From an uncultured Planctomycetia bacterium (GTDB taxonomy: Bacteria > Planctomycetota > GCA-002687715 > DRQF01), in assembly GCA_964559135.1 (NCBI GenBank), contig CAZLGG010000006.1:8247-72246 (forward strand): a DNA stretch of 64,000 nucleotides. Reading direction: 5' to 3'. Both the position numbers and the translations under genes were made by a program. The notes beneath the pieces were generated by a model. It was not told the DNA's origin. It ran no database searches and was given only the letters and a program-made list of their open reading frames with translations. Shown one piece after another: positions 1 through 64,000 of this stretch (positions are counted from its first letter, which is position 1; the number at the start of each line of letters is the position of its first letter).

Positions 1-1
1 C

Positions 2-322
2 TATCGTTTCGGAAATCGCCTGAGGTTCGACGTGGGCGCTCAATACCGGATCCACCCGGCCCGATACGAATCCTACGACCAGACCACGGTCAATCTGCTC
101 CTGGAATTCAACGGCGAATACGGATGGAACGATGAACAGGATGGGCATGATCTGAAGGCCACCGGCGGATTGCAGCTCTTCGTCTCGCCGGGCGTCCAGG
201 TGATCGTGAGTGAGGATCTGCTCTTCGAAGTGGGAGTGCAGATACCTGTCTATCGGGACCTGAACGGACCGCAACTGGGCGTCGACTTCCGAGCAACGGC
301 GGGATTGAGATGGAGATTCTGA
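2..322 (+). CDS. Outer-membrane beta-barrel 'transporter' (phenol MetA-pathway-like family), 3' part only
   Basis: Frame is open from the window edge (YRFGNRLRFDVGAQYR...). Amphipathic beta-strands, LFVSPGVQV...GVQIPVYRDLNGPQL motif and C-terminal Phe (GLRWRF). Confidence 0.65.
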   Translation, partial: YRFGNRLRFDVGAQYRIHPARYESYDQTTVNLLLEFNGEYGWNDEQDGHDLKATGGLQLFVSPGVQVIVSEDLLFEVGVQIPVYRDLNGPQLGVDFRATAGLRWRF

Positions 323-372
323 ACGAAGAGGTTTCCTGTTCGCTCGTCCTCACCCCGAGAAAGGCAACTCTC

Positions 373-735
373 ATGAGACACGCACTTTGGACACTCTTGC
401 CCCTCGTCGCCGCGGGGCTTTTCGCCTGCGGAACCACTCATGACGGCAACACGTCGCCGACCACCTCGGAAGCCGTCCCGTCCGCGAACGCGGACATGCC
501 CGTCGTCGAAATGACCGTGGCCGGCGTCACGTGACCGATATGAGGGGGGGCCCTCAAGAGGGCCCTGGAGCGCCGGTTCGGCGCCAGCCATTACACCTTC
601 GACCTCAACTTGGGCCGCGGACACTTCACGGTTGAGCGCGACCGCCTTCCGACGTTTCAGAGTCTTCGCGAAGCGGTAGCCGACGCCGGTTTCGAGTTGA
701 AATCGGCGAAGATCCCCGGCGCGCCATCACGCTGA
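373..735 (+). CDS. HMA-domain lipoprotein with two in-frame TGA codons (candidate UxxU selenoprotein, 120 aa)
   Basis: Purine-rich GAGAAAGG upstream of ATG 373, signal peptide and lipobox-like GLFA-C. Then VEMTVAGVT-TGA(532)-PI-TGA(541)-GGALKRALERRF...LREAVADAGFELK, stop TGA 733-735. The frame after the TGAs completes an HMA fold. Confidence 0.8.
548..587 (+). promoter_or_regulatory. Two tandem hairpins just 3' of the in-frame TGAs (SECIS-like)
   Basis: GGGCCCT-CAAG-AGGGCCC (548-565) and CTG-GA-GCGCCG-GTT-CGGCGC-CAG (565-587). Confidence 0.55.
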
Positions 736-780
736 CGGGCATGCGACGGCGGCGCGGCGTGGAGTGACCCGGGGTCGGTT

Positions 781-786
781 TACACT
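781..786 (+). promoter_or_regulatory. -10 element TACACT 7 nt upstream of mraY ATG (leaderless-type)
   Basis: TACACT-gcgcccc-ATG(794), no Shine-Dalgarno. Confidence 0.4.
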
Positions 787-793
787 GCGCCCC

Positions 794-1909
794 ATGGCCC
801 CGTGGATTCTTCATCGCTGGAGCGAATGGTCGACACCCCTTCTCGGGATGGGGCCCACCCCTCAGGCCGTGCTGCTCAGGGGAGTGGGCGCCTTCGTCAT
901 CGCGTTCATGGTGGTCTTCCTGGCGGGGAGACGGGGCGCGGCTTGGCTCTATCGGAAGAAGGTGCGCGACCGCGTCCGAGATTTCGACGCGTTCTATGGC
1001 AAGAACAAGACGGGCACGCCCACCATGGGCGGCCTGTTCGTCGTGGCGGCCATCGTGGCGGCGTCGCTGCTGATGAACGACCTGGGACAGCGAAGCGTCC
1101 CGTTGCTGATCCTCGCTACGCTGTGGTTCGGCGCGGTGGGAGCCGTCGATGACCTGCTGAAGGTGCGGGATCGGGCCGGTGGCGGCCTCTCCCGGTCATT
1201 GAAAATGCTCCTTCAGGTGGCCTTCGCCTGTTTTCTCGCCTTGATTCTCTCTCTGGACGGAACCTCCCCGTTCCCCGAGGCGTGGCGGCACGTGGTCTTC
1301 CTGCCGGCCCCGGCCATCATGCCGGCCCAATGGAACCTGGGGTGGGTCTACCCTTTGTTCGTGGTTTTCGTCATCGTCTCCATCGCCAACGCCATCAACT
1401 TCGCGGACGGGCTGGACGGATTGGCGGTGCTGCCATCCGCCTTCGTGGCGGCTGTTTTCGGGTTCTTCGCCTATATGGCCTGGAACAGCGCCATGGCGAA
1501 GACCTTTGGCTTCGTACCTCTACCGGGCATCCAGGAGGTGGCGATCTATTGTTCCGCGGTGGCCGGTGCCTGCATCGGTTTCCTGTGGTTCAACGGATAT
1601 CCAGCCCAGATGATCATGGGGGACACGGGATCTCAAGCCCTGGGCGGCACCCTGGGTGTCGTGGCCGTTCTCACGAAGCAGGAGATGCTCTTCCTGCTCG
1701 CCGGTGCCATTTTCGTCTACGAAGCCTTCAGCGTCTTCTGGCAGGACTCGGTGGGCATTCGGCATCTCGGCCGCCGATTCTTCTTCCGCGCCCCGGCCCA
1801 CCACTCCTTTCAACACCAGGGGGTGGCCGAGACCAAGGTGGTTCTCCGCTTCTGGATCGTCTCCCTCCTCACCGCCATCCTCTCCATCGCGACTCTCAAA
1901 CTCCGCTGA
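794..1909 (+). CDS. mraY: Phospho-N-acetylmuramoyl-pentapeptide transferase
   Basis: KTGTPTMGGL, NAINFADGLDGL, IMGDTGSQALG and APAHHSF motifs; multiple TM helices. Confidence 0.9.
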   Translation: MAPWILHRWSEWSTPLLGMGPTPQAVLLRGVGAFVIAFMVVFLAGRRGAAWLYRKKVRDRVRDFDAFYGKNKTGTPTMGGLFVVAAIVAASLLMNDLGQRSVPLLILATLWFGAVGAVDDLLKVRDRAGGGLSRSLKMLLQVAFACFLALILSLDGTSPFPEAWRHVVFLPAPAIMPAQWNLGWVYPLFVVFVIVSIANAINFADGLDGLAVLPSAFVAAVFGFFAYMAWNSAMAKTFGFVPLPGIQEVAIYCSAVAGACIGFLWFNGYPAQMIMGDTGSQALGGTLGVVAVLTKQEMLFLLAGAIFVYEAFSVFWQDSVGIRHLGRRFFFRAPAHHSFQHQGVAETKVVLRFWIVSLLTAILSIATLKLR

Positions 1910-2008
1910 CGAATGGGGCTCGTTGCACGCGGTCCGGATCGAGATGTCGGGATCGGGCTCGACTCGCGGTATCCCCCGGTGCCGCAAGTCGCCCGACACG
2001 AGCCATGG

Positions 2009-2419
2009 CTACTTCTTGTTCTGCTTGGCCAGCAGGTCGCGGATTTCCGAGAGCAAGACTTCTTCGTTCGTCGGCTTCGGAGGTGCCGCGGGCTTCTCTT
2101 CTTCCTTGCGCTTCAGAGAGTTGATCCCTTTGACGGCGAGGAAGATTGCAAAGGCCACGATGATGAAATCGACGACGGTCTGGATGAACTTGCCGTAGTG
2201 GATCGCTACAGCGGGGTCCTTTCCGGACGCCTCCTTGATGGTCACGGCGAGGCTGGTGAAGTCGACACCGCCCAGAAGGACACCGATCGGAGGCATGATG
2301 ACATCTCCCACGAATGAAGAGACGATCTTCCCGAACGCGGCGCCCACGATGATGCCGACCGCCATGTCCACAACGTTGCCTTTGACGGCAAAGTCCTTGA
2401 ATTCCTTCATCATGCCCAT
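2009..2419 (-). CDS. mscL: Large-conductance mechanosensitive channel
   Basis: [33 protein letters not shown]...LLSEIRDLL; GGAGG RBS. Confidence 0.97.
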
Positions 2420-2594
2420 GAATGATGCCTCCTTAGTGTCTATTTGATTGGGGGTTTGGGACCGGCGCGATGCGACGCAGCATAGGGGATTGACCCCAGG
2501 ACAACAAGGGGACCCAGTGCTGCACGGCGACCCTCCTCGAACAGGCTGACACCACAGACGGCACGATGCGCCGTCCGCCCGCAGTGATGTTCGT

Positions 2595-3329
2595 TCAGAA
2601 GCGGCGCCTGGGGGCGTGCTTGTACCGACAGAAGGGGCAACGGAGGGTGTCCAGCGCGAGAACCGTCGCGCGCTCGCCCGACCTGCGGATGCACAGGTTG
2701 TCGCCTCCCTCGGCCCTTGCAACGGAAGGGTCGTTGTCTGCCGTGACGTCCGCGGGACCTCGCGAGATCTCCACCACCACCTCGTCGTCCTCTCGGAGGA
2801 CGAGGTGGTGGAGGAATTCGGTGCAGTTGTTGAACGCGATGCCGATCCCGCAGCGAAACGTCGTGTTGGCGATGGATCGAAAGTAGGCGGAGCTGCCGAA
2901 AGGCGTGGCGACGACCAATCCGTCACCGATGATCTCGTCCGTCGCACGCTCGCCGTTCACCAAGACGGAGAATCGAACGGCACTGCGAAGATCACTGTTC
3001 CTGAGGATGACGTCGTTCAAGCCGAGGAAGGCGCGAGAGCCCATCTCCGCGCGGAGTTTCATGAGTTCGGTTCGACTCACATCGCCTCGGGCCAGCCGGC
3101 CGAGGACATCCTCGTCCTCATGCTGACCGCATTTCACGCAAGATCGAGAACTCCTCAGGCCGAGCTTGGGAACACCGGGCCATTCCGCCTCGGCCCCGAT
3201 GAAGGTTCCATCGCCGCCGTAAGCGATGATGACGTCGGGATTCTCATCCGGCAGGACGATTTCGAAACCGTGACGCTCCACGGCATCGCGAATATCCGTG
3301 GCATGACGGCCTACGAGTGCGACACGCAT
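2595..3329 (-). CDS. nadK: NAD(+)/NADH kinase
   Basis: GGDGT, LNDV and [15 protein letters not shown] motifs. Confidence 0.85.
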
Positions 3330-3390
3330 GGCTGATTATGGATCGGCGCGGCCGTGGTGGGAAGCCCGGGAGGCCCGGAGGGGCAAAACG

Positions 3391-3771
3391 TCAAACAGGA
3401 ATGCGATGGATGCGGTGACCCTTGTCCTCGAGGGCCTTGCGGCTGTCGTCGGCGACCGGACCGGTGGTGAAGACCCATCCCATCACCGGCTTTTGGGGAA
3501 TGTTCTCCTGAACGGCCTCCAGCATCGACAAGAAACACTCCCCGTCCTTCTTGCTGAACCTCGAACGACGGTCGAGGGGCCAGAGGCACCAGGTCGCCGT
3601 TCTCGCCTTGGCGATGATGACATCCTGATCTCCCTTGCCGCCCAATTCCTCGGGGTCCATTTCTTGGATTTCGGCGAAGCGGGGCAAGCGGACGACCTCG
3701 CCATCGACTTCGATCGGGGCGCCCTGCTTCAAGCGACGGACGAGTTCGCGACTCTCTAGAAACTGATTCAC
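3391..3771 (-). CDS. Hypothetical protein, weak restriction-endonuclease-like fold
   Basis: 126-aa ORF with GGAG RBS; alpha/beta pattern ending GWVFTTGP...ALEDKGHRI. Confidence 0.6.
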   Translation of the reverse strand: MNQFLESRELVRRLKQGAPIEVDGEVVRLPRFAEIQEMDPEELGGKGDQDVIIAKARTATWCLWPLDRRSRFSKKDGECFLSMLEAVQENIPQKPVMGWVFTTGPVADDSRKALEDKGHRIHRIPV

Positions 3772-3830
3772 GGATCGACTCCAGAAGGGATCGTAAGATT
3801 GTCATTCTAGGCCATGGATGGGGGGTTTTG

Positions 3831-4982
3831 TCAAGAGGCAGCCATTTGGTCCAGGGCCTGATCCAGGTCGGCCAGGAGATCCTCCTGATTCTCGATCCCC
3901 ACCGAGAGCCTCACGAAGTCGTCCGTAATCCCCAACGCTTGGCGGGTTTCCGGGGGAACCGATGCATGAGTCATGATGGCCGGGTGTTCGAGGAGCGACT
4001 CCACGCCTCCCAGGCTCTCCGCAAGAAAAAAGAGCCGCGTCGCACGACAGAACGTCTTCGTGCTTTCGAGGTCCGCATCGAGACGGAGTGAGATCATTCC
4101 GCCGAACCCGTGCCCCTGCTCTCGCTGCATGGCGTGCCCGGGGTGGCTTTCCAGGCCCGGGTAGATGACCTCGCGCACCCGAGGATGGTCGACGAGGTGG
4201 CGCGCCACGGCCATGGCATTGCTCTGGTGGCGCTCCATGCGCAAAGCCAGCGTTTTCATGCCCCGAAGGAGCAGCCAGCTATCCATCGGACCTGGGACGG
4301 CGCCGAAGGAGTTTTGGGCGAAGGCGATCCTCTCCCCCAGATCTTCGTCGGCGACGACGAGAATGCCTCCGACCACGTCGGAATGGCCACCCAGGTACTT
4401 CGTGGCGCTATGCATGACGATGTCGGCTCCCAGCTCCAGGGGTCTTTGGAAGAAGGGGCTCATGAAGGTGTTGTCCACCCCCAACAGGGCGCCTCGATCG
4501 TGGCAAAGCCGCGCGATCCCAGAGATGTCGCAGATCTTGAGCATGGGATTCGTCGGGGACTCCACCCAGACCAGGCGAGGGCCGGCCTCGAGCTTGGCGG
4601 CGACGGCGTCCAGATCCGTCATGTCCACGTAGTCGAAGAGCAACCCCAGATTCTTGAAGATCTTGTCGAAGAGGCGAAACGTTCCCCCGTAGACATCGTC
4701 CGAGCAGAGAATCCGGTCCCCCGCCTCGAAGAGAGTCATCAGCGAACCGATCGCCCCCATGCCGGAGGAGAAGGCGAAACCGCGGCGCCCGCTCTCCAAG
4801 GACGCTATGCAGGTCTGAAGCGCGTCACGCGTGGGGTTGCTCGTCCGGGAGTATTCGTGCCCCTTGTGGACTCCCACATCGGGCTGGGCATAGGTGCTCG
4901 TCTGAAAAATCGGCACGACGACGGCCCCCGTTTGGGTCTCGGGCTCCTGTCCGACGTGGATGGCGCGGGTTTCGAACTCCAT
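3831..4982 (-). CDS. Cystathionine gamma-lyase/gamma-synthase (PLP, Cys/Met metabolism)
   Basis: FETRAIHVGQ, EYSRTSNPT, WVESPTNP, MHSATKYLGGHSD, LAESLGGVESL, RLSVGIE; GGAGG RBS before ATG 4982. Confidence 0.93.
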   Translation of the reverse strand: MEFETRAIHVGQEPETQTGAVVVPIFQTSTYAQPDVGVHKGHEYSRTSNPTRDALQTCIASLESGRRGFAFSSGMGAIGSLMTLFEAGDRILCSDDVYGGTFRLFDKIFKNLGLLFDYVDMTDLDAVAAKLEAGPRLVWVESPTNPMLKICDISGIARLCHDRGALLGVDNTFMSPFFQRPLELGADIVMHSATKYLGGHSDVVGGILVVADEDLGERIAFAQNSFGAVPGPMDSWLLLRGMKTLALRMERHQSNAMAVARHLVDHPRVREVIYPGLESHPGHAMQREQGHGFGGMISLRLDADLESTKTFCRATRLFFLAESLGGVESLLEHPAIMTHASVPPETRQALGITDDFVRLSVGIENQEDLLADLDQALDQMAAS

Positions 4983-5135
4983 GGTCCATTTCCTCCAGGT
5001 GTAGGGGCGAGGCCAAGGATAGCCAACGTGGGCAGGGCGAAAAACCGACGCGGCGGAGGACCTTCCGTCTCGTTGCGACCCTTGCCTGGGCTCCGCCCCA
5101 GCCCTACGTTGGGGATGACCCAGGAGGAATCGGCC

Positions 5136-6236
5136 ATGACGTCGGACGGATTTCAATATGACGCGGCGGGCGTCGACACGCGCAAGGCCCGTTCCGGATT
5201 GGAAGCTCTCTCTCGATCGATTCGGGACACCCTCTCGTTCCGGGACGATCACACCTTCGGTCGCCCGGCGACGGGATTCGGCTACTACGCCAACGTCCTG
5301 CAGATGCCTCAGGGCGGCGGGCTCGCCATCGCCACGGACGGGGTGGGCACGAAGATCCTCATCGCCGAGAAGACCGGACGCTACGACACGATTCCGATCG
5401 ACATGATCGCGATGAATGTGAACGATCTCATCTGCGTAGGAGCCGATCCCTTCGCGCTCGTGGACTACATTGCCGTGGGGCGCGTGGACGAGGAGGTCTT
5501 CGAAGCGCTCGGACGAGGGCTCCGCGAGGGTGCCCGCCAGTCGGGCATCACGATTCCCGGAGGCGAGATCGCCCAAGTGAAAGAACTCCTCCGAGGCGAA
5601 GGCCCGACGGAAGGGTTCGATCTCGTGGGAACCGCCGTGGGATGGGTGCCCATCGACGAGGTCAATCTGGGCATGGACGTCCAGCCCGGCGATCACGTGA
5701 TCGGTCTACGGTCGAGCGGGCTCCACTCGAACGGCTATACCCTGGCTCGCCGGGTGCTTTTGGAAGATGGCGGCCTGTCCCTGGATACGGAGTTGCCCGA
5801 CCTCGGCCGCTCCCTCGGCGAGGAACTCCTCGAACCCACGAGGATCTACGTCCCCCACGTCCGGGCTCTCGAGCGCGCCGGCCTCCGACCTCATGCACTC
5901 CTCCACATCACGGGGGATGGCTACTGCAACCTCAATCGTGTTCAGGCGGACGTCGGCTTCGTCCTCGATGGACTCCCTTCTCCCCCGCCGATCTTCCAAC
6001 GCATCCAAGACATGGGAGCCGTACCTCCCGAGGAGATGCACTCGGTGTTCAACATGGGCATCGGGTTTTGCCTCGTGGTGGGCGACAAAGACCGGGATCG
6101 AACGCTCGAGGTCCTCCGGTCTTTGGGAGAAGAACCACTCGTGCTGGGGCGAGCCTCCGCGGAGCACCCCAACGAGGTTCTCATGCCTCAGGTGGGCCTC
6201 ATCGGCCGCAAGGATCGCTTCCACCGCGAGGGATGA
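5136..6236 (+). CDS. purM: Phosphoribosylformylglycinamidine cyclo-ligase (AIR synthetase)
   Basis: YDAAGVD, TDGVGTKI, GGEIA, SSGLHSNGY, LHITGDG, FNMGIGF; AGGAGG RBS. Confidence 0.95.
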   Translation: MTSDGFQYDAAGVDTRKARSGLEALSRSIRDTLSFRDDHTFGRPATGFGYYANVLQMPQGGGLAIATDGVGTKILIAEKTGRYDTIPIDMIAMNVNDLICVGADPFALVDYIAVGRVDEEVFEALGRGLREGARQSGITIPGGEIAQVKELLRGEGPTEGFDLVGTAVGWVPIDEVNLGMDVQPGDHVIGLRSSGLHSNGYTLARRVLLEDGGLSLDTELPDLGRSLGEELLEPTRIYVPHVRALERAGLRPHALLHITGDGYCNLNRVQADVGFVLDGLPSPPPIFQRIQDMGAVPPEEMHSVFNMGIGFCLVVGDKDRDRTLEVLRSLGEEPLVLGRASAEHPNEVLMPQVGLIGRKDRFHREG

Positions 6237-6889
6237 GCTGCCGCGCCTGGCTTTTCACCTTTCTCGTCGTCCTTGGATGCGGGTGCGGCTCGACCCCCTT
6301 TGATCCCTCGGAAGACCCACGGGAGGACTCCGCCTACTCCCCCCCCGACTACCGGGCCGCTCATGAGCCCTGGGGCTCGGTCGCCGTCCGCTCCGTCACG
6401 GATCGCCGGGGCTCCTTCGAGTTGGGGAAGGAAAACTACCTCAACGATTCCTGGTACGCGGAGAGCCTCTTCACCCACCCAGTGCCTCTCACGTTGAAAC
6501 GATTGATCGAACGAGAACTCCTTGCCGGAGGCGTGATGACCATCGCCGAGGACGACGGCTCGGCCAAGTACCTGATCGATCTCGTCATCGTCCACTTCAC
6601 GGCCCACGCGGACCGAGATTTGATCGGTCTCATTCCCGTCATTCCCAGCGTCGCGGTCGAGGGTCGAATCGACTTGAAACTGCGCATGACGGACCAGGAT
6701 GGCCGACCGTTCCTCGACGTCCACTACCAGGACACGGAAGAGGCCACGGCCGCAACCGTTTCGGGCATCGAAGCCACGGGCTCACGGGTGCTGCTGACAG
6801 CCCTCGCGCGCGTGATGGCGCGACTTGTCCAGGATGTCGACCAGGCCGTGCCTCGATTCTGGAAGGAATTGGGGCTGCCGGTGCAGTGA
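6233..6889 (+). CDS. Lipoprotein (YajG-like)
   Basis: ATGA overlap with purM; hydrophobic signal with LGCGC; alpha/beta DUF799/YajG-like pattern. Confidence 0.6.
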   Translation: MSCRAWLFTFLVVLGCGCGSTPFDPSEDPREDSAYSPPDYRAAHEPWGSVAVRSVTDRRGSFELGKENYLNDSWYAESLFTHPVPLTLKRLIERELLAGGVMTIAEDDGSAKYLIDLVIVHFTAHADRDLIGLIPVIPSVAVEGRIDLKLRMTDQDGRPFLDVHYQDTEEATAATVSGIEATGSRVLLTALARVMARLVQDVDQAVPRFWKELGLPVQ

Positions 6890-6914
6890 CCGGCCTCTCC
6901 ATCCCGGGACGTCT

Positions 6915-7517
6915 TCAGTAGTCGGTCGTCCAGAGTCGCTCGTTGACGAACTTGCGCCAACTCGGTTTCCGTTTCCCTTCATGGATACCGAGACACGGCG
7001 ACCAATTGGGCCGACGCGGCGCTCTCAACAGTCTCATGCCCACATCACTCGGTCGGCGATCTCCCTTGCGGACGTTACAGGGGAGACAGGCCAGGACGCA
7101 GTTTTCCCAACTGCTGCCGCCGCCGCGGCTGCGGGGAACGACGTGGTCGATGGACAACTCGTTCAAGGGTTTTCGCGTGCCGCAGTACTGACAGCGGTGC
7201 TCGTCACGTCGGTAGAGATTCTTCCGAGTGAACGGAACCTGCTGACGAGGCGATCGGTCGTAGCGGGCGAGCACCACGATTTCGGGCAGACGGATGGCGT
7301 ACCCGACACCGTGGACCCGTGCGTCGCCGTTGGTGGGAGCATGGGATCGCCACGATTCGAAATCGTGGAGCTGATAGGTCTCCGGCTCGATCACGGACGC
7401 CGAACCCTTCACGACCATCACCAGCGCCTGCCGAACGGTGATCGTGTTGATCGGCAGCCAGGATCGGTTCAGAACCAAGGTGGGCTCGTCGAGTACCGTC
7501 GTGACCAATGTCCCCAT
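6915..7517 (-). CDS. HNH endonuclease (McrA-like standalone family)
   Basis: LVLNRSWLPI, CQYCG, IDHVVPRSRGG, WENCVLACLPCNVRKG; TATAAT and GGAG upstream. Confidence 0.92.
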   Translation of the reverse strand: MGTLVTTVLDEPTLVLNRSWLPINTITVRQALVMVVKGSASVIEPETYQLHDFESWRSHAPTNGDARVHGVGYAIRLPEIVVLARYDRSPRQQVPFTRKNLYRRDEHRCQYCGTRKPLNELSIDHVVPRSRGGGSSWENCVLACLPCNVRKGDRRPSDVGMRLLRAPRRPNWSPCLGIHEGKRKPSWRKFVNERLWTTDY

Positions 7518-7699
7518 GAAATCGTCTCCAAGAATCCGGCTGGCGGGCCCGGATCCGGCAAGGATTATACGGAGTGATCCCCCGGAGCGTCATGAAAAGA
7601 CGGAGGAGAGCCTGTATTCTTCTCCCGTCGGACCGGGTTGGGGGTCCCTCTCACGGCCTATACTGCGCCTGCTCCGCAGTCCGAATCGAGGTCATCATC

Positions 7700-8221
7700 A
7701 TGGGTTCTTCGCTCTCAGCCAGGGTGTTTCGGGTCGCCATCGTTCTCTTTCCCCTCCTCGTCGCTCCGGCCTGCCGGGAGATCGAGGAGACGGAAAACCC
7801 GGTGAGTCGCCCCCTCACGGACCTGGGCGCCACGTCCGATCCGTCGCTGGCGAACACGTCCTTGGTGTTGTCCCGGGTTCAGTTCGATGATATTCCGGTC
7901 CCTCCCGGTTTCTTTTTCCGGAACCAGCGCAACGAAAGCTTCGGCTACGAAGACGGAGAATCCCGTGTGGGGCGATTCGTCTATTGGGGACGCAAACCCC
8001 GCGAGGAAGTCGTTGCGCTTTATCTGGAGAAGATGCCGAAGGATCCTTACAACTGGTCCCTGGCCTCCGGGGGGGACGGAGCGGATACACCGCTGATCTT
8101 CGAGAAACCCGGGCAGACATGCAAGATTCGGCTTCTCAAGGAGCGTCACCGCCCCCGAGGAGGCCTCTTGCTCACCATCAGCGTGGAAGGCTCGAGACCT
8201 CATGACCACGAAGAGCCCTGA
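7700..8221 (+). CDS. Hypothetical lipoprotein
   Basis: Signal peptide ending VAPA-C; TATACT -10-like element upstream (7659-7664). Confidence 0.6.
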   Translation: MGSSLSARVFRVAIVLFPLLVAPACREIEETENPVSRPLTDLGATSDPSLANTSLVLSRVQFDDIPVPPGFFFRNQRNESFGYEDGESRVGRFVYWGRKPREEVVALYLEKMPKDPYNWSLASGGDGADTPLIFEKPGQTCKIRLLKERHRPRGGLLLTISVEGSRPHDHEEP

Positions 8222-9629
8222 AAAGTCAAAGACCACCAAAGCCTCGTGGTGGGAACGCCTCATGGAGACCTCGGAGGATGCGGAGGCGGGCTCCAACTTC
8301 CTCAAAAAGCTCCTTTGGGGAGGAGGCATTGTTTGCGTCCTCGTCGCGGGATGGCTGTTTTTTCAGAAAAGTTCCCACTCCAAGGAGGACGCCAACGCCC
8401 AGATCCTGGCTCACGCCTTGGCGCTTCTTCCCGACCAAGCTCCGCCCGGCTTCGAAGGGTATCTCCCTCACCACCGGTTTCCTCAGATCTCCCTGAGCCG
8501 CTACCACTACTTGGTCTCATCCATGCAGAACAGCCAGAGATCTCGTCTCTGGGGCGCCCTGTCTGATCAAGAAAATGCCAAGAAGTACGTCGACGACGTG
8601 GAGTCGGCCATTGAAGAGCTCAACGACAACACCTCCCGCTTCGAAGGGACGGACGACGAGTGGCTCTTCAAGAATGCTCTCCAGCAGCTCCACTGGTTCG
8701 CGGGCATCAATACGATCGAGACCGCGGGCCGTAAGTCACACTTACAGAGCCAGTTGGCGATTCTCGCGGACATGTTGCCCGCCTTCAAGGATCACATCGT
8801 CCTCGGCCTCCACCCCGACCCCGACAAGCCCGACAAGAACATCATGGAACTTTGGCAGGATGCCGCCAAAGCGGAATTGAAGTTCTTGGAGACCCACAAG
8901 GGTCCCCCGGCCCTGGAGCCGGACCCGGGCCTGAAGGTCACCCTGACACTGGAGAATGGCGGTCAAGTCGTTTTTGACCTCTACAGTCGCGTCGCCCCGA
9001 AGACCGTGGCGAACTTCGTCGCCAATATTCAAGGCGGCGTCTACGACGGCACGGCCGTCCACGGGGTCGACAAGGCCCGTGGCGCTCTGCTCATGGGCGA
9101 CCCGTTCACCCGGTTGGCCCCCGACCGTCCCTTCATCTGGGACAAGGCGGACTCCGGCTATGCGATCCCCGCCGAGCTGAACCCTCTGCTCAAGCCCAAG
9201 AAGGGACGCCTCTACATGGTGCGCAAGGGGGCGGCATCCCACCCCTTCCATTTCGGCGTCCTCACGAAGGATCCGGACAACCCAGCATTCTCCGAGACCG
9301 TATTCGGTCAAGTCACCGAAGGCCTCGACCTCCTCCTTCCCTGGCTCGACACCGAGGTTCACGACGAGGTCGGGCTGACCAACACCTTCCTCCCCCGGGT
9401 TCGTCTCGGGGTCAAGTCCGTGGTCGTGGAGGGCAAAATCGCCTACCCCGGCGACGACTCCTGGAAGCCTCACGTCAAGATCCCCGAAGTGCCCGAAGCG
9501 ACACCCGCGGAGGAGAAGTTCATGGAGGCCATCAAGCCCGCCGAGAACGCTCCGAAAGACGAAGGGGACGCCAAGAAAGAGGATTCCGCGGGCGACGGCG
9601 ACCAGCCGGCACCCAAGAAGGATGGGTGA
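8202..9629 (+). CDS. Membrane-anchored protein with C-terminal cyclophilin-like (PPIase) domain
   Basis: One N-terminal TM helix, helical middle region, then FDLYSRVAPKTVANF...YDGT, GDP, TVFGQVTEGLD. Confidence 0.75.
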   Translation: MTTKSPEKSKTTKASWWERLMETSEDAEAGSNFLKKLLWGGGIVCVLVAGWLFFQKSSHSKEDANAQILAHALALLPDQAPPGFEGYLPHHRFPQISLSRYHYLVSSMQNSQRSRLWGALSDQENAKKYVDDVESAIEELNDNTSRFEGTDDEWLFKNALQQLHWFAGINTIETAGRKSHLQSQLAILADMLPAFKDHIVLGLHPDPDKPDKNIMELWQDAAKAELKFLETHKGPPALEPDPGLKVTLTLENGGQVVFDLYSRVAPKTVANFVANIQGGVYDGTAVHGVDKARGALLMGDPFTRLAPDRPFIWDKADSGYAIPAELNPLLKPKKGRLYMVRKGAASHPFHFGVLTKDPDNPAFSETVFGQVTEGLDLLLPWLDTEVHDEVGLTNTFLPRVRLGVKSVVVEGKIAYPGDDSWKPHVKIPEVPEATPAEEKFMEAIKPAENAPKDEGDAKKEDSAGDGDQPAPKKDG

Positions 9630-9635
9630 AGAGTC

Positions 9636-9676
9636 GAGGATGAGAGGGGTCCACCCCCTCCCCTCTCACCCTCCTC
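9636..9676. terminator. Hairpin between convergent genes
   Basis: TGAGAGGGG (9641-9649) pairs with CCCCTCTCA (9660-9668), extended by GAGGA/TCCTC; no U-tract. Confidence 0.35.
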
Positions 9677-10604
9677 ACGCCTCTGCAGATCCTTCCTCCG
9701 CATAGCGGGACCGCACCTGCTCCGCTCCGGCTTCCACGACGTCCAGGACGTGCTGAAGGCCTCGGGGGTCGCTGATACGGAGGCTCACCTTCCCTCCCTT
9801 CTTGAGGAGGCTCACTCGCACCTCGACGCCGAGGGCCTCCCGAAGCCGCTCCTCGATCTCCACTTCCTGGGGATTCCGCGACCCGGAGCCGACACCGGAG
9901 GTTGGAATCGCACGGCCGCCGCGAACCCGTTCCGCCTGGAGCTCGCGCTCGAGATCGCGGACGGAGAGCCCTCTTTCCGTCACCTCTCGCGCCCAACGGC
10001 GTTGGCGGACGGGTTCGTCCAGACCAGCCAAGGCACGCGCATGCCCCATGGTGAGCCGCCCCGTTCTCAGTGCCTCCCGCACATCCTTCGGCAACTCGAG
10101 CAGCCGCAAGTAGTTGGCCACAGTGGAACGTTTTTGGCTGAGTCGCTTGGCCGCCTCTTCCTGGGTCAAGGCGAAGTCGTCCATGAGGCGACGGTACGCC
10201 TTGGCCCTTTCGATCGGATCCAGGTCGGCCCGCAGAATATTCTCGATGAGCGCCAGCTCCAGCATCTGCTGGTCCTCGGTCGCCCTCACCTGAGCCGGGA
10301 TCTCCGGGAGCCCCAGTTCCTGGCAGGCGCGCCACCGACGCTCGCCGGCGATCAACTCATAGCCGTCGGCGGTCTTGCGCACGGCGATGGGCTGGAGGAC
10401 ACCGTGCAGCCTCACACTCTCGATGAGGTCATTGAGTTCTTGGATATCGAACGTGCGCCGAGGTTGGTAGGGATTCGGACGGATCGCGTCCACAGGGATG
10501 GCCTGCACTCCCAAGGGCGGTGTCTGCGCGGGAGCCGCCGAGGGCGTGGGCGTCGAGCGTCGAATCAAGAAATCCAACCCCTTACCGAGTTTTCTGTCTG
10601 TCAT
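9675..10604 (-). CDS. parB: Chromosome partitioning protein ParB/Spo0J
   Basis: LGKGLDFL, NPYQPRRTF, GVLQPIAV, LIAGERRWRA, ENILRADL and HTH region. Confidence 0.95.
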   Translation of the reverse strand: MTDRKLGKGLDFLIRRSTPTPSAAPAQTPPLGVQAIPVDAIRPNPYQPRRTFDIQELNDLIESVRLHGVLQPIAVRKTADGYELIAGERRWRACQELGLPEIPAQVRATEDQQMLELALIENILRADLDPIERAKAYRRLMDDFALTQEEAAKRLSQKRSTVANYLRLLELPKDVREALRTGRLTMGHARALAGLDEPVRQRRWAREVTERGLSVRDLERELQAERVRGGRAIPTSGVGSGSRNPQEVEIEERLREALGVEVRVSLLKKGGKVSLRISDPRGLQHVLDVVEAGAEQVRSRYAEEGSAEA

Positions 10605-11322
10605 GCCGGGTGATCTCCTTGACGAGTTGAGCGTAGGCCCGAGCAGCCCTCCCCTCAATCGCTTCCGAAAAAACTGTCTGTCCGCGGGACCGTGCGGCCG
10701 TCACGTCGGGGTCCTCAGGAATGATGGTGGCACAGACCGTGACGCCTTTCGTCGCTCCACGGCTCCGAAGCCACTCCAAATCCTGCGTCTCCCGAGACCG
10801 GGTCGGGAGAAGCCAAAGATCCACGATCTCCGCCAAGTCCTGCAAAGGGCCCAGCTTCGGAACGTCCCAAGGAGCCCGTGAAGCGGAAAATGGACAGAGG
10901 ATCAAATCCGCCGCCGCGCAGGCGGTCCGTGTCAACCATCCCATGGATGGAGGACAATCCAGAAGAATCCATGGATACGTAGGAGTCAAGTCCTGAATGA
11001 TGGCCTTGAGAGCCCGGCCCCTTGGGCGCTCGAGGCGTGCTTCGTCCAAGGTCACATCACCCGGTATCAAATCCAGTCCAGGCTGGACCGAGCGCACGAG
11101 GAGGCCGACTCGCTCGGGAGCCTCTTCCCCTTTCAGAAGGCGTTCGAGAATCCCGGACCGACTCCGGGGGATCCCCAAGACTTGAGCCGCGTCCCCCTGG
11201 GGGTCCAAGTCCAGAATCAGGGTACTTTGTCCGGAGATGCGGAGGGCCTCGGCAACATGCAGCACCGTGGTTGTCGTCCCCAGACCCAGGGTTCCACCCG
11301 CCACTGCAACGACTCGAGACAT
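10582..11322 (-). CDS. parA: ParA/Soj-family protein with degenerate Walker A
   Basis: DLDPQG, LLDCPPSMG, AADLILCP and AYAQLVKEI retained; Walker A reads GGTLGLGTT instead of NQKGGVGKT; directly upstream of parB. Confidence 0.8.
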   Translation of the reverse strand: MSRVVAVAGGTLGLGTTTTVLHVAEALRISGQSTLILDLDPQGDAAQVLGIPRSRSGILERLLKGEEAPERVGLLVRSVQPGLDLIPGDVTLDEARLERPRGRALKAIIQDLTPTYPWILLDCPPSMGWLTRTACAAADLILCPFSASRAPWDVPKLGPLQDLAEIVDLWLLPTRSRETQDLEWLRSRGATKGVTVCATIIPEDPDVTAARSRGQTVFSEAIEGRAARAYAQLVKEITRHDRQKTR

Positions 11323-11337
11323 GGATCGACGTTCCTT

Positions 11338-11353
11338 TGTTCCACGTGGAACA
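11338..11353. promoter_or_regulatory. parS site
   Basis: Perfect 16-bp palindrome TGTTCCACGTGGAACA matching the established parS consensus, 15 nt upstream of the parA start. Confidence 0.9.
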
Positions 11354-11400
11354 TCGGGTTTCCTGGTGAAACACCGCCTGCCCCCATAGACTTTTGCACT

Positions 11401-12153
11401 ATGTGGGGGACCCTCGTCAAGTCCAGCGCCAAAGAAAGCTTGCGACAGGTGGGCCCATGGGTCCTCCTGGGTGGGGTCACGGTGACAAGTGGAGCCGTCG
11501 GACTTCTCCCTGTGCGGTTTGGTGACCCAGTGACCCGCCACGCCTCCGATCTCATCGCCCTCCAACGCTTCCTGGGCCTTCTCTTTGCCGCCATCTCAGC
11601 CATCCCATCCCTGGCTCCGTCCCGGTTCTGCTTCGGTGCCGCACGCTGGGGACCACCCCCTTGGGGGCCCCACCTCGCGAGCCAAAGCCTCTTCCTCGGG
11701 CAGGCCGCCGCCCTGGCCCTCTTTTTCCTGCTCTGCACCGTCGCTCAACTCGGGATCCTCTTTTTCACCGAGGGTCACGCCCCTCCGGTCTCTTGGGGTG
11801 CGGCGCTGGTCTCGACTTGGATCTATGGATGGGGTTGCCTCGCTCTGGCTCGGGCCCTCGGCTCCTGGCTTCAGATGCGCCAGGCCCTGGGTGCCTTCCT
11901 CGTTCTGACCCTTCTCTTGCCCATGGTCTTCGGGGGTGGGGGAGAGGCGGCGGCCTTCTTCGTTGGCCTTTTCCCCGGCCCTTCCTGGCTGGAGAGCGCC
12001 CCCATCGGAGCCACCCAGGGTACCCAGGATACACTCCTCGAAACGGGGGCCGCCGCACTTTTCATCATCTCTTGCAACCTCTTGGCGGCCCGAGGGTTAG
12101 CGCATATGCGCCTGGGGGTACGGGGTCTTGATCAGCGCAATTCGAAAGCGTAA
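11401..12153 (+). CDS. Integral membrane protein (ABC-2 permease-like)
   Basis: About 6 hydrophobic segments; start uncertain (TAGACT 8 nt before ATG 11401). Confidence 0.5.
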   Translation: MWGTLVKSSAKESLRQVGPWVLLGGVTVTSGAVGLLPVRFGDPVTRHASDLIALQRFLGLLFAAISAIPSLAPSRFCFGAARWGPPPWGPHLASQSLFLGQAAALALFFLLCTVAQLGILFFTEGHAPPVSWGAALVSTWIYGWGCLALARALGSWLQMRQALGAFLVLTLLLPMVFGGGGEAAAFFVGLFPGPSWLESAPIGATQGTQDTLLETGAAALFIISCNLLAARGLAHMRLGVRGLDQRNSKA

Positions 12154-12195
12154 GATTGCCTTTGGTGCGCGGACAGGCAAGGAGGCCCCCTTGCC

Positions 12196-12942
12196 ATGTC
12201 GCATCGGAGATATTTCTTGCGCTACGGCATTCTCGGCGACATCCACGGGAACATGGAAGCTCTGGATGCGGTCCTCCAACTTCTCGAAGGTGAGAACGTG
12301 GACCACTACGTCAGCGTGGGTGATATCGTCGGTTACGGTGCCGATCCCGGGCCCTGCTTGGACCGGATCCGGGAGCTGGGGGCCACGGTCGTGGCCGGCA
12401 ACCACGACTGGGCGGTGGTGGGTCGCCTCGACTGCACCTTTTTCAATGCTTACGCCAAGGCCGCCGTCCAATGGACAGCTCAGACCCTGACCTCCGAACA
12501 GATGTCATGGCTCGAAAACCTCCCCCTCACGGCCAAACTGGGAGAGGACCTGGAGGTCGCCCACGCCACCCTCGAAAACCCGGAACGGTTCGACTACATC
12601 CAAACCTACTATGATGCCGCACGCTCCATCAACGCGATGACGACACCCACCTGCTTCCTGGGACACTCCCACGTCCCCTTGGCTTTTCTCATGCGAGATC
12701 AGATGGAACTCTCCGTCGATGCCCTGCTCGATTTGGAAGGGGTGGGGCGGGCTCTCATCAACGTCGGGAGCATCGGCCAACCGCGCGACGAGAATCCAAA
12801 AGCCGCCTGCGCCGTCTTTGATGCCGCAACCCGACGTTACGAGCTTCGTCGCGTCAGCTACGACATCGATCGCACCTGTGAAAAGATTCGCGAGGTGGGC
12901 CTTCCCCAGATTCTCGCTGACCGGCTCCGCTTCGGACGGTAG
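12196..12942 (+). CDS. Metallophosphoesterase (calcineurin-like)
   Basis: GDIHGN, VGDIVGYG, AGNHD, AHA and GHSH motifs all intact. Confidence 0.92.
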   Translation: MSHRRYFLRYGILGDIHGNMEALDAVLQLLEGENVDHYVSVGDIVGYGADPGPCLDRIRELGATVVAGNHDWAVVGRLDCTFFNAYAKAAVQWTAQTLTSEQMSWLENLPLTAKLGEDLEVAHATLENPERFDYIQTYYDAARSINAMTTPTCFLGHSHVPLAFLMRDQMELSVDALLDLEGVGRALINVGSIGQPRDENPKAACAVFDAATRRYELRRVSYDIDRTCEKIREVGLPQILADRLRFGR

Positions 12943-12973
12943 AACGCCGAACAGGTTCGGTCAGACGCCGGAC

Positions 12974-13447
12974 TCACGCGTCTTGAAGCAAGATGATTTC
13001 CGAGCGCAAGGATGCTCCGTCGATCTCCACGATTCCCACACTGGGGGAGGGGTGAGTCACCGACGCGGAACCGGGGCCAAACCAAAGACGGTCATCGACC
13101 GTTGCGGAGAAAGCTTCCGCCGGGTGGCCGAAGAGGACGACCTTCGGCTCCCTGTCCTCCACCAACTCCTGAATGATGGGGTGAGGCGCGTTCGGGTCGC
13201 CTACGTCATGGACCGCCATGACGAGGATGCCTCCCATTTCCTTGGCGAAAACAGCCTCGAAGGGGAAATCTTCCGGGGCGTCCCCCACGCCGAGGACCCC
13301 TGAAATCGGCGAGATGTTGGAGAGATCATTCAAGACCTGAGGGGACCCGATTCGGCCGCAATGGACGATGAAATCCATCCCGTCGAAGAGGTCCTGAACT
13401 CCGGGGTGAATCCCACCGGACGTGTCCGCGAGTACTCCGATCCACAT
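12974..13447 (-). CDS. YfcE-like metallophosphoesterase homolog with degenerate metal ligands
   Basis: IGVLADTS, IVHCGRIG, GVLGVGD, AVHD, VLFGHPA and GPGSAS align with the YfcE pattern, but several ligands are changed. Confidence 0.7.
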   Translation of the reverse strand: MWIGVLADTSGGIHPGVQDLFDGMDFIVHCGRIGSPQVLNDLSNISPISGVLGVGDAPEDFPFEAVFAKEMGGILVMAVHDVGDPNAPHPIIQELVEDREPKVVLFGHPAEAFSATVDDRLWFGPGSASVTHPSPSVGIVEIDGASLRSEIILLQDA

Positions 13448-13557
13448 AGTTTCCGATGCGTCCGCTGCCCTTCGTGCCTGTCCGAGTGAGGCTAACAAGG
13501 GGGGCCCGCAGCCCAAGAGAATCAGGGAAGCCAGCGGGTGTTCCAGGGACAGGAAGA

Positions 13558-14904
13558 TCAGGCCTGTCTCAGATAGGAGAGCTCTTCAGGAAGCCCCTCC
13601 AGGCCATCTTCGCCGAGCCGATGCTGGAAGAGAAGCTGAATGTGTTGAATGGGCTGGCGATCACCCCGAAACAAGACTTTCCGGTCGTCAAGATGGCTTC
13701 CCGCCAAGAGAATCACCTTCATCAACGACCCCGCATAGCAGGTGTCCGAACCCATCGTCATATCCACGGGCGTCCCGTGGTGGGCCACGATCTTGGCGAT
13801 CATGGATGCCGGGCGGGCGTGCAGCACGCAACCTTCCGGGAGCTCCAGCTCGACGGTTTCCGACGTCGTGTAGTCTCTTATCAATTCCTGAGCGAGCGGA
13901 CGGGTGCCCTGAAGAATCGCATGGGTGTAGAACAAGGCCACGTTGATGAGCCAATCCAAGACGCGGTCCGGTTGAACGATGGAACGCACCTTCTTGATGC
14001 CCGGGTCGTTGCGACCGTCCTCTGAGAAATGGTCGAGCAGCTGGATGAACAGGGTCACGAGGCGGCTGAAGAGGACCGTCATGCCCACCGCATGTCGAAA
14101 ATCGGCAACACGCGGATCCTTGTTTTCCACGGAACTGTTGCGAACGAAGGTGTCATAAAGGCTCTGGATGTTCTCGAGTTTCGCGCCCAGAAACCTGGCC
14201 TGCTGTTCTTGGCACACCCTCTCGTAGATTTCCCAGCGCTCCCGAGCTCCTTCGACCCGTCGGCCGCGGAATCTCTCCTCGAAGGTCTTCAGGGCCGAGA
14301 CGAGCTGGCTGGCCATCGATGCGACTTGGCCCTCGACATCACCGGCCTCCTCGCCCGTGGCGGTATGGGGCAGCTTTTTGCGATGCAGACTATCCTGGAG
14401 AATGAAGGAACGGGCCGGCTCACTGGTTGCCAAGGAGCCCCCGCAGATCCGAATCGACTCTTCCCTTACAGCCTGAAGCAGTCGGCGCTCGGCGACATCG
14501 ACATCCTCGAGGATCTTTCGAACCTCCTGTTCCGCGGCGGCAGCCAAATCCCCGTGACCGGGGACCCAACCCCGGGCAGAGCGGATTTGGAGGGTTTTCA
14601 GAACATGGCCGGCAGCGCTCAGGAGTTTCAGACCGGTGACCAACTCCAAAAGGACCGCAAACGTTCGGTTGTAGTGGGCATCGTAGTCCTCGAGGAGTTC
14701 GGCGGTATCGGCGGCCTCTTCGTGGAGGGTCGCATGGAATCGGCGACTGAGCCTGGCCCCGGGATGGCGGTCGACCAGGTTCGCAAGATGGACGAGACCC
14801 GTCATCTGTTCCGACAGAATCCCCTGGAATTCCTCCTCGGAGCAGACTGTGTCCGATTCCTCCGCCTCGGGGGGCAGTTTCCCTGTCTCTTCGTCGCTGA
14901 TCAC
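13558..14904 (-). CDS. Long HPr-family protein (about 340-aa N-terminal helical domain plus HPr)
   Basis: C-terminal LHARPASMI (His15) and AGSLMKVILL (Ser46 region). Confidence 0.8.
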   Translation of the reverse strand: MISDEETGKLPPEAEESDTVCSEEEFQGILSEQMTGLVHLANLVDRHPGARLSRRFHATLHEEAADTAELLEDYDAHYNRTFAVLLELVTGLKLLSAAGHVLKTLQIRSARGWVPGHGDLAAAAEQEVRKILEDVDVAERRLLQAVREESIRICGGSLATSEPARSFILQDSLHRKKLPHTATGEEAGDVEGQVASMASQLVSALKTFEERFRGRRVEGARERWEIYERVCQEQQARFLGAKLENIQSLYDTFVRNSSVENKDPRVADFRHAVGMTVLFSRLVTLFIQLLDHFSEDGRNDPGIKKVRSIVQPDRVLDWLINVALFYTHAILQGTRPLAQELIRDYTTSETVELELPEGCVLHARPASMIAKIVAHHGTPVDMTMGSDTCYAGSLMKVILLAGSHLDDRKVLFRGDRQPIQHIQLLFQHRLGEDGLEGLPEELSYLRQA

Positions 14905-15037
14905 GGTCCTTCAGCCTAACGGCGGGGCGAATTCTTTCAATCCGTGAGGACGCATGGACTTGCATCGACCCTACGCTTGTTCCCGACCGCAGGGCACGAT
15001 AGCGTCCCCGCGGTGAGCCAGGATTCCCCTGATATTC

Positions 15038-16321
15038 ATGAAATTTCCCTCGACAATGGCTCGGAGCGGGGTGGAACTCACTCTCGACCTGATCTCCGCG
15101 TGGGCCGTTCTTACGGCCTTCGGAATCCCACGGGTCTGGCTGTTGATGGCGCTCTTCACCGCCGTTGCCGTCCTGCTCGGCCTCTACGGCCCCGATCGGC
15201 CCCGGGCGCCCGGCGTTCGTTTCCTGGCCCTTGTCTTTTCGACGGGAGCGGCCTGCGTCGGCCTGGGGTGGGCCGGTTCATCCCCCTGGCGTCCGTGGAT
15301 CGCGTGGATGGCCACGACCTCGTTGGTCCGGAGCCTTCTGAGGTGGATCGCCACCCAGACGGCCCCGCCGGCTCTCATCGTGGGGACCGGACCGGACTCA
15401 CGACGACTTGCCCGTGATCTCCGCCGCATGGCGTGGCCGGTTTTCCGGGTCCTAGGCTTTTGGGAGCCCTCCGGGCCCACGGGACGTCTCGACACTCGCC
15501 CGATCCTCACCGACTCCAACCCTCCCTCCGACGACGTCGTTTTCCTGGACCCCAGCCACCGCCGCCGTCCTCTCCCGCAACACGCCCGCGTACTGCGCCC
15601 GCGACGACGCTTCCTCGAGAAGGGTGGAACCTGGGTTTGGGAGGGACAGGGGAACGGCGGCGAAGACTTTCACCTGACCCCCGAAGGGCCCGCCGAAGGT
15701 CTGAGTGGAGCGGTGAAGCGTGTGTTGGACACGCTGATCGTCCTCGCGGCCCTCCCCGCGGCCCTGGTCGTCATCCTGATCGCCGCGTTGGTCCTCTGGG
15801 CCCGCGAGGGCTCTCCGATCTTCTACAGGCAGGTCCGATGGACCTATCGTCGTCAACCTTTTTCGATATGGAAACTGCGAAGCATGCCCACCAACGCCGA
15901 GGGGCGCGGTCAGCCGGTCTGGCCGTCGGCGGATGACCCGCGGATTTCCCCATTTGGCGCCCTTCTCCGCCGCCTTTGGCTCGACGAACTCCCCCAGCTC
16001 TGGAACGTCCTCAAGGGCGAATTGAGCCTGGTCGGCCCACGTCCCGAGCGACCGGCCTTCGCTCAAGTATTTCTCGATGGATTGCCGATGTATCACATGC
16101 GATATGCCGTCCGAGCCGGGATCACCGGTTGGGCCCAGATCCAAGGTTACGTGGGCAATACGTCCTTGAGAAAGCGGCTTTTCTGCGATCTGCAATACAT
16201 CGATCGCTGGAGCCCCGGTTTCGACCTCGCGATCTTGGCTCGCACCTTGTGCCAAATGGTGCGGCGGCCCCGACGCCGACGATTCGATTACGTCCCCGAA
16301 CGAGGTACTCCCATTCCTTGA
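15038..16321 (+). CDS. Polyprenyl glycosylphosphotransferase (WcaJ/WbaP-like sugar transferase)
   Basis: N-terminal TMs, LIVGTG, KRVLD, GSPIFYRQ, WKLRSM, DDPRI, LDELPQLWNVLKGELSLVGPRPE. Confidence 0.9.
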   Translation: MKFPSTMARSGVELTLDLISAWAVLTAFGIPRVWLLMALFTAVAVLLGLYGPDRPRAPGVRFLALVFSTGAACVGLGWAGSSPWRPWIAWMATTSLVRSLLRWIATQTAPPALIVGTGPDSRRLARDLRRMAWPVFRVLGFWEPSGPTGRLDTRPILTDSNPPSDDVVFLDPSHRRRPLPQHARVLRPRRRFLEKGGTWVWEGQGNGGEDFHLTPEGPAEGLSGAVKRVLDTLIVLAALPAALVVILIAALVLWAREGSPIFYRQVRWTYRRQPFSIWKLRSMPTNAEGRGQPVWPSADDPRISPFGALLRRLWLDELPQLWNVLKGELSLVGPRPERPAFAQVFLDGLPMYHMRYAVRAGITGWAQIQGYVGNTSLRKRLFCDLQYIDRWSPGFDLAILARTLCQMVRRPRRRRFDYVPERGTPIP

Positions 16322-16340
16322 CTTCGGGCCGTTCAAGGAG

Positions 16341-17156
16341 GTGGGTCCCATCACTGTCCGCGCATCCCTCGACACCTATCTCTCCGAGATCAACGGCATC
16401 CCCCTGTTGACGGCCGATGAGGAAGAAGCTTTGGGCCACCGGCTTCGCCGCGGCGACTTCGAAGCCCGCGAAGCCATGATCCAAGCCAACCTGCGCTTGG
16501 TCGTTTCCATCGCCAAGCGCTACGCTCAACGGGGACTCCCCCTCATGGACCTGGTCGAGGAAGGCAATCTCGGACTCCTCAAGGCGGTCGAGAAGTTCGA
16601 CCCCGAAGAGGGGTGCCGATTCAGCACCTATGCGACCTGGTGGATCAAGCAGAGCATCCGACGAGCGCTCTCCAATCAATCCAAGACGATCCGCATTCCC
16701 TCATACATGCTGGAACTCATGTCGCGGGTCAAGACCGTGTCCCTCGAACTCTGCCACAGCCTCGAGCGCCAGCCGGATCTCGACGAAGTCGCCGAAGCCT
16801 TGGCCCTCGAACCCTCGGAACTCAAATCCATGCGACGTGCCGTCGCCACCAGCCAAGCCTTGGACCAAGTGGTCTCTCTCAACGCGGCAGCCCCCACATC
16901 AGAGTTGGTGCGAGACGAAGAAAGCCCTTCTCCCGAAAACCAAGCCCTTCACAACCACGAGATCGAGCAACTCCACGAGATTCTCGAATCCATGGATGAA
17001 GACGAACGGACAATCCTGAAGTTGCGCTACGGCTTCCATGGGGAAGAGCCCATGACCCTCAAAGCCATCGGTAAGGTCGTCGGCATGACGCGGGAGCGGG
17101 TTCGCCTCATCGAGTTGCGGTGCCTCAGAAAGCTTCAGGCCATCCTCGAATCCTGA
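16341..17156 (+). CDS. Sigma-70 family RNA polymerase sigma factor (RpoD/RpoS-like, no region 1.1)
   Basis: YLSEI..PLLT, NLRLVVSIAKRY, DLVEEGNLGL, RFSTYATWWIKQSI, TLKAIG...TRERVRLIE. Confidence 0.95.
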   Translation: MGPITVRASLDTYLSEINGIPLLTADEEEALGHRLRRGDFEAREAMIQANLRLVVSIAKRYAQRGLPLMDLVEEGNLGLLKAVEKFDPEEGCRFSTYATWWIKQSIRRALSNQSKTIRIPSYMLELMSRVKTVSLELCHSLERQPDLDEVAEALALEPSELKSMRRAVATSQALDQVVSLNAAAPTSELVRDEESPSPENQALHNHEIEQLHEILESMDEDERTILKLRYGFHGEEPMTLKAIGKVVGMTRERVRLIELRCLRKLQAILES

Positions 17157-17531
17157 CCCGCGGCTCGACCGCTCGTTTCGGACACCCCGCAAAACCCTGG
17201 GCGTCCCGCGGCGAATCTCCCCAGCGGTAGTGATCTGTGGCCGTCACGTTGTCGTGGGAGATCTGTGGAGATCCAGTGGATTTCATGAAACTCTCTCCAC
17301 ACGGCATCCGGGCGATCGGTCCACCCTTCCACACATCCTTCACCATCAACCCTGTTCTCTCCGAGGCCGCCAACGAGTTTTCCACGTCCTCGTTACCCTG
17401 CTGGCGCCATGTAACCACTTATGATCACATAGTTTATCACTGCTACGCTTGGTTTCTCCACAATTCTAGCCCACGTTAAGGAGATGACTGCGAGTTAAAT
17501 AGAGAAATAGAGAGAAGAGACCCGACACCCC
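17157..17531. other. Candidate replication origin (oriC)
   Basis: 375-bp gene-free gap with several DnaA-box-like 9-mers (TGTGGAGAT 17264, CTCTCCACA 17293, CCTTCCACA 17325, TTTTCCACG 17378, TTCTCCACA 17454) and the most AT-rich stretch I noticed (about 17408-17520). Confidence 0.5.
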
Positions 17532-18698
17532 ATGCCACGCGATGCGCCCTCCTATATCCTCGCGGCCCCTCGATCTCTCTACGTCCACATCCCGTTTTGT
17601 GAATCGAAGTGCTCCTACTGTGCCTTCAATTCGGTGGGACGGGAACATACCCCCGCCGGGCAGATGTCCGCGTACATCGACGCTTTGATCCGCGAACTCC
17701 GTGAGCTGAGAATCACCCAACCCCTCGAAACCCTCTACATCGGTGGCGGGACGCCTTCCTTGCTCGACCGCTCCCTGTGGAACCGCTTGGCCGAAGCTCT
17801 CCACAGCCACGCACCTTTGAAGGCGGACGCCGAGTGGACTCTCGAGATGAACCCCGGGACTCTTCACGACGGAAAACTCCGTGACTACCGACAGGCCGGA
17901 GTCACCCGGATCAGCCTCGGAGCTCAATCTCTCGATCCGTTCATCCTGCGATCGCTCGAGCGCATTCATTCTCCCGCGGATGTCTTCCGCGCCGTGGAGA
18001 AGATCGTCGAGGAGGGTTTTCGATCCTTCAATCTCGATCTCATCTACGGGCTCCCGAATCAGGGCTTGGAGAGTTTCAGACGCGATCTCGAAGCGCTTCT
18101 CGCTCTTGATCCCCCTCATCTCGCTCTCTACAACCTCCAGTTCGAGGATGGGACCACCCTCAGTCTGCAGCGATTGGGCGGGAGCGTGGAGGAAGAGCGA
18201 GAGGATGTGCAGATCGCCATGTTCGAAACCGCTTGCGAACTGACGGCGGCCCGTGGTCTTCTCCAATACGAGATTTCCAACTTTGCTCGTTCCGACCATC
18301 ATGCCCGTCACAACGAGGTCTATTGGAGAAACGAGCCGTATTACGGAATCGGTGCGGGTGCCTGGGGGAGCGTGGGAGGTGTACGTTATCGAAACGTTTG
18401 CTCAGCCGACCGCTACATCGAACGCATCGAAGACGGAGCGTCTCCCCGCGATGAGCAGGACGTCCTGCACCGAGACGCTCTTTTCATCGAATCCCTCGTC
18501 GTCATGCTTCGCCACGTAGACGGCATCGAGAAGTCCCTCATGGAACAACGTTTCGGTTTCGGTTGCCTCGATGAGAAGGAGCCGCTCTTCTCGCGATGGA
18601 TCGACGCGGGTTGGATGCAACGTCACGACGACCGTTGGACCCTCACCCGAGCCGGTCAACTCGTCTCGGACTCTCTCTTTCTCGAGCTCATGCCGTGA
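17532..18698 (+). CDS. hemW: Radical SAM heme chaperone HemW (HemN-like)
   Basis: LYVHIPFCESKCSYCAF (CxxxCxxC), TLYIGGGTPS, RISLGAQS, DLIYGLP, YEISNFA, HNEVYW. Confidence 0.93.
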   Translation: MPRDAPSYILAAPRSLYVHIPFCESKCSYCAFNSVGREHTPAGQMSAYIDALIRELRELRITQPLETLYIGGGTPSLLDRSLWNRLAEALHSHAPLKADAEWTLEMNPGTLHDGKLRDYRQAGVTRISLGAQSLDPFILRSLERIHSPADVFRAVEKIVEEGFRSFNLDLIYGLPNQGLESFRRDLEALLALDPPHLALYNLQFEDGTTLSLQRLGGSVEEEREDVQIAMFETACELTAARGLLQYEISNFARSDHHARHNEVYWRNEPYYGIGAGAWGSVGGVRYRNVCSADRYIERIEDGASPRDEQDVLHRDALFIESLVVMLRHVDGIEKSLMEQRFGFGCLDEKEPLFSRWIDAGWMQRHDDRWTLTRAGQLVSDSLFLELMP

Positions 18699-19279
18699 TC
18701 ACGGGCTCCACTTTGGTGGTGGACAATCGAGATTCCTTCGTCTGGAATCTCGTGATGCAGTTGCGAGAGCTCGGCGATCAGCCCGAAGTGTTGCCTTCTC
18801 ATCGCATCTCGCGGACATCCCTTGCCGCTCGCCGCCCCGGTCGTATTCTTCTCTCTCCTGGACCCGGGAGACCCCAAGACTACCCCGGCATGCAAGCCGC
18901 CTTGGAATGGGCTCGCCCGAGGGTGCCCGTTCTAGGGGTTTGCCTCGGATTGCAAGCCATCGGTAGCAGCGTGGGCTGGACGCTCACGCGCGCCCCGACG
19001 GCGACCCACGGGAAAACGTCTGTCCTCGAACACGATGGTCGTGGACTTTTCGCGGGACTTTCCAGCCCGTTGTCCGTCATGCGTTACCATTCACTGGTCT
19101 TGACCCGTGATCCGCCCAAGACCGATCTCGAAGTCACTTGCACGGTGAAACATGACACACGCCGACTCGTGATGGGACTTCGCGAAACGGAGCGACCCAT
19201 CGAAGGTGTCCAGTTTCATCCGGATTCTTTCGCCACGGAGTCCGGGATGGAAATGATGCGGAACTTCTTGTCTTGGTAG
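18695..19279 (+). CDS. Anthranilate/aminodeoxychorismate synthase component II (glutamine amidotransferase, TrpG/PabA)
   Basis: VDNRDSF, LSPGPG, GVCLG, MRYHSL, GVQFHP. Confidence 0.92.
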   Translation: MITGSTLVVDNRDSFVWNLVMQLRELGDQPEVLPSHRISRTSLAARRPGRILLSPGPGRPQDYPGMQAALEWARPRVPVLGVCLGLQAIGSSVGWTLTRAPTATHGKTSVLEHDGRGLFAGLSSPLSVMRYHSLVLTRDPPKTDLEVTCTVKHDTRRLVMGLRETERPIEGVQFHPDSFATESGMEMMRNFLSW

Positions 19280-19284
19280 AGCCG

Positions 19285-20166
19285 ATGAGTTTCTTCGACA
19301 GATTACGATCCCGATGCCAGTCCGTCTCGAGTCACCTGTGCGTAGGGATTGATCCGCGCATCGAGTGGATGCCGGACGATTTGCAGGCCGGCGACAGCCC
19401 CGATGAGCGTGCCCTCGCCTTGGAGCGATTCGGCTTCGAGATTCTGGATCTGGTCGCCGATCAATCCGCATGTGTCAAACCTCAGAGTGCGTTTTTCGAA
19501 CGAGAAGGATGGCGCGGGGTCAGGGCCCTGGAACGCATCACGATGGAAGCCAGGCGGCGCGGGGTTCTGGTCATCGGTGATGTCAAGCGCGGGGATATCG
19601 GTTCGACGGCGCGGGCCTACGCGGAAGCAGCATTCGCTCATGGCGAATCTGGGGATATGCTCTTCGACGCGGTGACTGTGAATCCTTATATGGGACGAGA
19701 CGCGGTGCTTCCATTCTACGAGTTGGGAAAAGACAAGGGTTGCGGTGTCTTCGTCCTCCTGCGAACCAGCAATCCCGGTGCCGTGGATCTTCAGGACAGC
19801 ATCGTCGAGGGCCGTCCACTTTACGAGCACGTGGCTGGTCTCTTGGGTGCGTGGGCCCCGAAAGGGGATCTGGGCGCCGTTGTCGGGGCGACGCGTCCCG
19901 GGGAGCTCGAAGCCCTGAGGAGATTGCTACCCGACCATTGGTTCCTCTTGCCCGGCGTCGGGGCGCAGGGTGGGACGATGAGGGATGCGGCGAAATCCGC
20001 AGATGCGGAGGGAAGCCGAATTCTTGTCAACGTTTCTCGGTCCATCGGTCATGCCTGGCGAACGAGTGAGAGCGAGACCTCTCCCGCGGATTGGAGAGAT
20101 AGGGTTCGTGCGGCCGCCATCACGTTTCGCAGTGATCTCGAAGACGCCATCGAGGCGCGTCGATGA
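19285..20166 (+). CDS. pyrF: Orotidine-5'-phosphate decarboxylase
   Basis: LCVGIDP, VKPQSAFFE, DVKRGDIGST, TVNPYMG, RTSNPG, GAVVGAT, LLPGVGAQGG, NVSRSI. Confidence 0.95.
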   Translation: MSFFDRLRSRCQSVSSHLCVGIDPRIEWMPDDLQAGDSPDERALALERFGFEILDLVADQSACVKPQSAFFEREGWRGVRALERITMEARRRGVLVIGDVKRGDIGSTARAYAEAAFAHGESGDMLFDAVTVNPYMGRDAVLPFYELGKDKGCGVFVLLRTSNPGAVDLQDSIVEGRPLYEHVAGLLGAWAPKGDLGAVVGATRPGELEALRRLLPDHWFLLPGVGAQGGTMRDAAKSADAEGSRILVNVSRSIGHAWRTSESETSPADWRDRVRAAAITFRSDLEDAIEARR

Positions 20167-20897
20167 CGTCCGAAAGCCGCTGGTACGAGAAGGCGTTCGG
20201 TCGGGCCTACCTGGACGTCTATGCCCACCGCTCCGAGGAGGCCGCTTTTGCGGAAGTGTCTTGGATTCGTCGCACGACATCCATGAAAACAGGCGACCTC
20301 GTGTTGGATCTGGCCTGCGGCAGCGGACGCCACGCGCGTGCGCTTGCATCGGCGGGACTTCGTTTGGTCGGCGTAGATCTTTCCATGGACCTGCTTCGAA
20401 TCGCAGAAGACGATCTCCAACTCCAATTTCTGCGTGCCGATATGCGGCGTCTTCCCCTGAAGGACGAGGTCTTCGGGCACGTGGTCAATCTCTTCACTTC
20501 CTTCGGGTATTTCGAGTCGGATCAAGAGAATGCGTCGGTGATCGAAGAGGTGGCGAGAGTCTTGCGTCCATCGGGAGGCTTTCTCATGGACTTTCTCAAC
20601 GCACCGGCCGTTGAAAAAGGACTCGTACCTCGGAGTTCGAAAACCGTAGGAGGGCGGGAGTTTGATGAGGAGCGACGCATTACTCCGGGACGTCGCCGCG
20701 TCGAAAAGACGGTCACCTTGATCGAAGGCGGTGTACCCAAGGATCGTTGGAAGGAGTCCGTGCGGCTCTTCGATCGAGATGAAATCGTCTCGATGATGAC
20801 ATCGGCCGGACTCACCGTCGACGCCGTTTTCGGAGGGCTCGATGGGAGAGCCTGGTCGCCCGACGCTCCCCGGCTCGTCGTCGTGGCGCACAAATGA
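20163..20897 (+). CDS. Class I SAM-dependent methyltransferase, NmbA-like (candidate N-methyl-bacillithiol methyltransferase)
   Basis: WYEKAFGRAYLDVYAHR N-terminus, VLDLACGSGRH, GVDLS, ADMR, NLFTSFGYF; ATGA overlap with bshC. Confidence 0.8.
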   Translation: MTSESRWYEKAFGRAYLDVYAHRSEEAAFAEVSWIRRTTSMKTGDLVLDLACGSGRHARALASAGLRLVGVDLSMDLLRIAEDDLQLQFLRADMRRLPLKDEVFGHVVNLFTSFGYFESDQENASVIEEVARVLRPSGGFLMDFLNAPAVEKGLVPRSSKTVGGREFDEERRITPGRRRVEKTVTLIEGGVPKDRWKESVRLFDRDEIVSMMTSAGLTVDAVFGGLDGRAWSPDAPRLVVVAHK

Positions 20898-22348
20898 GTT
20901 CCCCCAACGCTCGTCATTTGGGGCAAGCAGCGATGCGCGGCGACGAGGAGGCGTGGAGTTGGCTTCGTGACTCCACGCAGCCCCCAAGCCAAACGTCGCC
21001 CATCGCCTCCGGTGATCATCCCCACTGGGAGGCTGTGCATTCCGGCGCGATGGCGATCATTGCCGGGCAGCAACCCGGTCTTTATGCCGGCCCCCTCTAC
21101 GGACTCTACAAGGCGGCGGCAGCCGTGATGCGCGCCCGCGAGCTTCGCGAACGCGGAGAAGCGGCCGTCGCGGTCTTTTGGTTGGCCTCGGAGGATCACG
21201 ACCTGGATGAGGCGAACCGCCTCTATCTCCCCGCCGATGACTGGCGGACACACACGCTGCATCGTCTGCCCATCGACACCGTCGGCCGCAGTCTGGACCG
21301 CGTGCAGATGAGTGAGGAACACGTCGAGAAACTGATCGAATGGACACGAGGCTCGAATTCGGGCTCGGTCATCGCAGACCTTCATCCGAGAATCGGTGAA
21401 TCGATCGCATCGTGGACGCGGCGTCTCTACGGGTCGATCTTTGATCCGGACGAGCTGTTGATCGTCGAGCCCCGGGAGTTGGCCGCGCGGTTGAAGGTTC
21501 ATCGCCAGCAACTCATCGCGGAACGCAGGGCGTTGCAAGATGTTCTCGTGGCGAGAGCCGGCGCGATCGAGGATGCGGGATTCGCGCTCCAATTGGGCCG
21601 CCCGGATTCCGACTGGAGTCTCCTTTTCCAGGAGGACGACGCCGGGCGTCGCCGCCGATTGCAGGGGACGGCCAGGGAGTGGGCTGAAGCTCTTGCGAAG
21701 AACCCGGAACGTATCAGTTCCTCCGTGTGGACGCGTCCTTTGGCTCAGCAATGGATCTTTCCGCGAAGCGAGCAGATCTGCGGTCCGGGGGAGCTGGCCT
21801 ACATGGCGCAACTCATTCCCGCTTTCGGGGTCTTGAACCTCGCTCCTCCTACGCTGCGACCGCGCCCCCGTCTGTGGGTGATCGATGAGCAGGACCGAGA
21901 GGATCTGGACCGCCTGGGTCTCGATCCGGGGGGAGTCCTCCAATCCGGAGGCTCGAGTTTGGAGGCCGGGGACATCCTTCCCGCTCCGTGGGCGAAACTG
22001 TTGGATCAGTTGACTTCCATGGAGGAACATCTCCGCGGGACGCCCAAAGATCTCGCGTGGGCGGCGAAAGACCTTGCGGCCATGCGGCGTCAATGGAGGA
22101 AATCGGTGAATTCCCTCGAGAAGACTCTTCGAGGTCGAGCACGAAAAGAAAAGAGGGATGAATTGGCGCGCCGGCATCGTTTGAGGGAAAAGTTGTACCC
22201 GAGAGGTCGGCCCCAGGAGCGGGTCTGGTCGCCGGCCTGCCTGGCGCCGAAGGACCTGAGAGGATTCGGCCGTCAATTGTTGGACCGGATAGCCTCGCTC
22301 GAGTCTGGCCCGGGAATCTGGTTTTGGAAGAGAGACGACGCACCATGA
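20894..22348 (+). CDS. bshC: Bacillithiol biosynthesis cysteine-adding enzyme
   Basis: AGQQPGLYAGPLYGLYKA, VFWLASEDHD, GPGELAY, LYPRGRPQER. Confidence 0.9.
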   Translation: MSSPNARHLGQAAMRGDEEAWSWLRDSTQPPSQTSPIASGDHPHWEAVHSGAMAIIAGQQPGLYAGPLYGLYKAAAAVMRARELRERGEAAVAVFWLASEDHDLDEANRLYLPADDWRTHTLHRLPIDTVGRSLDRVQMSEEHVEKLIEWTRGSNSGSVIADLHPRIGESIASWTRRLYGSIFDPDELLIVEPRELAARLKVHRQQLIAERRALQDVLVARAGAIEDAGFALQLGRPDSDWSLLFQEDDAGRRRRLQGTAREWAEALAKNPERISSSVWTRPLAQQWIFPRSEQICGPGELAYMAQLIPAFGVLNLAPPTLRPRPRLWVIDEQDREDLDRLGLDPGGVLQSGGSSLEAGDILPAPWAKLLDQLTSMEEHLRGTPKDLAWAAKDLAAMRRQWRKSVNSLEKTLRGRARKEKRDELARRHRLREKLYPRGRPQERVWSPACLAPKDLRGFGRQLLDRIASLESGPGIWFWKRDDAP

Positions 22349-23094
22349 GCAAGACCTCCATCCTGGCTTTCGGGGCCCATCCGGACGACGTGGAATTGAA
22401 TGCCGGCGGGCTCTTGGCTCTCGCCGCGGGGCGAGGGGAACGAACCGTCATCTGTCATCTGACGCGAGGTGAGATGGGGACCCGCGGAACACCGGAGATG
22501 AGGGAAGAGGAAGCCCGGACCGCCGCAAAGACCCTGGGTGTTTCCGAGCTGGAGTTCTTGGGACAACCCGACGGATGGATCGAGGAAAATGAGGCGGCGA
22601 AGCGCGCCATCATCAGCGCGCTGCGGCGTCACCGTCCGAGTCTCGTCTTGGCTCCCTATTGGAAGGATCTCCATCCCGACCACGGGGTGACGGGCACCCT
22701 TGTCCGCAAGGCGGCCTTCTTATCCGGGCTCGTTCGCATCGACGACGGGCTTGCCCCATGGCGTCCGGCGCGTGTTCTTTATTACATGTCCCATGACCCC
22801 ATTCCCGCGGATTTGATCGTCGACATTTCTCCCGTCTTCGAGACGAAGAAGTCCGCAGCGCTTTGCTACCGTTCTCAGTTCTACGACCCGGATTCGCGTG
22901 AACCCGAAACCTTCATCTCACGCAGTGAATTCTGGGAGTTCTGGGAAGGCCGCGCATCGTGGTGGGGCCACTTCGTGGGTGTACGGTACGGAGAGGGGTA
23001 CGTCTCGGACGGACCGATCCCGACGCGCAACCCGGTCGAGATGTTTCAAGGGTTCGGCAAGTACAGGAATCCGGACTCGGAGGACGCGGTATGA
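22345..23094 (+). CDS. bshB1: N-acetyl-glucosaminyl-malate deacetylase
   Basis: AFGAHPDDVELNAGG, LTRGEMGTRGT, DLHPDH, VDIS..FETK, CYRSQF; between bshC and bshA. Confidence 0.92.
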   Translation: MSKTSILAFGAHPDDVELNAGGLLALAAGRGERTVICHLTRGEMGTRGTPEMREEEARTAAKTLGVSELEFLGQPDGWIEENEAAKRAIISALRRHRPSLVLAPYWKDLHPDHGVTGTLVRKAAFLSGLVRIDDGLAPWRPARVLYYMSHDPIPADLIVDISPVFETKKSAALCYRSQFYDPDSREPETFISRSEFWEFWEGRASWWGHFVGVRYGEGYVSDGPIPTRNPVEMFQGFGKYRNPDSEDAV

Positions 23095-24242
23095 GAATTG
23101 GAATCGCTTGCTACCCGACGTACGGCGGAAGCGGGGTCGTGGCCACCGAGCTTGGACTCGCTTTGGCGGAGATCGGTCACGAGGTCCACTTCTTGGCCTA
23201 CGAGCCACCGATTCGCCTGACGAGCTATCGGTCGAACATCTTTTATCACCAGGTTGGAGTCCCTGACTATCCGCTCTTTCGATACCCACCCTACGCCCTG
23301 TCGTTGGCGACGAAGATGGCGGAGGTCGTCGACCAGTACGACATCGAGCTGCTTCACGTTCACTACGCGATTCCCCACGCCGCAAGCGCCTGGATGGCGA
23401 AGGAAATGGTGGCTCCCAGACGACTCGGTATCGTGGTGACCTTGCATGGAACCGATATCACGATCGTCGGTCAGGACGCATCCTACAAGAGAGTCACGCG
23501 ATTCACTCTCGACAAAGCCGACGGAGTGACGACTGTGTCGAACTATCTCCGCGATGAAACGCACAAGGTCATCGAGACGAACAAAGACATCGAAGTCATT
23601 CCCAACTTCATCGACCTCAAACGCTTCGACGCCCACCCTTGTCCCGACGCGCAGGCGCTCCATGGAGGAAGCGACGAACTTCTGCTCGTTCATACTTCGA
23701 ATTTCCGCCCCGTGAAGCGGGTGGGAGACGTGGTGGAAGCCATGGCTCTCGTCGCGAAGGACATCTCCGTCAAACTTCTCCTCATCGGAGACGGACCGGA
23801 TCGCCCGGCGATTGAGGACCGGGTCAGGGAGTTGGGTTTGGCGGAAAGGGTGAGTTTTTTGGGGTCACAAGAATCCGTCGAGAGAATTCTTCCCTGCGCG
23901 GATGTCTTCGTCCTGCCTTCGATCTACGAGTCGTTCGGTTTGGCGGCGCTCGAGGCCATGGCCAGCGGACTGCCCGTCGTGGCGACCAATACGGGCGGGA
24001 TTCCCGAGGTGGTCGAGGACGGAGTCACGGGCTTTCTTGTTTCTCCAAGAAACCCGAAGGCCTTGGCTCGAGCGATTCGGGAGATGGCGCTGAACCCGGA
24101 ACGACGCAAGAGCATGGGCCGGGCGGCCCGGGCAAGAGCGGAGAGACTCTTCGATATTCGAAGGATACTTCCGACTTACGTGGCTCACTACGAGCGGGTT
24201 CTCGATGGCCTGGACGGCCGGATTCAGGCAGCAGTCGTGTGA
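23091..24242 (+). CDS. bshA: N-acetyl-alpha-D-glucosaminyl L-malate synthase
   Basis: [60 protein letters not shown]. Confidence 0.97.
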
Positions 24243-24332
24243 ATAAGCCTGTGGAGCGAAACGCAAATCCATGGAGCGAGTCGCAGCGCATCGCGGCGGA
24301 ATTCTCATTCCACGCCAAGCGTCGACGAGGCT

Positions 24333-24995
24333 CTATTTCGGAATCGTGGTCAACTCTCGAAGGCGCTCGCGGGTCATCTGCGCGATGTCACCATCCGGAC
24401 TTTCGAGTTGATATTTCCGAGCCACCTTATCGACCATGGATTCCGTCACGCGGACGAACGCATCGAAGACTCCTTCGCCTGTCAATCCGTTCGTCGCAAA
24501 CGCGGGAAGTTTCCCCGTGTTCAGGTCGGCTTCCATGGCCTCGATGGCCATCGCGTCGGCAAGGTCGCGCTTGTTGAACTGGAGAACGAGGGGGATCTCT
24601 TCGATGTTCAGGCCGTTCGCGGCAAGGTTATCGGACAGATTCCTCAGGCTCTGTATGTTGTCGGCACGCCGCTTTTCGGAGGAGTCCGCCACGAAGACGA
24701 CCGCGTCGGCCCCCATGAGAACATACTTCCGGGTGAGGTTGTATTTCACTTGACCTGGAACGGTGAAGCCTTGAATCTTGACCTTGTATCCACCTAGGAC
24801 GCCGAGGTTGATGGGCAGGAAGTCGAAGAAGAGGGTTCGCTCCTCGTCGGTCTTCAGGGAAACCATCCTGACAGTCTCCTCGGGGTCCAGCACCGAATGG
24901 ATATACTTCAGGCTCGTGGTCTTGCCGCCGAGGCCAGGGCCGTAGTAAACGACCTTGGTGTTGATGGTTTTGTCTCGAGTGTTGACGATGCTCAT
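24333..24995 (-). CDS. mglA: MglA-like small Ras-like GTPase
   Basis: INTKVVYYGPGLGGKTT, ERTLFFDF, TVPGQV, ADAVVFVADS, QFNKRD. Confidence 0.88.
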   Translation of the reverse strand: MSIVNTRDKTINTKVVYYGPGLGGKTTSLKYIHSVLDPEETVRMVSLKTDEERTLFFDFLPINLGVLGGYKVKIQGFTVPGQVKYNLTRKYVLMGADAVVFVADSSEKRRADNIQSLRNLSDNLAANGLNIEEIPLVLQFNKRDLADAMAIEAMEADLNTGKLPAFATNGLTGEGVFDAFVRVTESMVDKVARKYQLESPDGDIAQMTRERLRELTTIPK

Positions 24996-25080
24996 CTTAT
25001 TGCAGTCACCCTATCCACGACTGTGAGGGGCCATAGGTGTCATCGGCAGATCAGGATGGGAATCTGAAACAGGAGCCGGA

Positions 25081-26226
25081 ATGCCCAGGCGAGTCTATCT
25101 GGATCACGCGGCGTCGAGTCCGCTTCTTCCCGAAGTCGCGGAAGCGATGGGTCGGGTGCAATCGACGGCCATGGGCAATCCAAGCAGCCTCCACTCGGAG
25201 GGGCGGCGTGCCCGCCGGGCCCTGGAGGACGCTCGCGAGACTCTCGCCGCGGCCTTGAACCGCCCGTCGAGGGAGGTGATCTTCACCGGGTCGGCGACCG
25301 AGGCCAACAATGCGGCGATCCTCGGAATCGCACCCGTTCTCGAATCCGCGGGTCGACAGACGATTCTGCTCTCACCGATCGAGCACCCCTCGATCCTGGA
25401 GCCTGCACGGAGGCTGGAGCGCCGCGGTTTCACGCTCAGGTGGATGCCCGTCATGCCGAACGGGGTCGTCGATCTGGAGGCCGCGGAAGCTCTGTTGGAT
25501 GATTCCGTGGGGTTTTCGTCGCTCATGTGGGTGAACAACGAGATCGGGACCGTCCAGCCCGTCCAAGCCTGGGCCGAGGTTTGCACGAACGCAGGCGTGG
25601 TTTTTCATTGCGACGCCGTCCAGGCCCTCGGAAAACAGGTTTGGGAACCACCCGTCGGCGCCTTGTTGACGGTTTCGGCTCACAAGATCGGCGGACCTCG
25701 AGGAGTCGGGGCGTTGATCATGCCGGCCGGCGTGCGGGCGGAGCCTCTTGTGGTGGGGGGGGCGCAAGAGCGGGATCGTCGCGCCGGCACGGAGAACGTG
25801 GTGGGAGCCGCCGGTTTTGCGGCGGCGGCGGCGGCGGTCCGCCGGGAGGAGGCGTCACGTCTTGCCCATCTGGCGGGTTTGGATCGTCTTCTTACGGCGC
25901 GACTCTCCGAGAAGGTCCCCTGCGTCAAATTCAACGTGCCGGAGGGGGCGCCGAGGGCACCCGGCATATGGAACCTCCATTGGCCGGGCCACTACGGCGA
26001 GGCGTTGCTCATTCGATTGGATTTGGAAGGCATCGCGGTCAGCTTGGGCAGCGCGTGCTCCTCGGGGGCGGTGGAGCCTTCACATGTCCTGGAGGCGCTG
26101 CAAAGGGATCGTGAGACCCTGTTCTCTTCGTTTCGGATCTCGGCGGGACGGACCACGACGAGGGAAGACATCGAGCAGTTCGTCACCGTCCTGGCTCGGG
26201 TCGCGCAAGAGGATGACGCAACGTGA
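25081..26226 (+). CDS. iscS: Cysteine desulfurase (IscS/NifS family)
   Basis: YLDHAASSP, GNPSSLH, FTGSATEANN, NNEIGTVQP, HCDAVQA, SAHKIGGP, SLGSACSS. Confidence 0.92.
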   Translation: MPRRVYLDHAASSPLLPEVAEAMGRVQSTAMGNPSSLHSEGRRARRALEDARETLAAALNRPSREVIFTGSATEANNAAILGIAPVLESAGRQTILLSPIEHPSILEPARRLERRGFTLRWMPVMPNGVVDLEAAEALLDDSVGFSSLMWVNNEIGTVQPVQAWAEVCTNAGVVFHCDAVQALGKQVWEPPVGALLTVSAHKIGGPRGVGALIMPAGVRAEPLVVGGAQERDRRAGTENVVGAAGFAAAAAAVRREEASRLAHLAGLDRLLTARLSEKVPCVKFNVPEGAPRAPGIWNLHWPGHYGEALLIRLDLEGIAVSLGSACSSGAVEPSHVLEALQRDRETLFSSFRISAGRTTTREDIEQFVTVLARVAQEDDAT

Positions 26227-26543
26227 ATGTGCGGCTGCGGCGGTGCCGATGCCCCGTCGTTCTCGCCATCAATTGTTGTGCCGAAAAAAAACTTGTTCCC
26301 CATAGAAGTTCTCAAGGTGCGGACCCGTCGAGAGATCGACGCCCAAAAAAAGATGACGCCGCGCGACACGGATCAGATGGGGGGGACACCGGTTGACGCT
26401 GGTGATGCCCGCCTCTATAGTCCGTCCCTGTCCCGCGGTGGTCATGGAACATGTTTCACCGGGCCGGGTGGTGCTTATTCCGACAACATGAGGTGGCCTG
26501 CAAACTAGCAGACGACGGTCGTCGTCTGCCCAATGGGTGGCGT

Positions 26544-27911
26544 ATGTCGAGCAAGAAGAACGAGCGTTTTTGGGACAAGGTTCTGGAAGCCGTCAAGGAA
26601 GTCGTCAGTGGCGAGCAGTTCGAGACCTGGTTCACCAAGACATCCTGCGCGGCGATCCGTGACGACGAGATCGTCGTGGAAGTGCCCAGCAAGTTTTACT
26701 CGGAGTGGTTGCGCCGTCAGTACCTCGAAGTCCTCGAGGAGGCTGTCCAGCGGGTCAGGGGAGTGAACGGCGCTTCGATCAGCTTTCAGATCGCGGCGGT
26801 CGCCCACGCGGGGGCGGGTGACTCCTTGCCACGCGCGGCGCCCTTGCCTCGCAGGAGTCCGAGCCGGGATCGGGGAGGCCATGATCGTGATCGCCTTCCC
26901 CTCAATCCCCAATACACCCTCGAAAACTTTGTCGTCGGGGCATCGAATCGACTGGCCCACGCTGCGTCCTTGGCGGTGATCGAGGATACGGGTCGCGTCT
27001 ACAATCCCCTCTTCCTGTATGGGGGGGTGGGCCTGGGTAAGACCCATCTTCTTCAGGGAATCTGCCACGCGGTGCGCAAGCAGCAGCCGGACGTCCGGAT
27101 TCGTTACATCCCTTGCGAACAGTTCGTCAACCAATTCATCGCGGCCTTGGGCAAGAATCGGCTGGAAGAGTTCCGCGAGCAGCACCGCCGCTTGGACATC
27201 CTCGTCATCGACGACATCCACTTCCTGGCCAGCAAGGACCACACGCAGGAAGAATTCTTCCATACGTTCAACGCGCTCTACAACAACCAGAAGCAGATCA
27301 TCCTTTCGTCGGACAGCGCACCGAAGGACATTCCAACCTTGGAAGATCGTCTGGTTTCCCGGTTCAAGTGGGGGCTGGTGTGCGAGATTGAACCGCCCAC
27401 CTTCGAGACCAGGATGGCGATCGTCCTGAAGAAGGCGCGCCTCTACGGCGTCGAGGTTCCCGATGACGTGGTGGAGTTCATCGCTTCCGCCATTCTCGTG
27501 AATGTCCGGGAACTCGAAGGCGCCGTGACGCGATTTTTGGGTTTTGCACGGATCATGAAGCGTCCCCTGTCCCTCGAGACGGCCAAGGAAGCCCTGGGAG
27601 ATCTGGTGAGTTCCGCGCAACGGCGGGTGACCATCGTCCGCATCGTCGACCTGGTCACCGAGCACTTCGATGTGCGACTGAGCGAGTTGCAATCGAAGAA
27701 GCGGAATCATTCCATCGCACTGCCGCGGCAGGTCTGCATGTTCCTGGCTCGCAAGTACACGAAGCTGTCCCTGGCGGAGATCGGCGGGTTCTTCGGTGGT
27801 CGCGATCATTCCACGGTCATCTACGCGGTGGACAAGATCGACCAGCTCAAGAAGAACGACATCGAACTGCGCGCTTCCCTGCAAACTTTGGAGCGGCGCT
27901 TGGAGTCGTGA
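26544..27911 (+). CDS. dnaA: Chromosomal replication initiator
   Basis: YTLENFVVG, YNPLFLYGGVGLGKTHLL, DDIHFL, QEEFFHTFN, NVRELEGA, GGRDHSTVIYA. Confidence 0.98.
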   Translation: MSSKKNERFWDKVLEAVKEVVSGEQFETWFTKTSCAAIRDDEIVVEVPSKFYSEWLRRQYLEVLEEAVQRVRGVNGASISFQIAAVAHAGAGDSLPRAAPLPRRSPSRDRGGHDRDRLPLNPQYTLENFVVGASNRLAHAASLAVIEDTGRVYNPLFLYGGVGLGKTHLLQGICHAVRKQQPDVRIRYIPCEQFVNQFIAALGKNRLEEFREQHRRLDILVIDDIHFLASKDHTQEEFFHTFNALYNNQKQIILSSDSAPKDIPTLEDRLVSRFKWGLVCEIEPPTFETRMAIVLKKARLYGVEVPDDVVEFIASAILVNVRELEGAVTRFLGFARIMKRPLSLETAKEALGDLVSSAQRRVTIVRIVDLVTEHFDVRLSELQSKKRNHSIALPRQVCMFLARKYTKLSLAEIGGFFGGRDHSTVIYAVDKIDQLKKNDIELRASLQTLERRLES

Positions 27912-27949
27912 GAGGCGGGGCGCACCCCGGCCCACCCCGCGCGATTCGT

Positions 27950-28127
27950 TGTGGATAACCCGTGGCGGCTGAGCCTCTTGCGCACGGTGGGCGCTTCCGT
28001 GGGTGGGCCGAATGCGCACCCGAAGTCTTTACGTCATGGGGGTTTGTCGCACCCGTAGGTGGGTTGGTCCGTGCGGAAAACTCGTGGAATCGGGCCAGGG
28101 ATGGGAGTGTGGAAAAGCTGTGGAGGG
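27950..28127. promoter_or_regulatory. DnaA-box cluster in the dnaA-dnaN spacer
   Basis: Perfect TGTGGATAA (27950-27958), TGCGGAAAA (28072), TGTGGAAAA (28108), TGTGGAGGG (28119). Confidence 0.7.
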
Positions 28128-28305
28128 GATCCCGCGCCCCGTCACCCGAAAGCCGCGCCCCGAGAGTCTCAGGGGGCAAATCCGAACCTCTTGAGCGACC
28201 ATGACTTAGAGTTCACCCCAAAGGGTCGTGCCGGGCTGTTCCTCGCCCCCCTCCGAGCCTATAATCCCGGGGTCCCTCCGACCCTTGAATCATGGGGAAT
28301 CAAGC

Positions 28306-29415
28306 ATGAAATGCAGCGTCGCCCGGAAGAGCCTCCTGGATGGTCTGTCAGCCGTGGGAATGGTGGCCTCGTCTCAACCCATGGGGTATCAACACGTCCT
28401 TCTCCAGGCTGGGGCTGACGGATTTCTGCAACTGGAATGCACGGACGGGGCCATGTCCATTCGCTATCGGGTACCCGCGGAATCCGTGGACGAACCCGGC
28501 GTGGCCGTGGTCCCGGTGCAGAAACTCACCTCTGTCACCAAGGAGTGTCACACGGACAGCCTCCAGATCCAGGCGGATGAAGTGGGCAAGACGAAGGTTC
28601 GGTCCGGCCGCAGTCTCTTCCAGCTTCTCGGTGAACGGGCGGAGGATTTCCCGACACTCACCGACTTTCCCTCCGAGTGCGCCTTTGGAATGGACCGAGC
28701 ACGGCTCCTGCATCTGATGGCGAAAACTCAGTTTTCGGTGGCGCGCGAGCGGTCACGCTTCGCATTCAACGGGGCCAGGCTCGAGATTTCCGGCAGTGAC
28801 GCCCGCATGGTGGCCACGGATGGAAAACGGCTGGCGACGAAAGTGATCCTCATCGACAACAGCGACGGTGTCGAAGCGTCTCCGATCATCCCCGTTCACG
28901 CGCTGCAAGTGTTCGAACGGGTTCTCGCCGAAGAAGACGACCGGATCCAGTTGGCCTTGGACGACACCCACGTGAACCTTCAGACTTCGCGTGCCTTCGT
29001 CTCCGCGCCCTTGCTTCTGGGGCGTTTCCCGGACTATCGCAAGGTCATTCCTCAGGACTGCCCGATCCGAATCGAATTCGATCGACTGGACCTGATTCAA
29101 GCTTTTCGCCAAGCAGCCCTGTTCATCACTGAGGAAACCCGTTCGGTCCGTTTTCAACTGGAAAACGGTCAGTTGAGCATTCAGGCCCAGGCCTTGGATG
29201 CGGGAGAGGCGACGGTCGAATTGGATGCTCCGGATTACACGGACGAAAAGCCCTTCACGATTTCACTGAACCCCCAATTCATGGCGGATGGTCTGAAGGT
29301 CATGGATTCGGATCGCGCCGTGATCGAGTTGACCTCTCCGAGCAACCCGGTGAAGGTGACGGGGGAGCCTGACTTCGTCTACGTCGTCATGCCTGTGACC
29401 ATGCGGAATGGCTGA
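28306..29415 (+). CDS. dnaN: DNA polymerase III beta sliding clamp
   Basis: AEDFPTL, MVATDGKRLA, GRFPDYRKVIP, LNPQFMAD, YVVMP; follows dnaA; TATAAT at 28260. Confidence 0.95.
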   Translation: MKCSVARKSLLDGLSAVGMVASSQPMGYQHVLLQAGADGFLQLECTDGAMSIRYRVPAESVDEPGVAVVPVQKLTSVTKECHTDSLQIQADEVGKTKVRSGRSLFQLLGERAEDFPTLTDFPSECAFGMDRARLLHLMAKTQFSVARERSRFAFNGARLEISGSDARMVATDGKRLATKVILIDNSDGVEASPIIPVHALQVFERVLAEEDDRIQLALDDTHVNLQTSRAFVSAPLLLGRFPDYRKVIPQDCPIRIEFDRLDLIQAFRQAALFITEETRSVRFQLENGQLSIQAQALDAGEATVELDAPDYTDEKPFTISLNPQFMADGLKVMDSDRAVIELTSPSNPVKVTGEPDFVYVVMPVTMRNG

Positions 29416-29737
29416 GCATCCCAAGCGGTCCCCCTGGGGAGCCGATTCCATCGGGGACATCCTCGACACATGGTTGGCCAAGGTGGAACGGGAAACGATG
29501 GGTCCCACCCAGCGTGTCGTGGCGGCATGGCAGGGCGTCATTCGAGAGAACGAGCGATTGAGAAGGACCCGGGTCGCCGCTTTTCGCTCCGGTGTGGCGG
29601 TGATCGAAGTGGCATCCCCGCCCCTGTGCGCGGAGTTGGCCCAATTCCAGCGATCGCAACTGTTGGAACGACTGAACGAATTCATGGAAGGAGACAGGGT
29701 CGTCCGCGATCTGCGGTTCAGACTCGGCGCCTTCTGA
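29408..29737 (+). CDS. DUF721 / DciA-family protein
   Basis: IGDIL...AAW...VIEVASP..CAEL...LLERLN...LRFRLG; between dnaN and gyrB. Confidence 0.8.
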   Translation: MAEHPKRSPWGADSIGDILDTWLAKVERETMGPTQRVVAAWQGVIRENERLRRTRVAAFRSGVAVIEVASPPLCAELAQFQRSQLLERLNEFMEGDRVVRDLRFRLGAF

Positions 29738-32158
<2,421 letters not shown>

Positions 32159-32326
32159 CGTCGGGACACGGAACCCCGCCGCTCTCACCGCAAAACCTAC
32201 GGGTTTTCCCCTATTTTGTAGCTCAAGTCGGGCAGGCGGGAGTTCGAAAAATCCTACGGGGTCGGCTCATCCGGGGGGGTGTGCAGCAGCGAACCCCGTA
32301 GGCTTCTCGGGCGAGAGTGTGTTGCC

Positions 32327-33877
32327 ATGACTCAGACCACATCCGGCCTGCCTCCGGCCCTGGTGCATGCTGAGAATCTCCCGAGTCCACCCGCCGTGGC
32401 GATCGAGGTCCTCCAGTTGACCGCCGACGAATCGGTGGGAATCGACGATTTGGCCCAAGTCCTTTCCCGTGACCCGGCGCTGGCGGCGAAACTTCTCAAG
32501 CTCTCCAACTCCTCACTCTTCCGTCGTGGCGAGGAGGTGGCGAGTCTCGAACGAGCCACGATGATGCTCGGCATCAAGACCGTGAAGCTCATGGCTCTCA
32601 GTTTCTCGTTGACGAGCCACCTGCCTCGTGCCGGTGGCCAAGGAAGTCGGTTCGACTACGACTCCTATTGGCGCCATAGTCTCATAGACTCCGTGAGCGC
32701 ACGGTCGCTGGCCGTGTTCGTCAAGAACCGGATGGCGGACGAGGCTTTCCTCGCCGGACTCCTTGGGCGCATCGGTCAACTCGCCATGGCGGAATGCATG
32801 GCGGACACCTATGACGAGGTCCTCGATCACTCGGTGGGGGTCTTGCCTGAAGCCGATGAGGAGCGGCGCATCTTGGGTTTCGACCATTTGAGTGTCGGGG
32901 CGACGCTTCTCGAGAACTGGGGTATGCCCGCGATGATCTCACGCGTCGTGGGTTCCATGGGCCAGGATGACGTCCCTGAGGCTGAGGAAGACTCGGACTC
33001 CACGGAACGGGATCTTTGCAGGATCATGAGGATGGCCCGTGCGACCACGGCCGTGATCTGCGACCGCAGGAAGGGCCCGGCCCTGCGATTCCTGAGAGAG
33101 GTCGCCAGCGAGCGATTCGGCGTGGACGAAGAGGCGATGGACGCCTTCATCGTGGGGCTTCAGGCGGGGGTCAGGGAGACCGCGGCACTGCTCAGCGTCG
33201 AGGCTCCGAACGACCCCCACGAAGACCTTCTTCGCCAGGCCCGCGACCAGCTGATGCAGGTGAGTCTGGGTGCCGTTGCCGATTTGCACCAGACCACCGA
33301 GCGCGCCCAGGAACTCGAAGAGGAAAAAGAGAAGTTGGCCCGGAAGGCCATGACGGACGCGCTGACCGGAATTCCCAATCGCCTGTCATTCGACGAGACG
33401 CTGTCCGCGACCCTCGAGCGTTCCGCCATGGGTGGGAGGGACGACCGCCTGGGTCTTCTCATTCTGGACATCGACCATTTCAAGACATTCAACGACACCC
33501 ACGGCCACGCCGTCGGTGATGATGTCTTGAAGATGGTCGCCCGTTGTCTGTTGGACGTCACGCGAGAGGGAGACCACTCGGCTCGCTATGGGGGAGAAGA
33601 ATTCGTCGTCATCATTCCCAACGCGACCGTGGAGGTCTTGACCCAGGTCGCCGAGAGGGTGAGGAGTCGGATCGAAGAGGAGACTCTCGTGACCGCCGAT
33701 GGCAAAGTCCTTTCGGTGACGGTCAGTGTGGGGGGGGCCTGCGCGCCCGGCGTACGGACGATGCTGGAGGCGGAGAGTCTTCTCGAAGCGGCGGACGCCC
33801 ATCTGTATCGCGCGAAGGAGGCGGGTCGCAATCGTTCGTTGTGCCGGGGCCTCGACCGTATCGACGTTTCTCGCTGA
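32327..33877 (+). CDS. HDOD-GGDEF diguanylate cyclase
   Basis: HDOD (LPSPPAVA, DPALAAKLLKLSNS), coiled coil, DALTG, LDIDHFKTFNDTHGHAVGD, REGD I-site, RYGGEEF. Confidence 0.93.
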   Translation: MTQTTSGLPPALVHAENLPSPPAVAIEVLQLTADESVGIDDLAQVLSRDPALAAKLLKLSNSSLFRRGEEVASLERATMMLGIKTVKLMALSFSLTSHLPRAGGQGSRFDYDSYWRHSLIDSVSARSLAVFVKNRMADEAFLAGLLGRIGQLAMAECMADTYDEVLDHSVGVLPEADEERRILGFDHLSVGATLLENWGMPAMISRVVGSMGQDDVPEAEEDSDSTERDLCRIMRMARATTAVICDRRKGPALRFLREVASERFGVDEEAMDAFIVGLQAGVRETAALLSVEAPNDPHEDLLRQARDQLMQVSLGAVADLHQTTERAQELEEEKEKLARKAMTDALTGIPNRLSFDETLSATLERSAMGGRDDRLGLLILDIDHFKTFNDTHGHAVGDDVLKMVARCLLDVTREGDHSARYGGEEFVVIIPNATVEVLTQVAERVRSRIEEETLVTADGKVLSVTVSVGGACAPGVRTMLEAESLLEAADAHLYRAKEAGRNRSLCRGLDRIDVSR

Positions 33878-33908
33878 GGTCGAGGTTCATGGCACGGATT
33901 CGGGTCCG

Positions 33909-34262
33909 TCAGTCTTCCGGTTCTCGTCGATCCTGATGCTCGTCCACCGCCATCTCGGCGGCCTTCGATTCGGGCTCGGCGGGCTCCACGGTTTCCGCCT
34001 CGGCTTCATCCCGTGGGATCCCCGTGTCGTTCGCTTCGCTATTCTTCTTGAGAACATCCTGACGGGCCGCGGCGTCGGTCATCCGGTCCATCTCCTTCAG
34101 CTCCATCTGCATGTCCTGCAGGCCCGCCTTGAATTGGACGAAGGACTTCCCGAGGGAACGTCCTACCTCCGGTAGGCGGCGGCCGAACAGAATGAGGCCG
34201 AGCACCACGAGAACGAAGATCTCCTGGGGGCCCATGCCGAGAAAGAGAAAGGTCAAAACCAT
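33909..34262 (-). CDS. tatA: Twin-arginine translocase TatA/TatB family subunit
   Basis: MGPQEIFVLVVLGLILFGRRLPEVGRSLGKSFVQFK; GGAGG RBS. Confidence 0.88.
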   Translation of the reverse strand: MVLTFLFLGMGPQEIFVLVVLGLILFGRRLPEVGRSLGKSFVQFKAGLQDMQMELKEMDRMTDAAARQDVLKKNSEANDTGIPRDEAEAETVEPAEPESKAAEMAVDEHQDRREPED

Positions 34263-34399
34263 GAAAGGTCCTCCGCGGTGATTGTGGCACCTGAGCCGCA
34301 GTCTTCAACCGTGGGCCTGCCCCGTGTACCTGCTGAACCGGTGCGGGAATGCGGCGCAATCTGCATCGCGAGTCACCACCCGGATTTCGTTCCACCTCG

Positions 34400-36754
34400 C
34401 TAGCGCTTGAGGAGACCTTCGCCGAAGGTGGCGAATCGAGGTTCGTGACGGAGCGGACGAGAACGAATGCGCGGGTCGAAGAGGCCGCGGGGGGTGAAGC
34501 TGAGGGAGAAGCCGAGATTCTGGGTGTTGTCGTAGGAAACTTCGACCTCGAAGACCCAGTCCTGACCCATGCGCCGGAAGCGAAGGCGTTGGTCCTGGAT
34601 CTGGTCGTCCGCGAAGTCATAACCCCCGCGATACACGATGGCGAGTCGCGGGCTCAGTCTCCATTCGGCCTGCAGGAACACCGCGTCGTTGACATCGACG
34701 AACCGACGATATCCGACAGCAAGAAAAAGGTCTTGACTGGAGAGCCATCCCAATGTGGTGTTGAAGACTTCGAACGTTTCCAACTGAAAACTGTATTCGA
34801 AATCGACGAGCAGGGTGAGGCGCGTTCCGGGTCTGAGGACGAAGTCCACGTCCAGATTGCCGGCATGAGACCCTCTGTTGTCGCGGTCCGCCTGCGGGAA
34901 ATACGTCCACTCCACGTCCAGATCGACGAAGTCGACGACCTGCGCTACGTCGTCGATTCTCCAGACCGTCTGCAGTCGGTTCCTCACGCCGATACGGAGG
35001 GTTTCCCGCTGGGTCAACCGGTCGATCCGGTCGAACTGAGGCAATGAGGATGGAGCGACGGAGACCTGGTCGATTGTGATGTACTCGATCTCGGGAAGGA
35101 TGACGTGTTGGAGCCCGTCGAGGCCGAACAAGCCCCCCTCGACATCCCATGTGCGATGGAATTGGGTCGTCGCCCGGACGCCGTAGATCGTTCCGATTCG
35201 ATTGAAACTGTCATCCGTCACCCGCCCTTTGGAGTAGTAGGTGTATCGGAAGCCGGCGAACGGTTCGAGCTTCACCGGGCCGACGAAGAACGGCAGACCC
35301 ACCGTGTTGTCGAGGTCGGCTCGGAAAGCGTCCTGGTCTCCACGGAGCGAGTCGGGATCGAATCGTCGTCGGGCCCGCGAGATCTCCCAGTCCGCATCGA
35401 AGTAGAGGGCGGAGTCGCCCAGCTCGAAAACGGGTTCGGAGATGAGGTTGTAGCCGATCTGGGGTTGATGCTCGACCTGATCCAGAAACTCGTTGATGCG
35501 GACGCTGGCAAGTGCGGTGAGCGCGCGATTTTCGACGGCACGCTTGAAATAAAGCAGCGTCTCCTGATCCTTGCCACCCTTGAATTCGTTTTCGTAGTAC
35601 TCGGGAAGGAATCCTCTGTCGCTGATCGCGCTCAACTCCAAGTCGAGCTGGATGGATTCCGGGAGGTGTTGGCGGTGTCTCCAGGTGAAGCGGCCGCGGT
35701 TTTCCGGGTGGGGCTGACGGACGATCGTGTCTCGACCGTCGTCGTTCTGGTAGAAGCTCACCAGACCGCCACGGTAGTCTTCTCCCCGATACTTGAGGTC
35801 CAGACCCACGCCGGCGCCCCGGTCGAAGAGGTACCGGCTCCTCAGAGTCCATTCTCCCCACTTGCGGCCTTCGCTGTCGTCGATATCCGTTCCGAGATCC
35901 AGGTAGATCGAGGGTCCGAATCGGTTCGAGCGATCGACACCGGCGCCCTTGAACCAGCCCAGGCCCAGGCTGTCGGCCGTGTTGCCGGCGAGAGAGGGCA
36001 GCGGGAGGATGGGCAGCTCTCCCAGATAGACGACACTGGAATCCACCTCGTAACGGACGTTGCGCACGGTCTCGCCGGCCTTGCCGCCGGGCTTTTGCGC
36101 TGGGGGATCGATCTGAATCGCCAGTTTGGAGGTCTCGATGCGCCAGCCCGGGTGGACGAACGGGCTGGTCGTGAATCTCAGATCCTGGAGTTCGAAAAGA
36201 CGTCGGCTACGTTGAATGGCCTCGCGGGCTCGAACGACGATGGGCAAGGTCCCGCTGCGCACTTCAACCTCGAGGGTCTGCGTCACGTCGAGGAGGAGCG
36301 CTCTTTCGTGAACAGGATCCACGAAGGCCGCCGAGGCTTCGAGGCTCCGTACGATCTCCCCACCGATGAGAAGAATGTTGCCCTCGGCGTACACCTCCTT
36401 CACGTGGAGTCGGCCATTGTCCTTCGTGTCGTCCTCGTACTCGTCGCTTGTGGAGTCGGTCCAAATCACGGCGGAGTCGCATCGAAGGCTGCCGCTTTTC
36501 CAGCGAAGTTGGACGTGCCCCATGGCGATGATGAAGCCGCCCTTGATATCGATGCGCCAAAAATCGGCCGTGAAGGAGGCGGAGATCCCTTGGGGTGGTT
36601 CAGGGGGATCCTCCTGCGCCCGGACCGGCGCACACAATACGAGTCCGACAGCGAGCGATAGAAGGAGTGCCAAGAAACGGATATCCGTGTGAAGACTCAT
36701 GATTCGGATTGCGGCGCCTTGCCGTGTCGTTTCGTTCCACCCCACGCGGGTCAT
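34400..36754 (-). CDS. lptD: LPS-assembly outer-membrane protein LptD
   Basis: Signal peptide, OstA-like N-domain, long amphipathic beta-barrel region (SDRGFLPEYY, GVRNRLQT); located in the kds operon. Confidence 0.75.
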   Translation of the reverse strand: MTRVGWNETTRQGAAIRIMSLHTDIRFLALLLSLAVGLVLCAPVRAQEDPPEPPQGISASFTADFWRIDIKGGFIIAMGHVQLRWKSGSLRCDSAVIWTDSTSDEYEDDTKDNGRLHVKEVYAEGNILLIGGEIVRSLEASAAFVDPVHERALLLDVTQTLEVEVRSGTLPIVVRAREAIQRSRRLFELQDLRFTTSPFVHPGWRIETSKLAIQIDPPAQKPGGKAGETVRNVRYEVDSSVVYLGELPILPLPSLAGNTADSLGLGWFKGAGVDRSNRFGPSIYLDLGTDIDDSEGRKWGEWTLRSRYLFDRGAGVGLDLKYRGEDYRGGLVSFYQNDDGRDTIVRQPHPENRGRFTWRHRQHLPESIQLDLELSAISDRGFLPEYYENEFKGGKDQETLLYFKRAVENRALTALASVRINEFLDQVEHQPQIGYNLISEPVFELGDSALYFDADWEISRARRRFDPDSLRGDQDAFRADLDNTVGLPFFVGPVKLEPFAGFRYTYYSKGRVTDDSFNRIGTIYGVRATTQFHRTWDVEGGLFGLDGLQHVILPEIEYITIDQVSVAPSSLPQFDRIDRLTQRETLRIGVRNRLQTVWRIDDVAQVVDFVDLDVEWTYFPQADRDNRGSHAGNLDVDFVLRPGTRLTLLVDFEYSFQLETFEVFNTTLGWLSSQDLFLAVGYRRFVDVNDAVFLQAEWRLSPRLAIVYRGGYDFADDQIQDQRLRFRRMGQDWVFEVEVSYDNTQNLGFSLSFTPRGLFDPRIRSRPLRHEPRFATFGEGLLKR

Positions 36755-39573
36755 CGCGTTCCCTTCTTCCTCAGGCGACCCGAGGGGCGCCAGACGTCGA
36801 TGCGGTTCTTGTCCATGTCGTAGACGAGGCGGGGGGCATTCATCGTGTTTCCCCGCATGCTCATGCGGCATCGGTGATTCGGCTTGCCGTCCAGCCAGAT
36901 GCGGCGTTTCCTTTCGTTCAACTCCATGTGTTCTCCCTCGCCGCGGAGGTCGTTCCACTTGAGTTTCACCCCCTTGTCCGCGATGAGCGAGCCGACGCGC
37001 CGCCCAAAACCACCCACACCCGCATCTTCAGCTTCGAACCGAACGACGGCGCTCCCACTATCCACGTGGATGCGCGGCGACGATCGGGGCCCGCGCTCGA
37101 TGAGTGTCGGTCCGTCCAGAATCGCCACGGCGGAGCGCACCGTGATGGGGCCCTCGCATCGGAAGAACAGGGGCTCGCGCACGTCCTGCGTGCCGGGTTT
37201 GACGACGTGAATAAGAGCCTCGGTGCCACCCTCGAAAACACTGAACTGCTCGTGAACGGTCACGATGCGCGACGTGTAGACATCCGTGGCGCCATCCTTT
37301 CCGCCTTCGATGCGACAATGCATTTGCAGGGGCGAGCCCTCCAATCGCGCCGTCCGCAAGCGTTCGTCCCAGACGAGGCTCTCGCCTTCGATATCCTGGT
37401 CCTCACAGTGAACACGGACGTTTCCCTCAAGGGCGCATTCCTCGAGTTGAGGTCGCTTGTCGGTGGGCGTCGCGGCTGCGAAGGGAGAGGTCGCGCCGAA
37501 CGACACGTCGAGTCTGCGACAATCGACCCTCCAATCCACATCCCGCGGTGGTGTCTTCAGCTCCCGCTCGGCTTCCCGGATGGCCTGACGCCGCGAGGCG
37601 GACGGGATGAGGCTGGGGAGGCGCAGCTGAGCATGAGCCGGGGCTTCCGCCGTCAACATGCCTTCCTTCAGGGAGACGCGAATGCTGGGGGATTCGAGGG
37701 TTTGCGGCCGCTCCTGTTGATCGATCCAGTGGACCTCGGCAGGGGAACCCTCCACGAGGAACACATCCTCGGCCCCCCGCCAGACGAGGGATTTCCCCCG
37801 TAGCGTCGAGCCGCGGTCATCGTTGACGAGAAACGTCCTTTGGGCCTCGACCCGGCTCAATTCTCGATTGCCCTCCTCGTCGGCCTGGGAGAGGGTTGCC
37901 TCGAGAACACCGGCCATGACCTGGAACGCAGAACGATCGCCGAGAAGTCGGCGGAAGATCGCCTCTCCCTCCGCTCGGACGCCCACGGCGACGAATGGGG
38001 AAGCGGGGTAGTCCAAGCGGAGGACGCGCGCGGCCTCCAAGGTCAGGGTCGTCGCGGGGTCGGCCTCGGGGTCTTTCCATCGGATCGCGGCGGGGCCTCT
38101 GAGTCGCACGACTTCTGTCTGCAAGAGACCGTCGGCATTGATGAGGCGATCGAGTTCGAGGCGAGGGCAATCGAACCGACCCGCGGCGTCGCGGCCTTGA
38201 ACATCGCCATCGAGGACACCACCCAGAAGCTCGTAGCGGTAGCGCTCCTTGGGAGGTGCTGCTCTATTGGACGGCACGGGACCGAAGGAGAGAGTCATGG
38301 AGTCGCCGCCGACGGTCAGAGGTTGCCCCCGTCTCCGAGCGAGGGAGATGGTGACGTCGTCTTCGAGGGTGATGGTGAGCGCGACGGTGAGGGGTGGCGG
38401 ATTCCGGGCGGGTCCGTGGATGACGAGGGGGCCGGTGCAGGACGCCGTGAGGCCGGATGGCAACCGGCCGTCGCCGGTGGACGAATTCCACGAGACGTGG
38501 ACGGGGGATCCCGTGAAGTGGATGACGAAGGTGCCGTCGGCGGCGACGTCGACGACGGCCTTTTCCCCTCGAATGATGCCGCCCCGGGCACTCAACTCGA
38601 CGTGACCCTCGACGGCGCCGCGGGTGAAGTGCGTCTGCCCCTCGGCGTCGGTGGCCAGCGTCGCATCCAGGGAATCGCCGCTCAATGCGAATTCCTGGAT
38701 GCGCACGCGAACGTCGTCTTCCAGATGGAGAATCCCGTCGCTCAGCCGGAGCGTTCGAAGGAAGTCCGAACCATCGTCGTCCTTTTCGGGAACGAATCTC
38801 ATGAGGCCCGCGGCCGTGACGTCAAGGAGGGTTCGGCCGTCTTGGGCATCCTTCATTTCGAGATGCGGCAATCGCCGAATGAGGAGGGAACCTTCGTTGC
38901 GGCGGGCGACGAGTCCTTGACCGCTCATCTCCATGGTTTCGCCGTGGGCCTTGAACTCTCGCGCGACGATGAGCGCATTCAACTCGTTCCCGTCGAACGT
39001 CGCCTTCGCCTCGTCGCCTTCGAGGCGAAGGGCGGGAGGGAGACCTTTTCGGCGACCGACGTCCACGGAGAATCCTCCGTAGAGTTCCAGCTCCTGCACG
39101 CTGTCGATCCCGTTCCCGCCCAGGATCGTCGCCTTGGGGGCGCGGAGGACACTCGTTCCGGGGCCCGCCTTCTCCAGAAGCCGTCGGAGCGCGTCGGGAG
39201 ACGCGTCGTTGTCCAACACGAGCAGGGATTCCAGGTCCTCGGGTGTGGCGGGGCGCGGGTTGATCACGGCCAACAGATCCCTGGCCGCGTAGCGCAATCC
39301 CTCCTCGCGTTGCCACGAGCGGATGTGGTAGTAGATTCGCGGATAGACCTGTATTCGGCCCCCGATCTCGGTCTCGGCGCGCTCGAGGAAAAAGGTGTCC
39401 TTGCCGGACTCGCCGGCGAGAGGCGCCATGTCGAGAGGGTTGCTGGACTCCTTTTTCGGGGACGGGGCGATGGTTTCGATCTCGGGTCCGGGATGAGAGA
39501 GGCTTTGGCTGAAGAACCAAGCGGCCAGGAGAGCCGGCGAAAGGATCAGGACGATGAGCAGGAATCGACGCAC
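36751..39573 (-). CDS. 940-aa membrane-anchored protein with repeated LptA/OstA-like beta-jellyroll motifs
   Basis: N-terminal TM; repeats such as GKSLVW..., GESLVWDERLRTARLEGSP, GEHMELNERKRRIWLDG, APRLVYDMDKN; between kdsC and lptD. Confidence 0.65.
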   Translation of the reverse strand: MRRFLLIVLILSPALLAAWFFSQSLSHPGPEIETIAPSPKKESSNPLDMAPLAGESGKDTFFLERAETEIGGRIQVYPRIYYHIRSWQREEGLRYAARDLLAVINPRPATPEDLESLLVLDNDASPDALRRLLEKAGPGTSVLRAPKATILGGNGIDSVQELELYGGFSVDVGRRKGLPPALRLEGDEAKATFDGNELNALIVAREFKAHGETMEMSGQGLVARRNEGSLLIRRLPHLEMKDAQDGRTLLDVTAAGLMRFVPEKDDDGSDFLRTLRLSDGILHLEDDVRVRIQEFALSGDSLDATLATDAEGQTHFTRGAVEGHVELSARGGIIRGEKAVVDVAADGTFVIHFTGSPVHVSWNSSTGDGRLPSGLTASCTGPLVIHGPARNPPPLTVALTITLEDDVTISLARRRGQPLTVGGDSMTLSFGPVPSNRAAPPKERYRYELLGGVLDGDVQGRDAAGRFDCPRLELDRLINADGLLQTEVVRLRGPAAIRWKDPEADPATTLTLEAARVLRLDYPASPFVAVGVRAEGEAIFRRLLGDRSAFQVMAGVLEATLSQADEEGNRELSRVEAQRTFLVNDDRGSTLRGKSLVWRGAEDVFLVEGSPAEVHWIDQQERPQTLESPSIRVSLKEGMLTAEAPAHAQLRLPSLIPSASRRQAIREAERELKTPPRDVDWRVDCRRLDVSFGATSPFAAATPTDKRPQLEECALEGNVRVHCEDQDIEGESLVWDERLRTARLEGSPLQMHCRIEGGKDGATDVYTSRIVTVHEQFSVFEGGTEALIHVVKPGTQDVREPLFFRCEGPITVRSAVAILDGPTLIERGPRSSPRIHVDSGSAVVRFEAEDAGVGGFGRRVGSLIADKGVKLKWNDLRGEGEHMELNERKRRIWLDGKPNHRCRMSMRGNTMNAPRLVYDMDKNRIDVWRPSGRLRKKGTR

Positions 39574-40092
39574 TCAGAGAAACCTCTGCACGATGTCGTC
39601 CATGCGCCCCATCGCCGTGAGAACACGGTCCACGATTTCACGGACGGCGCCGAACCCTCCTCGGGCGCGGGTCACGAAATCGCAGCGATCGCGGATGAGA
39701 GGTGGGGCTTCGGGAACGGTGACGGCGACTCCAGCGCGGTCGAGGAGAGGAAGGTCCATGACGTCGTCGCCCATGTAGAGAACGCGTTCACGGGCAACAC
39801 CGGTCTGCTCCAGCGTGGTTTCGAAGACGGGAATCTTGTCCTTGACGCCGACGTGGCAGATGTCGATGCCGAGTTGGGCCGCTCGTCGCGCGGTCGCCGT
39901 CGAGTCGTGACCGCTGATCAGGCCCACGCGGAGACCGGCCATCTGGGCCAACTTCAAGCCGGCTCCGTCTCGGACATCGAAGCGTTTCAAGAGGTCTCCG
40001 GACTCGCCGATGTAAAGGCCGTTGTCGGTGAGGACGCCGTCCACGTCGAAGAGCATGAGTTCCAAGGCGGCCAACCGCTGGTCGAGCGCCAT
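39574..40092 (-). CDS. kdsC: KDO-8-phosphate phosphatase
   Basis: FDVDGVLTD, FDVRDGAG, YMGDDVMDL, GGFGAVRE. Confidence 0.93.
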   Translation of the reverse strand: MALDQRLAALELMLFDVDGVLTDNGLYIGESGDLLKRFDVRDGAGLKLAQMAGLRVGLISGHDSTATARRAAQLGIDICHVGVKDKIPVFETTLEQTGVARERVLYMGDDVMDLPLLDRAGVAVTVPEAPPLIRDRCDFVTRARGGFGAVREIVDRVLTAMGRMDDIVQRFL

Positions 40093-41072
40093 CAGACGGC
40101 GCTCGTTTCGATCAAGTCTTGGATGTCCAACAGACCGACCAATGTCCCGTCCTGATCGACGACCGGCAGTTGATCGATCTTGTGTTCCTTGAGGAGATGC
40201 AGAGCCTCCGAAACCAGGTGATCCGGCCGGACGGACTTCGGCGCGGAGATCATGATGTCGCGAACGGGGCGGGTCAGGAATTCAGCCCCTTGACCCATGG
40301 CTCGCACCAGGTCGCCGTCAGTCACGAATCCCAAGAGTTTTGCTTCGGCGTCAACGATGCAGGCCGCGCCCGGTCGCCCCTTGGTGGCGTTCATGGCCAG
40401 GAGGGTCCCGTGGGTCGATGTGTCCGGCAGGACGGTCGTACATCGGTCGTCGCGCCGCATGATCTCTTTGACCTTCATCAGCTTCCGACCCAGGCTGCCG
40501 CCTGGATGGTAGCGGGCGTAGTCCTCCGGCCCGAAGCCCCGCCGCTTGAGAACCGTCATGGCAAGGGCGTCTCCGAGAGCGATCATGGCCGTCGTCGTCG
40601 ACGTCGGAGCGAGGCCCATCGGACACGCTTCGCCCGGGTCCCCGATGAAAAGGTGGAAATCGGCGTAACGGGCCAAGCGGCTTTCCGGTCGGCCGGTCAC
40701 CGCGATCATGCGAGTGCCGATGGCCTTCACCGGGTCGATCAAGCGGACCATTTCCGCCGTCTCACCGCTGTTCGAAAGGGCGAGGATCACATCCTCGGGG
40801 CGGAGCCTCCCCAGGTCTCCATGAAGGGCTTCCGCGGGGTGGAGGAAAAAGCTGGGCGTGCCCGTGCTGGCGAGTGTGGCACTGATCTTTTCCCCCACGA
40901 GACCGGCCTTCCCCATGCCCGACACGGCGACACGTCCCTTGCAATTCAGCAGGATCTGGACGGCTTGCGTGAACCTCTCGTCCAGGTGGGAAATGACGTT
41001 ACGGATGGCGGCGGCTTCCGCTTCGAGGACCTCGATGGCGTCGTTGACGGCTGAGTCTGTGTGGCAGGTCAC
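40092..41072 (-). CDS. kdsD: Arabinose-5-phosphate isomerase (KpsF/GutQ, SIS plus 2 CBS)
   Basis: GMGKAGLVG, STGTPS, HPAEALHGDLG, SNSGET, APTSTT, HPGGSLG, CBS pair. Confidence 0.95.
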   Translation of the reverse strand: MTCHTDSAVNDAIEVLEAEAAAIRNVISHLDERFTQAVQILLNCKGRVAVSGMGKAGLVGEKISATLASTGTPSFFLHPAEALHGDLGRLRPEDVILALSNSGETAEMVRLIDPVKAIGTRMIAVTGRPESRLARYADFHLFIGDPGEACPMGLAPTSTTTAMIALGDALAMTVLKRRGFGPEDYARYHPGGSLGRKLMKVKEIMRRDDRCTTVLPDTSTHGTLLAMNATKGRPGAACIVDAEAKLLGFVTDGDLVRAMGQGAEFLTRPVRDIMISAPKSVRPDHLVSEALHLLKEHKIDQLPVVDQDGTLVGLLDIQDLIETSAV

Positions 41073-41195
41073 GCGATGGCCCTCTCTGGAGAGATTCCGT
41101 TCATTTGGATTGTACGGGGGTGGGCGGGACGCTCTCAAGCCGAGGGTGGGGGAGGGCGCTTTGATCCTCCGGCGGCTGGGCTGTACCCTGCTCGG

Positions 41196-41879
41196 GTGAA
41201 CGAAACCGAATTTTCGGCGCGTCTGGAGTTTCTCCCCTGGATCCTGGGGATGCTCGTCATCACCTCGTGCGTGCACGAGGCGGGCCACGCATGGACGGCT
41301 TGGCGGATGGGGGATCAGAGACCCTATATCCGCACGCGATCCAACCCCGCCAGCTGGCGCCACATAAGTCTGATCTTCACGATCATCCTGCCTTCGGCGT
41401 TGATGTTGATGGGAGCGCCGCTCTTGGGTGGCGCGAAGCCCGTGATGGTGCGAACGGCCATCGGACCCCGGCGCATGGCCCTGGTGGCTCTGGCGGGGCC
41501 CATGGGCAACATTCTGGTCGGCGTGCTGTCGATCGGCGTCCTGGCCGGACTGCTCCACGCCCGAGTCCTCACGCCGAGTTGGCAGTGGGACCGATACTAC
41601 GTGTTCGCCCTCTACGCCGTGGCTCTCAACTTCATCCTGGCGCTTCTGAATCTCCTGCCGCTGCCGCCTTTCGACGGCAGTCGCATCGTGGCCATGTTTC
41701 TGCCCGAGAAGATCCGAAACATCTACTACAAACTCACGATTCCCGTCCTCATCGCCTTCATCGTCTTGATTCTTTTTTCGGATCGGCTCTTCGACGATGC
41801 CTTGGGCCGCTTCACTCTCGCGGTCCTCCACATCGTTCATGATGCGGTCCTCAGCGTTCAGCATTGGATCGAGCTATGA
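41196..41879 (+). CDS. Site-2 protease (M50) intramembrane metalloprotease
   Basis: HEAGH, ALAGPMGN, NLLPLPPFDG. Confidence 0.9.
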   Translation: MNETEFSARLEFLPWILGMLVITSCVHEAGHAWTAWRMGDQRPYIRTRSNPASWRHISLIFTIILPSALMLMGAPLLGGAKPVMVRTAIGPRRMALVALAGPMGNILVGVLSIGVLAGLLHARVLTPSWQWDRYYVFALYAVALNFILALLNLLPLPPFDGSRIVAMFLPEKIRNIYYKLTIPVLIAFIVLILFSDRLFDDALGRFTLAVLHIVHDAVLSVQHWIEL

Positions 41880-42664
41880 CCACCGCTTCCGAAAAAACCT
41901 ACAAGGTGGAGTTGGACAGTTTCGCCGGCCCCCTCGATTTGCTCCTCTACCTCATCCGCAAGGAGGAGGTGGATATCTATGACATTCCGATCGATCGCAT
42001 CCTCGAGCAATACATGGCGTTTCTGGAGATGATTCAGCAAATCGACCTGGACGAGGCGGGGGATTTTCTGGTCATGGCTTCCACGCTCATGGTGATCAAG
42101 TCGCGGATGCTTCTCCCCATCGAAGAGGTCGACCTTTCCGAAGAGTTGGATCCCCGGTACGAGCTGGTTCAGCAACTTCTGGACTATAAGCGGTTGAAGG
42201 CCCGCGGGGCGGCGCTTCGGGATAGAGCGGAAATCGCCTCCAAGCGCGTGGGCCGTCCGGAAAGCGTTCGTCCGGAGGACCATGTCGAGGAGGACCGCAG
42301 CCTGGAGGAGGTCTCGATTTGGGACATCTTCCGTTTCTTCGAAAAAGTCCAGTCCGAGACGACGATCCGCGTGCGGGCGGATCGAGTCCTTCGAGGGCGC
42401 CAGGTGCCGGTGAGGGAGTACGCGTCGCGTCTCGAGGAGCGACTGAGGGCGGGGCCCGTGTTCCTGAGGGAGCTCGTCGGCGAGACGCGGAGTCGCGACG
42501 ACTTCATTGGCTACTTTCTCGCCGTGCTCCTCCTCGTGAAGACGCAAATGGCGCTGGCGGTGCAGTCCGGCGAATTCGGAGAGATCCGTCTCATCGCCCG
42601 CCGCGCCGTGGGATCCGAAACCGCCGAGCAGGAAGTGGAGTTGGCGGACGACTTTCGGGACTGA
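41876..42664 (+). CDS. scpA: Segregation and condensation protein A (kleisin)
   Basis: FAGPLDLLLYLI, FLVMASTLMVIKSRMLLP, ELVQQLLDYK, FLAVLLLVK. Confidence 0.92.
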   Translation: MTTASEKTYKVELDSFAGPLDLLLYLIRKEEVDIYDIPIDRILEQYMAFLEMIQQIDLDEAGDFLVMASTLMVIKSRMLLPIEEVDLSEELDPRYELVQQLLDYKRLKARGAALRDRAEIASKRVGRPESVRPEDHVEEDRSLEEVSIWDIFRFFEKVQSETTIRVRADRVLRGRQVPVREYASRLEERLRAGPVFLRELVGETRSRDDFIGYFLAVLLLVKTQMALAVQSGEFGEIRLIARRAVGSETAEQEVELADDFRD

Positions 42665-42699
42665 ATGGAAGAGTTCCGCCTCGCCGCCGTCGAACGAAT

Positions 42700-43245
42700 A
42701 TGCTGAAAACCCTTGCCATCATCCTGGCCGGCCTCGCGGTGACCGCGGGGTGCGTCAACAAATCCGGCGTCACACCACGAGAGCGTCAACGTCGGCAGGT
42801 GGGAAAGAACCCCACGCTCCATCTCTATCGCGTGGAAATCGATCGAGAAGCGGTGCGGAAGGGAGCCCAACTCCTTTTCCACGAGCCCGTCGCCGGAAAG
42901 GAATATGGCGCCTATCGACGGACTCAGGGCATCTTCGGCGTCTCCGAAAACGGTTCATGCCGCTGTGAAGTGCGAGTGGCCGAGTTGGTGTTCGGTTTGG
43001 GTGGGCGCCGGGATGAGCAGCGGTACACGCTGCTCGATTTCTTCGGACGCATCTCGGCGGACGGCACCCGGGCGACCGTCGAGGGCGCGGCCGTCGGGAG
43101 GGGCGCCTTGGAGTTGAGAATCGAGAAGCTGGGGAAGGACGAGATCAAGGTGCAGCCGTATCTGAACGGGCGCCCAGGAGCCTATGTCTACTTCTTTCGG
43201 AAGCAGGGGTTTTCGAACTCCTGGGTACCCTTCCCCTACCGTTGA
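42700..43245 (+). CDS. Hypothetical lipoprotein
   Basis: Signal peptide MLKTLAIILAGLAVTAG-C. Confidence 0.6.
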   Translation: MLKTLAIILAGLAVTAGCVNKSGVTPRERQRRQVGKNPTLHLYRVEIDREAVRKGAQLLFHEPVAGKEYGAYRRTQGIFGVSENGSCRCEVRVAELVFGLGGRRDEQRYTLLDFFGRISADGTRATVEGAAVGRGALELRIEKLGKDEIKVQPYLNGRPGAYVYFFRKQGFSNSWVPFPYR

Positions 43246-43812
43246 TCAGACGCCTGCGGGAGTCGTGGGCGAGAACGGCCGAGCATGGGGGGAGTGCTGG
43301 TTCATTTCCGATCCTGCCTCTTCGCCATGGACATCGATGGTCTGCGGTTGATCCATGAATTGCTGCAGTCGAGTGATGAGGCGGACTTGTTCCCTTTTTC
43401 CCAGTGTTGCGATGAAGATGGTGTCGTCGTCGGCGACGGAGCCCAGCACTTCCGGCCACCGAGCCTTGTCGATGGACAGACGGACGCTCGGAGCACTGCC
43501 GCAAGTCGTCTTGACGACGAGGACGCTCGGCCCCGCCGGCTGGAGATCCTTGACGAAGCCCTCGGAGTCTTCGCTCTCGGACTCGCTTGCATCGTGTGCA
43601 CCATGAACCGGGAGAACCGCCACGACATAGCGGCCGTCGACCTTGGCGATGGAAAGCTCATGGATGTCTCTCGAGACGCTCGACTGGGTCGCCGTGATGC
43701 CCCGCTCTTCGAGCCTCCGAATGAGTTCCATCTGGTTGTGCACGTCCGAGGACTTCACGATTTCGAGAATCATGTCCTGGCGCATGCGCTTGGTAACGAG
43801 TTCAGCTGGCAT
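43246..43812 (-). CDS. argR: Arginine repressor
   Basis: RQDMILEIV, NQMEL, TQSSVSRDI, VVKT, GSVADDDTIF; AGGAG RBS. Confidence 0.88.
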   Translation of the reverse strand: MPAELVTKRMRQDMILEIVKSSDVHNQMELIRRLEERGITATQSSVSRDIHELSIAKVDGRYVVAVLPVHGAHDASESESEDSEGFVKDLQPAGPSVLVVKTTCGSAPSVRLSIDKARWPEVLGSVADDDTIFIATLGKREQVRLITRLQQFMDQPQTIDVHGEEAGSEMNQHSPHARPFSPTTPAGV

Positions 43813-44163
43813 GTTCCCCAGTCTCCTGCTGTGTGTGATCTACGCGGTGTGTCCCTTCCTTGCCCGTTTCCCCTGAGGTGACCGGGCGGGGCGCGAATGG
43901 CGGCCCAGGTCTTTTTTCGACTGCATGCATTTCTGGATTGAGACGATCTCGCGAATGATACGGGATATCCGTCAGTGGCCGCCCCTATGTCCCGCCGGAG
44001 CCGTCATGGCGGGAGTTGAGCGATTCCGCGCATCGAGCGGACGCTCTGCAAACAGTGGACAACGTGTCACAGAGAAAGAGCACGAGGAACCTCTTGAGTG
44101 AAAAGAGGTTGCAGGTATCTGGCGCCTCCGTCTCCGGCTTCGGCACGCTCTCTGCAATGAGTA

Positions 44164-44276
44164 GGGCGTCCTCCGAGCTTGAGGGCGATCACGACATCAG
44201 TCTTTGAAACAATACAAAGTCAGGTATGCGCTCCGATCTCGTTCGTGGTCGCCCTCAAGCTCGGCAGGAACCACCC
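44164..44276. ncRNA. Long hairpin / candidate structured non-coding RNA (family unassigned)
   Basis: 22-bp inverted repeat 44173-44194 / 44243-44264 (single G-U pair) around a 48-nt loop, in a 515-bp intergenic gap. Confidence 0.35.
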
Positions 44277-44327
44277 AGGGTTGACACATTCTCTCCGATG
44301 TAAGCCGTTTTCCCGGGGGGACGACCG

Positions 44328-44954
44328 TTGACGCGGACCTTGGGTTCTCTGGTGATTCTGCCGGTGCTCTTGAATCCTGGGCGGCCCGCGCCGGGCCAGG
44401 CGGCGCCGTGGTGGTGGGGCTCGTTCGAAACAGGTTTGCGGGAAGCCGCCGACCGGAACGTCCCCGTCGTGTTCGTCATCATCCGGGATGACGAAGAAGC
44501 CAACGAACGCGTCAGCGATCTCCTCGCGGGTGACAAGATCTTCGGCAAGGCCTGCCGGCACGCGGTCGCGTTCATCTGCAGCAAGAAGGACCACGGCCTC
44601 CGGAAGGAAAAGAACGGGCGGCGCAAGGTCTGCAAGCGGTTTGGCGGCATCCCCTGCCTCATGCACATGGCCCATGAACGGGACATGTTCTTGCGCCTTT
44701 TCGTGGGCAAGCCGGTCAAGACACCTCCAGTCTTGGTCTGCACGCCGAAATTGAAGGTGGTGAAGTCTCTCGTGGATGTCTGGGGCGCCTCCGCCCACGT
44801 CCAAGCGATCCGCATGGCGGGCAAGAAGATGGGCCCCGGATTCACTCGGGAAGAGTACGTGGCCGCAAAGCGGGCCCTGGCGTCGGCGAAACTCTCTGGA
44901 GGTGGCAAGACATCTCCGGTGATCTGCCGGTCACTTCCTCGTATTCGCTCGTAA
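44328..44954 (+). CDS. Secreted thioredoxin-like hypothetical protein (no CxxC)
   Basis: Signal-like N-terminus, WWWGSFETGLREAADRNVPVVFVI typical of Trx-fold N-termini; odd C-terminal tail. Confidence 0.55.
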   Translation: MTRTLGSLVILPVLLNPGRPAPGQAAPWWWGSFETGLREAADRNVPVVFVIIRDDEEANERVSDLLAGDKIFGKACRHAVAFICSKKDHGLRKEKNGRRKVCKRFGGIPCLMHMAHERDMFLRLFVGKPVKTPPVLVCTPKLKVVKSLVDVWGASAHVQAIRMAGKKMGPGFTREEYVAAKRALASAKLSGGGKTSPVICRSLPRIRS

Positions 44955-44998
44955 AGACCGTTGGCCTCTCGACGCCCCATTCCACAAGATAGGTTCCC

Positions 44999-45961
44999 AT
45001 GCGCATCGTTTTCCTCGGCACGTCTTCTTTCGGCGCGAAGGCTCTCGAAGGGTTGCTCGGCGGCCCTCACGAGCCCGCCCTCGTGGTGACCCAACCCGAC
45101 CGTCGAGCCGGGCGAGGGCGGGCGCTGAAGAGCCCCCCCGTCAAGGAGGCGGCGGCGGTGGGCGGCATCGAAGTGTTTCAGCCCGAAAAGGTCAACACGC
45201 GGGCGGCGCGAGCACGGATTCGCGAGGCCGAACCCGAGGCTCTCGTCGTCGTCGCGTTCGGACAGATCCTCCGACCCTTGCTGCTCAACCTTCCTCCCCT
45301 GGGGTGCTTCAATCTCCACGCATCCCTGCTCCCCCGTCACCGAGGCGCATCGCCGATTCAGGCCCAGATCCTTCACGGAGACGATCCGGTCGGCGTAACG
45401 GTCATGAAGTTGGACGAGGGCATGGACACCGGACCCATTGCGCTGCAGGCGACCTTGCCCGCCCTCCCCGGCGAGACCGCGGGAGCCCTCCACGATCGAC
45501 TGGCGCTCTTGGGAAGCGATCTCCTTCCCAATGCGCTGGATCTCCTCGATCGCGGCGCTTTGACTCTTCGCCCGCAGGACGAGACGCTTGCCACTCACGC
45601 CCCGATGCTTCGTAAGTCGGATGGACTGCTGGATTTTCGAGAGAGCGCCGAGGCCTTGGCTCGTCGCGTACGCGCCTTCGACCCCTGGCCCGGGAATCGG
45701 GTGCGAGTCCGAGACGACGGTGACCTCAAGGAGTGGACTCTTTCGGACGTGGCCGTCGCGGCGGAAGCCAAGGGTGTCCCCGGCGCGATCGTGGTGACGG
45801 ACGAGGGTCACCTTCTCATCGCCTGTGGCAAAGGGGGGCTGCTCGTGGGATCCGTGACGCCCAGGGCCCGACGAAAGATGTCGGTGCGCGACTACTTGAA
45901 TGGGACGCCTCTCGGCGCGGAGGCTCGCTGTCTCCTCCCCGAGGAGTCGGCGGAGTCATGA
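44999..45961 (+). CDS. fmt: Methionyl-tRNA formyltransferase
   Basis: MRIVFLGTS, VTQPDRRAGRG, VAFGQIL, NLHASLLPRHRGASPIQ, MDTGPI, RAFDPWPG. Confidence 0.97.
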   Translation: MRIVFLGTSSFGAKALEGLLGGPHEPALVVTQPDRRAGRGRALKSPPVKEAAAVGGIEVFQPEKVNTRAARARIREAEPEALVVVAFGQILRPLLLNLPPLGCFNLHASLLPRHRGASPIQAQILHGDDPVGVTVMKLDEGMDTGPIALQATLPALPGETAGALHDRLALLGSDLLPNALDLLDRGALTLRPQDETLATHAPMLRKSDGLLDFRESAEALARRVRAFDPWPGNRVRVRDDGDLKEWTLSDVAVAAEAKGVPGAIVVTDEGHLLIACGKGGLLVGSVTPRARRKMSVRDYLNGTPLGAEARCLLPEESAES

Positions 45962-47301
45962 GCGGGGATGTCCGCGCGGTGGCCCTGAAAACCTTGCTGT
46001 CCGGCTCGGAGGAGGGGGAGTTGCGCCGCGCAGCCTCCGGGCTGTCCGAGCGAGATCGAGGCCTGTTCGTGGAACTGGTGCGAGGCGTCCGCCGGAGACG
46101 AACGACTCTGGATCTCGTGTTGGCCGAGTTCGCCCGAGCCAGGAGTCTCCCCCCGCGGACGCACCTGATCCTCATTCTTGGAATCTACCAGTTGTTGTAC
46201 CTCGGTCGCATTCCGGCCCACGCCGCCGTGAACGGCAGCGTCGAACTCGCCGGTGGACGTCGCACACGAGGTTTCGTGAATGCGGTTTTGAGGGCTGTCG
46301 AGCGGGCCGCGCGCCCGGTTCAAGGAGACGAGGCGGAGCGTCGCGGTCCCGATCTCCTTCGCACCGCGCACGGCAGGGGGCTCCTCTTCGACCGGCCACT
46401 CTTCCCGGACCCGGCCACCGAGCCCGTCGCCTGGTTGGCGGCCCAAGAGTCCTTCTCCGAGGAGGCGGTCCGTCTCTTCACTGACGAATTCGGCTTTGAC
46501 CGAAGCGTGGCTCTTTTGCGGTCGGCCAACTTGCCGCCCGCCTTGACGTTGAGGGTGACCGCAAGGACGGGGTCCCCGTCGGAATTCGCCCCAGCCCTGG
46601 AACGGGAAGGGCTGCATGTCGAACCCGTGGAAGGACATCCCGAATCGATGTATCGACTGGTCGGCGGCGGGGATCCCGTGGGGACGGAGCTTTTTCGCGC
46701 GGGACGATTCACGATTCAAGGGCTCCATGCCGCCCGCGTCGTTCCGCTGTTGCAACCGAGGCCCGGGGAAAGCGGCATTGACCTTTGCGCCGCGCCGGGA
46801 GGCAAGACGGCCCAGTTGGCGGAACGCATCGCCCAGGGTCGTGTCTTGGCGTGCACCCTCGGCGAGAAGGGGCGGCGGCGTTTGAAAGGGACGCTGGGTC
46901 GCCTGGGGTGTGAGAACGTGGACATCGCCTCGATCTCGAAGGCGAGCCCCATTCCCGTCGTCTCTCGGGCGACGATCTTGCTCCTGGATGTCCCTTGCAG
47001 CAATTCCGGCGTCCTTGCGCGGCGCCCCGAGGCTCGGCAACGACTCGCCGCCGCGCCCATGGCTTCGTTGGAACGTGTCCAACGGTCCCTCCTCGAACGT
47101 GGATTGGATTGGCTGGCCCAGGGCCCTCGGGGCGCCCGCCTCGTCTATTCGACATGCAGTGTTTTCCGGCGCGAGAACGGCGATCTCGTCCGGGGCGTCC
47201 TGGAGGCGAGGCCCGGCTTCGGCGTCGATGCCGAGATCCGGAGCTTTCCCGGAGATGCTTGGTCCGATGGGGGTTATGCCGCCCGTATCGTTCGGAGATG
47301 A
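45958..47301 (+). CDS. rsmB: 16S rRNA m5C967 methyltransferase (NusB domain plus RsmB/Sun)
   Basis: NusB-like N-domain (GIYQLLYL.RIPAHAAVN), DLCAAPGGKT, LLDVPCSNSG, VYSTCS; follows fmt. Confidence 0.9.
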   Translation: MSGDVRAVALKTLLSGSEEGELRRAASGLSERDRGLFVELVRGVRRRRTTLDLVLAEFARARSLPPRTHLILILGIYQLLYLGRIPAHAAVNGSVELAGGRRTRGFVNAVLRAVERAARPVQGDEAERRGPDLLRTAHGRGLLFDRPLFPDPATEPVAWLAAQESFSEEAVRLFTDEFGFDRSVALLRSANLPPALTLRVTARTGSPSEFAPALEREGLHVEPVEGHPESMYRLVGGGDPVGTELFRAGRFTIQGLHAARVVPLLQPRPGESGIDLCAAPGGKTAQLAERIAQGRVLACTLGEKGRRRLKGTLGRLGCENVDIASISKASPIPVVSRATILLLDVPCSNSGVLARRPEARQRLAAAPMASLERVQRSLLERGLDWLAQGPRGARLVYSTCSVFRRENGDLVRGVLEARPGFGVDAEIRSFPGDAWSDGGYAARIVRR

Positions 47302-47397
47302 GAGAGGGTTGGGGCGAATGGGGCGTGGTGGGTATAAAAGGGACTCCCTGGACCCACGGTCCAAAGAGGATTCACCGGACTTCACGAGGAGCACACG

Positions 47398-47952
47398 ATG
47401 TCACGACGTTCGTCCCGCGGGCGGAGCCCACGACGCAAGCAGAGTTCCAGCGGCGCCTTGATCCTTTGGGGGATCGTGGCGGTCGGCGTCCTTGCCGTCA
47501 TCGTGGCGGTCGCCCAAAGCGGGGGCAATGACTCCGACGAGGCCGAGATCAAACCGGGTCCCTCGTCGTCGGCCGATACCGGCACCAACCCGGCGAACGA
47601 TTTCGACAAACTCGGCTCCGCTTCCAACGGATCTCTCGAACCCAACTTCCGGGCCTTGGCCAAGAAGGTCGACATGTCCGCGTGGACCGAAGCCGAAAAG
47701 CACTACCGAGAAGCTCGGCGTCTCAAGGCGGAGGCCATGGCGATCCGCCCAAAGAGCGAGGCGCAATTCAAGAAGATCATGGGAAAGGCCATCGAGGAGT
47801 GGCGCCAGGGCAACGCGCTCTACGATGACTGGAAATACGAGGTCGACGGCCTCCACGAGGATTTGATCGATAAGGCGTTCAGGAAACAGGACCGACTCGT
47901 TACGAAACTCCAAAAGGAGTTTCGCGGCTGGCTCAAGTTCGAGAAGAACTAG
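47398..47952 (+). CDS. Hypothetical single-pass membrane protein
   Basis: Basic N-terminus, one TM, helical C-domain; TATAAA and GAGGAG upstream. Confidence 0.65.
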   Translation: MSRRSSRGRSPRRKQSSSGALILWGIVAVGVLAVIVAVAQSGGNDSDEAEIKPGPSSSADTGTNPANDFDKLGSASNGSLEPNFRALAKKVDMSAWTEAEKHYREARRLKAEAMAIRPKSEAQFKKIMGKAIEEWRQGNALYDDWKYEVDGLHEDLIDKAFRKQDRLVTKLQKEFRGWLKFEKN

Positions 47953-47962
47953 CGAGGTGGAA

Positions 47963-47986
47963 CGGGAATTGCCGGCAGAATTCCCG
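47963..47986. terminator. Hairpin between convergent genes
   Basis: CGGGAATT-gccggcag-AATTCCCG. Confidence 0.4.
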
Positions 47987-48042
47987 AGGGATTGTCATGT
48001 GGCTCCTCGCTGCTCGTCCCTGGCGGTCGCCGCGGGAATCGA

Positions 48043-49131
48043 TCACGAGATCCCCATTCCCTCCAGGGTGGCATCCAGGTCGGCCAAGAGGCCATCGATA
48101 TCGTTCAGCGTCAGGTCACCGAGGTGACCGATGCGGAAGGTCGTCTCCTTCAAGTCTCCGTAACCCGCTCCGATCCGCTTTCCCCTCTTCAGGAGTTCGT
48201 CCACGAGGGCCGATGGCGAAAGACGTCCGTCCGCCAGGAAGACGCTCTCGCTGGGCGTCATGAATCCGGCGTCTGGAAAAAGAGGAAACCGCTCAGCCAA
48301 GTGGCCTCGCACCCGTTCGGCCAGCGCGAGATGGCGACCCCATCGCTCCTCGAGCCCCTCCTCCCTCAGGATGTGATCGAGTTGAACCCCCAACGCGCGT
48401 AGCAGTGGGATGTTCGTCGTGGCGGGGCACTGACCCTTGGCCGCCATTTTCCGGTAGAGCTGGAAGTCGAAGTAGTGTCCACGGCTCTCCGCCGCCGCGG
48501 AGCGATCCATGGCTCGCGCGCTGACCGTGAAGACGGTGAGTCCCGGGGGCAGCGCCAGGCACTTTTGGGTTCCGGCGAATGCGAGGTCGACGCCCCAAAG
48601 ATCCGTCTCGAAGGGGGCGCCACCGAGGGAGCTCACGCAATCGACGGCCAACAGGACGTCGTCGTAGCGCCGCACCAATTCGCCCAGCTCCGCAATGGGG
48701 TTCAGAACCCCGGTACTCGTCTCGCTATGCACCGCCGTCACGAGGTCGTACGCGCCGGTGGCCAACTCCCGGTCCACCTCCGCGAGGTCGATGGGTTTTC
48801 CCGCCGCGACCCCAAGGCGGGTTGCCGGCCGTCCGCATTTCACCGCGGTCTGGTACTGACGCTCGCTGAAGGCGCCGCAGACGGTCGATAGAATCTTCTT
48901 GCCGGAAAGATTGCGAACAGCCGCTTCCATGAGCCCGGTCGCGGATGAGCAGGCGACGAAGCACTCCTGCTGCGTGCGGAAGAGTTCACCCAGGTCCTCG
49001 AAGATCCGGCGCGTGATCGCCTCGATGCGGGGTCCTCGATGCGAGATGACGGGCTGTGAGAGGACGTGAAGGATTTCGGGTCGCACTTCCGTGGGGCCTG
49101 GAATGAAAAGATGGGGCACGTCGCGTTTCAT
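48043..49131 (-). CDS. Class V aminotransferase (serine/alanine-glyoxylate type)
   Basis: LFIPGPTEV, HSETSTGVLN, VDCVSSLGG, GTQKCLALPPG, FRIGHLG. Confidence 0.92.
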   Translation of the reverse strand: MKRDVPHLFIPGPTEVRPEILHVLSQPVISHRGPRIEAITRRIFEDLGELFRTQQECFVACSSATGLMEAAVRNLSGKKILSTVCGAFSERQYQTAVKCGRPATRLGVAAGKPIDLAEVDRELATGAYDLVTAVHSETSTGVLNPIAELGELVRRYDDVLLAVDCVSSLGGAPFETDLWGVDLAFAGTQKCLALPPGLTVFTVSARAMDRSAAAESRGHYFDFQLYRKMAAKGQCPATTNIPLLRALGVQLDHILREEGLEERWGRHLALAERVRGHLAERFPLFPDAGFMTPSESVFLADGRLSPSALVDELLKRGKRIGAGYGDLKETTFRIGHLGDLTLNDIDGLLADLDATLEGMGIS

Positions 49132-49198
49132 GGGGTGTCCTTGCGTTCGGGTTCGGTTCCGTCATGACAAGATCGACTTGCGACACCAAGCGTGGCGG

Positions 49199-50293
49199 TC
49201 ACCGGGGCCGCGACCTGAACTTCGCCTGGAGGATTTGTCCCAGCCCGAGCCCGAGGGGTACGATCGCCAGCTTTCCGCGGGGGGACGACCACCCGTAGAC
49301 GGCGAGAACCGAGGCCCCTGCCAGATACGAGAGGCCCACCAGGAGATGGACGGCTCTCTCGGGCCCCCATTTGCCGGCGAGGACATGGGACAGATGATCC
49401 CGCCCGGCCTGCCACGGAGGGCGTCCCTCCCTGAGCCGTCGCACGATCACGAAACCCATGTCGGCCATGGGAAGGGCGAAGATGCCCACGGGAACGATGA
49501 TCGGAGCCCAAGTGGGACTCGGCGCTCCGAATTCGCCCCCGAAGGTGACGGCAACCCCGAGCCCGGCCAGGAGAAAGCCGACGCCGAGGCTTCCCTCGTC
49601 CCCCATGTACACCCGCGCGGGCCTGCGATTCCAAAAGAGCACGGCCGCCGTGGAGCCGAGGACCGCCAACGCCATGGCGGCCGCGAACCACTGCCCATCT
49701 CCGCCGGCCACGATCGCGAGGGAGAGTGCTACGGAGGTTGCTACCCCGGGGAGGAGGGCATCCATGTTGTCGATGAAGTTGAAGGCATTCGTCATGGCGA
49801 CGAACCACACCACGGTCAGGATCATCTGAAGTGAAGGGTAGGGAAGGAAGAGCGACAGTCTGAGACCCATGGCCGCCGTCACTGTGGCTGCGAGGATCTC
49901 CTCGGCGAGCCGTCGCCCGATGGGCAATCCACCCCGGTCATCGCGGCACCCGAGATGAGCCATCCACAGGGCGCAAAGGAGCCAAGCGGCCGCCGTCGAC
50001 GACTGCTCGAGGAGGCCTTCCCCGTGGAGACGCAGCAGGCCGCCGACTGAAATCCGCAGGGTCCTCGCGAGGAGCACGGCCAGGACTCCCCCCCCCACAA
50101 GGATCGCGATCGTGAGGAGAATGGCTCGCCCGCCCCCATAGGGGACGGAGATCTCCTGGGGTTTCCTGTCGCTGGGAGCGTCGACGTGGCCACGCATCAG
50201 GTTGCCGGACACGATGCGAGGAAGGAGCCATCGCGAAAGGCCGTAGGCTGCCACGAGGACGACGGCCCCGTATCCTGCTAACCTGAGGTCCAT
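49199..50293 (-). CDS. MraY/WecA/TagO-family polyprenyl-phosphate HexNAc-1-phosphate transferase
   Basis: PYGGG, GCRDD, NAFNFIDNMDAL, YMGDEGS, GRDHLSH; many TMs; AAGGAG RBS. Confidence 0.85.
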   Translation of the reverse strand: MDLRLAGYGAVVLVAAYGLSRWLLPRIVSGNLMRGHVDAPSDRKPQEISVPYGGGRAILLTIAILVGGGVLAVLLARTLRISVGGLLRLHGEGLLEQSSTAAAWLLCALWMAHLGCRDDRGGLPIGRRLAEEILAATVTAAMGLRLSLFLPYPSLQMILTVVWFVAMTNAFNFIDNMDALLPGVATSVALSLAIVAGGDGQWFAAAMALAVLGSTAAVLFWNRRPARVYMGDEGSLGVGFLLAGLGVAVTFGGEFGAPSPTWAPIIVPVGIFALPMADMGFVIVRRLREGRPPWQAGRDHLSHVLAGKWGPERAVHLLVGLSYLAGASVLAVYGWSSPRGKLAIVPLGLGLGQILQAKFRSRPR

Positions 50294-51149
50294 GTCCCGA
50301 GCACTCCTTGCCTACAACACCAACGGGTTCGCCCATCATAGGTTGCACGACGCAATCGTCATCCTGTCCGAATTGGACTATCGAGGCGTGGCTCTCACCT
50401 TGGACGTCCACCACCTGGATCCGTATTCCCCCCAACATGGGGACGAATGCGAGGAAATACGAAGGCTCCTGGTGGAGCATGGTATGGATTGCGTCGTCGA
50501 GACCGGAGCACGATTCCTCCTGGACCCGAGGCGTAAGCATTACCCCAGCCTACTCTGTAGCGAAGCGGTCGCGGCGAAGCGGCTCGACTTCTATTACCGG
50601 GCGATCGATACCGCGGCGGCGATCGGCGCCTCCGCCATCGCCCTTTGGTCCGGCCACGATTTCGACGGTGTCGGCGCCGACAAGGGCATGGATCGATTGG
50701 TCCGGGGGCTCGAAAGTGTGCTCCGGCGAGCCGAAGAGGCGAAAATCGACGTGGCGTTCGAACCCGAGCCCGGCATGTTCGTGGAGACCCTTCCCCAATA
50801 CGACCTTCTCCGAGCGCGCATCGATTCCCGGAGATTCGGATTGGCCTTGGACCTCGGTCACATCCTGGTGACCCAGGAGTGCAAACCCGCGGAGGCGATC
50901 CGTCGCTACCGAGCGGATCTCCTGACGGTGACGATCGAGGACATGAAGCGGGGCGTGCATCGACACCTGCCCTTCGGCGAAGGAGATATGGACGTCGGGC
51001 CGATCCTGTTGGCTCTCGAGGACATCGGGTATCGGGGGCTGCTCATCGTGGAACTGTCGCGGGAAAGCGCCGAAGCTCCGACACAGGCGGCGAGAGCGAT
51101 GCATTATCTTGCGAATGTCGGGAAAAACCTCGGATGGGACGATAGCTGA
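50292..51149 (+). CDS. Sugar-phosphate isomerase/epimerase TIM barrel (ebo-cluster-associated type)
   Basis: AYNTNG, LTLDVHHLDP, VETGARFLLDP, FEPEPGM, LDLGH, EDM..GVHRHLPFGEG, VELSR. Confidence 0.8.
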   Translation: MSRALLAYNTNGFAHHRLHDAIVILSELDYRGVALTLDVHHLDPYSPQHGDECEEIRRLLVEHGMDCVVETGARFLLDPRRKHYPSLLCSEAVAAKRLDFYYRAIDTAAAIGASAIALWSGHDFDGVGADKGMDRLVRGLESVLRRAEEAKIDVAFEPEPGMFVETLPQYDLLRARIDSRRFGLALDLGHILVTQECKPAEAIRRYRADLLTVTIEDMKRGVHRHLPFGEGDMDVGPILLALEDIGYRGLLIVELSRESAEAPTQAARAMHYLANVGKNLGWDDS

Positions 51150-51155
51150 ATCGTC

Positions 51156-52073
51156 ATGACTATCGAACCCGATTCCATCGACTCGCGGCCGGAGAGCCTC
51201 GACGAAGCCACCGCGCCTCCCATTCTCGTCGTGGAGGACGATCCCGCGTTTTCCAAGCTGATGCAGAAGCGGCTCGTGGCCCAAGGATACGAAGTTCTGC
51301 TGGCGCGTGACGGGATGGAGGGGTTGGAATTCTGTCGCCGGCATCATCCCGACCTCGTACTCTCCGACTGGATGATGCCCAAGATGAATGGTGTCGACCT
51401 CTGCGAAGAGATTCGCAAGACCAAGGGCCTCGAGAACACCTACATCATTCTCATCTCGAGCAAGGCCGACACCGGCGAGCGTGTGCGAGGATTCGATGCG
51501 GGAGCCGACGACTACCTGGTCAAAAATTGCGACCCGGAGGAGCTCCAGGCCCGCATCCGGGTCGGGTTGCGGGTGAGAGAGCTTCAAAGGGAGCTGGAGC
51601 GCCAGGCCCGCGTCGACGACCTGACCGGGCTCTGGAACCGTGCGTATTTCTACGAACGGCTTTCGGAGGAAATTCCCAGGGCTCTGCGTTTCGGAAAACC
51701 GTTGACCATCGCGATGATCGATCTCGATGGGTTCAAAGGCGTGAACGACACCTACGGGCATCTGGCGGGCGATGGGGCGCTGAGATTCGCCGCCGAATTG
51801 CTGACCACGCATTGCCGCGCCGTCGACATCGTCGGGCGTTATGGAGGAGACGAATTCGTCATCGCATTCGTCGAGACCGAACCGCAGACCGCCGTGCTCG
51901 TCATGGAGCGGATTCGTCAGGAGATCGCGGACGCCCCCTTCCAGTGGGAAGGGGAGACCGCCCGGTTCGGGTTGAGCTTCGGGATGGCGGACCTCGGTCC
52001 GGATCGAAGCACGCCGGATCTCCTCCTTCGCGCCGCCGATGATGCTCTCTATGAAATGAAACGCGACGCCTGA
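51156..52073 (+). CDS. Response-regulator diguanylate cyclase (REC-GGDEF)
   Basis: LVVEDD, LSDWMMP, DDYLVK; DDLTG, IDLDGFKGVNDTYGH, RAVD I-site, RYGGDEF. Confidence 0.94.
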   Translation: MTIEPDSIDSRPESLDEATAPPILVVEDDPAFSKLMQKRLVAQGYEVLLARDGMEGLEFCRRHHPDLVLSDWMMPKMNGVDLCEEIRKTKGLENTYIILISSKADTGERVRGFDAGADDYLVKNCDPEELQARIRVGLRVRELQRELERQARVDDLTGLWNRAYFYERLSEEIPRALRFGKPLTIAMIDLDGFKGVNDTYGHLAGDGALRFAAELLTTHCRAVDIVGRYGGDEFVIAFVETEPQTAVLVMERIRQEIADAPFQWEGETARFGLSFGMADLGPDRSTPDLLLRAADDALYEMKRDA

Positions 52074-52115
52074 ACTCCCCGCCGATCGGAGCGAGGGAAT
52101 GATTTGTCTCGGAAT

Positions 52116-55100
52116 CTATCCCTCTCGATGGGTCTTCAGGACCGCCGCAGCGCGACGACTGAGGACGTGGGGCGCCTGCCTCAGCCACCCTTTCATCAAC
52201 TGCGATCGCACGAGGTCGTGTCGCTCCATGAGCGTGTCGGCCAAGCCGGTGGGCTCGGCTCCACTGGAGAGGACGATGACCGGAGGAGGCGGTGTCGCCG
52301 AGGCATCCAAGATGTCCACGACCCGAACCGGGTCCAGACCGGGCATGAGGAGATCCAGCAGGATGAGGTCCGTCTCTCGGATGGAGCTCTCCAACCCCTC
52401 CGTGTCATCTCCCATCAGATGCGTGACGATAAAGCCCTCGCGACCCAAGGCTCTTCGGACGAGCTGTCCCATGGCCGGGTCGTCGTCGATGAGCAAGACT
52501 CGTGCGGGGGAGTCCGATGGAAGTTGGACTCGGTGTCGTTGCAGGGCCGCTTCGATGTCCTGTGAGGCAGCAGGTTTCCTCAGTACATCCAGGTGATCGA
52601 TGCAGGCGATTTCGTCGGAGAGAGGGCTCCGGTCGGTCGGCAGACCCGTCCAAAGGATGAACGCCGTCGCTCCCAGGCTCTCGACGCCGCAAAGCGCATT
52701 GATCAGGTCCAAGCCCGTCTGAGGCGGAGACCCGGCCGGCGCCGGCATGAGATACTCCGTGACCACGATATCCGGGATGAGCCTCCGCGCTTCTTCCTCG
52801 GCATCCGCGATGGAGTCGGCGATGAAAAGAGACCCACCGGCCGACTTGACGGCTTCGGCGAACCCGGCGACATGGGGACCGGGTCGGTCCACGAGAAGAA
52901 CGACGGGTCCGCCCGCTCGTTCGTCGACCGGCCGCACGAAACTCTCGGGCAGCACGTCTTCCATGGAGGCGGGGAGAACAACCACGGCCGTCGTGCCGCG
53001 TCCGGGTCCGTCGCTCTCCAACCGGATCGTCCCGCCCATCATGCGAATCATGGCCTGTGCGATCGTGAGCCCGAGGCCGCTGCCTCCGAAGCTGCGTGTG
53101 TCGCTGCCGTCGAGTTGGACGAAAGCCTCGAACACGCGTTCCGCGTCCTCCCCGGCGAGCCCGATCCCCATGTCGGTGATGCGTACCTCGGCAAACCCCG
53201 TCCCGGAGAGGTTTCGAATCACGATGTCGATGGGGCGCCCTTCCGAGAACTTTGTGGCGTTGTCCACCAGATGAACGAGAGCCCGTCGGAGTTGACCCAT
53301 GTCGGCATCCACGAAGACCCGCTCACCCGCTTCGATCCGGATGCGACTCGTCGTCCCATCGGCGAGTGGCGGAGGTGCGTCCGCGATGTCCTTGATGACA
53401 CCGGTCAGGTCGATCCGTTCAGGGTGAAACCGCATCCGACCGGCTTCGACCTTGGAGATATCGAGAACGTCGTCGACGACCTTGAGGAGTCGTAGCGTGC
53501 AGGCGTAGGCCTCGCGAACACATTCCATCTCTTCGTCGCGATCGTCCACCATGCCGTCGAGGACAAGGCGAAGAAAACCGAGCGTACCGGCGAGAGGAGT
53601 GCGAAGTTCATGGGACGTCGTGCTCAGGAAGCGCCCCTTCAGCCGATCCGCCTCGAGGAGGCGCTTGTTGAGGCGGCGCGTCGTTTCGGCCAGGGCTTCC
53701 TTGCGAGACGCGAAGGCTTCGAGTTCCAGGGTCAGTCGTTCCAGGTGCGAAGACTGGGTGAGCACCCGGGAGTGCAGCTTCGTGTTCCCGATGGCAGCGG
53801 CGATCGCCTGTGCGATGATCTGAACCGTCCTGAGAAACCCTTCGTCCAGGGGGCGCGGGATGGCGATTTCGAGGACTCCGACGAGCGATCCGTCGCGGTG
53901 CATCGGGATGCCGACGCGCGGGCCGCCGTCCAGGTGCAGGGCCTCGTTTTCGTGTTCGAACAACTCGTAGTCGAGGATGGGGTCGTCTGCGGCCGTGACA
54001 TCACCGGTCTTCGCCGCCGAACCTGCCACGCCGATTCCCCAGGGGAGGCGCTCACGAGGAGCGTCGGCGGGGCGGAGACACCTGGACGTGTCATCGCACC
54101 GGTCCGCAAGTCGGCATGTCTGACACGAATCACCTGGGCCGACCAACCAAACTCTCGCGGAGGCATCGAATTCCTCACGAACAACTCGCGAGAGCCGCCT
54201 TCCGAGATCGGCGATGTCGAGTGTTCCGACGACTTCTTGCGCGACGCGATGGGCGCGGATGAGATCGTCGATGAGGCGCGAACGCTCCATGTCGAGGGAT
54301 TTGAGGACACTCAAGTCTCGGTGAATGGCGAGGAATTGGGTGATCTCGCCGTCGGATTCGATGGGGCTCATGACGAGAAGGACATCCTTGCGGAGGTCTC
54401 CTCGTGTCCGCATCGCCACCTCGCCAACCCAGGGTTGCCCGGAGCGGACCTGCTGCCAAACAGGGGTGAGGGCACAGGCAGCCGTCGTGCGGTTGAAGAG
54501 GTTCTCGTATTCGACGCCGATGAGTTGCAAGCGCGGGAACTGCACGGCTTCGGTGAAGGCCGGATTCACATAGATGATCCGACGGTCTGTGCCGATGAGG
54601 GCCACGGGGTCATGGGAGCCGTCCATGACGCCCGCGAGGATGGCATGCTCGGTCTTCTGGAGAGCGATGCGCTCCGCCATCGCGTTGAACGAGAGGACGA
54701 GATCACGAAACTCTTCCCGGTCACCCAGCCGGAGGCGCACATTCGATTGCCCCTCGGCGATGGCTCGGGCGGCGTCAGCGACCTCGCCCACCGTTTTGGC
54801 GTACGCATGCCGGACATCGACATCACGCACGTCGTCGAGCACCTTCAGACACACGGCCATGGCCCCAAGGGCGACCGCGGGGGTCCAAGTTCCTCGCGGC
54901 CCCATCAAGATCACGGCGACGGCGGTGAATCCGGCGAGAACCGTCACCCCGAGCAGACCTTTGGACGGTGGCGAAGGGTCACCGACTTGCTCCGAGTTTC
55001 GTGAGTTTCTCACCCAAATGGGAAGAAGTGGCCATGCGAGGACGCAAATCAGGGCCAGTGCCCACTTTGGCCCCTTGTCGAGAGAGACGACCTGCAGGAG

Positions 55101-55178
55101 GATCTGCGGGAGGGCAACGACGCCCCCCCACAAGACCAGAGTCCGTACTTGACGATCATCCCGAGCGTTGCGACCCAT
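52116..55178 (-). CDS. Hybrid sensor histidine kinase (TM-HAMP-PAS-GAF-HisKA-HATPase-2xREC)
   Basis: SHELRTPL, NATKF, DMGIG, GGSGLGL, two receiver-like domains, Cys-rich insert in the GAF domain. Confidence 0.9.
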   Translation of the reverse strand: MGRNARDDRQVRTLVLWGGVVALPQILLQVVSLDKGPKWALALICVLAWPLLPIWVRNSRNSEQVGDPSPPSKGLLGVTVLAGFTAVAVILMGPRGTWTPAVALGAMAVCLKVLDDVRDVDVRHAYAKTVGEVADAARAIAEGQSNVRLRLGDREEFRDLVLSFNAMAERIALQKTEHAILAGVMDGSHDPVALIGTDRRIIYVNPAFTEAVQFPRLQLIGVEYENLFNRTTAACALTPVWQQVRSGQPWVGEVAMRTRGDLRKDVLLVMSPIESDGEITQFLAIHRDLSVLKSLDMERSRLIDDLIRAHRVAQEVVGTLDIADLGRRLSRVVREEFDASARVWLVGPGDSCQTCRLADRCDDTSRCLRPADAPRERLPWGIGVAGSAAKTGDVTAADDPILDYELFEHENEALHLDGGPRVGIPMHRDGSLVGVLEIAIPRPLDEGFLRTVQIIAQAIAAAIGNTKLHSRVLTQSSHLERLTLELEAFASRKEALAETTRRLNKRLLEADRLKGRFLSTTSHELRTPLAGTLGFLRLVLDGMVDDRDEEMECVREAYACTLRLLKVVDDVLDISKVEAGRMRFHPERIDLTGVIKDIADAPPPLADGTTSRIRIEAGERVFVDADMGQLRRALVHLVDNATKFSEGRPIDIVIRNLSGTGFAEVRITDMGIGLAGEDAERVFEAFVQLDGSDTRSFGGSGLGLTIAQAMIRMMGGTIRLESDGPGRGTTAVVVLPASMEDVLPESFVRPVDERAGGPVVLLVDRPGPHVAGFAEAVKSAGGSLFIADSIADAEEEARRLIPDIVVTEYLMPAPAGSPPQTGLDLINALCGVESLGATAFILWTGLPTDRSPLSDEIACIDHLDVLRKPAASQDIEAALQRHRVQLPSDSPARVLLIDDDPAMGQLVRRALGREGFIVTHLMGDDTEGLESSIRETDLILLDLLMPGLDPVRVVDILDASATPPPPVIVLSSGAEPTGLADTLMERHDLVRSQLMKGWLRQAPHVLSRRAAAVLKTHREG

Positions 55179-55647
55179 GACTCATGCATCGGAAAGATTG
55201 GAACCCCGCCATGAAGGAAGTCGCATCCGCCGCCGGTTTTTGGCTCCAGCGGGTTTCTTCTCACTGCTCTTGGCCATCGGAGCTGCGTCCTCGTGTGGAA
55301 CCGCGAAGATCCGTGCCTACCACCCCGAGCCGCCGAAGAACGTGGAACTCCAAGCTTTCCAGCCGTCCGACATCTCCTCTTGGGTGGAATCCTTGCTCTC
55401 CCCCGGAGAGGGGAAGGATGACGTGGAGAGGGCGCGGCTTCACCAGACAGCGTTGCGGATCGAGTCGATTCTGGACAACGCGCCCTGTTTCCAAGGCGAG
55501 TTGCGCGAGCGTGCGGAAGCCCTGAAGTTGGAAGCCATCGTCTATGCGGCCGAGTATCCTGAGCACGTCGGTTCCGACGCCAAACGTGTTCGGGAGGCTC
55601 TTGCCTATCTTCTCGAACCCCTCGCACGATCCGTCGAGCGTCCATGA
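55177..55647 (+). CDS. Hypothetical lipoprotein
   Basis: Arg-rich n-region, hydrophobic core and AASS-C; start codon uncertain. Confidence 0.55.
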   Translation: MTHASERLEPRHEGSRIRRRFLAPAGFFSLLLAIGAASSCGTAKIRAYHPEPPKNVELQAFQPSDISSWVESLLSPGEGKDDVERARLHQTALRIESILDNAPCFQGELRERAEALKLEAIVYAAEYPEHVGSDAKRVREALAYLLEPLARSVERP

Positions 55648-55671
55648 TTCATTCCCGTCGAAGCGAGATGG

Positions 55672-56826
55672 TTGATGCCACCTGAGTCACCACGGATGAC
55701 CTATATAGAAACGCCCCGAGATCTCGAGCGTGCGGCGGCATGCATCGAGGGGGTCCGATGCCTGGCCGTCGACACCGAGTCCAATTCCATGCACGCCTAC
55801 CCTGAGCAGGTGTGCTTCGTCCAAATCCGAGCCGATGACGATGTTTTCATCATCGACACGATCAAATTGAGGGATCTATCTCCTCTTCAACCGTATTTCG
55901 GAGACGCCTCGGTCGAGAAGGTCTTGCACGGTGCCGACTATGACGTGGTCTGCTTGGCGCGCGACTTCGGACTGCGCTTCTCGGGGCTCTTCGACACGAT
56001 GCTCGCCGCGCAGTTCCTCGGAATGGAGCGCCTGGGGTTGGCCGCGCTGTGTTCCCAGTACTTCGGTGTCGAATTGGATAAGAGCTTGACGCGCCATGAC
56101 TGGGGTCGGCGCCCCATTGACCCGCCCTACATCCAATACATGTGCGAAGACGTGCTCTACCTCGAAGAGCTGCGCGAAATCCTGGAGGCACAGGTAAGGG
56201 CGGCCGGCATCGTCGAGGAACTCTCGCTCGAGTTTCGCCGGGTCGAGACGCTCGAGTGGTCGCCGAAGGGATTCGACCCCGACGGCTGGCGACGCATCAA
56301 GGGGGCAAGGGACCTGGACGAGAAGGGGCGTGGGGTCATGGCTCAGTTGTTCCGCCTGCGGGAGGAGCTGGCCCTGGAGAGAGGCGTGCCGCCCTATCGC
56401 ATCCTTCGGAACGAAGTCATGCTCTCTTTGGCGCGGAATCGACGCGCCCGTGGCGGGGATTTGAATGGGTTCAAGCGTCTGAAGCGGGGGTTCTTGGACC
56501 GCTATGAGAAAAGGCTTCTGGAGGCCCTGTCCCGGGCGCGGGACGCCGAGCCGGTCTCGGCGATGGGTCCCCGCAAGAAGGAACGACGTTCCCGGGCAGA
56601 GGCTCGCCGGGAAGAAGCCCTGCGGCGGTGGCGCAAGGAGGAAGCGGAACGAAGGGGCGTCATGACGATGGTCGTCCTGCCGAACCATGTTCTTTTGGAG
56701 CTGGTCGCCGACCCGCCGGACTCCCTGGAGGCCTTGAAGCGTTTCCCGTACCTGGGGGAGAGTCGCCGAATGCGCTACGGCTTGGAGATCCTCGACGTCT
56801 TGCGGGCTTGCGACTCTTCGGGGTGA
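55672..56826 (+). CDS. rnd: Ribonuclease D (3'-5' exonuclease plus 2 HRDC)
   Basis: AVDTES, HGADYD, FDTMLAAQ, DWGRRP, Y..EDV; two HRDC repeats (LREELA..RGVPPYRIL; WRKEEAERRGV). Confidence 0.9.
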   Translation: MMPPESPRMTYIETPRDLERAAACIEGVRCLAVDTESNSMHAYPEQVCFVQIRADDDVFIIDTIKLRDLSPLQPYFGDASVEKVLHGADYDVVCLARDFGLRFSGLFDTMLAAQFLGMERLGLAALCSQYFGVELDKSLTRHDWGRRPIDPPYIQYMCEDVLYLEELREILEAQVRAAGIVEELSLEFRRVETLEWSPKGFDPDGWRRIKGARDLDEKGRGVMAQLFRLREELALERGVPPYRILRNEVMLSLARNRRARGGDLNGFKRLKRGFLDRYEKRLLEALSRARDAEPVSAMGPRKKERRSRAEARREEALRRWRKEEAERRGVMTMVVLPNHVLLELVADPPDSLEALKRFPYLGESRRMRYGLEILDVLRACDSSG

Positions 56827-59762
56827 TCCCTCGAGGCCAGGTCCAATTCGTCGAGCTTGTCCGCGAGTTCCTCCATGCCGAACGGTTTTCTGAGGATGGC
56901 CACTCCGCTGATTCCGGTCAGCTCGGCCAATTCCTCCGTCGGGTCGTAGCCGGTGACGAACAGGAATGGAATGACGATTCCCGTCTCCACGACGTACCGG
57001 TGGAAATCCAACCCGGTCATGCCCGGCATGGAGACATCCACGATGGCCGCGTCGAAGGGAGCGCTCTTCGCCATGGCCTCCAGCGCTTCTTCTCCGCCGC
57101 TGCAGGCCACGACTTCGCGACCGAGTCTCTTCAACATCTCGAACGTCACGAGTCGGACGGAGTCCTCATCTTCGACGAGAAGAATCCGCTTGAGCCGCCG
57201 TGGTCGCTCCGCTTTCGGCGCCGCCGGAACCGGCGTGATCTCCGACTCACTCGCGAGGGGGAGCTCGACTCGGAAAACGGCCCCTTCTCCCGGCGCGCTC
57301 CTCACGGTGATGCTGCCCTGAAGCTGTGTCACGATGCCGTAGGCGACCGAAAGGCCGAGTCCCGTTCCTTTGCCGACGCCCTTCGTCGTGAAGAAGGGCT
57401 CGAAAATCATTTTCTGAGTCTCTTGATCGATGCCCATGCCATCATCCCGCACCTCGATCATGGCGTGAGGCTGCGTCGTGTCCTTCTTCGCCGCGAGCCT
57501 CGTTTCCAGATGGATGACGCCTTGGCCGCCCGTGGCGTCGACGGCGTTCACGAGGAGGTTCGTCGTGACCTGCATGAGTTGCCCCCTTGGAGCCATGACG
57601 TGCAACGGGTTTTCCGCCGTGCGGCTCCGCAGGACGATGCCGTCCGGGAGGAGACGACGCATGACGTTCGCGGCATCGCGAACGACCTGGTTGAGATCGA
57701 TGGTGCAATGTTCCAAGGGTTGACCCCTGGTGAATGCGAGGAGTTGGCGCGTGAGCCCGGATGCGTTTCGCGCCGTCGAGACGATACTCTCGGCAAGCTC
57801 CCTGGCCTCCGGAGCCACCTGATCGAGCAGTAGTTCGCCGCTGCCCAGGATCGACGTCAAGAGGTTGTTGAAATCATGAGCGATCCCTCCAGCCAGACGG
57901 CCGAGGGCCTCCAGCTTCTGGCTGCGTTGCATGGCCTCCTCCGCAGCGCTGAGGGCCGAGGCGCTCACTTCCCGCTCGAGGATTCCGGCAAGCGTTCCCG
58001 CGACCGACTCGATGAAGACCTCCAGGAGGCGGCCCCGCCGTCTGGGTTCGGTGATCTGGACACGAAGTTCAGCGAGGAGATCCTCACCGCTGCGGATGGG
58101 GACGCAGAGCGACCCGGGCTCGTCCTCGAGGGGCGGGGAATTCTTGGGGACCGTCAGACGCTCCCTCTTCGCCGCATCCCGGGGGAAAAGTGTCAGCGAA
58201 ATCCTTCCCCCTCCAGAAAAAACAGGTGCCGTGCGGATGCATTCGAGAATGTCCACCATGCGGTCCTTGAAGGTCTCCGGCGACACCGAGATGCGCAGGA
58301 TGCGATTCATGAGCTCCTGGATGGACAAGCTGCGCGCGAGCCTTTCTTCGGCTTGCAGTCGCATCAACTCGCCGGCCGCTCGTCGTGCAAAGACATCGAG
58401 GAGTTCCTGGATCAGGATCTCGTCGACCAAGACGTCGTCGTGCAGGATGCAGAGGTGCCCGATGGGGTGGCCCTGCCCATCCACGAGAACACGCCCGGCG
58501 TAAGCATTTGCGTCCAAAAGAACGAGCTCCTTGTCCTCGGGGAATTCCTCCTGAACGTTGGAGCGGACGAGGAATGCGCCTTGGTCGATGGCGGCTTTGC
58601 AGGGCGTGCCCGCCAGCGGATAGGGGTGCCCTGTGAGACTCCTTCCCCGGGAGTAGAAGGCGAGGGGGTGCGCCATGGTGAAGTCACGGCTTATCCGGCA
58701 GACGAGGGCGGAAGACACGCCGAGACTCTTGCAGAGTTGGCGCGTGAGGGCTTCGAAGAAATCGTTTCCCGTTTCCTGAGCGGTCCCGGAGAGGAGGTCC
58801 TTCATGGCCTCTTCGGCCCGGGTGCGAGCTCGGTCGAGGCGGAGTCGGTCGATGGCGGCCGTCGCCTGCGCAACGACAGCGCCCGCGAACTGTAGCCCGG
58901 CCGTGTCCGGGACTCTCGGTCCCTCGGAGGTCAGCGTTCCGAAGCTCATCACTATGAGGCCGCCGTTCCGGGTCCGCGCCGAAACGTGGATCAACGAGAC
59001 CACCTTGAGCCGCTTCGCATAGTCCTTATTCGTCCGTGGGTCCGTGCGGGCGTCCTCGACGACGACGGGAGATCGGCCACTCGCCAAGTCCTGAACGATT
59101 CGGCTGGCCGTGAGCGGGATTTTGCGGATGTCCGAGTTGAGACGAAGGTCGGGATTCACGGACCGGATCGCGATGCGCACGCACTCCGTAGCCTGCGGCG
59201 GAAAATCGAACAAAGAGCAGTGTCCGTAGGAGAGAACCTCGTGGATCTGACGCGCGACCGCGTCCGCCACGGCTTCTTCCGTTTCCGCGCGTTCGAGTTC
59301 CCTGGAGAGCCGAAGAAGCGCCTGGGCATGAATCGTTCGCCGGGCCAATTCGGCTTCCATGTGAGCCTGCTGAGCGTGGTCCCTGACGCTGGCGACGATG
59401 ACCTCACGTCCGGCGACGCGACAGCGTCGGGCCAAGAAAGCGACGGGGCGCAGCGAGCCTCCGCGTTGCCATCCCATGGAGAGGCCGATTCCGCTTGCGA
59501 ACCCACCTTCGATGACGTTGCGAAGGATGCGTTCCGCCAACTCCCTTTCGGCCGGTGGATGAACTTGGGCGATCGGCCGACCGATGAGATCCGCCGCTTC
59601 GCATCCCGCGAGGTCGCAAAACGCCGGATTGCACGTCACGATCTTCCCCGAGTCGCAGTCGATCACCACGATCCCGTCTGGAGCCTCGAGGAAGAGATCC
59701 CGAATGGCGTGTGGATCCAGGTCGTCGAGAGGAAAGTCGGGAAGGGACTCCTTGGGACACAT
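56775..59762 (-). CDS. Hybrid histidine kinase (PAS-GAF-GAF-HisKA-HATPase-REC)
   Basis: AGGIAHDFNNLL, NAVDA, DDGMGI, PFFTTKGVGKGTGLGL, ILLVEDE...VDVSMP...LRKPF. Confidence 0.92.
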   Translation of the reverse strand: MCPKESLPDFPLDDLDPHAIRDLFLEAPDGIVVIDCDSGKIVTCNPAFCDLAGCEAADLIGRPIAQVHPPAERELAERILRNVIEGGFASGIGLSMGWQRGGSLRPVAFLARRCRVAGREVIVASVRDHAQQAHMEAELARRTIHAQALLRLSRELERAETEEAVADAVARQIHEVLSYGHCSLFDFPPQATECVRIAIRSVNPDLRLNSDIRKIPLTASRIVQDLASGRSPVVVEDARTDPRTNKDYAKRLKVVSLIHVSARTRNGGLIVMSFGTLTSEGPRVPDTAGLQFAGAVVAQATAAIDRLRLDRARTRAEEAMKDLLSGTAQETGNDFFEALTRQLCKSLGVSSALVCRISRDFTMAHPLAFYSRGRSLTGHPYPLAGTPCKAAIDQGAFLVRSNVQEEFPEDKELVLLDANAYAGRVLVDGQGHPIGHLCILHDDVLVDEILIQELLDVFARRAAGELMRLQAEERLARSLSIQELMNRILRISVSPETFKDRMVDILECIRTAPVFSGGGRISLTLFPRDAAKRERLTVPKNSPPLEDEPGSLCVPIRSGEDLLAELRVQITEPRRRGRLLEVFIESVAGTLAGILEREVSASALSAAEEAMQRSQKLEALGRLAGGIAHDFNNLLTSILGSGELLLDQVAPEARELAESIVSTARNASGLTRQLLAFTRGQPLEHCTIDLNQVVRDAANVMRRLLPDGIVLRSRTAENPLHVMAPRGQLMQVTTNLLVNAVDATGGQGVIHLETRLAAKKDTTQPHAMIEVRDDGMGIDQETQKMIFEPFFTTKGVGKGTGLGLSVAYGIVTQLQGSITVRSAPGEGAVFRVELPLASESEITPVPAAPKAERPRRLKRILLVEDEDSVRLVTFEMLKRLGREVVACSGGEEALEAMAKSAPFDAAIVDVSMPGMTGLDFHRYVVETGIVIPFLFVTGYDPTEELAELTGISGVAILRKPFGMEELADKLDELDLASRDHPEESQARKTSRISKP

Positions 59763-59768
59763 GATCGG

Positions 59769-59774
59769 ATTATA
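59769..59774 (-). promoter_or_regulatory. Perfect -10 TATAAT 6 nt upstream of the kinase ATG (leaderless-type)
   Basis: Minus strand reads TATAAT-ccgatc-ATG(59762). Confidence 0.5.
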
Positions 59775-59804
59775 GGGCTTCGAACGAGTTCTGCAGTCCC
59801 GGTT

Positions 59805-62138
59805 CTATCGGGCGATGTACGTGCCGCCGCTCAAATCGGCAAGCGCCTTCATGAAGCCCGCATTGTGGCCTCGACCGACGCCAATGGTGTGGATCTGTAC
59901 CCTTTTCAAGCGATTGAGGCGGCGGATCTCCCGGACGATGTCTTGCGGATTCGTCACGCGACCTCGGTTGGGCTGGCCGTCCGAGAGGAAGAAAATCGTG
60001 TCCAGGGCCACCTGGTAGTCCTTGTCCTTGGAGCCGCGTCCGGCCAACTCGAAGGCCTTCACCAGCGGGTCATAGATATTCGTCGCTCCGTTGGCTTCCA
60101 CTTGGGCGACCCAAGCCTTGGCTTCGGCCTTGATGGCGGGAGTCGCTTGGACGAGGCGCTTCTTCCAAAGCTTGTAGTCGCTGGAATAGAAAATGATGTT
60201 GAACCAAGCGCCCTTTGGCAACGAGGTGATCGCTTGGGTCAGCTCCTCCTTCGCCACGTCGATTTTCCTCTTCGACCCACCGGCGTAGTCGGCCGGCTCG
60301 TTCATGCTGCCGCTGACGTCGAGCACGAAGGCCAGCCTCTTGGACCAGGTCTTGATCCCATAGAAGGTCGTCCCCGAGGGGTTCTCTTGGGATGCCTTCT
60401 TGGCCGCTTCTTCCGCCGGAGTGTCGGTGTCGTTCTCACCTTTGAAACTGGAAGCATGGCTCTTCCACCATGCAGCCCAGGCCTGGAAGTCCTCTCCTTT
60501 GCTTTCTCCGACGAGCGCTTCCAGTCGAGCGAGGATCGCTTGGCGGATCTCTGCGGAGCCGGGAGCATCCTTGCGGCTTTGGATCTCGCCCAAGGCGCGG
60601 ATCAAGCTCCTCACTCCCTGTCGATCCTTCCGCTCTGCAAGGGCGCGGACGGCCGCGTCGAGGAGAACCGGTTCGTCGGCGTACTCGAAAAGTGAGACCA
60701 AAGCGCCGGCCGCCGTCGCGGTGCGAACGAAACCCAAGGCTTCGACGGCCGCCAATCGATCCCCCTTCTTCCAGGGTTCGATCGTACTCTTGCGTTTCGC
60801 CCAGGCTGTGAGAAGTTTTTCGGCCCGTTCGCCACCGACTCGACCGATGATGTGGATCAGAAGGCGTCGAGATGGAGCGTCCTTCAAGTCCCCGAGCGGT
60901 TTGATGATGAGCTTCTCGAGGGCGTTTTTCCGAATGTCCTTGTCTCGGCTCGCAAGGGCTCGGCCGATCGCTTCCTCGAGAGCGTCGGTTTCCTGGACCG
61001 CGGCTTCGACGCCGCCCGCGTTCTTACCTCCGGGTTCGACGGGCGCGGCGTCCTCGGGGTCCTTTTGGGTGTCCGCCCGGCGGCGAACGGGGACGCCGAT
61101 GCCCTTTTGCTCGAGCGTCTTGCGGACCGCGAGGAGGAAACCCTCCTTGCCCATGGCCTCCAAACCCTCTCCGCGCTCAGCGGGATTCTCGGAGGCCAAG
61201 CGTTCGAGCATCGTGCGATACGAAGCCTCATTTTCCTTCCACCAGCCGGCCCAGACAGCGGCATTGTCGTGGCGGTTGATGCCGGTCAATGCCTTCAAGG
61301 CCTCCAGCATGTCCCCCTTGAGCCGGCCGGGCTCCTCGCCGAGTTGGCGAATGAGCCTCGGGATGGCATCGAAGTCGCCGAGTTTCCGGAGCGCCTGAGC
61401 CGCCGCGGCGCGGACTTGCCAGTACTCGTCATCCAGAGCCAGCATTGCCGCTCGCGACGCCTGGGGGTCTCCGATATCGGCCAAGGCCTCCAGCGCCAAG
61501 ACACGGTGTTCCGGTCGCGTGCTGGTCGTGACGATTCCCAAAAGGGCGGCGCTCGCCTCCGCCGTGCGCAGATGCCCCAGCATGTCCAGATAGAGTTCCT
61601 GGTCGTGAGGTTTCTTGGCGCGCTCGAAGAGCTTCAACAATCGCTGGGTCTGCTCCAGGCGGGCCTCCGCCGGCATGCGGCCGACGGCGTCCCCGACCGC
61701 GTCGAGGAGGGCTTCCCGGGTTTTCAATTCGAGGCGCCAGGCCTTCTCCTTCGGAGCCATCTTGGCGCTGATCTCGTCCATGGCCTTCATCAGGTTTTCG
61801 ACGGAACCCAAAGAGACAGAACGTTTTCCACCGAAGCGTTTGTCGATCTTGGCCGCGATCTTCTTGCGCTGTTTCCGCAGGGGTTCCAGGCCAGCCTGGA
61901 CCTTCTGGAGCTTCTTGTCCACCACGTGGACGGCTGTCATCAGAGCGTCCATCATCTTCGGGTGGCCGGTCTCGACCAACGCGTCGATGGCGGCTCGCCG
62001 TTTGGCCCACGCGCCTTTCTTGACCGTCTTGACGAGGAGCTGCCGCGCCTTCGAGAAACCGCGCTCGTCCTGGGGAGAAGCGGCCAAGGTGGGGGCGACC
62101 ACGAGAACGAGAGTCGCAAATAGGCAGAGTTTTTTCAT
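59805..62138 (-). CDS. Secreted HEAT-repeat plus von Willebrand factor A domain protein
   Basis: Signal peptide, HEAT repeats (VRAAAAQALRKLG), intact MIDAS (LDVSGSM...T...LSDGQP). Confidence 0.88.
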   Translation of the reverse strand: MKKLCLFATLVLVVAPTLAASPQDERGFSKARQLLVKTVKKGAWAKRRAAIDALVETGHPKMMDALMTAVHVVDKKLQKVQAGLEPLRKQRKKIAAKIDKRFGGKRSVSLGSVENLMKAMDEISAKMAPKEKAWRLELKTREALLDAVGDAVGRMPAEARLEQTQRLLKLFERAKKPHDQELYLDMLGHLRTAEASAALLGIVTTSTRPEHRVLALEALADIGDPQASRAAMLALDDEYWQVRAAAAQALRKLGDFDAIPRLIRQLGEEPGRLKGDMLEALKALTGINRHDNAAVWAGWWKENEASYRTMLERLASENPAERGEGLEAMGKEGFLLAVRKTLEQKGIGVPVRRRADTQKDPEDAAPVEPGGKNAGGVEAAVQETDALEEAIGRALASRDKDIRKNALEKLIIKPLGDLKDAPSRRLLIHIIGRVGGERAEKLLTAWAKRKSTIEPWKKGDRLAAVEALGFVRTATAAGALVSLFEYADEPVLLDAAVRALAERKDRQGVRSLIRALGEIQSRKDAPGSAEIRQAILARLEALVGESKGEDFQAWAAWWKSHASSFKGENDTDTPAEEAAKKASQENPSGTTFYGIKTWSKRLAFVLDVSGSMNEPADYAGGSKRKIDVAKEELTQAITSLPKGAWFNIIFYSSDYKLWKKRLVQATPAIKAEAKAWVAQVEANGATNIYDPLVKAFELAGRGSKDKDYQVALDTIFFLSDGQPNRGRVTNPQDIVREIRRLNRLKRVQIHTIGVGRGHNAGFMKALADLSGGTYIAR

Positions 62139-62270
62139 GAATTCGCCGTCTCTTACGATGGCCGGAGTCCGGTGTGGGTTCCAGAGGATATCACATCGGG
62201 TGGAAGGCGGGTAGAATTGTCTCATTGGGTGGGTCGCGCGGCGGCCGCCCGAGGTCGTTGGAGACCACTC

Positions 62271-62789
62271 ATGGCACGAAGAAAGAGTCGGCGCAGCAGG
62301 TCGTTTTCGAGCCGGTTGAAACGCATCTTGTTGTTCAACTTGGTGCCACTCGTCGGGTTCGGCGCTCTCCTGTGGGGAGTGGCCAGCGACCGAATCGACC
62401 TGGACGCCCTGCCCCGAGGTCTTGATCGCAATCTCATTCACCTGGGCGTCCTGATCGGGCTCCTGTTTCTGACGGTAGGACTGCTATTGCCGTTCAGTCA
62501 CGCCCTCGCCTCCGCGGCGCGCCGTAGGCTGAAGATTTCCCAGGCCATGAGAAGCGAGGCGGGTGTCGTGCGCCTCGTTTGGGAGTCCCTCCTGTGGCTC
62601 CCGCTCACTCTGTTTTACGGAGTGTTCGCCATCATGAGACTCGTGGGCTACATCTTGGCCTTCGGATTGATTGCAGCCTCGTTGCTGCTCATCGCCCGCT
62701 TTTTTCAGCCCGATCTGCTGGAAACCCAGCTCCATCTGAATGACTGGTTCGCTCGCGGGGAGGAGTGGCTGAGGTCGCTCGCTGCCTGA
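62271..62789 (+). CDS. Hypothetical membrane protein
   Basis: Basic N-terminus and about 4 TM segments; TAGAAT upstream. Confidence 0.6.
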   Translation: MARRKSRRSRSFSSRLKRILLFNLVPLVGFGALLWGVASDRIDLDALPRGLDRNLIHLGVLIGLLFLTVGLLLPFSHALASAARRRLKISQAMRSEAGVVRLVWESLLWLPLTLFYGVFAIMRLVGYILAFGLIAASLLLIARFFQPDLLETQLHLNDWFARGEEWLRSLAA

Positions 62790-62792
62790 GGT

Positions 62793-63569
62793 TCAGGGGC
62801 TGCGGCGCATCAGGCGGTGTGCCGCGTAGTCGTAATGGTGCGCAGGGCTCTTGTAGAGCCGCCCCCAGCGCCAACACTTCGCGACGACGGATGTCGGGAC
62901 CCGATTGCCGTCGAGAATCTGCGCGTCGATGTCCTCCACGGTGGTCGCGTCCTTGACGGCCAGGTCTTCCGAGGGGGGCTGGGTCTCGATGTGGCCGTCG
63001 AGGAGGATGTAGCGGCTCCCGTCGTAGAAGAGGACTGAGAATTTCCAGCGCTCGCGGCGAGGGTTTCGCATGGAGAGCCAGTGGACCGAGGGGTAACTGT
63101 CCATGTCGATGGCCACGAGTTCGAGTTCGCCCATCGTCTTGGCGGAGGAATCGACCGACTGGAGGAACTTCCCGACGTCATCCTCGACGACGCTCACCTT
63201 GTCGGTGAGGCGGCTCCGCGTCGCCCCGTCCACGAAGGGGCTCATGAGCGCTTGGTCTCGATCCCCCTCGATCCACGACGTCAGGAAGGTCGCGGCGGCG
63301 CGTTGACGCATCTCGATGGCGAGCTTCTCTTCCCGACGGCGAATCTGGTGAAGGTAGTCGAAAGTCGAAAGAGCCGTCGTCACCATGAGCGTGACGATCA
63401 TGAAGGTCACCGTTCCGCGCGTGAAGAGTCGTAGGCGGCGCTGCAGAAACCGGAGGACCCAGAAGGCGACGATTCCTCCCGCCACGGCCAGGGCCGTCAG
63501 GATGAGGAGTTCCGCCAAGCCGAATGATGACGTGGATTGCATTCCGGTTCCCGTGAGAGAGGCCGCCAT
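62793..63569 (-). CDS. Hypothetical protein with 2 N-terminal TM helices
   Basis: 258-aa ORF, hydrophobic N-terminus, soluble C-domain. Confidence 0.6.
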   Translation of the reverse strand: MAASLTGTGMQSTSSFGLAELLILTALAVAGGIVAFWVLRFLQRRLRLFTRGTVTFMIVTLMVTTALSTFDYLHQIRRREEKLAIEMRQRAAATFLTSWIEGDRDQALMSPFVDGATRSRLTDKVSVVEDDVGKFLQSVDSSAKTMGELELVAIDMDSYPSVHWLSMRNPRRERWKFSVLFYDGSRYILLDGHIETQPPSEDLAVKDATTVEDIDAQILDGNRVPTSVVAKCWRWGRLYKSPAHHYDYAAHRLMRRSP

Positions 63570-63724
63570 GGCCTACCCATGACGACTGGACACTATTCGT
63601 CCATTGTATCCCCCTATTTCTCTTCGACCCCCGGCAGATGTGAACCCTTCGCACAAAACGACTTAGACTTCTCGATGGCGAGGCTGGGAAAGGGCTTTTC
63701 GGCGCCGGGTGCCGACGCGGCTCG

Positions 63725-64000
63725 TCACTTGCGCGCGAGTTCCTTTTCCAGCCAGCCCTCGACGCGGGGCAAGGCGGCCATGACCAGCGTTCCGACACGC
63801 TCGAGAGACCTCGCGGAACAGTGTTCAACCGTGTCCGCGGGCTTGTGCCAGTAGCTGTTGCCCGGCCCGTAGTCGAAGTCGATGAGGTCGATCACTCGGG
63901 GCATCCCGGCCTCCTTGAAGGGGATGTGGTCGTCCTGAATCTCCTTCATGCCGCCGAAGAGGTCGATCCCGAAGACGTCCTTGGCCGTTTGGGTGAACAG
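63725..64000 (-). CDS. M28-family peptidase / glutaminyl-cyclase-like, 3' part only
   Basis: IQDDHIPF..AG, IDLIDFDYG..YWHKPADT..CSARSL; frame open to the window edge. Confidence 0.8.
   Translation of the reverse strand: MFTQTAKDVFGIDLFGGMKEIQDDHIPFKEAGMPRVIDLIDFDYGPGNSYWHKPADTVEHCSARSLERVGTLVMAALPRVEGWLEKELARK

What the first reader, a model, noticed from the sequence alone, without database searches (positions are those of the whole stretch)
373..735. HMA-domain lipoprotein with a double-TGA metal site: candidate UxxU selenoprotein hidden from the ORF track
Seen in sequence: the track stops this ORF at TGA 532-534, but the same frame continues ACG-TGA-CCG-ATA-TGA-GGG-GGG-GCC-CTC-AAG-AGG... 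with no further stop until 733-735. The product is MRHALWTLLPLVAAGLFAC...VEMTVAGVT-U-PI-U-GGALKRALERRFGASHYTFDLNLGRGHFTVERDRLPTFQSLREAVADAGFELK. Established knowledge: HMA/MerP/CopZ domains use GM-x-C-x-x-C and end with an 'L.eAV.dAG(F/Y)' helix. Both TGAs sit exactly at the two Cys positions and the downstream half keeps the HMA pattern. Inference: the protein has two selenocysteines three residues apart in a metal-binding loop, on a lipid anchor. Single-Sec metal-binding proteins and UxxU redox proteins (SelL type) are known; I am not aware of a characterised UxxU HMA domain. A diselenol site would be expected to bind Hg, Cu(I), Ag or Au very tightly. Two nonsense mutations hitting only the two Cys codons of an otherwise intact gene are unlikely. 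SECIS-dependent Cys insertion at UGA is the alternative recoding explanation.
Basis: partly seen in the sequence, partly recalled or inferred. Interest (0 to 1): 0.93.

Follow-up and report, generated by a model that had tools for sequence, protein, structure and literature searches.

The report
Two-selenocysteine metal-binding lipoprotein gene
This is a real small gene for an exported metal-binding protein whose two metal-holding cysteines are replaced by two UGA codons that are most likely read as selenocysteine; it belongs to a previously unannotated family found mainly in Planctomycetota next to mercury-type regulator and transport genes.

Summary
The ORF at 373-735 has in-frame TGAs at 532-534 and 541-543.

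- **Not an error or a pseudogene.** Both TGAs are present in four assemblies of this species. They recur at the same two positions in eight further lineages (30-72% protein identity). Two Methylomirabilota-type relatives have Cys at the first position and TGA at the second.
- **The tail is translated.** dN/dS after the second TGA is 0.18-0.28.
- **RNA signal.** Two tandem hairpins follow the second TGA in all eight UxxU sequences aligned. The second has compensatory changes and a G-first apical loop, as in bacterial SECIS elements.
- **Fold.** A family profile matches HMA domains (ATP7B 4e-24, MerP 2e-8).
- **Operon.** merR (three Hg-type Cys), then an outer-membrane channel, then this gene. 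Relatives sit beside MerA or a MerT fusion.

Most likely it is a MerR-controlled, lipid-anchored, periplasmic Hg(II)/soft-metal binder with a diselenolate site.

Not shown: selA/B/C/D in the genome, and Sec rather than SECIS-dependent Cys insertion.

UxxU HMA selenoproteins have already been predicted (NCBIfam NF041115). This protein scores far below that model's cut-off, so it is a new variant of a known kind.

The parts
1..322 (+). 3' end of the upstream outer-membrane channel gene (Pfam PF13557, Phenol_MetA_deg family; 369 aa in full; it has its own lipobox, LLTGC). The window starts inside this gene. The merR gene and its promoter lie further upstream, outside the window.
   Evidence: An OMP gene immediately followed by the HMA gene was seen at L001-L012 and L014.
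357..364 (+). Ribosome-binding-site-like GAGAAAGG, 8 nt upstream of the ATG at 373. The orthologue has GGAAAGG at the same place.
373..735 (+). Complete coding sequence of a 120-residue UxxU HMA lipoprotein (stop TGA at 733-735). Orthologues start and stop at the same positions.
373..429 (+). Signal peptide with a lipobox; the Cys19 codon is at 427-429 (LVAAGLFAC|G). It is followed by a poorly conserved linker up to about residue 40.
   Evidence: a Cys at the end of the hydrophobic segment is conserved in 8 of 10 family members. This is a pattern seen by eye; no signal-peptide predictor was available.
505..702 (+). HMA (heavy-metal-associated, beta-alpha-beta-beta-alpha-beta) domain, residues about 45-110.
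532..534 (+). First in-frame UGA. It sits at the first Cys position of the HMA G-x-T-C-x-x-C motif.
   Evidence: Relatives L011 and L014 have Cys (TGC) here.
541..543 (+). Second in-frame UGA, at the second Cys position of the motif. It is TGA in all 12 family loci examined.
547..566 (+). Hairpin 1: an 8-bp G+C-rich stem (GGGGCCCU/AGGGCCCU) with loop CAAG. It starts 12 nt after UGA1 and 3 nt after UGA2. It is kept in all 8 UxxU sequences, in two registers, and is absent from the CxxU relatives.
568..586 (+). Hairpin 2, the SECIS-like element. In the window the stem is 6 bp (570-575 with 579-584); it is 8 bp in most relatives. The apical loop is GUU at 576-578. The loop starts 32 nt after UGA2 and 41 nt after UGA1.
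   Evidence: 96.9% of cells are paired, three pairs show compensatory changes, and G is the first loop base in 8 of 8. L011 and L014 have their hairpin at the same distance from their single UGA.

Best explanation
The gene encodes a 120-residue exported lipoprotein with a single HMA domain. In that domain the two metal-ligand positions (G-V-T-U-P-I-U) are UGA codons, recoded co-translationally and most probably as selenocysteine. Recoding is directed by the conserved stem-loops immediately downstream.

Hairpin 2 has the hallmarks of a bacterial SECIS. Hairpin 1 occurs only in the two-UGA members. It is either the SECIS for the first UGA or a collapsible spacer that keeps hairpin 2 within reach of both UGAs.

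The gene is the last of a three-gene operon: merR, then an outer-membrane channel (PF13557), then this gene. The operon is driven by a MerR-type promoter with a 20-bp spacer containing a dyad. The regulator carries the three Cys that coordinate Hg(II) in MerR.

The proposed working model is as follows. Hg(II), or another very soft metal ion, switches on the operon. The lipid-anchored protein then captures the ion in the periplasm with a linear diselenolate site. It either sequesters the ion or hands it on. In relatives the likely recipients are a MerT-type importer and MerA; here it is presumably the partner outer-membrane channel.

Shown: the two UGAs are conserved, the downstream part is under purifying selection, the RNA structure is conserved with covariation, the domain is HMA, and the operon context holds. 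Inferred: the residue inserted is Sec, the metal is Hg, and the direction of metal traffic.
For: - **Conservation of both UGAs.** They are present in eight further lineages at 30-72% protein identity.
- **Cys/UGA pairing.** CxxU relatives have Cys aligned with UGA1.
- **Purifying selection.** dN/dS after UGA2 is 0.18-0.28. dS falls to 0.18 in codons 58-71, against about 1.0 in the rest of the downstream region, which indicates an RNA constraint.
- **RNA structure.** RNAalifold and pair counting both find two tandem hairpins. Hairpin 2 is 96.9% paired, with three compensatorily changing pairs. At most 1 of 500 shuffles reaches the observed covariation score, and slid controls drop to 24-59% paired.
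- **Stability control.** The fold is more stable than synonymous recodings in all 9 sequences tested, the 8 UxxU sequences plus CxxU L011 (z from -1.0 to -2.9).
- **SECIS rule.** G is the first apical-loop base in 8 of 8, matching the bacterial SECIS rule quoted in PMC13582414 and PMC1976440.
- **HMA fold.** Family profile against PDB: ATP7B 4e-24, CopA 1.8e-14, MerP 2e-8, NmerA 1.3e-6, with the C-x-x-C columns aligned.
- **Regulator.** The best PDB match is Hg-MerR of Bacillus megaterium, 4UA1 (100.8 bits), with all three Hg-ligand Cys aligned. The best NCBIfam model is TIGR02051 MerR.
- **Promoter.** The MerR-type promoter and dyad are conserved in three lineages.
- **Mercury genes in relatives' loci.** MerA above its equivalog cut-off in L010 (504 against 454 bits) and a MerT/CopZ/HMA fusion in L008.
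- **No reassignment.** TGA is the normal stop codon here.
- **Phylum-level precedent.** Some Planctomycetes have complete Sec machinery (PMC4807772).
Against: - No selA, selB, selC or selD lies in the 64-kb window or in any fetched locus. The rest of the genome could not be searched.
- No all-Cys full-length homologue of this family was found, so the classical Sec/Cys-pair criterion rests on the CxxU relatives and on generic HMA domains.
- Hairpin 1 lacks the apical-loop G rule in 4 of 8 sequences.
- Hairpin 2 lies 41 nt after UGA1, beyond the 16-37 nt range that I recall for bSECISearch (from my own knowledge).
- The window protein alone scores below Pfam's HMA gathering threshold (19.5 against 24.8 bits).
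- This lineage has no merT or merA next to the operon.
- PbrR-type Pb sensors share the same three-Cys spacing, to my recollection, so the metal is not settled.
Confidence: 0.6

Rival explanations
1. The UGAs are recoded in a SECIS- and SelB-dependent way, but one or both are read as cysteine by a tRNA-ReC (SelC*)-type tRNA. The mature site would then be CxxC, CxxU or UxxC rather than UxxU.
For: PMC13582414 reports tRNA-ReC-like tRNAs in about 56% of genomes carrying UxxU [NiFeSe] hydrogenases, against about 2% of other Sec-type genomes. Position 1 is Cys in the CxxU relatives, so Cys is clearly functional there.
Against: There is no positive evidence for such a tRNA here: no tRNA at all lies in the window or the fetched loci. 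If Cys were wanted, a single TGA-to-TGC/TGT change would supply it without the cost of recoding. Yet none of nine UxxU lineages, and no strain variant, shows that change at either position.
Confidence: 0.15
2. The UxxU pair is mainly a redox centre (a diselenide/diselenol couple) in a periplasmic electron relay, not a metal-binding site. The HMA fold would serve only as a scaffold.
For: Relatives fuse UxxU-HMA domains to thioredoxin-like domains with WCAPC or CHLC motifs (L007, L008, L010). They also sit beside Thioredoxin_3, glutaredoxin, DsbH-like and DsbD_TM genes. Most known selenoproteins are oxidoreductases (PMC13188914).
Against: The neighbours are equally well explained as reductants that keep a metal-binding diselenol reduced in the oxidising periplasm. 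The regulator is a metal sensor of the MerR type. MerA, MerT, a P-type ATPase, CzcB, OEP and Cation_efflux genes fill the relatives' loci. The window lineage has no thioredoxin gene in the operon.
Confidence: 0.15
3. The module handles Cu(I), Ag(I), Au(I), Cd(II) or Pb(II) rather than Hg(II). That is, it is a CopZ/CusF-like periplasmic chaperone under a CueR/CadR/PbrR-like regulator.
For: The best NCBIfam hits of the HMA protein are CopZ models. CueR, ZntR and CadR-PbrR models also match the regulator at 103-112 bits. The regulator is below the MerR equivalog cut-off (131 against 151 bits). Relatives' loci contain CsoR-type, CzcB and P-type ATPase genes.
Against: MerR is the top model, and Hg-MerR the top solved structure, by a clear margin (100.8 bits against 74 or less for CadR/CueR). 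CueR lacks the first Cys (from my own knowledge). A bona fide MerA and a MerT fusion are the specific partners seen in relatives.
Confidence: 0.2
4. It is a decaying pseudogene or a sequencing/assembly artefact, and only the 53-residue N-terminal peptide is made.
For: Gene callers stop at the first TGA in every database record.
Against: The sequence is identical in four independent assemblies. Both TGAs are conserved in eight more lineages. There are no frameshifts or extra stops. dN/dS downstream is 0.18-0.28, and the downstream RNA hairpins are conserved.
Confidence: 0.02

Closest known systems
NCBIfam NF041115 'UxxU_metal_bind', metal-binding (seleno)protein. It is listed as 'putative mercuric reductase', UxxU, two Sec, predicted by Zhang & Gladyshev 2007 (PMC1976440), in the table of PMC13188914.
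   Same: An HMA-type small metal-binding domain in which both Cys of the CxxC motif are Sec (UxxU). It is predicted only, with no biochemical characterisation.
   Different: The window protein scores 18.5 bits against a 95-bit cut-off. The best family member reaches only E 7e-10. The family here has a signal peptide and lipobox, and often an extra C-terminal domain of about 90 aa. It is always paired with a PF13557 outer-membrane gene.
MerP (TIGR02052), the periplasmic Hg(II)-binding protein of mer operons, including the 'MerP' selenoprotein candidates in the GOS metagenome (PMC2398784).
   Same: An exported single HMA domain with a two-ligand site at the loop-1/helix-1 junction, expressed under a MerR-type regulator. 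A family-profile search finds MerP structures 1AFI and 1OSD at about 2-4e-8.
   Different: It is not a MerP equivalog (15.6 against 92.55 bits). It is lipid-anchored rather than soluble. Both ligands are UGA-encoded. There is no adjacent merT or merA in this lineage; the partner is an outer-membrane channel.
MerT-family and MerT/CopZ-fusion heavy-metal transport selenoproteins (NF045683; Haft bioRxiv 10.1101/2022.07.06.499078) and the Sec-containing HMA domain of E1-E2 cation ATPases (UxxC).
   Same: Sec replaces a metal-ligand Cys in mercury or soft-metal trafficking proteins. A MerT/zf-CopZ/HMA fusion, in its Cys form, lies next to the family member in L008.
   Different: Those proteins have one Sec and are membrane transporters. 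This one is a separate soluble-domain lipoprotein with two.
[quoted passage not shown]
   Same: Two UGA codons three residues apart at a metal-ligand CxxC site in bacteria. CxxU and UxxU forms interconvert while the downstream SECIS stays fixed.
   Different: In the hydrogenases a single SECIS is proposed to serve both UGAs. Here the UxxU members carry an additional conserved hairpin between the UGAs and the SECIS-like hairpin. The protein family and the metal are unrelated.
SelL (UxxU, thioredoxin fold; aquatic animals) and Prx-like UxxU proteins.
   Same: A UxxU motif able to form a diselenide.
   Different: Those are redox proteins with a thioredoxin fold, not HMA, and they use a eukaryotic or different SECIS context. 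The resemblance is limited to the motif.

Membership tests
HMA domain (Pfam PF00403) | A sequence-profile match over the whole domain of about 62 residues. | tested here: met
   The single sequence gives 19.5 bits over profile positions 2-62 of 62, below the gathering score of 24.8. A profile of the ten-member family hits solved HMA domains: ATP7B 4e-24, CopA 1.8e-14, MerP 2e-8, NmerA 1.3e-6.
HMA domain (Pfam PF00403) | Two metal-ligand residues in a G-M/x-T-C-x-x-C motif at the end of strand 1 and start of helix 1. | tested here: met
   The two UGA codons align exactly with the two Cys of GMTCxxC in the ATP7B, CopA and MerP alignments.
Bacterial selenoprotein gene | An in-frame UGA conserved among orthologues, with conserved coding sequence on both sides. 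| tested here: met
   Both UGAs are conserved in nine UxxU lineages. dN/dS downstream is 0.18-0.28.
Bacterial selenoprotein gene | A SECIS stem-loop just downstream of the UGA, with G in the first or second apical-loop position. | tested here: met
   Hairpin 2 is 96.9% paired, has three compensatory pairs, and has G as the first loop base in 8 of 8. bSECISearch itself was not available.
Bacterial selenoprotein gene | Homologues with Cys aligned to the UGA position. | tested here: met
   L011 and L014 have TGC at position 1. Generic HMA domains have Cys at both positions. No all-Cys member of this particular family was found.
Bacterial selenoprotein gene | selA, selB, selC (tRNA-Sec) and selD present in the same genome. 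| not testable with these tools
   None lies in the window or the fetched loci. The only AIRS-family gene, at 5130-6233, is PurM. Sec machinery is reported in some Planctomycetes (PMC4807772).
Bacterial selenoprotein gene | Selenium shown in the polypeptide (75Se labelling or mass spectrometry). | not testable with these tools
   This needs an experiment.
NCBIfam NF041115 UxxU_metal_bind | A score at or above the curated cut-off of 95 bits. | tested here: not met
   The window protein scores 18.5 bits. Seven of ten family members match weakly, with a best E-value of 7.4e-10.
MerP (TIGR02052) | A score at or above the curated cut-off of 92.55 bits. | tested here: not met
   15.6 bits.
mer (mercury resistance) operon | A MerR regulator with the three Hg(II)-ligand Cys and a long-spacer promoter containing a dyad operator. 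| tested here: met
   The Cys are at residues 80, 115 and 124 (alignment numbering), and all three align with those of 4UA1 and 5CRL. The promoter is TTGACC, a 20-nt spacer with the dyad CTGTAG/CTACGG, then TAGAAT. TIGR02051 is the best model but falls below its cut-off (131 against 151 bits).
mer (mercury resistance) operon | merT (or another importer) and merA in the operon. | tested here: not met
   They are absent from the window lineage: the operon is merR, OMP, HMA, and then an unrelated Glycos_transf_4 (MraY/WecA-type) glycosyltransferase gene follows. They are present near family members elsewhere: MerA in L010 and a MerT fusion in L008.
Bacterial lipoprotein | An N-terminal signal peptide ending in a lipobox with an invariant Cys. 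| tested here: met
   The window has LVAAGLFAC|G. Orthologues have LLAC, LWAC, LAGC, FLGC, LALAC and ALGC. Eight of ten members keep the Cys. This rests on the pattern only; no LipoP or SignalP was available.

The most novel reading that the evidence does not exclude
Planctomycetota, and in a one-Sec form Methylomirabilota, have a selenium-based envelope system for mercury or other soft metals. It is a MerR-switched pair made of a dedicated outer-membrane channel and a lipid-anchored HMA protein whose diselenolate site binds the metal far more tightly than any thiol site.

Its synthesis depends on two adjacent Sec insertions. These are made possible by a tandem-hairpin recoding signal, in which hairpin 1 acts as a second SECIS or as a collapsible spacer. 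The same lineages build relatives with four Sec in one polypeptide (HMA-HMA-thioredoxin fusions) downstream of MerA.
Probability: 0.35. Interest if true: 0.75.

Novelty: new variant of a known kind. Interest (0 to 1): 0.58.

Why it matters
- **Annotation.** The family is invisible in current annotation. Every database record holds only a 41-74-residue stub or a headless C-terminal fragment. Some fragments are named 'copper chaperone CopZ' or 'heavy-metal-associated domain-containing protein'.
- **Chemistry.** A diselenolate HMA site would be one of very few natural cases where selenium is used to bind a metal rather than for redox catalysis. It ties selenium use to mercury handling in hydrothermal, subsurface and mat Planctomycetota.
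- **Recoding mechanism.** The CxxU and UxxU forms differ by one extra hairpin. This gives a clean natural experiment on how bacteria decode two UGA codons nine bases apart, a question left open for UxxU hydrogenases (PMC13582414).
- **Practical interest.** Such a domain could be useful as a very high-affinity Hg, Ag or Au binder.

Tried and rejected
- **Word-indexed protein search with the Cys-substituted protein.** Only the window's own truncated ORF came back.
- **Exhaustive HMMER search of 1.84 billion representatives with the 63 residues after UGA2.** Only four spurious multi-stretch hits to long proteins.
- **Metagenome scan.** It gave only a second copy of the L003 species.
- **Rfam.** Nothing at gathering threshold, and only noise at E up to 10 over 480-680. 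To my knowledge there is no general bacterial SECIS family in Rfam.
- **tRNA-Sec.** ARAGORN found no tRNA in the window or in nine loci.
- **Other selenoprotein genes in the window.** A GC3-aware TGA read-through scan gave only neighbouring genes or antisense frames.
- **Sec machinery in the window.** Pfam scans of 20 large ORFs found none. The AIRS-family gene is PurM, not SelD.
- **Structure prediction.** The fold assignment therefore rests on profile matches.
- **Sigma-70 promoter scan.** It found nothing because it allows only 16-18-nt spacers. The MerR-type 20-nt-spacer promoter was read by eye and confirmed by conservation.
- **Distant OMP homologue in Limnocylindria (L013).** It has no HMA neighbour.
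- **Membership of NF041115 and of MerP.** Both were considered and rejected on score.

Full report
**1. The observation**

The sequence is as described. From ATG 373 the frame reads MRHALWTLLPLVAAGLFAC...VEMTVAGVT, then TGA (532-534), CCG ATA, TGA (541-543), and then stays open for 63 more codons to the stop TGA at 733-735. The mechanical ORF list stops at 534. TGA is the ordinary stop codon in this genome: 17 of 21 Pfam-confirmed genes in the window end in TGA. Any read-through must therefore be site-specific.

**2. Not an error and not a pseudogene**

The same DNA, with both TGAs, is found in a 117-kb ENA contig and in a Logan contig of another run. Logan contigs from four runs cover 521-586 (hydrothermal-vent, subsurface and microbial-mat metagenomes, plus one unlabelled). 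Two of these are diverged strains. None shows a change at either TGA.

A GTDB Planctomycetota MAG (HyVt-576, L003) and a JGI contig (L004) carry a 72%-identical orthologue reading VAGVT*PI*GGALKRALERRFGA. I then used homologues of the upstream outer-membrane gene as a handle and looked at what lies downstream of them. In every Planctomycetota-type locus the next gene is a 'short ORF' that, read through, is the same protein with the same two TGAs:

| Locus | Sequence around the TGAs |
|---|---|
| L005 | GVT*PI*GG |
| L006 | GVT*PI*AG |
| L007 | GIT*PM*AG |
| L008 | GVA*PV*AG |
| L009 | GVT*PL*AG |
| L010 | GVT*SM*GG |
| L012 | GVT*PI*AG |

Two Methylomirabilota-type relatives (L011, L014) read GMQ-C-SL-*. 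They have Cys at the first position and TGA at the second.

Between the window and its two closest orthologues, dN/dS after the second TGA is 0.18-0.28. That is lower than in the N-terminal linker. The tail is therefore translated and under selection.

**3. The recoding signal**

Immediately after the second TGA, every UxxU member folds into two tandem hairpins. RNAalifold predicts both without guidance.

*Hairpin 2* (window 568-586):
- It is paired in 96.9% of cells.
- Three of its eight pairs change on both sides (G-C to A-U, A-U to U-A).
- At most 1 of 500 column shuffles reaches the observed covariation score, and sliding the partner columns drops pairing to 24-59%.
- Its apical loop begins with G in 8 of 8 sequences (GUU, GGC, GUC, GGU, GGUCU). 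That is the conserved feature of bacterial SECIS elements (PMC1976440 legend; PMC13582414).
- The CxxU relatives have their single hairpin at the same distance from their single UGA (31 against 32 nt).

*Hairpin 1* (547-566):
- It starts 12 nt after UGA1.
- It is kept in all eight UxxU sequences through two different pairing registers.
- It is missing in the CxxU relatives.
- Its loop does not consistently obey the G rule.

*Controls.* Holding the protein sequence fixed and redrawing synonymous codons, each native sequence is more stable than its recodings (z from -1.0 to -2.9 in nine sequences). Synonymous divergence collapses to 0.18 in codons 58-71, against about 1.0 further downstream.

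I read hairpin 2 as the SECIS. Hairpin 1 is an addition tied to the first UGA. It is either a second SECIS or a foldable spacer that keeps hairpin 2 within reach of a ribosome paused at either UGA. That last step is inference.

**4. The protein**

With Cys in place of the stops, the window protein hits Pfam HMA over the whole domain, but below the gathering score (19.5 against 24.8 bits). It also hits solved HMA domains, with the two positions aligned to GMTCxxC. A profile of ten family members is unambiguous: ATP7B 4e-24, CopA 1.8e-14, MerP 2e-8, NmerA 1.3e-6.

The N-terminus is a signal peptide ending in a lipobox Cys in 8 of 10 members. This is pattern only; no predictor was available. The window form and its two closest orthologues (L003/L004 and L005) are the minimal version, 120 aa. 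More distant members add an unassigned C-terminal domain of about 90 residues.

**5. Context and likely function**

In the parent contig the gene is the third of three co-directional genes. They are merR (133 aa), a PF13557 'Phenol_MetA_deg' outer-membrane protein (369 aa, with a lipobox of its own), and this gene. An unrelated Glycos_transf_4 (MraY/WecA-type) glycosyltransferase gene follows.

*The regulator.* Its best solved relative is Hg(II)-MerR of Bacillus megaterium (4UA1, 100.8 bits), followed by Tn501 MerR. All three Hg-ligand Cys are aligned, and CadR, CueR and PbrR score lower. TIGR02051 MerR is the best NCBIfam model, although below its cut-off. Five of six family-linked regulators keep the Cys triad.

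*The promoter.* Upstream of merR lies TTGACC, then a 20-nt spacer holding the dyad CTGTAG/CTACGG, then TAGAAT. It is conserved, with a co-varying dyad, in L003 and L006. This is the hallmark layout of MerR-family promoters (my own knowledge).

*Relatives' loci.* They add the rest of a mercury or soft-metal toolkit:
- A MerA that passes its equivalog cut-off (504 against 454 bits) lies directly upstream, in the same operon, of a four-TGA HMA-HMA-thioredoxin protein in L010.
- A MerT/zf-CopZ/HMA fusion sits in L008.
- Thioredoxin_3, glutaredoxin, DsbH-like, DsbD_TM, YHS, CzcB/OEP, Cation_efflux, ArsP and P-type ATPase genes also occur.

The best-supported model is therefore a MerR-switched, lipid-anchored periplasmic binder of Hg(II), or of another very soft ion, with a two-selenolate site. 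It works with its partner outer-membrane channel, and in other lineages with MerT and MerA. Periplasmic thioredoxins would keep the pair reduced. The identity of the metal and the direction of traffic are inferred.

**6. What could not be shown**

No tRNA, selA, selB or selD lies in the window or in any fetched locus. The AIRS-family gene at 5130-6233 is PurM. The rest of the genome was out of reach. Some Planctomycetes do have complete Sec machinery (PMC4807772).

SECIS-dependent Cys insertion by tRNA-ReC is enriched in genomes with UxxU hydrogenases (PMC13582414). It cannot be excluded for one or both codons.

**7. Comparison with what is known**

The following already exist as predictions:
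- NCBIfam holds NF041115 'UxxU_metal_bind, metal-binding (seleno)protein'. It derives from the 'putative mercuric reductase' UxxU candidate of Zhang & Gladyshev 2007.
- Sec forms of MerP, MerT and the HMA domain of P-type ATPases have been predicted.
- UxxU metal sites were reported in 2026 for Group 4 hydrogenases.

None of these has been characterised biochemically. The family here does not reach the cut-off of NF041115 (18.5 against 95 bits; best member E 7e-10) or of MerP (15.6 against 92.55 bits). It is exported and lipidated, is always paired with an outer-membrane channel gene, and carries a tandem-hairpin signal. No all-Cys member was found. In public protein sets it exists only as stubs and headless fragments.

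**8. Verdict**

This is a real, conserved, doubly recoded gene. It is a new variant of an already predicted kind, the Sec-containing HMA metal binder. Interest is moderate to high: it is not a new principle, but it is an unannotated family with a clear operon logic. It also offers an unusually clean handle on how two adjacent UGA codons are decoded.

Noticed in passing
L007:5032-6234 (+) and L010:17-1084 (-): Single reading frames with four in-frame TGAs each. L007 reads HMA(GIT*PM*), a middle domain, HMA('GAT*MA*'), then a thioredoxin-like domain (WCAPC). L010 reads HMA('GMT*GMG*', a UxxxU spacing), HMA('GAT*MG*'), then a thioredoxin-like domain, directly downstream of a bona fide MerA. If all four are recoded, these would be four-Sec bacterial proteins. 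Gene callers split them into 3-4 ORFs.
   Followed up: partly
L008:6921-7613 (+): A second double-TGA lipoprotein in the same locus ('LGIT*LG*PNS'): an HMA domain fused to a thioredoxin-like domain (FCHLC). It lies next to a 391-aa zf-CopZ/MerT/HMA fusion in its Cys form (GMTCESC).
   Followed up: partly
P0086-P0122; L011:5049-5585; L014:1297-1836: Dozens of Rokubacteria/NC10 (Methylomirabilota) proteins of 123-159 aa, some named 'copper chaperone CopZ' or 'heavy-metal-associated domain-containing protein', all begin at (M/V)SKSLGRLD. They are headless fragments of CxxU proteins (GGMQ-C-SL-U) truncated at the TGA. Here too the gene follows a PF13557 outer-membrane gene, and it precedes an ArsP_1 permease.
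   Followed up: partly
window 26451-32155 (+), with GC skew turning near 20 kb: dnaA (26451-27908), dnaN (28228-29412) and gyrB (29750-32155). Cumulative GC skew reaches its minimum at about 16-20 kb and rises afterwards. The window therefore probably spans the chromosomal replication origin, and the selenoprotein operon is chromosomal rather than on a mobile element.
   Followed up: partly
window 20894-22345 (+) and 22959-24239 (+): A BshC-like protein (bacillithiol biosynthesis; Rossmann-like_BshC 3e-38) lies close to a GT4 glycosyltransferase and a radical-SAM gene (17532-18695). This hints at a bacillithiol-type low-molecular-weight thiol in a planctomycete.
   Followed up: no
L001:2318-8422 (-); L005:1-3746 (-): Upstream of merR, on the opposite strand, lie two BrxC_BrxD-family ATPase genes, a gene without a Pfam hit, and a DEAD/Helicase_C (Cas3-like C-terminal) helicase. 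This looks like a defence-system-like cluster, and it is conserved next to the metal operon in two lineages.
   Followed up: no
L001:8904-10013 (window 1-322 is its 3' end): The PF13557 outer-membrane protein has a lipobox of its own (VLLTGC) and a C-terminal aromatic residue (…RWRF). It has more than 75 homologues, mostly Planctomycetota, at 25-84% identity. A role for this family in metal traffic has not, to my knowledge, been described.
   Followed up: partly
window 25081-26223 (+) and 48046-49131 (-): Two class-V aminotransferase (cysteine desulfurase / selenocysteine lyase type) genes. They are not SelA. Any link to selenium metabolism is untested.
   Followed up: no

What the first reader, a model, noticed from the sequence alone, without database searches (positions are those of the whole stretch)
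546..587. Two tandem SECIS-like hairpins, possibly one per UGA
Seen in sequence: hairpin 1 is GGGCCCT-CAAG-AGGGCCC (548-565), with its loop 20 nt after the first TGA and 11 nt after the second. Hairpin 2 is CTG-(GA bulge)-GCGCCG-GTT-CGGCGC-CAG (565-587), with a loop starting with G, 32 nt after the second TGA. Established knowledge: bacterial SECIS elements lie in the coding sequence just 3' of the UGA, with a G early in the apical loop roughly 16-37 nt away. Inference: hairpin 1 may serve UGA1 and hairpin 2 may serve UGA2, which would let a bacterium decode two UGAs 9 nt apart. Caveats: the hairpin 1 loop does not start with G, both stems share C565, and GC-rich DNA forms hairpins easily.
Basis: partly seen in the sequence, partly recalled or inferred. 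Interest (0 to 1): 0.7.

Follow-up and report, generated by a model that had tools for sequence, protein, structure and literature searches.

The report
Double-selenocysteine gene with two conserved hairpins
Two in-frame stop codons in a small metal-binding lipoprotein gene are followed by two hairpins kept in ten related bacteria: the second is a textbook selenocysteine-insertion signal, the first is a conserved extra hairpin of unproven role, which makes this a natural test case for how bacteria read two such codons only 9 bases apart.

Summary
Window 373-735 (+) encodes a 120-codon lipoprotein with a heavy-metal-associated (HMA) domain. Its CxxC metal site reads TGA-CCG-ATA-TGA (532-534, 541-543). 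Ten independent Planctomycetota orthologs, found through the conserved upstream outer-membrane barrel gene, all keep both TGAs and both hairpins. The sequence 3' of the TGAs is under purifying selection (dN/dS 0.16).

Hairpin 2 (570-584) meets every rule of the bacterial SECIS model:
- 94% of cells are paired, and three pairs show compensatory changes.
- The loop is G then G/U in 11/11 sequences, although the codon supplying loop bases 2-3 encodes F, A, V or S.
- The loop lies 32 nt after UGA2.
- Single-UGA genes in related loci carry the same hairpin type 20-23 nt after their UGA.

Hairpin 1 (547-566) is present in 11/11 and is more stable than synonymous recodings in 8/11. However, its covariation is weak, and only 4/11 loops have the required G; the window's loop does not.

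"One SECIS per UGA" is therefore only partly supported. My best reading is that hairpin 2 is the SECIS and hairpin 1 is an accessory helix that, when folded, shortens the UGA1-to-hairpin-2 distance from 41 to about 21 nt. Selenocysteine machinery could not be checked. UxxU metal-binding selenoproteins are already known; the conserved tandem-hairpin layout is not described in the papers searched.

The parts
1..322 (+). 3' end of the upstream outer-membrane beta-barrel gene (Pfam Phenol_MetA_deg family). In the source contig it is preceded by a MerR-family regulator gene.
   Evidence: L001 gene table; window position 1 = L001 position 9692. One search found 61 homologs, mostly Planctomycetota; the regulator's best match is TIGR02051 Hg-MerR at 131 bits, below its cut-off of 150.85.
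373..735 (+). Selenoprotein gene of 120 codons: signal peptide with lipobox, linker, and an HMA domain whose CxxC site is U-P-I-U.
   Evidence: the family profile matches the MerP, CopA, ATP7B and NmerA HMA domains across the CxxC motif; 10 orthologs all have TGA-NNN-NNN-TGA; dN/dS is 0.16 for codons 72-120.
373..429 (+). Signal peptide ending in the lipobox L-F-A-C (Cys19 codon at 427-429).
   Evidence: Read directly from the translation. A Cys at this position is nearly invariant in the ortholog alignment. No signal-peptide predictor was run.
532..534 (+). UGA1, the first Sec codon, followed by C.
   Evidence: TGA in 11/11 sequences, next base C in 10/11.
538..540 (+). AUA (Ile) codon immediately 5' of UGA2, a very rare codon in this genome.
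   Evidence: ATA is 0.9 per 1000 codons in 14 window genes; it is used here in 6/11 orthologs, and L012 uses TTA.
541..543 (+). UGA2, the second Sec codon, followed by G.
   Evidence: TGA in 11/11 sequences, next base G in 11/11.
547..566 (+). Hairpin 1: stem 547-554 with 559-566 and loop CAAG (555-558). It is a conserved accessory helix and does not fit the SECIS loop rule.
   Evidence: present in 11/11 at -9.3 to -15.7 kcal/mol; more stable than synonymous recodings at p<0.05 in 8/11; two pairing registers are 84-85% paired and covariation is weak.
570..584 (+). Hairpin 2: stem 570-575 with 579-584 and loop GUU (576-578). This is the probable SelB-binding SECIS.
   Evidence: 94.3% of cells are paired against 20-44% for slid controls, 3 pairs have compensatory changes, and 0/500 shuffles reach the observed score. 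Loop is G[G/U]N in 11/11. Synonymous recoding gives p<0.05 in 8/11.
520..588 (+). Nucleotide block that is invariant in two related strains that differ at 10-13% of positions over the laid stretch.
   Evidence: the contigs of runs X3 and X4 show 0 differences here; the chance of that is about 4e-5 and 6e-4; identity to L003 peaks at 93-97% over 523-582.

Best explanation
Window 373-735 encodes a periplasm-facing lipoprotein with one HMA metal-binding domain, in which both metal-ligand cysteines are replaced by selenocysteine (U-P-I-U). The gene lies in a MerR-regulated cluster with an outer-membrane barrel, so it probably handles a soft metal such as mercury.

The stretch 546-587 is its recoding signal. 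Hairpin 2 (570-584; 6-8 bp stem, G-U-U triloop) is the SECIS that binds the elongation factor SelB carrying Sec-tRNA. Hairpin 1 (547-566) is a conserved accessory helix rather than a second SECIS.

Proposed mechanism (inferred, not shown):
- With UGA1 in the ribosomal A site, hairpin 1 begins 12 nt downstream, just outside the mRNA entry channel, and stays folded.
- Its 20 nt are then taken out of the path, so the hairpin 2 loop is effectively about 21 nt from UGA1 instead of 41 nt. That equals the 20-23 nt seen for single-UGA genes in related genomes.
- Three codons later the ribosome has melted hairpin 1, and the same hairpin 2, reloaded with SelB, serves UGA2 from 32 nt.
- The rare AUA codon before UGA2 may give time for reloading.

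Shown: the gene, both conserved UGAs, selection on the downstream frame, conservation of both hairpins, and the covariation and loop rule of hairpin 2. Inferred: SelB binding, the role of hairpin 1, the role of the AUA codon, and the metal.
For: Gene and recoding:
- The in-frame UGAs fall on the CxxC positions of the HMA domain.
- All 11 sequences from 10 independent loci keep both UGAs.
- dN/dS is 0.16 with dS about 1.0 for codons 72-120.
- TGA is the ordinary stop codon in 10 of 14 window genes, so the genetic code is standard.

Hairpin 2 as the SECIS:
- It meets the four rules of the bSECIS model quoted in PMC13188914.
- 94.3% of cells are paired, and pairs 38-54, 39-53 and 44-48 change on both sides (AU 5 versus GC 5 at 39-53). 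No shuffle of 500 reaches the observed score.
- The loop is GUU, GGC, GGU or GUC in 11/11, while the codon giving loop bases 2-3 encodes F, A, V or S.
- Related loci hold single-UGA genes with the same kind of hairpin: L011:5387 (glutaredoxin-like, 7 bp with a GUA loop, 23 nt after UGA) and L009:1834 (7 bp with a GUC loop, 20 nt).
- PMC13582414 reports G at loop position 1 or 2 in 100% of Sec-type sequences against about 26% of Cys-type sequences.

Hairpin 1 as an accessory helix:
- It is present in 11/11 and is more stable than synonymous recodings in 8/11.
- G is at loop position 1 or 2 in only 4/11, and covariation is weak.
- A second UxxU family in L011 and L013 has one G-loop hairpin 29-32 nt from UGA1 and 20-23 nt from UGA2. 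One SECIS serving two UGAs at about 21 and about 31 nt is therefore the simplest common scheme. Family 1 reaches the same two distances only if hairpin 1 is folded at UGA1.
Against: - Nothing here shows SelB binding or Sec insertion.
- No selA, selB or selD motif and no tRNA gene is present in the 64 kb window or the fetched loci. The rest of the genome could not be scanned.
- The stem base of hairpin 1 (12 nt after UGA1) and its loop (20 nt after UGA1) coincide with the place of the E. coli fdhF SECIS (11 nt; the 18-nt loop distance is my own count from the recalled fdhF sequence). This equally fits hairpin 1 being a SECIS itself.
- The review notes that some bacterial SECIS elements do not obey the G rule.
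- The second UxxU family has only two DNA sequences.
- The hairpin 1 arms encode a repeated (G/R)-A-L motif in GC-rich codons, so part of its stability is a coding by-product: recoded versions still average -6 to -10 kcal/mol.
- In E. coli the UGA-SECIS spacing is reported to be strict (my own knowledge of the Heider 1992 and Liu 1998 work). If that held here, a 32 nt distance for UGA2 would be a problem for any model.
Confidence: 0.45

Rival explanations
1. One reading: two SECIS elements in tandem, each pre-loaded with its own SelB-Sec-tRNA complex. Hairpin 1 serves UGA1. The ribosome then melts it, and hairpin 2 serves UGA2.
For: - Both hairpins are conserved in 11/11 TGA-bearing sequences.
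- The hairpin 1 stem starts 12 nt after UGA1 and its loop lies 20 nt after it. This matches E. coli fdhF geometry and the 20-23 nt seen in single-UGA genes of related loci.
- Hairpin 1 is more stable than synonymous recodings in 8/11.
- Two pre-loaded factors would explain how two UGAs only three codons apart are read without a wait for reloading.
- The four most divergent orthologs (L011-L014) do have G at loop position 1 or 2 of hairpin 1.
Against: - Hairpin 1 loops lack G at positions 1-2 in 7/11, including the window, and none has the G[G/U] dinucleotide opening the loop that hairpin 2 shows in 11/11.
- Covariation is weak and two pairing registers fit about equally.
- The other recoding hairpins found in related loci have a G[G/U] loop start (three triloops; L013's is the 5-nt loop CGUGC), unlike hairpin 1.
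- The second UxxU family shows no second SECIS-like hairpin at a usable distance.
- The two spacings differ by 12 nt (20 against 32).
Confidence: 0.25
2. Hairpin 2 alone directs both UGAs, from 41 and 32 nt. Hairpin 1 has no part in positioning the SECIS. It is a by-product of the repeated Ala-Leu codons in GC-rich sequence, or it acts more generally, for example by pausing the ribosome or stabilising the mRNA.
For: - PMC13582414 proposes a single downstream SECIS for UXXU hydrogenases.
- Hairpin 1 covariation is weak.
- Synonymous recodings of the same peptide still fold to -6 to -10 kcal/mol on average.
- The gene has other strong hairpins, at 410-431, 480-495 and 684-708.
- The Cys-type HMA coding sequences in L009 and L013 also fold stably overall.
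Against: - 41 nt lies outside the 16-37 nt range of the bSECIS model and far from the 20-23 nt of the single-UGA genes in related loci.
- Hairpin 1 is kept in all 11 sequences through a register shift and amino-acid changes (A, S, V, T, G, R in the 5' arm).
- It beats synonymous recodings at p<0.05 in 8/11.
- The two Cys-type HMA paralogs do not show the pair of hairpins at these positions (n = 2, a weak control).
Confidence: 0.2
3. No selenocysteine is inserted. Either the UGAs are read as cysteine by a SelB-dependent tRNA of the selC* (tRNA-ReC) type, or the gene is a decaying pseudogene or terminates at UGA1.
For: - The Sec machinery was not found in the window or loci.
- PMC13582414 reports tRNA-ReC-like genes in about 56% of genomes with UXXU hydrogenases and notes that one or both UGAs may then be read as Cys.
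Against: - A pseudogene or plain termination is excluded by dN/dS 0.16 downstream of the UGAs and by both UGAs being kept in 10 diverged orthologs.
- Cys insertion through tRNA-ReC would still need the SECIS and SelB, so it changes the amino acid and not the role of the hairpins.
- Related loci carry genes of known selenoprotein families, such as glutaredoxin UxxC.
- Full Sec machinery is reported in several Planctomycetes (PMC4807772).
Confidence: 0.07

Closest known systems
Bacterial SECIS element (bSECIS consensus model of Zhang and Gladyshev 2005, as summarised in PMC13188914; prototype E. coli fdhF)
   Same: Hairpin 2 lies inside the coding sequence just 3' of the UGA. It has a 6-8 bp upper stem and a 3-nt apical loop that starts with G followed by G or U. 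Its loop is 32 nt after UGA2 and its energy is below -7.5 kcal/mol.
   Different: Two UGAs 9 nt apart share the region. A second conserved hairpin lies between UGA2 and the SECIS. The SECIS is 41 nt from UGA1, outside the model's range. There is no bulged U as in fdhF. No Rfam family matches.
NCBIfam NF041115 'UxxU_metal_bind' metal-binding (seleno)protein, the 'putative mercuric reductase, UxxU' family first reported from the Olavius symbiont (per the review tables in PMC13188914 and PMC9312934, which cite PMC1976440)
   Same: A small HMA-domain protein in which both cysteines of the metal site are selenocysteine.
   Different: The window protein scores 18.5 bits against a cut-off of 95, so it is not a member. 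It is a lipoprotein encoded next to an outer-membrane barrel in Planctomycetota, and many orthologs carry a C-terminal extension of about 90 residues. The second HMA domain of the L011 fusion is closer to the family (69.6 bits).
UXXU-type Group 4 [NiFeSe] hydrogenases (PMC13582414, 2026)
   Same: Two putative Sec codons lie two codons apart in a metal-ligand CxxC motif, followed by a SECIS-like hairpin with G in the first or second loop position. How both UGAs are decoded is an open question there too.
   Different: That paper predicts one SECIS per gene and describes no conserved intervening hairpin. The protein family and the phyla are different.
MerP / CopZ periplasmic or cytosolic HMA metallochaperones
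   Same: The family profile aligns across the GMTCxxC loop of the HMA ferredoxin-like fold. The gene has MerR-family neighbours, and MerT-HMA-thioredoxin fusion genes lie in related loci.
   Different: Sec replaces Cys at both ligands. The protein has a lipoprotein anchor. Scores are far below the MerP and CopZ equivalog cut-offs.
Eukaryotic selenoprotein P with two 3'-UTR SECIS elements
   Same: More than one UGA is served, and more than one RNA element is present.
   Different: It is a different domain of life, with a different SECIS type, binding factors and element position. The resemblance is analogy only.

Membership tests
Bacterial SECIS (bSECIS consensus model) | Apical loop of 3-9 nt on an upper stem of 4-16 bp | tested here: met
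   Hairpin 1 has an 8 bp stem and a 4-nt loop. Hairpin 2 has a 6 bp stem (8 bp in most orthologs) and a 3-nt loop.
Bacterial SECIS (bSECIS consensus model) | G in one of the first two loop positions, usually followed by G or U - hairpin 2 | tested here: met
   The loops are GUU, GGC, GGU or GUC in 11/11 sequences.
Bacterial SECIS (bSECIS consensus model) | G in one of the first two loop positions - hairpin 1 | tested here: not met
   The window loop is CAAG. Only 4/11 orthologs have G at position 1 or 2 (GAAGA, CGAAA, GAAGA, GCAA), and none has G[G/U] at the loop start.
Bacterial SECIS (bSECIS consensus model) | [quoted passage not shown] | tested here: inconclusive
   UGA1-H1 is 20 nt and UGA2-H2 is 32 nt, both inside the range. 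UGA1-H2 is 41 nt and UGA2-H1 is 11 nt, both outside it. The result depends on which hairpin serves which UGA.
Bacterial SECIS (bSECIS consensus model) | Free energy of -7.5 kcal/mol or lower | tested here: met
   H1 is -13.3 to -15.7 kcal/mol. H2 is -9.5 to -10.5 kcal/mol in the window and as low as -15.6 in orthologs.
Bacterial SECIS (bSECIS consensus model) | Structure kept by compensatory change in Sec-type homologs | tested here: met
   This is met for hairpin 2 (three pairs with double changes, 0/500 shuffles reach the score). For hairpin 1 it is weak or inconclusive.
Bacterial SECIS (bSECIS consensus model) | Binds SelB and directs Sec insertion; selA, selB, selC and selD present in the genome | not testable with these tools
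   The 64 kb window and the fetched loci contain no sel-gene motif and no tRNA gene.
Rfam RNA families (all 4227 families in release 15, which would include any curated SECIS family) | Covariance-model match | tested here: not met
   There was no match at gathering score in the window and none up to E = 10 in 300-800 apart from a spurious IRES hit.
HMA domain (Pfam PF00403) | Profile match across the fold with the two ligand positions of GMTCxxC | tested here: met
   The single sequence is weak (E = 1.3e-3, 19.5 bits, below the 24.8 cut-off). The 11-sequence profile matches the HMA domains of ATP7B, CopA, MerP and NmerA (E from 1.8e-9 to 2.3e-5), with the U positions aligned to CxxC.
NF041115 UxxU_metal_bind (equivalog) | Score at or above the curated cut-off of 95 bits | tested here: not met
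   The window protein scores 18.5 bits and the L007 ortholog 25 bits.
MerP (TIGR02052) | Score at or above the curated cut-off of 92.55 bits | tested here: not met
   15.6 bits.

The most novel reading that the evidence does not exclude
Hairpin 1 is a second SECIS with a non-canonical loop, so this gene family carries a tandem pair of SelB-loading sites, one per UGA. That would be the first tandem SECIS arrangement described in bacteria, and a mechanism for processive insertion of two selenocysteines three codons apart.
Probability: 0.25. Interest if true: 0.8.

Novelty: new variant of a known kind. Interest (0 to 1): 0.6.

Why it matters
Bacterial selenocysteine insertion is taught as one UGA read with one SECIS at a fixed short distance. 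Genes with two UGAs two codons apart (UxxU) are now known in several families, and a 2026 paper (PMC13582414) leaves open how both are decoded.

This family offers a natural test system. It has eleven sequences with fixed geometry, a clearly canonical SECIS, and a second conserved hairpin exactly between the second UGA and that SECIS. Related genomes also hold a paralogous UxxU family that lacks such a hairpin at a usable position.

Simple reporter constructs could distinguish three cases:
- one reusable SECIS;
- one SECIS plus a collapsible spacer;
- two SECIS elements.

The answer bears on the design of multi-Sec recombinant proteins in bacteria. On the protein side, a diselenolate HMA site in a MerR-linked, barrel-associated lipoprotein from vent and mat metagenomes suggests a very high-affinity trap for mercury or another soft metal.

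Tried and rejected
- Direct protein searches for homologs of the gene failed. They returned only the window's own N-terminal fragment, repetitive false hits, or a few fragments, because gene callers cut these genes at the UGAs.
- The genome and metagenome scans gave one ortholog only. The metagenome scan used a pattern containing the Cys placeholder, which cannot match TGA.
- Guessing called-gene sequences to annotate the rest of the window failed.
- What worked was searching with the upstream barrel protein and fetching its neighbours.
- An AIRS-domain gene 5 kb downstream was considered as selD and rejected: its sequence reads to me as PurM (DGVGTK motif, my own recognition).
- An apparent in-frame TGA at 29735 is only the stop codon of a small gene in the same frame as gyrB.
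- A SECIS-first scan of the window found no other credible selenoprotein gene.
- A lower helix enclosing both hairpins, as in the window's minimum-energy fold, is not reproduced in the orthologs.
- A reassigned genetic code is rejected because TGA ends 10 of 14 window genes.
Full report
**1. What is in the sequence**

Window 373-735 (+) is one reading frame of 120 codons, interrupted only by TGA at 532-534 and TGA at 541-543. The product begins with a signal peptide ending in the lipobox L-F-A-C. After a linker comes ...VEMTVAGVT-U-P-I-U-GGALKRALERRFGA..., where U marks the two TGA codons.

With Cys in place of the TGAs, the protein matches the heavy-metal-associated (HMA) domain weakly (Pfam E = 1.3e-3). 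It also gives weak NCBIfam hits to CopZ, MerP and the curated family NF041115 'UxxU_metal_bind, metal-binding (seleno)protein'. A profile of 11 family members matches solved HMA domains (ATP7B, CopA, MerP 1afi, NmerA 2kt2; E from 1.8e-9 to 2.3e-5). In those alignments the two TGA positions fall exactly on the GMTCxxC metal ligands.

Hairpin 1 (H1) is 547/548-565/566 with loop CAAG. Hairpin 2 (H2) has its core at 570-584 with loop GUU.

**2. Context**

The window is part of a 117 kb metagenome contig. Immediately upstream lie a MerR-family regulator and an outer-membrane barrel of the Phenol_MetA_deg family. The regulator's best match is the mercury-type MerR, TIGR02051, at 131 bits, below its cut-off of 150.85. 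The 3' end of the barrel gene is window 1-322.

The window also carries dnaA, dnaN and gyrB, so it is chromosomal and near the replication origin. TGA is the usual stop codon, ending 10 of 14 genes. No tRNA gene and no selA, selB or selD motif lies in the window.

**3. Relatives**

Searches with the protein itself were nearly blind, because gene callers cut these genes at the first TGA. One ortholog came from a Planctomycetota MAG from a hydrothermal-vent study (L003, 71% identity, both TGAs kept).

Searching with the upstream barrel protein gave 61 homologs. Fetching nine of them showed the same pattern in every case. A small lipoprotein gene follows the barrel gene, called only as a 43-61 residue stump, and it reads G-G-[VI]-[TA]-TGA-NNN-NNN-TGA-[AG]-G when translated through.

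All 11 sequences (10 independent loci plus the window) are UxxU, and no Cys form was among them. One more distant Cys-type lipoprotein (P0070, GMSCPMC) exists as protein only.

**4. The frame is translated through both UGAs**

Against L003, codons 72-120 have dS of about 1.0 and dN/dS of 0.16. The most conserved peptide of the family starts directly after UGA2. This excludes a pseudogene and plain termination.

**5. The hairpins across the family**

There are no indels, so the 72 nt from UGA1 align column for column (A2). Each of the 11 sequences folds into both hairpins at the same columns: H1 at -9.3 to -15.7 kcal/mol and H2 at -9.1 to -15.6 kcal/mol.

*Hairpin 2*
- 94.3% of cells are paired, against 20-44% when the 3' partners are slid.
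- Three pairs change on both sides (38-54; 39-53 with AU 5 versus GC 5; 44-48 with AU 7 versus GC 3).
- No shuffle of 500 reaches the observed pairing or covariation score.
- The loop is GUU, GGC, GGU or GUC, that is G then G/U in 11/11. The codon supplying loop bases 2-3 encodes Phe, Ala, Val or Ser.
- The RNA rule is therefore kept while the amino acid is not.

*Hairpin 1*
- It is always there, but two pairing registers one base apart fit about equally (84-85% paired).
- Only one pair per register shows a double change, so its covariation is weak.
- Its loops are CAAG, UCAAGC, AAG, CAGG, CAAGC, GAAGA, CGAAA and GCAA.

*Other tests*
- Against synonymous recodings drawn from each locus's own codon usage, H1 is unusually stable at p<0.05 in 8/11, and H2 likewise in 8/11. 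The remaining values are 0.06-0.19.
- In the window's own genes, two separate strong hairpins within 56 nt occur at 0.16-0.34% of codon positions.
- Contigs from two further metagenomes are 10-13% diverged over the gene but show no difference in 520-588. The chance of that is about 4e-5 and 6e-4.

**6. Comparison with the SECIS rules**

The consensus bacterial model has four rules (PMC13188914):
- a loop of 3-9 nt on a stem of 4-16 bp;
- G in one of the first two loop positions, mostly followed by G or U;
- 16-37 nt between the UGA and the loop;
- an energy of -7.5 kcal/mol or lower.

H2 meets all four for UGA2 (32 nt) but lies 41 nt from UGA1. H1 meets the size, energy and spacing rules for UGA1 (20 nt). 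It fails the G rule in the window and in 7/11 sequences overall.

In the 2026 hydrogenase study the loop G was present in 100% of Sec-type and about 26% of Cys-type sequences (PMC13582414). The 36% for H1 looks like background.

**7. Internal calibration from related loci**

The fetched loci hold other recoding candidates:
- L011:5351-5584 is a glutaredoxin-like gene with G-U-MFC, a known selenoprotein type. It has a 7 bp hairpin with a GUA triloop 23 nt after its UGA.
- L009:1759-1983 is a small membrane protein with A-U-PLC. It has a 7 bp hairpin with a GUC triloop 20 nt after its UGA.
- A second UxxU family consists of an HMA domain fused to thioredoxin. In L011 it continues the same reading frame, which gives four in-frame UGAs in one gene. 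In L013 it is a separate lipoprotein gene.
- That family has one strong G-loop hairpin, with its loop 29-32 nt from UGA1 and 20-23 nt from UGA2. It also has a small hairpin overlapping UGA2 that cannot be folded during decoding. Its HMA domain scores 69.6 bits on NF041115.

The local SECIS type therefore looks like H2, not H1. About 20-23 nt is the usual distance. In the second family, one hairpin apparently serves UGAs at about 21 and about 31 nt.

**8. Mechanism**

Shown: a conserved UxxU gene, a canonical and covarying SECIS (H2), and a conserved extra hairpin (H1).

Inferred as best explanation (confidence 0.45): H2 is the only SelB site. With UGA1 in the A site, H1 starts 12 nt downstream and is still folded. 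Its 20 nt drop out of the path, and the H2 loop is effectively about 21 nt away. After three more codons H1 is melted, and H2 serves UGA2 from 32 nt. These are the same two distances as in the second family.

The codon before UGA2 is AUA in 6/11 orthologs, although AUA is 0.9 per 1000 codons here. UGA1 is followed by C in 10/11 and UGA2 by G in 11/11. These may tune pausing and termination, but that is speculative.

Rivals:
It is favoured by the E. coli-like position of H1 (fdhF minimal hairpin 11 nt after UGA; PMC8659212) and by the kinetic appeal of two pre-loaded factors.
- H2 alone serves both UGAs and H1 is incidental or generally acting (0.2).
- No Sec is inserted: Cys through tRNA-ReC, or no function (0.07).

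**9. Known or new**

UxxU metal-binding selenoproteins are known, for example NF041115, first seen in the Olavius symbiont. This family scores far below that model's cut-off and is a new, lipoprotein, barrel-linked subfamily in Planctomycetota. Sec use is documented in some Planctomycetes (PMC4807772).

Literature searches found no description of a conserved second hairpin or of tandem SECIS elements in bacteria. They found only the single-SECIS suggestion for UXXU hydrogenases. Two SECIS elements are known only for eukaryotic selenoprotein P.

I rate the finding a new variant of a known kind, with interest 0.6.

**10. Limits**
- Sec machinery could not be checked in any source genome.
- No DNA of a Cys-type homolog could be fetched.
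- The sequences are related, so the per-sequence p-values are not independent.
- The second UxxU family has two DNA sequences only.
- Nothing here measures decoding.

Noticed in passing
L011:4032-5237: One reading frame joins the UxxU HMA domain (TGA at 4182 and 4191), a middle domain, a second UxxU HMA domain (TGA at 4674 and 4683) and a thioredoxin domain. That makes four in-frame UGAs in a single bacterial gene. Proteins P0068 and P0069 end at the same 'GMLKSKSGAT' stump, so the arrangement recurs.
   Followed up: partly
L013:5921-6613: A separate lipoprotein gene with an HMA domain (GIT-U-LG-U, TGA at 6071 and 6080) fused to thioredoxin (CHLC). It has one G-containing hairpin whose loop is 29 nt from UGA1 and 20 nt from UGA2.
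   Followed up: partly
L011:5351-5584: A glutaredoxin-like gene with an in-frame TGA at 5387 (YSQPG-U-MFC). It is followed by the hairpin CGCAAGA/GUA/UCUUGCG, whose loop is 23 nt after the UGA. It is called only as a 64-residue fragment.
   Followed up: partly
L009:1759-1983: A small two-helix membrane protein (…SPAWA-U-PLCGG…) lies between merR and a MerT-HMA-thioredoxin fusion gene. Its in-frame TGA is at 1834, and the hairpin GCCCCUC/GUC/GGGGGGC follows 20 nt later. It is a candidate selenoprotein that no gene caller has called.
   Followed up: partly
window 538-540: The codon between the two UGAs is ATA, which is 0.9 per 1000 codons in 14 window genes. It is ATA in 6 of 11 orthologs, and TTA (0.45 per 1000) in L012. 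This may be a programmed slow step before UGA2.
   Followed up: partly
window 26451-32158: dnaA (26451-27911), dnaN (28228-29415), a small gene I read as DUF721/DciA-like by eye (no family scan; ends 29737) and gyrB (29750-32158). The window lies at the chromosomal replication origin region.
   Followed up: partly
L001:2318-7463 (upstream of the window on the same contig); also L005:1-2850: A DEAD/Helicase_C gene and two adjacent BrxC/BrxD-like ATPase genes sit next to the merR-barrel-selenoprotein cluster. They look like a phage-defence module.
   Followed up: no
L001:8461-8493: Upstream of merR is a promoter-like site, TTGACC-(about 20 nt containing the imperfect dyad CTGTAGC..GCTACGG)-TAGAAT. 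The long spacer is typical of MerR-family operators. This was seen by eye only. The regulator has a Cys-x8-Cys-Pro C-terminal motif like mercury-type MerR.
   Followed up: no
window 684-708: Another strong hairpin lies inside the same gene (CGCCGGTTTCGAGTTGAAATCGGCG, 11 bp, -14.4 kcal/mol). The gene holds 5 strong hairpins in 363 nt, against about 3 per kb in other window genes.
   Followed up: no
window 25081-26226: A class-V aminotransferase (NifS/SufS-like) gene lies next to dnaA. Enzymes of this class can act as selenocysteine lyases. No link to the finding was tested.
   Followed up: no
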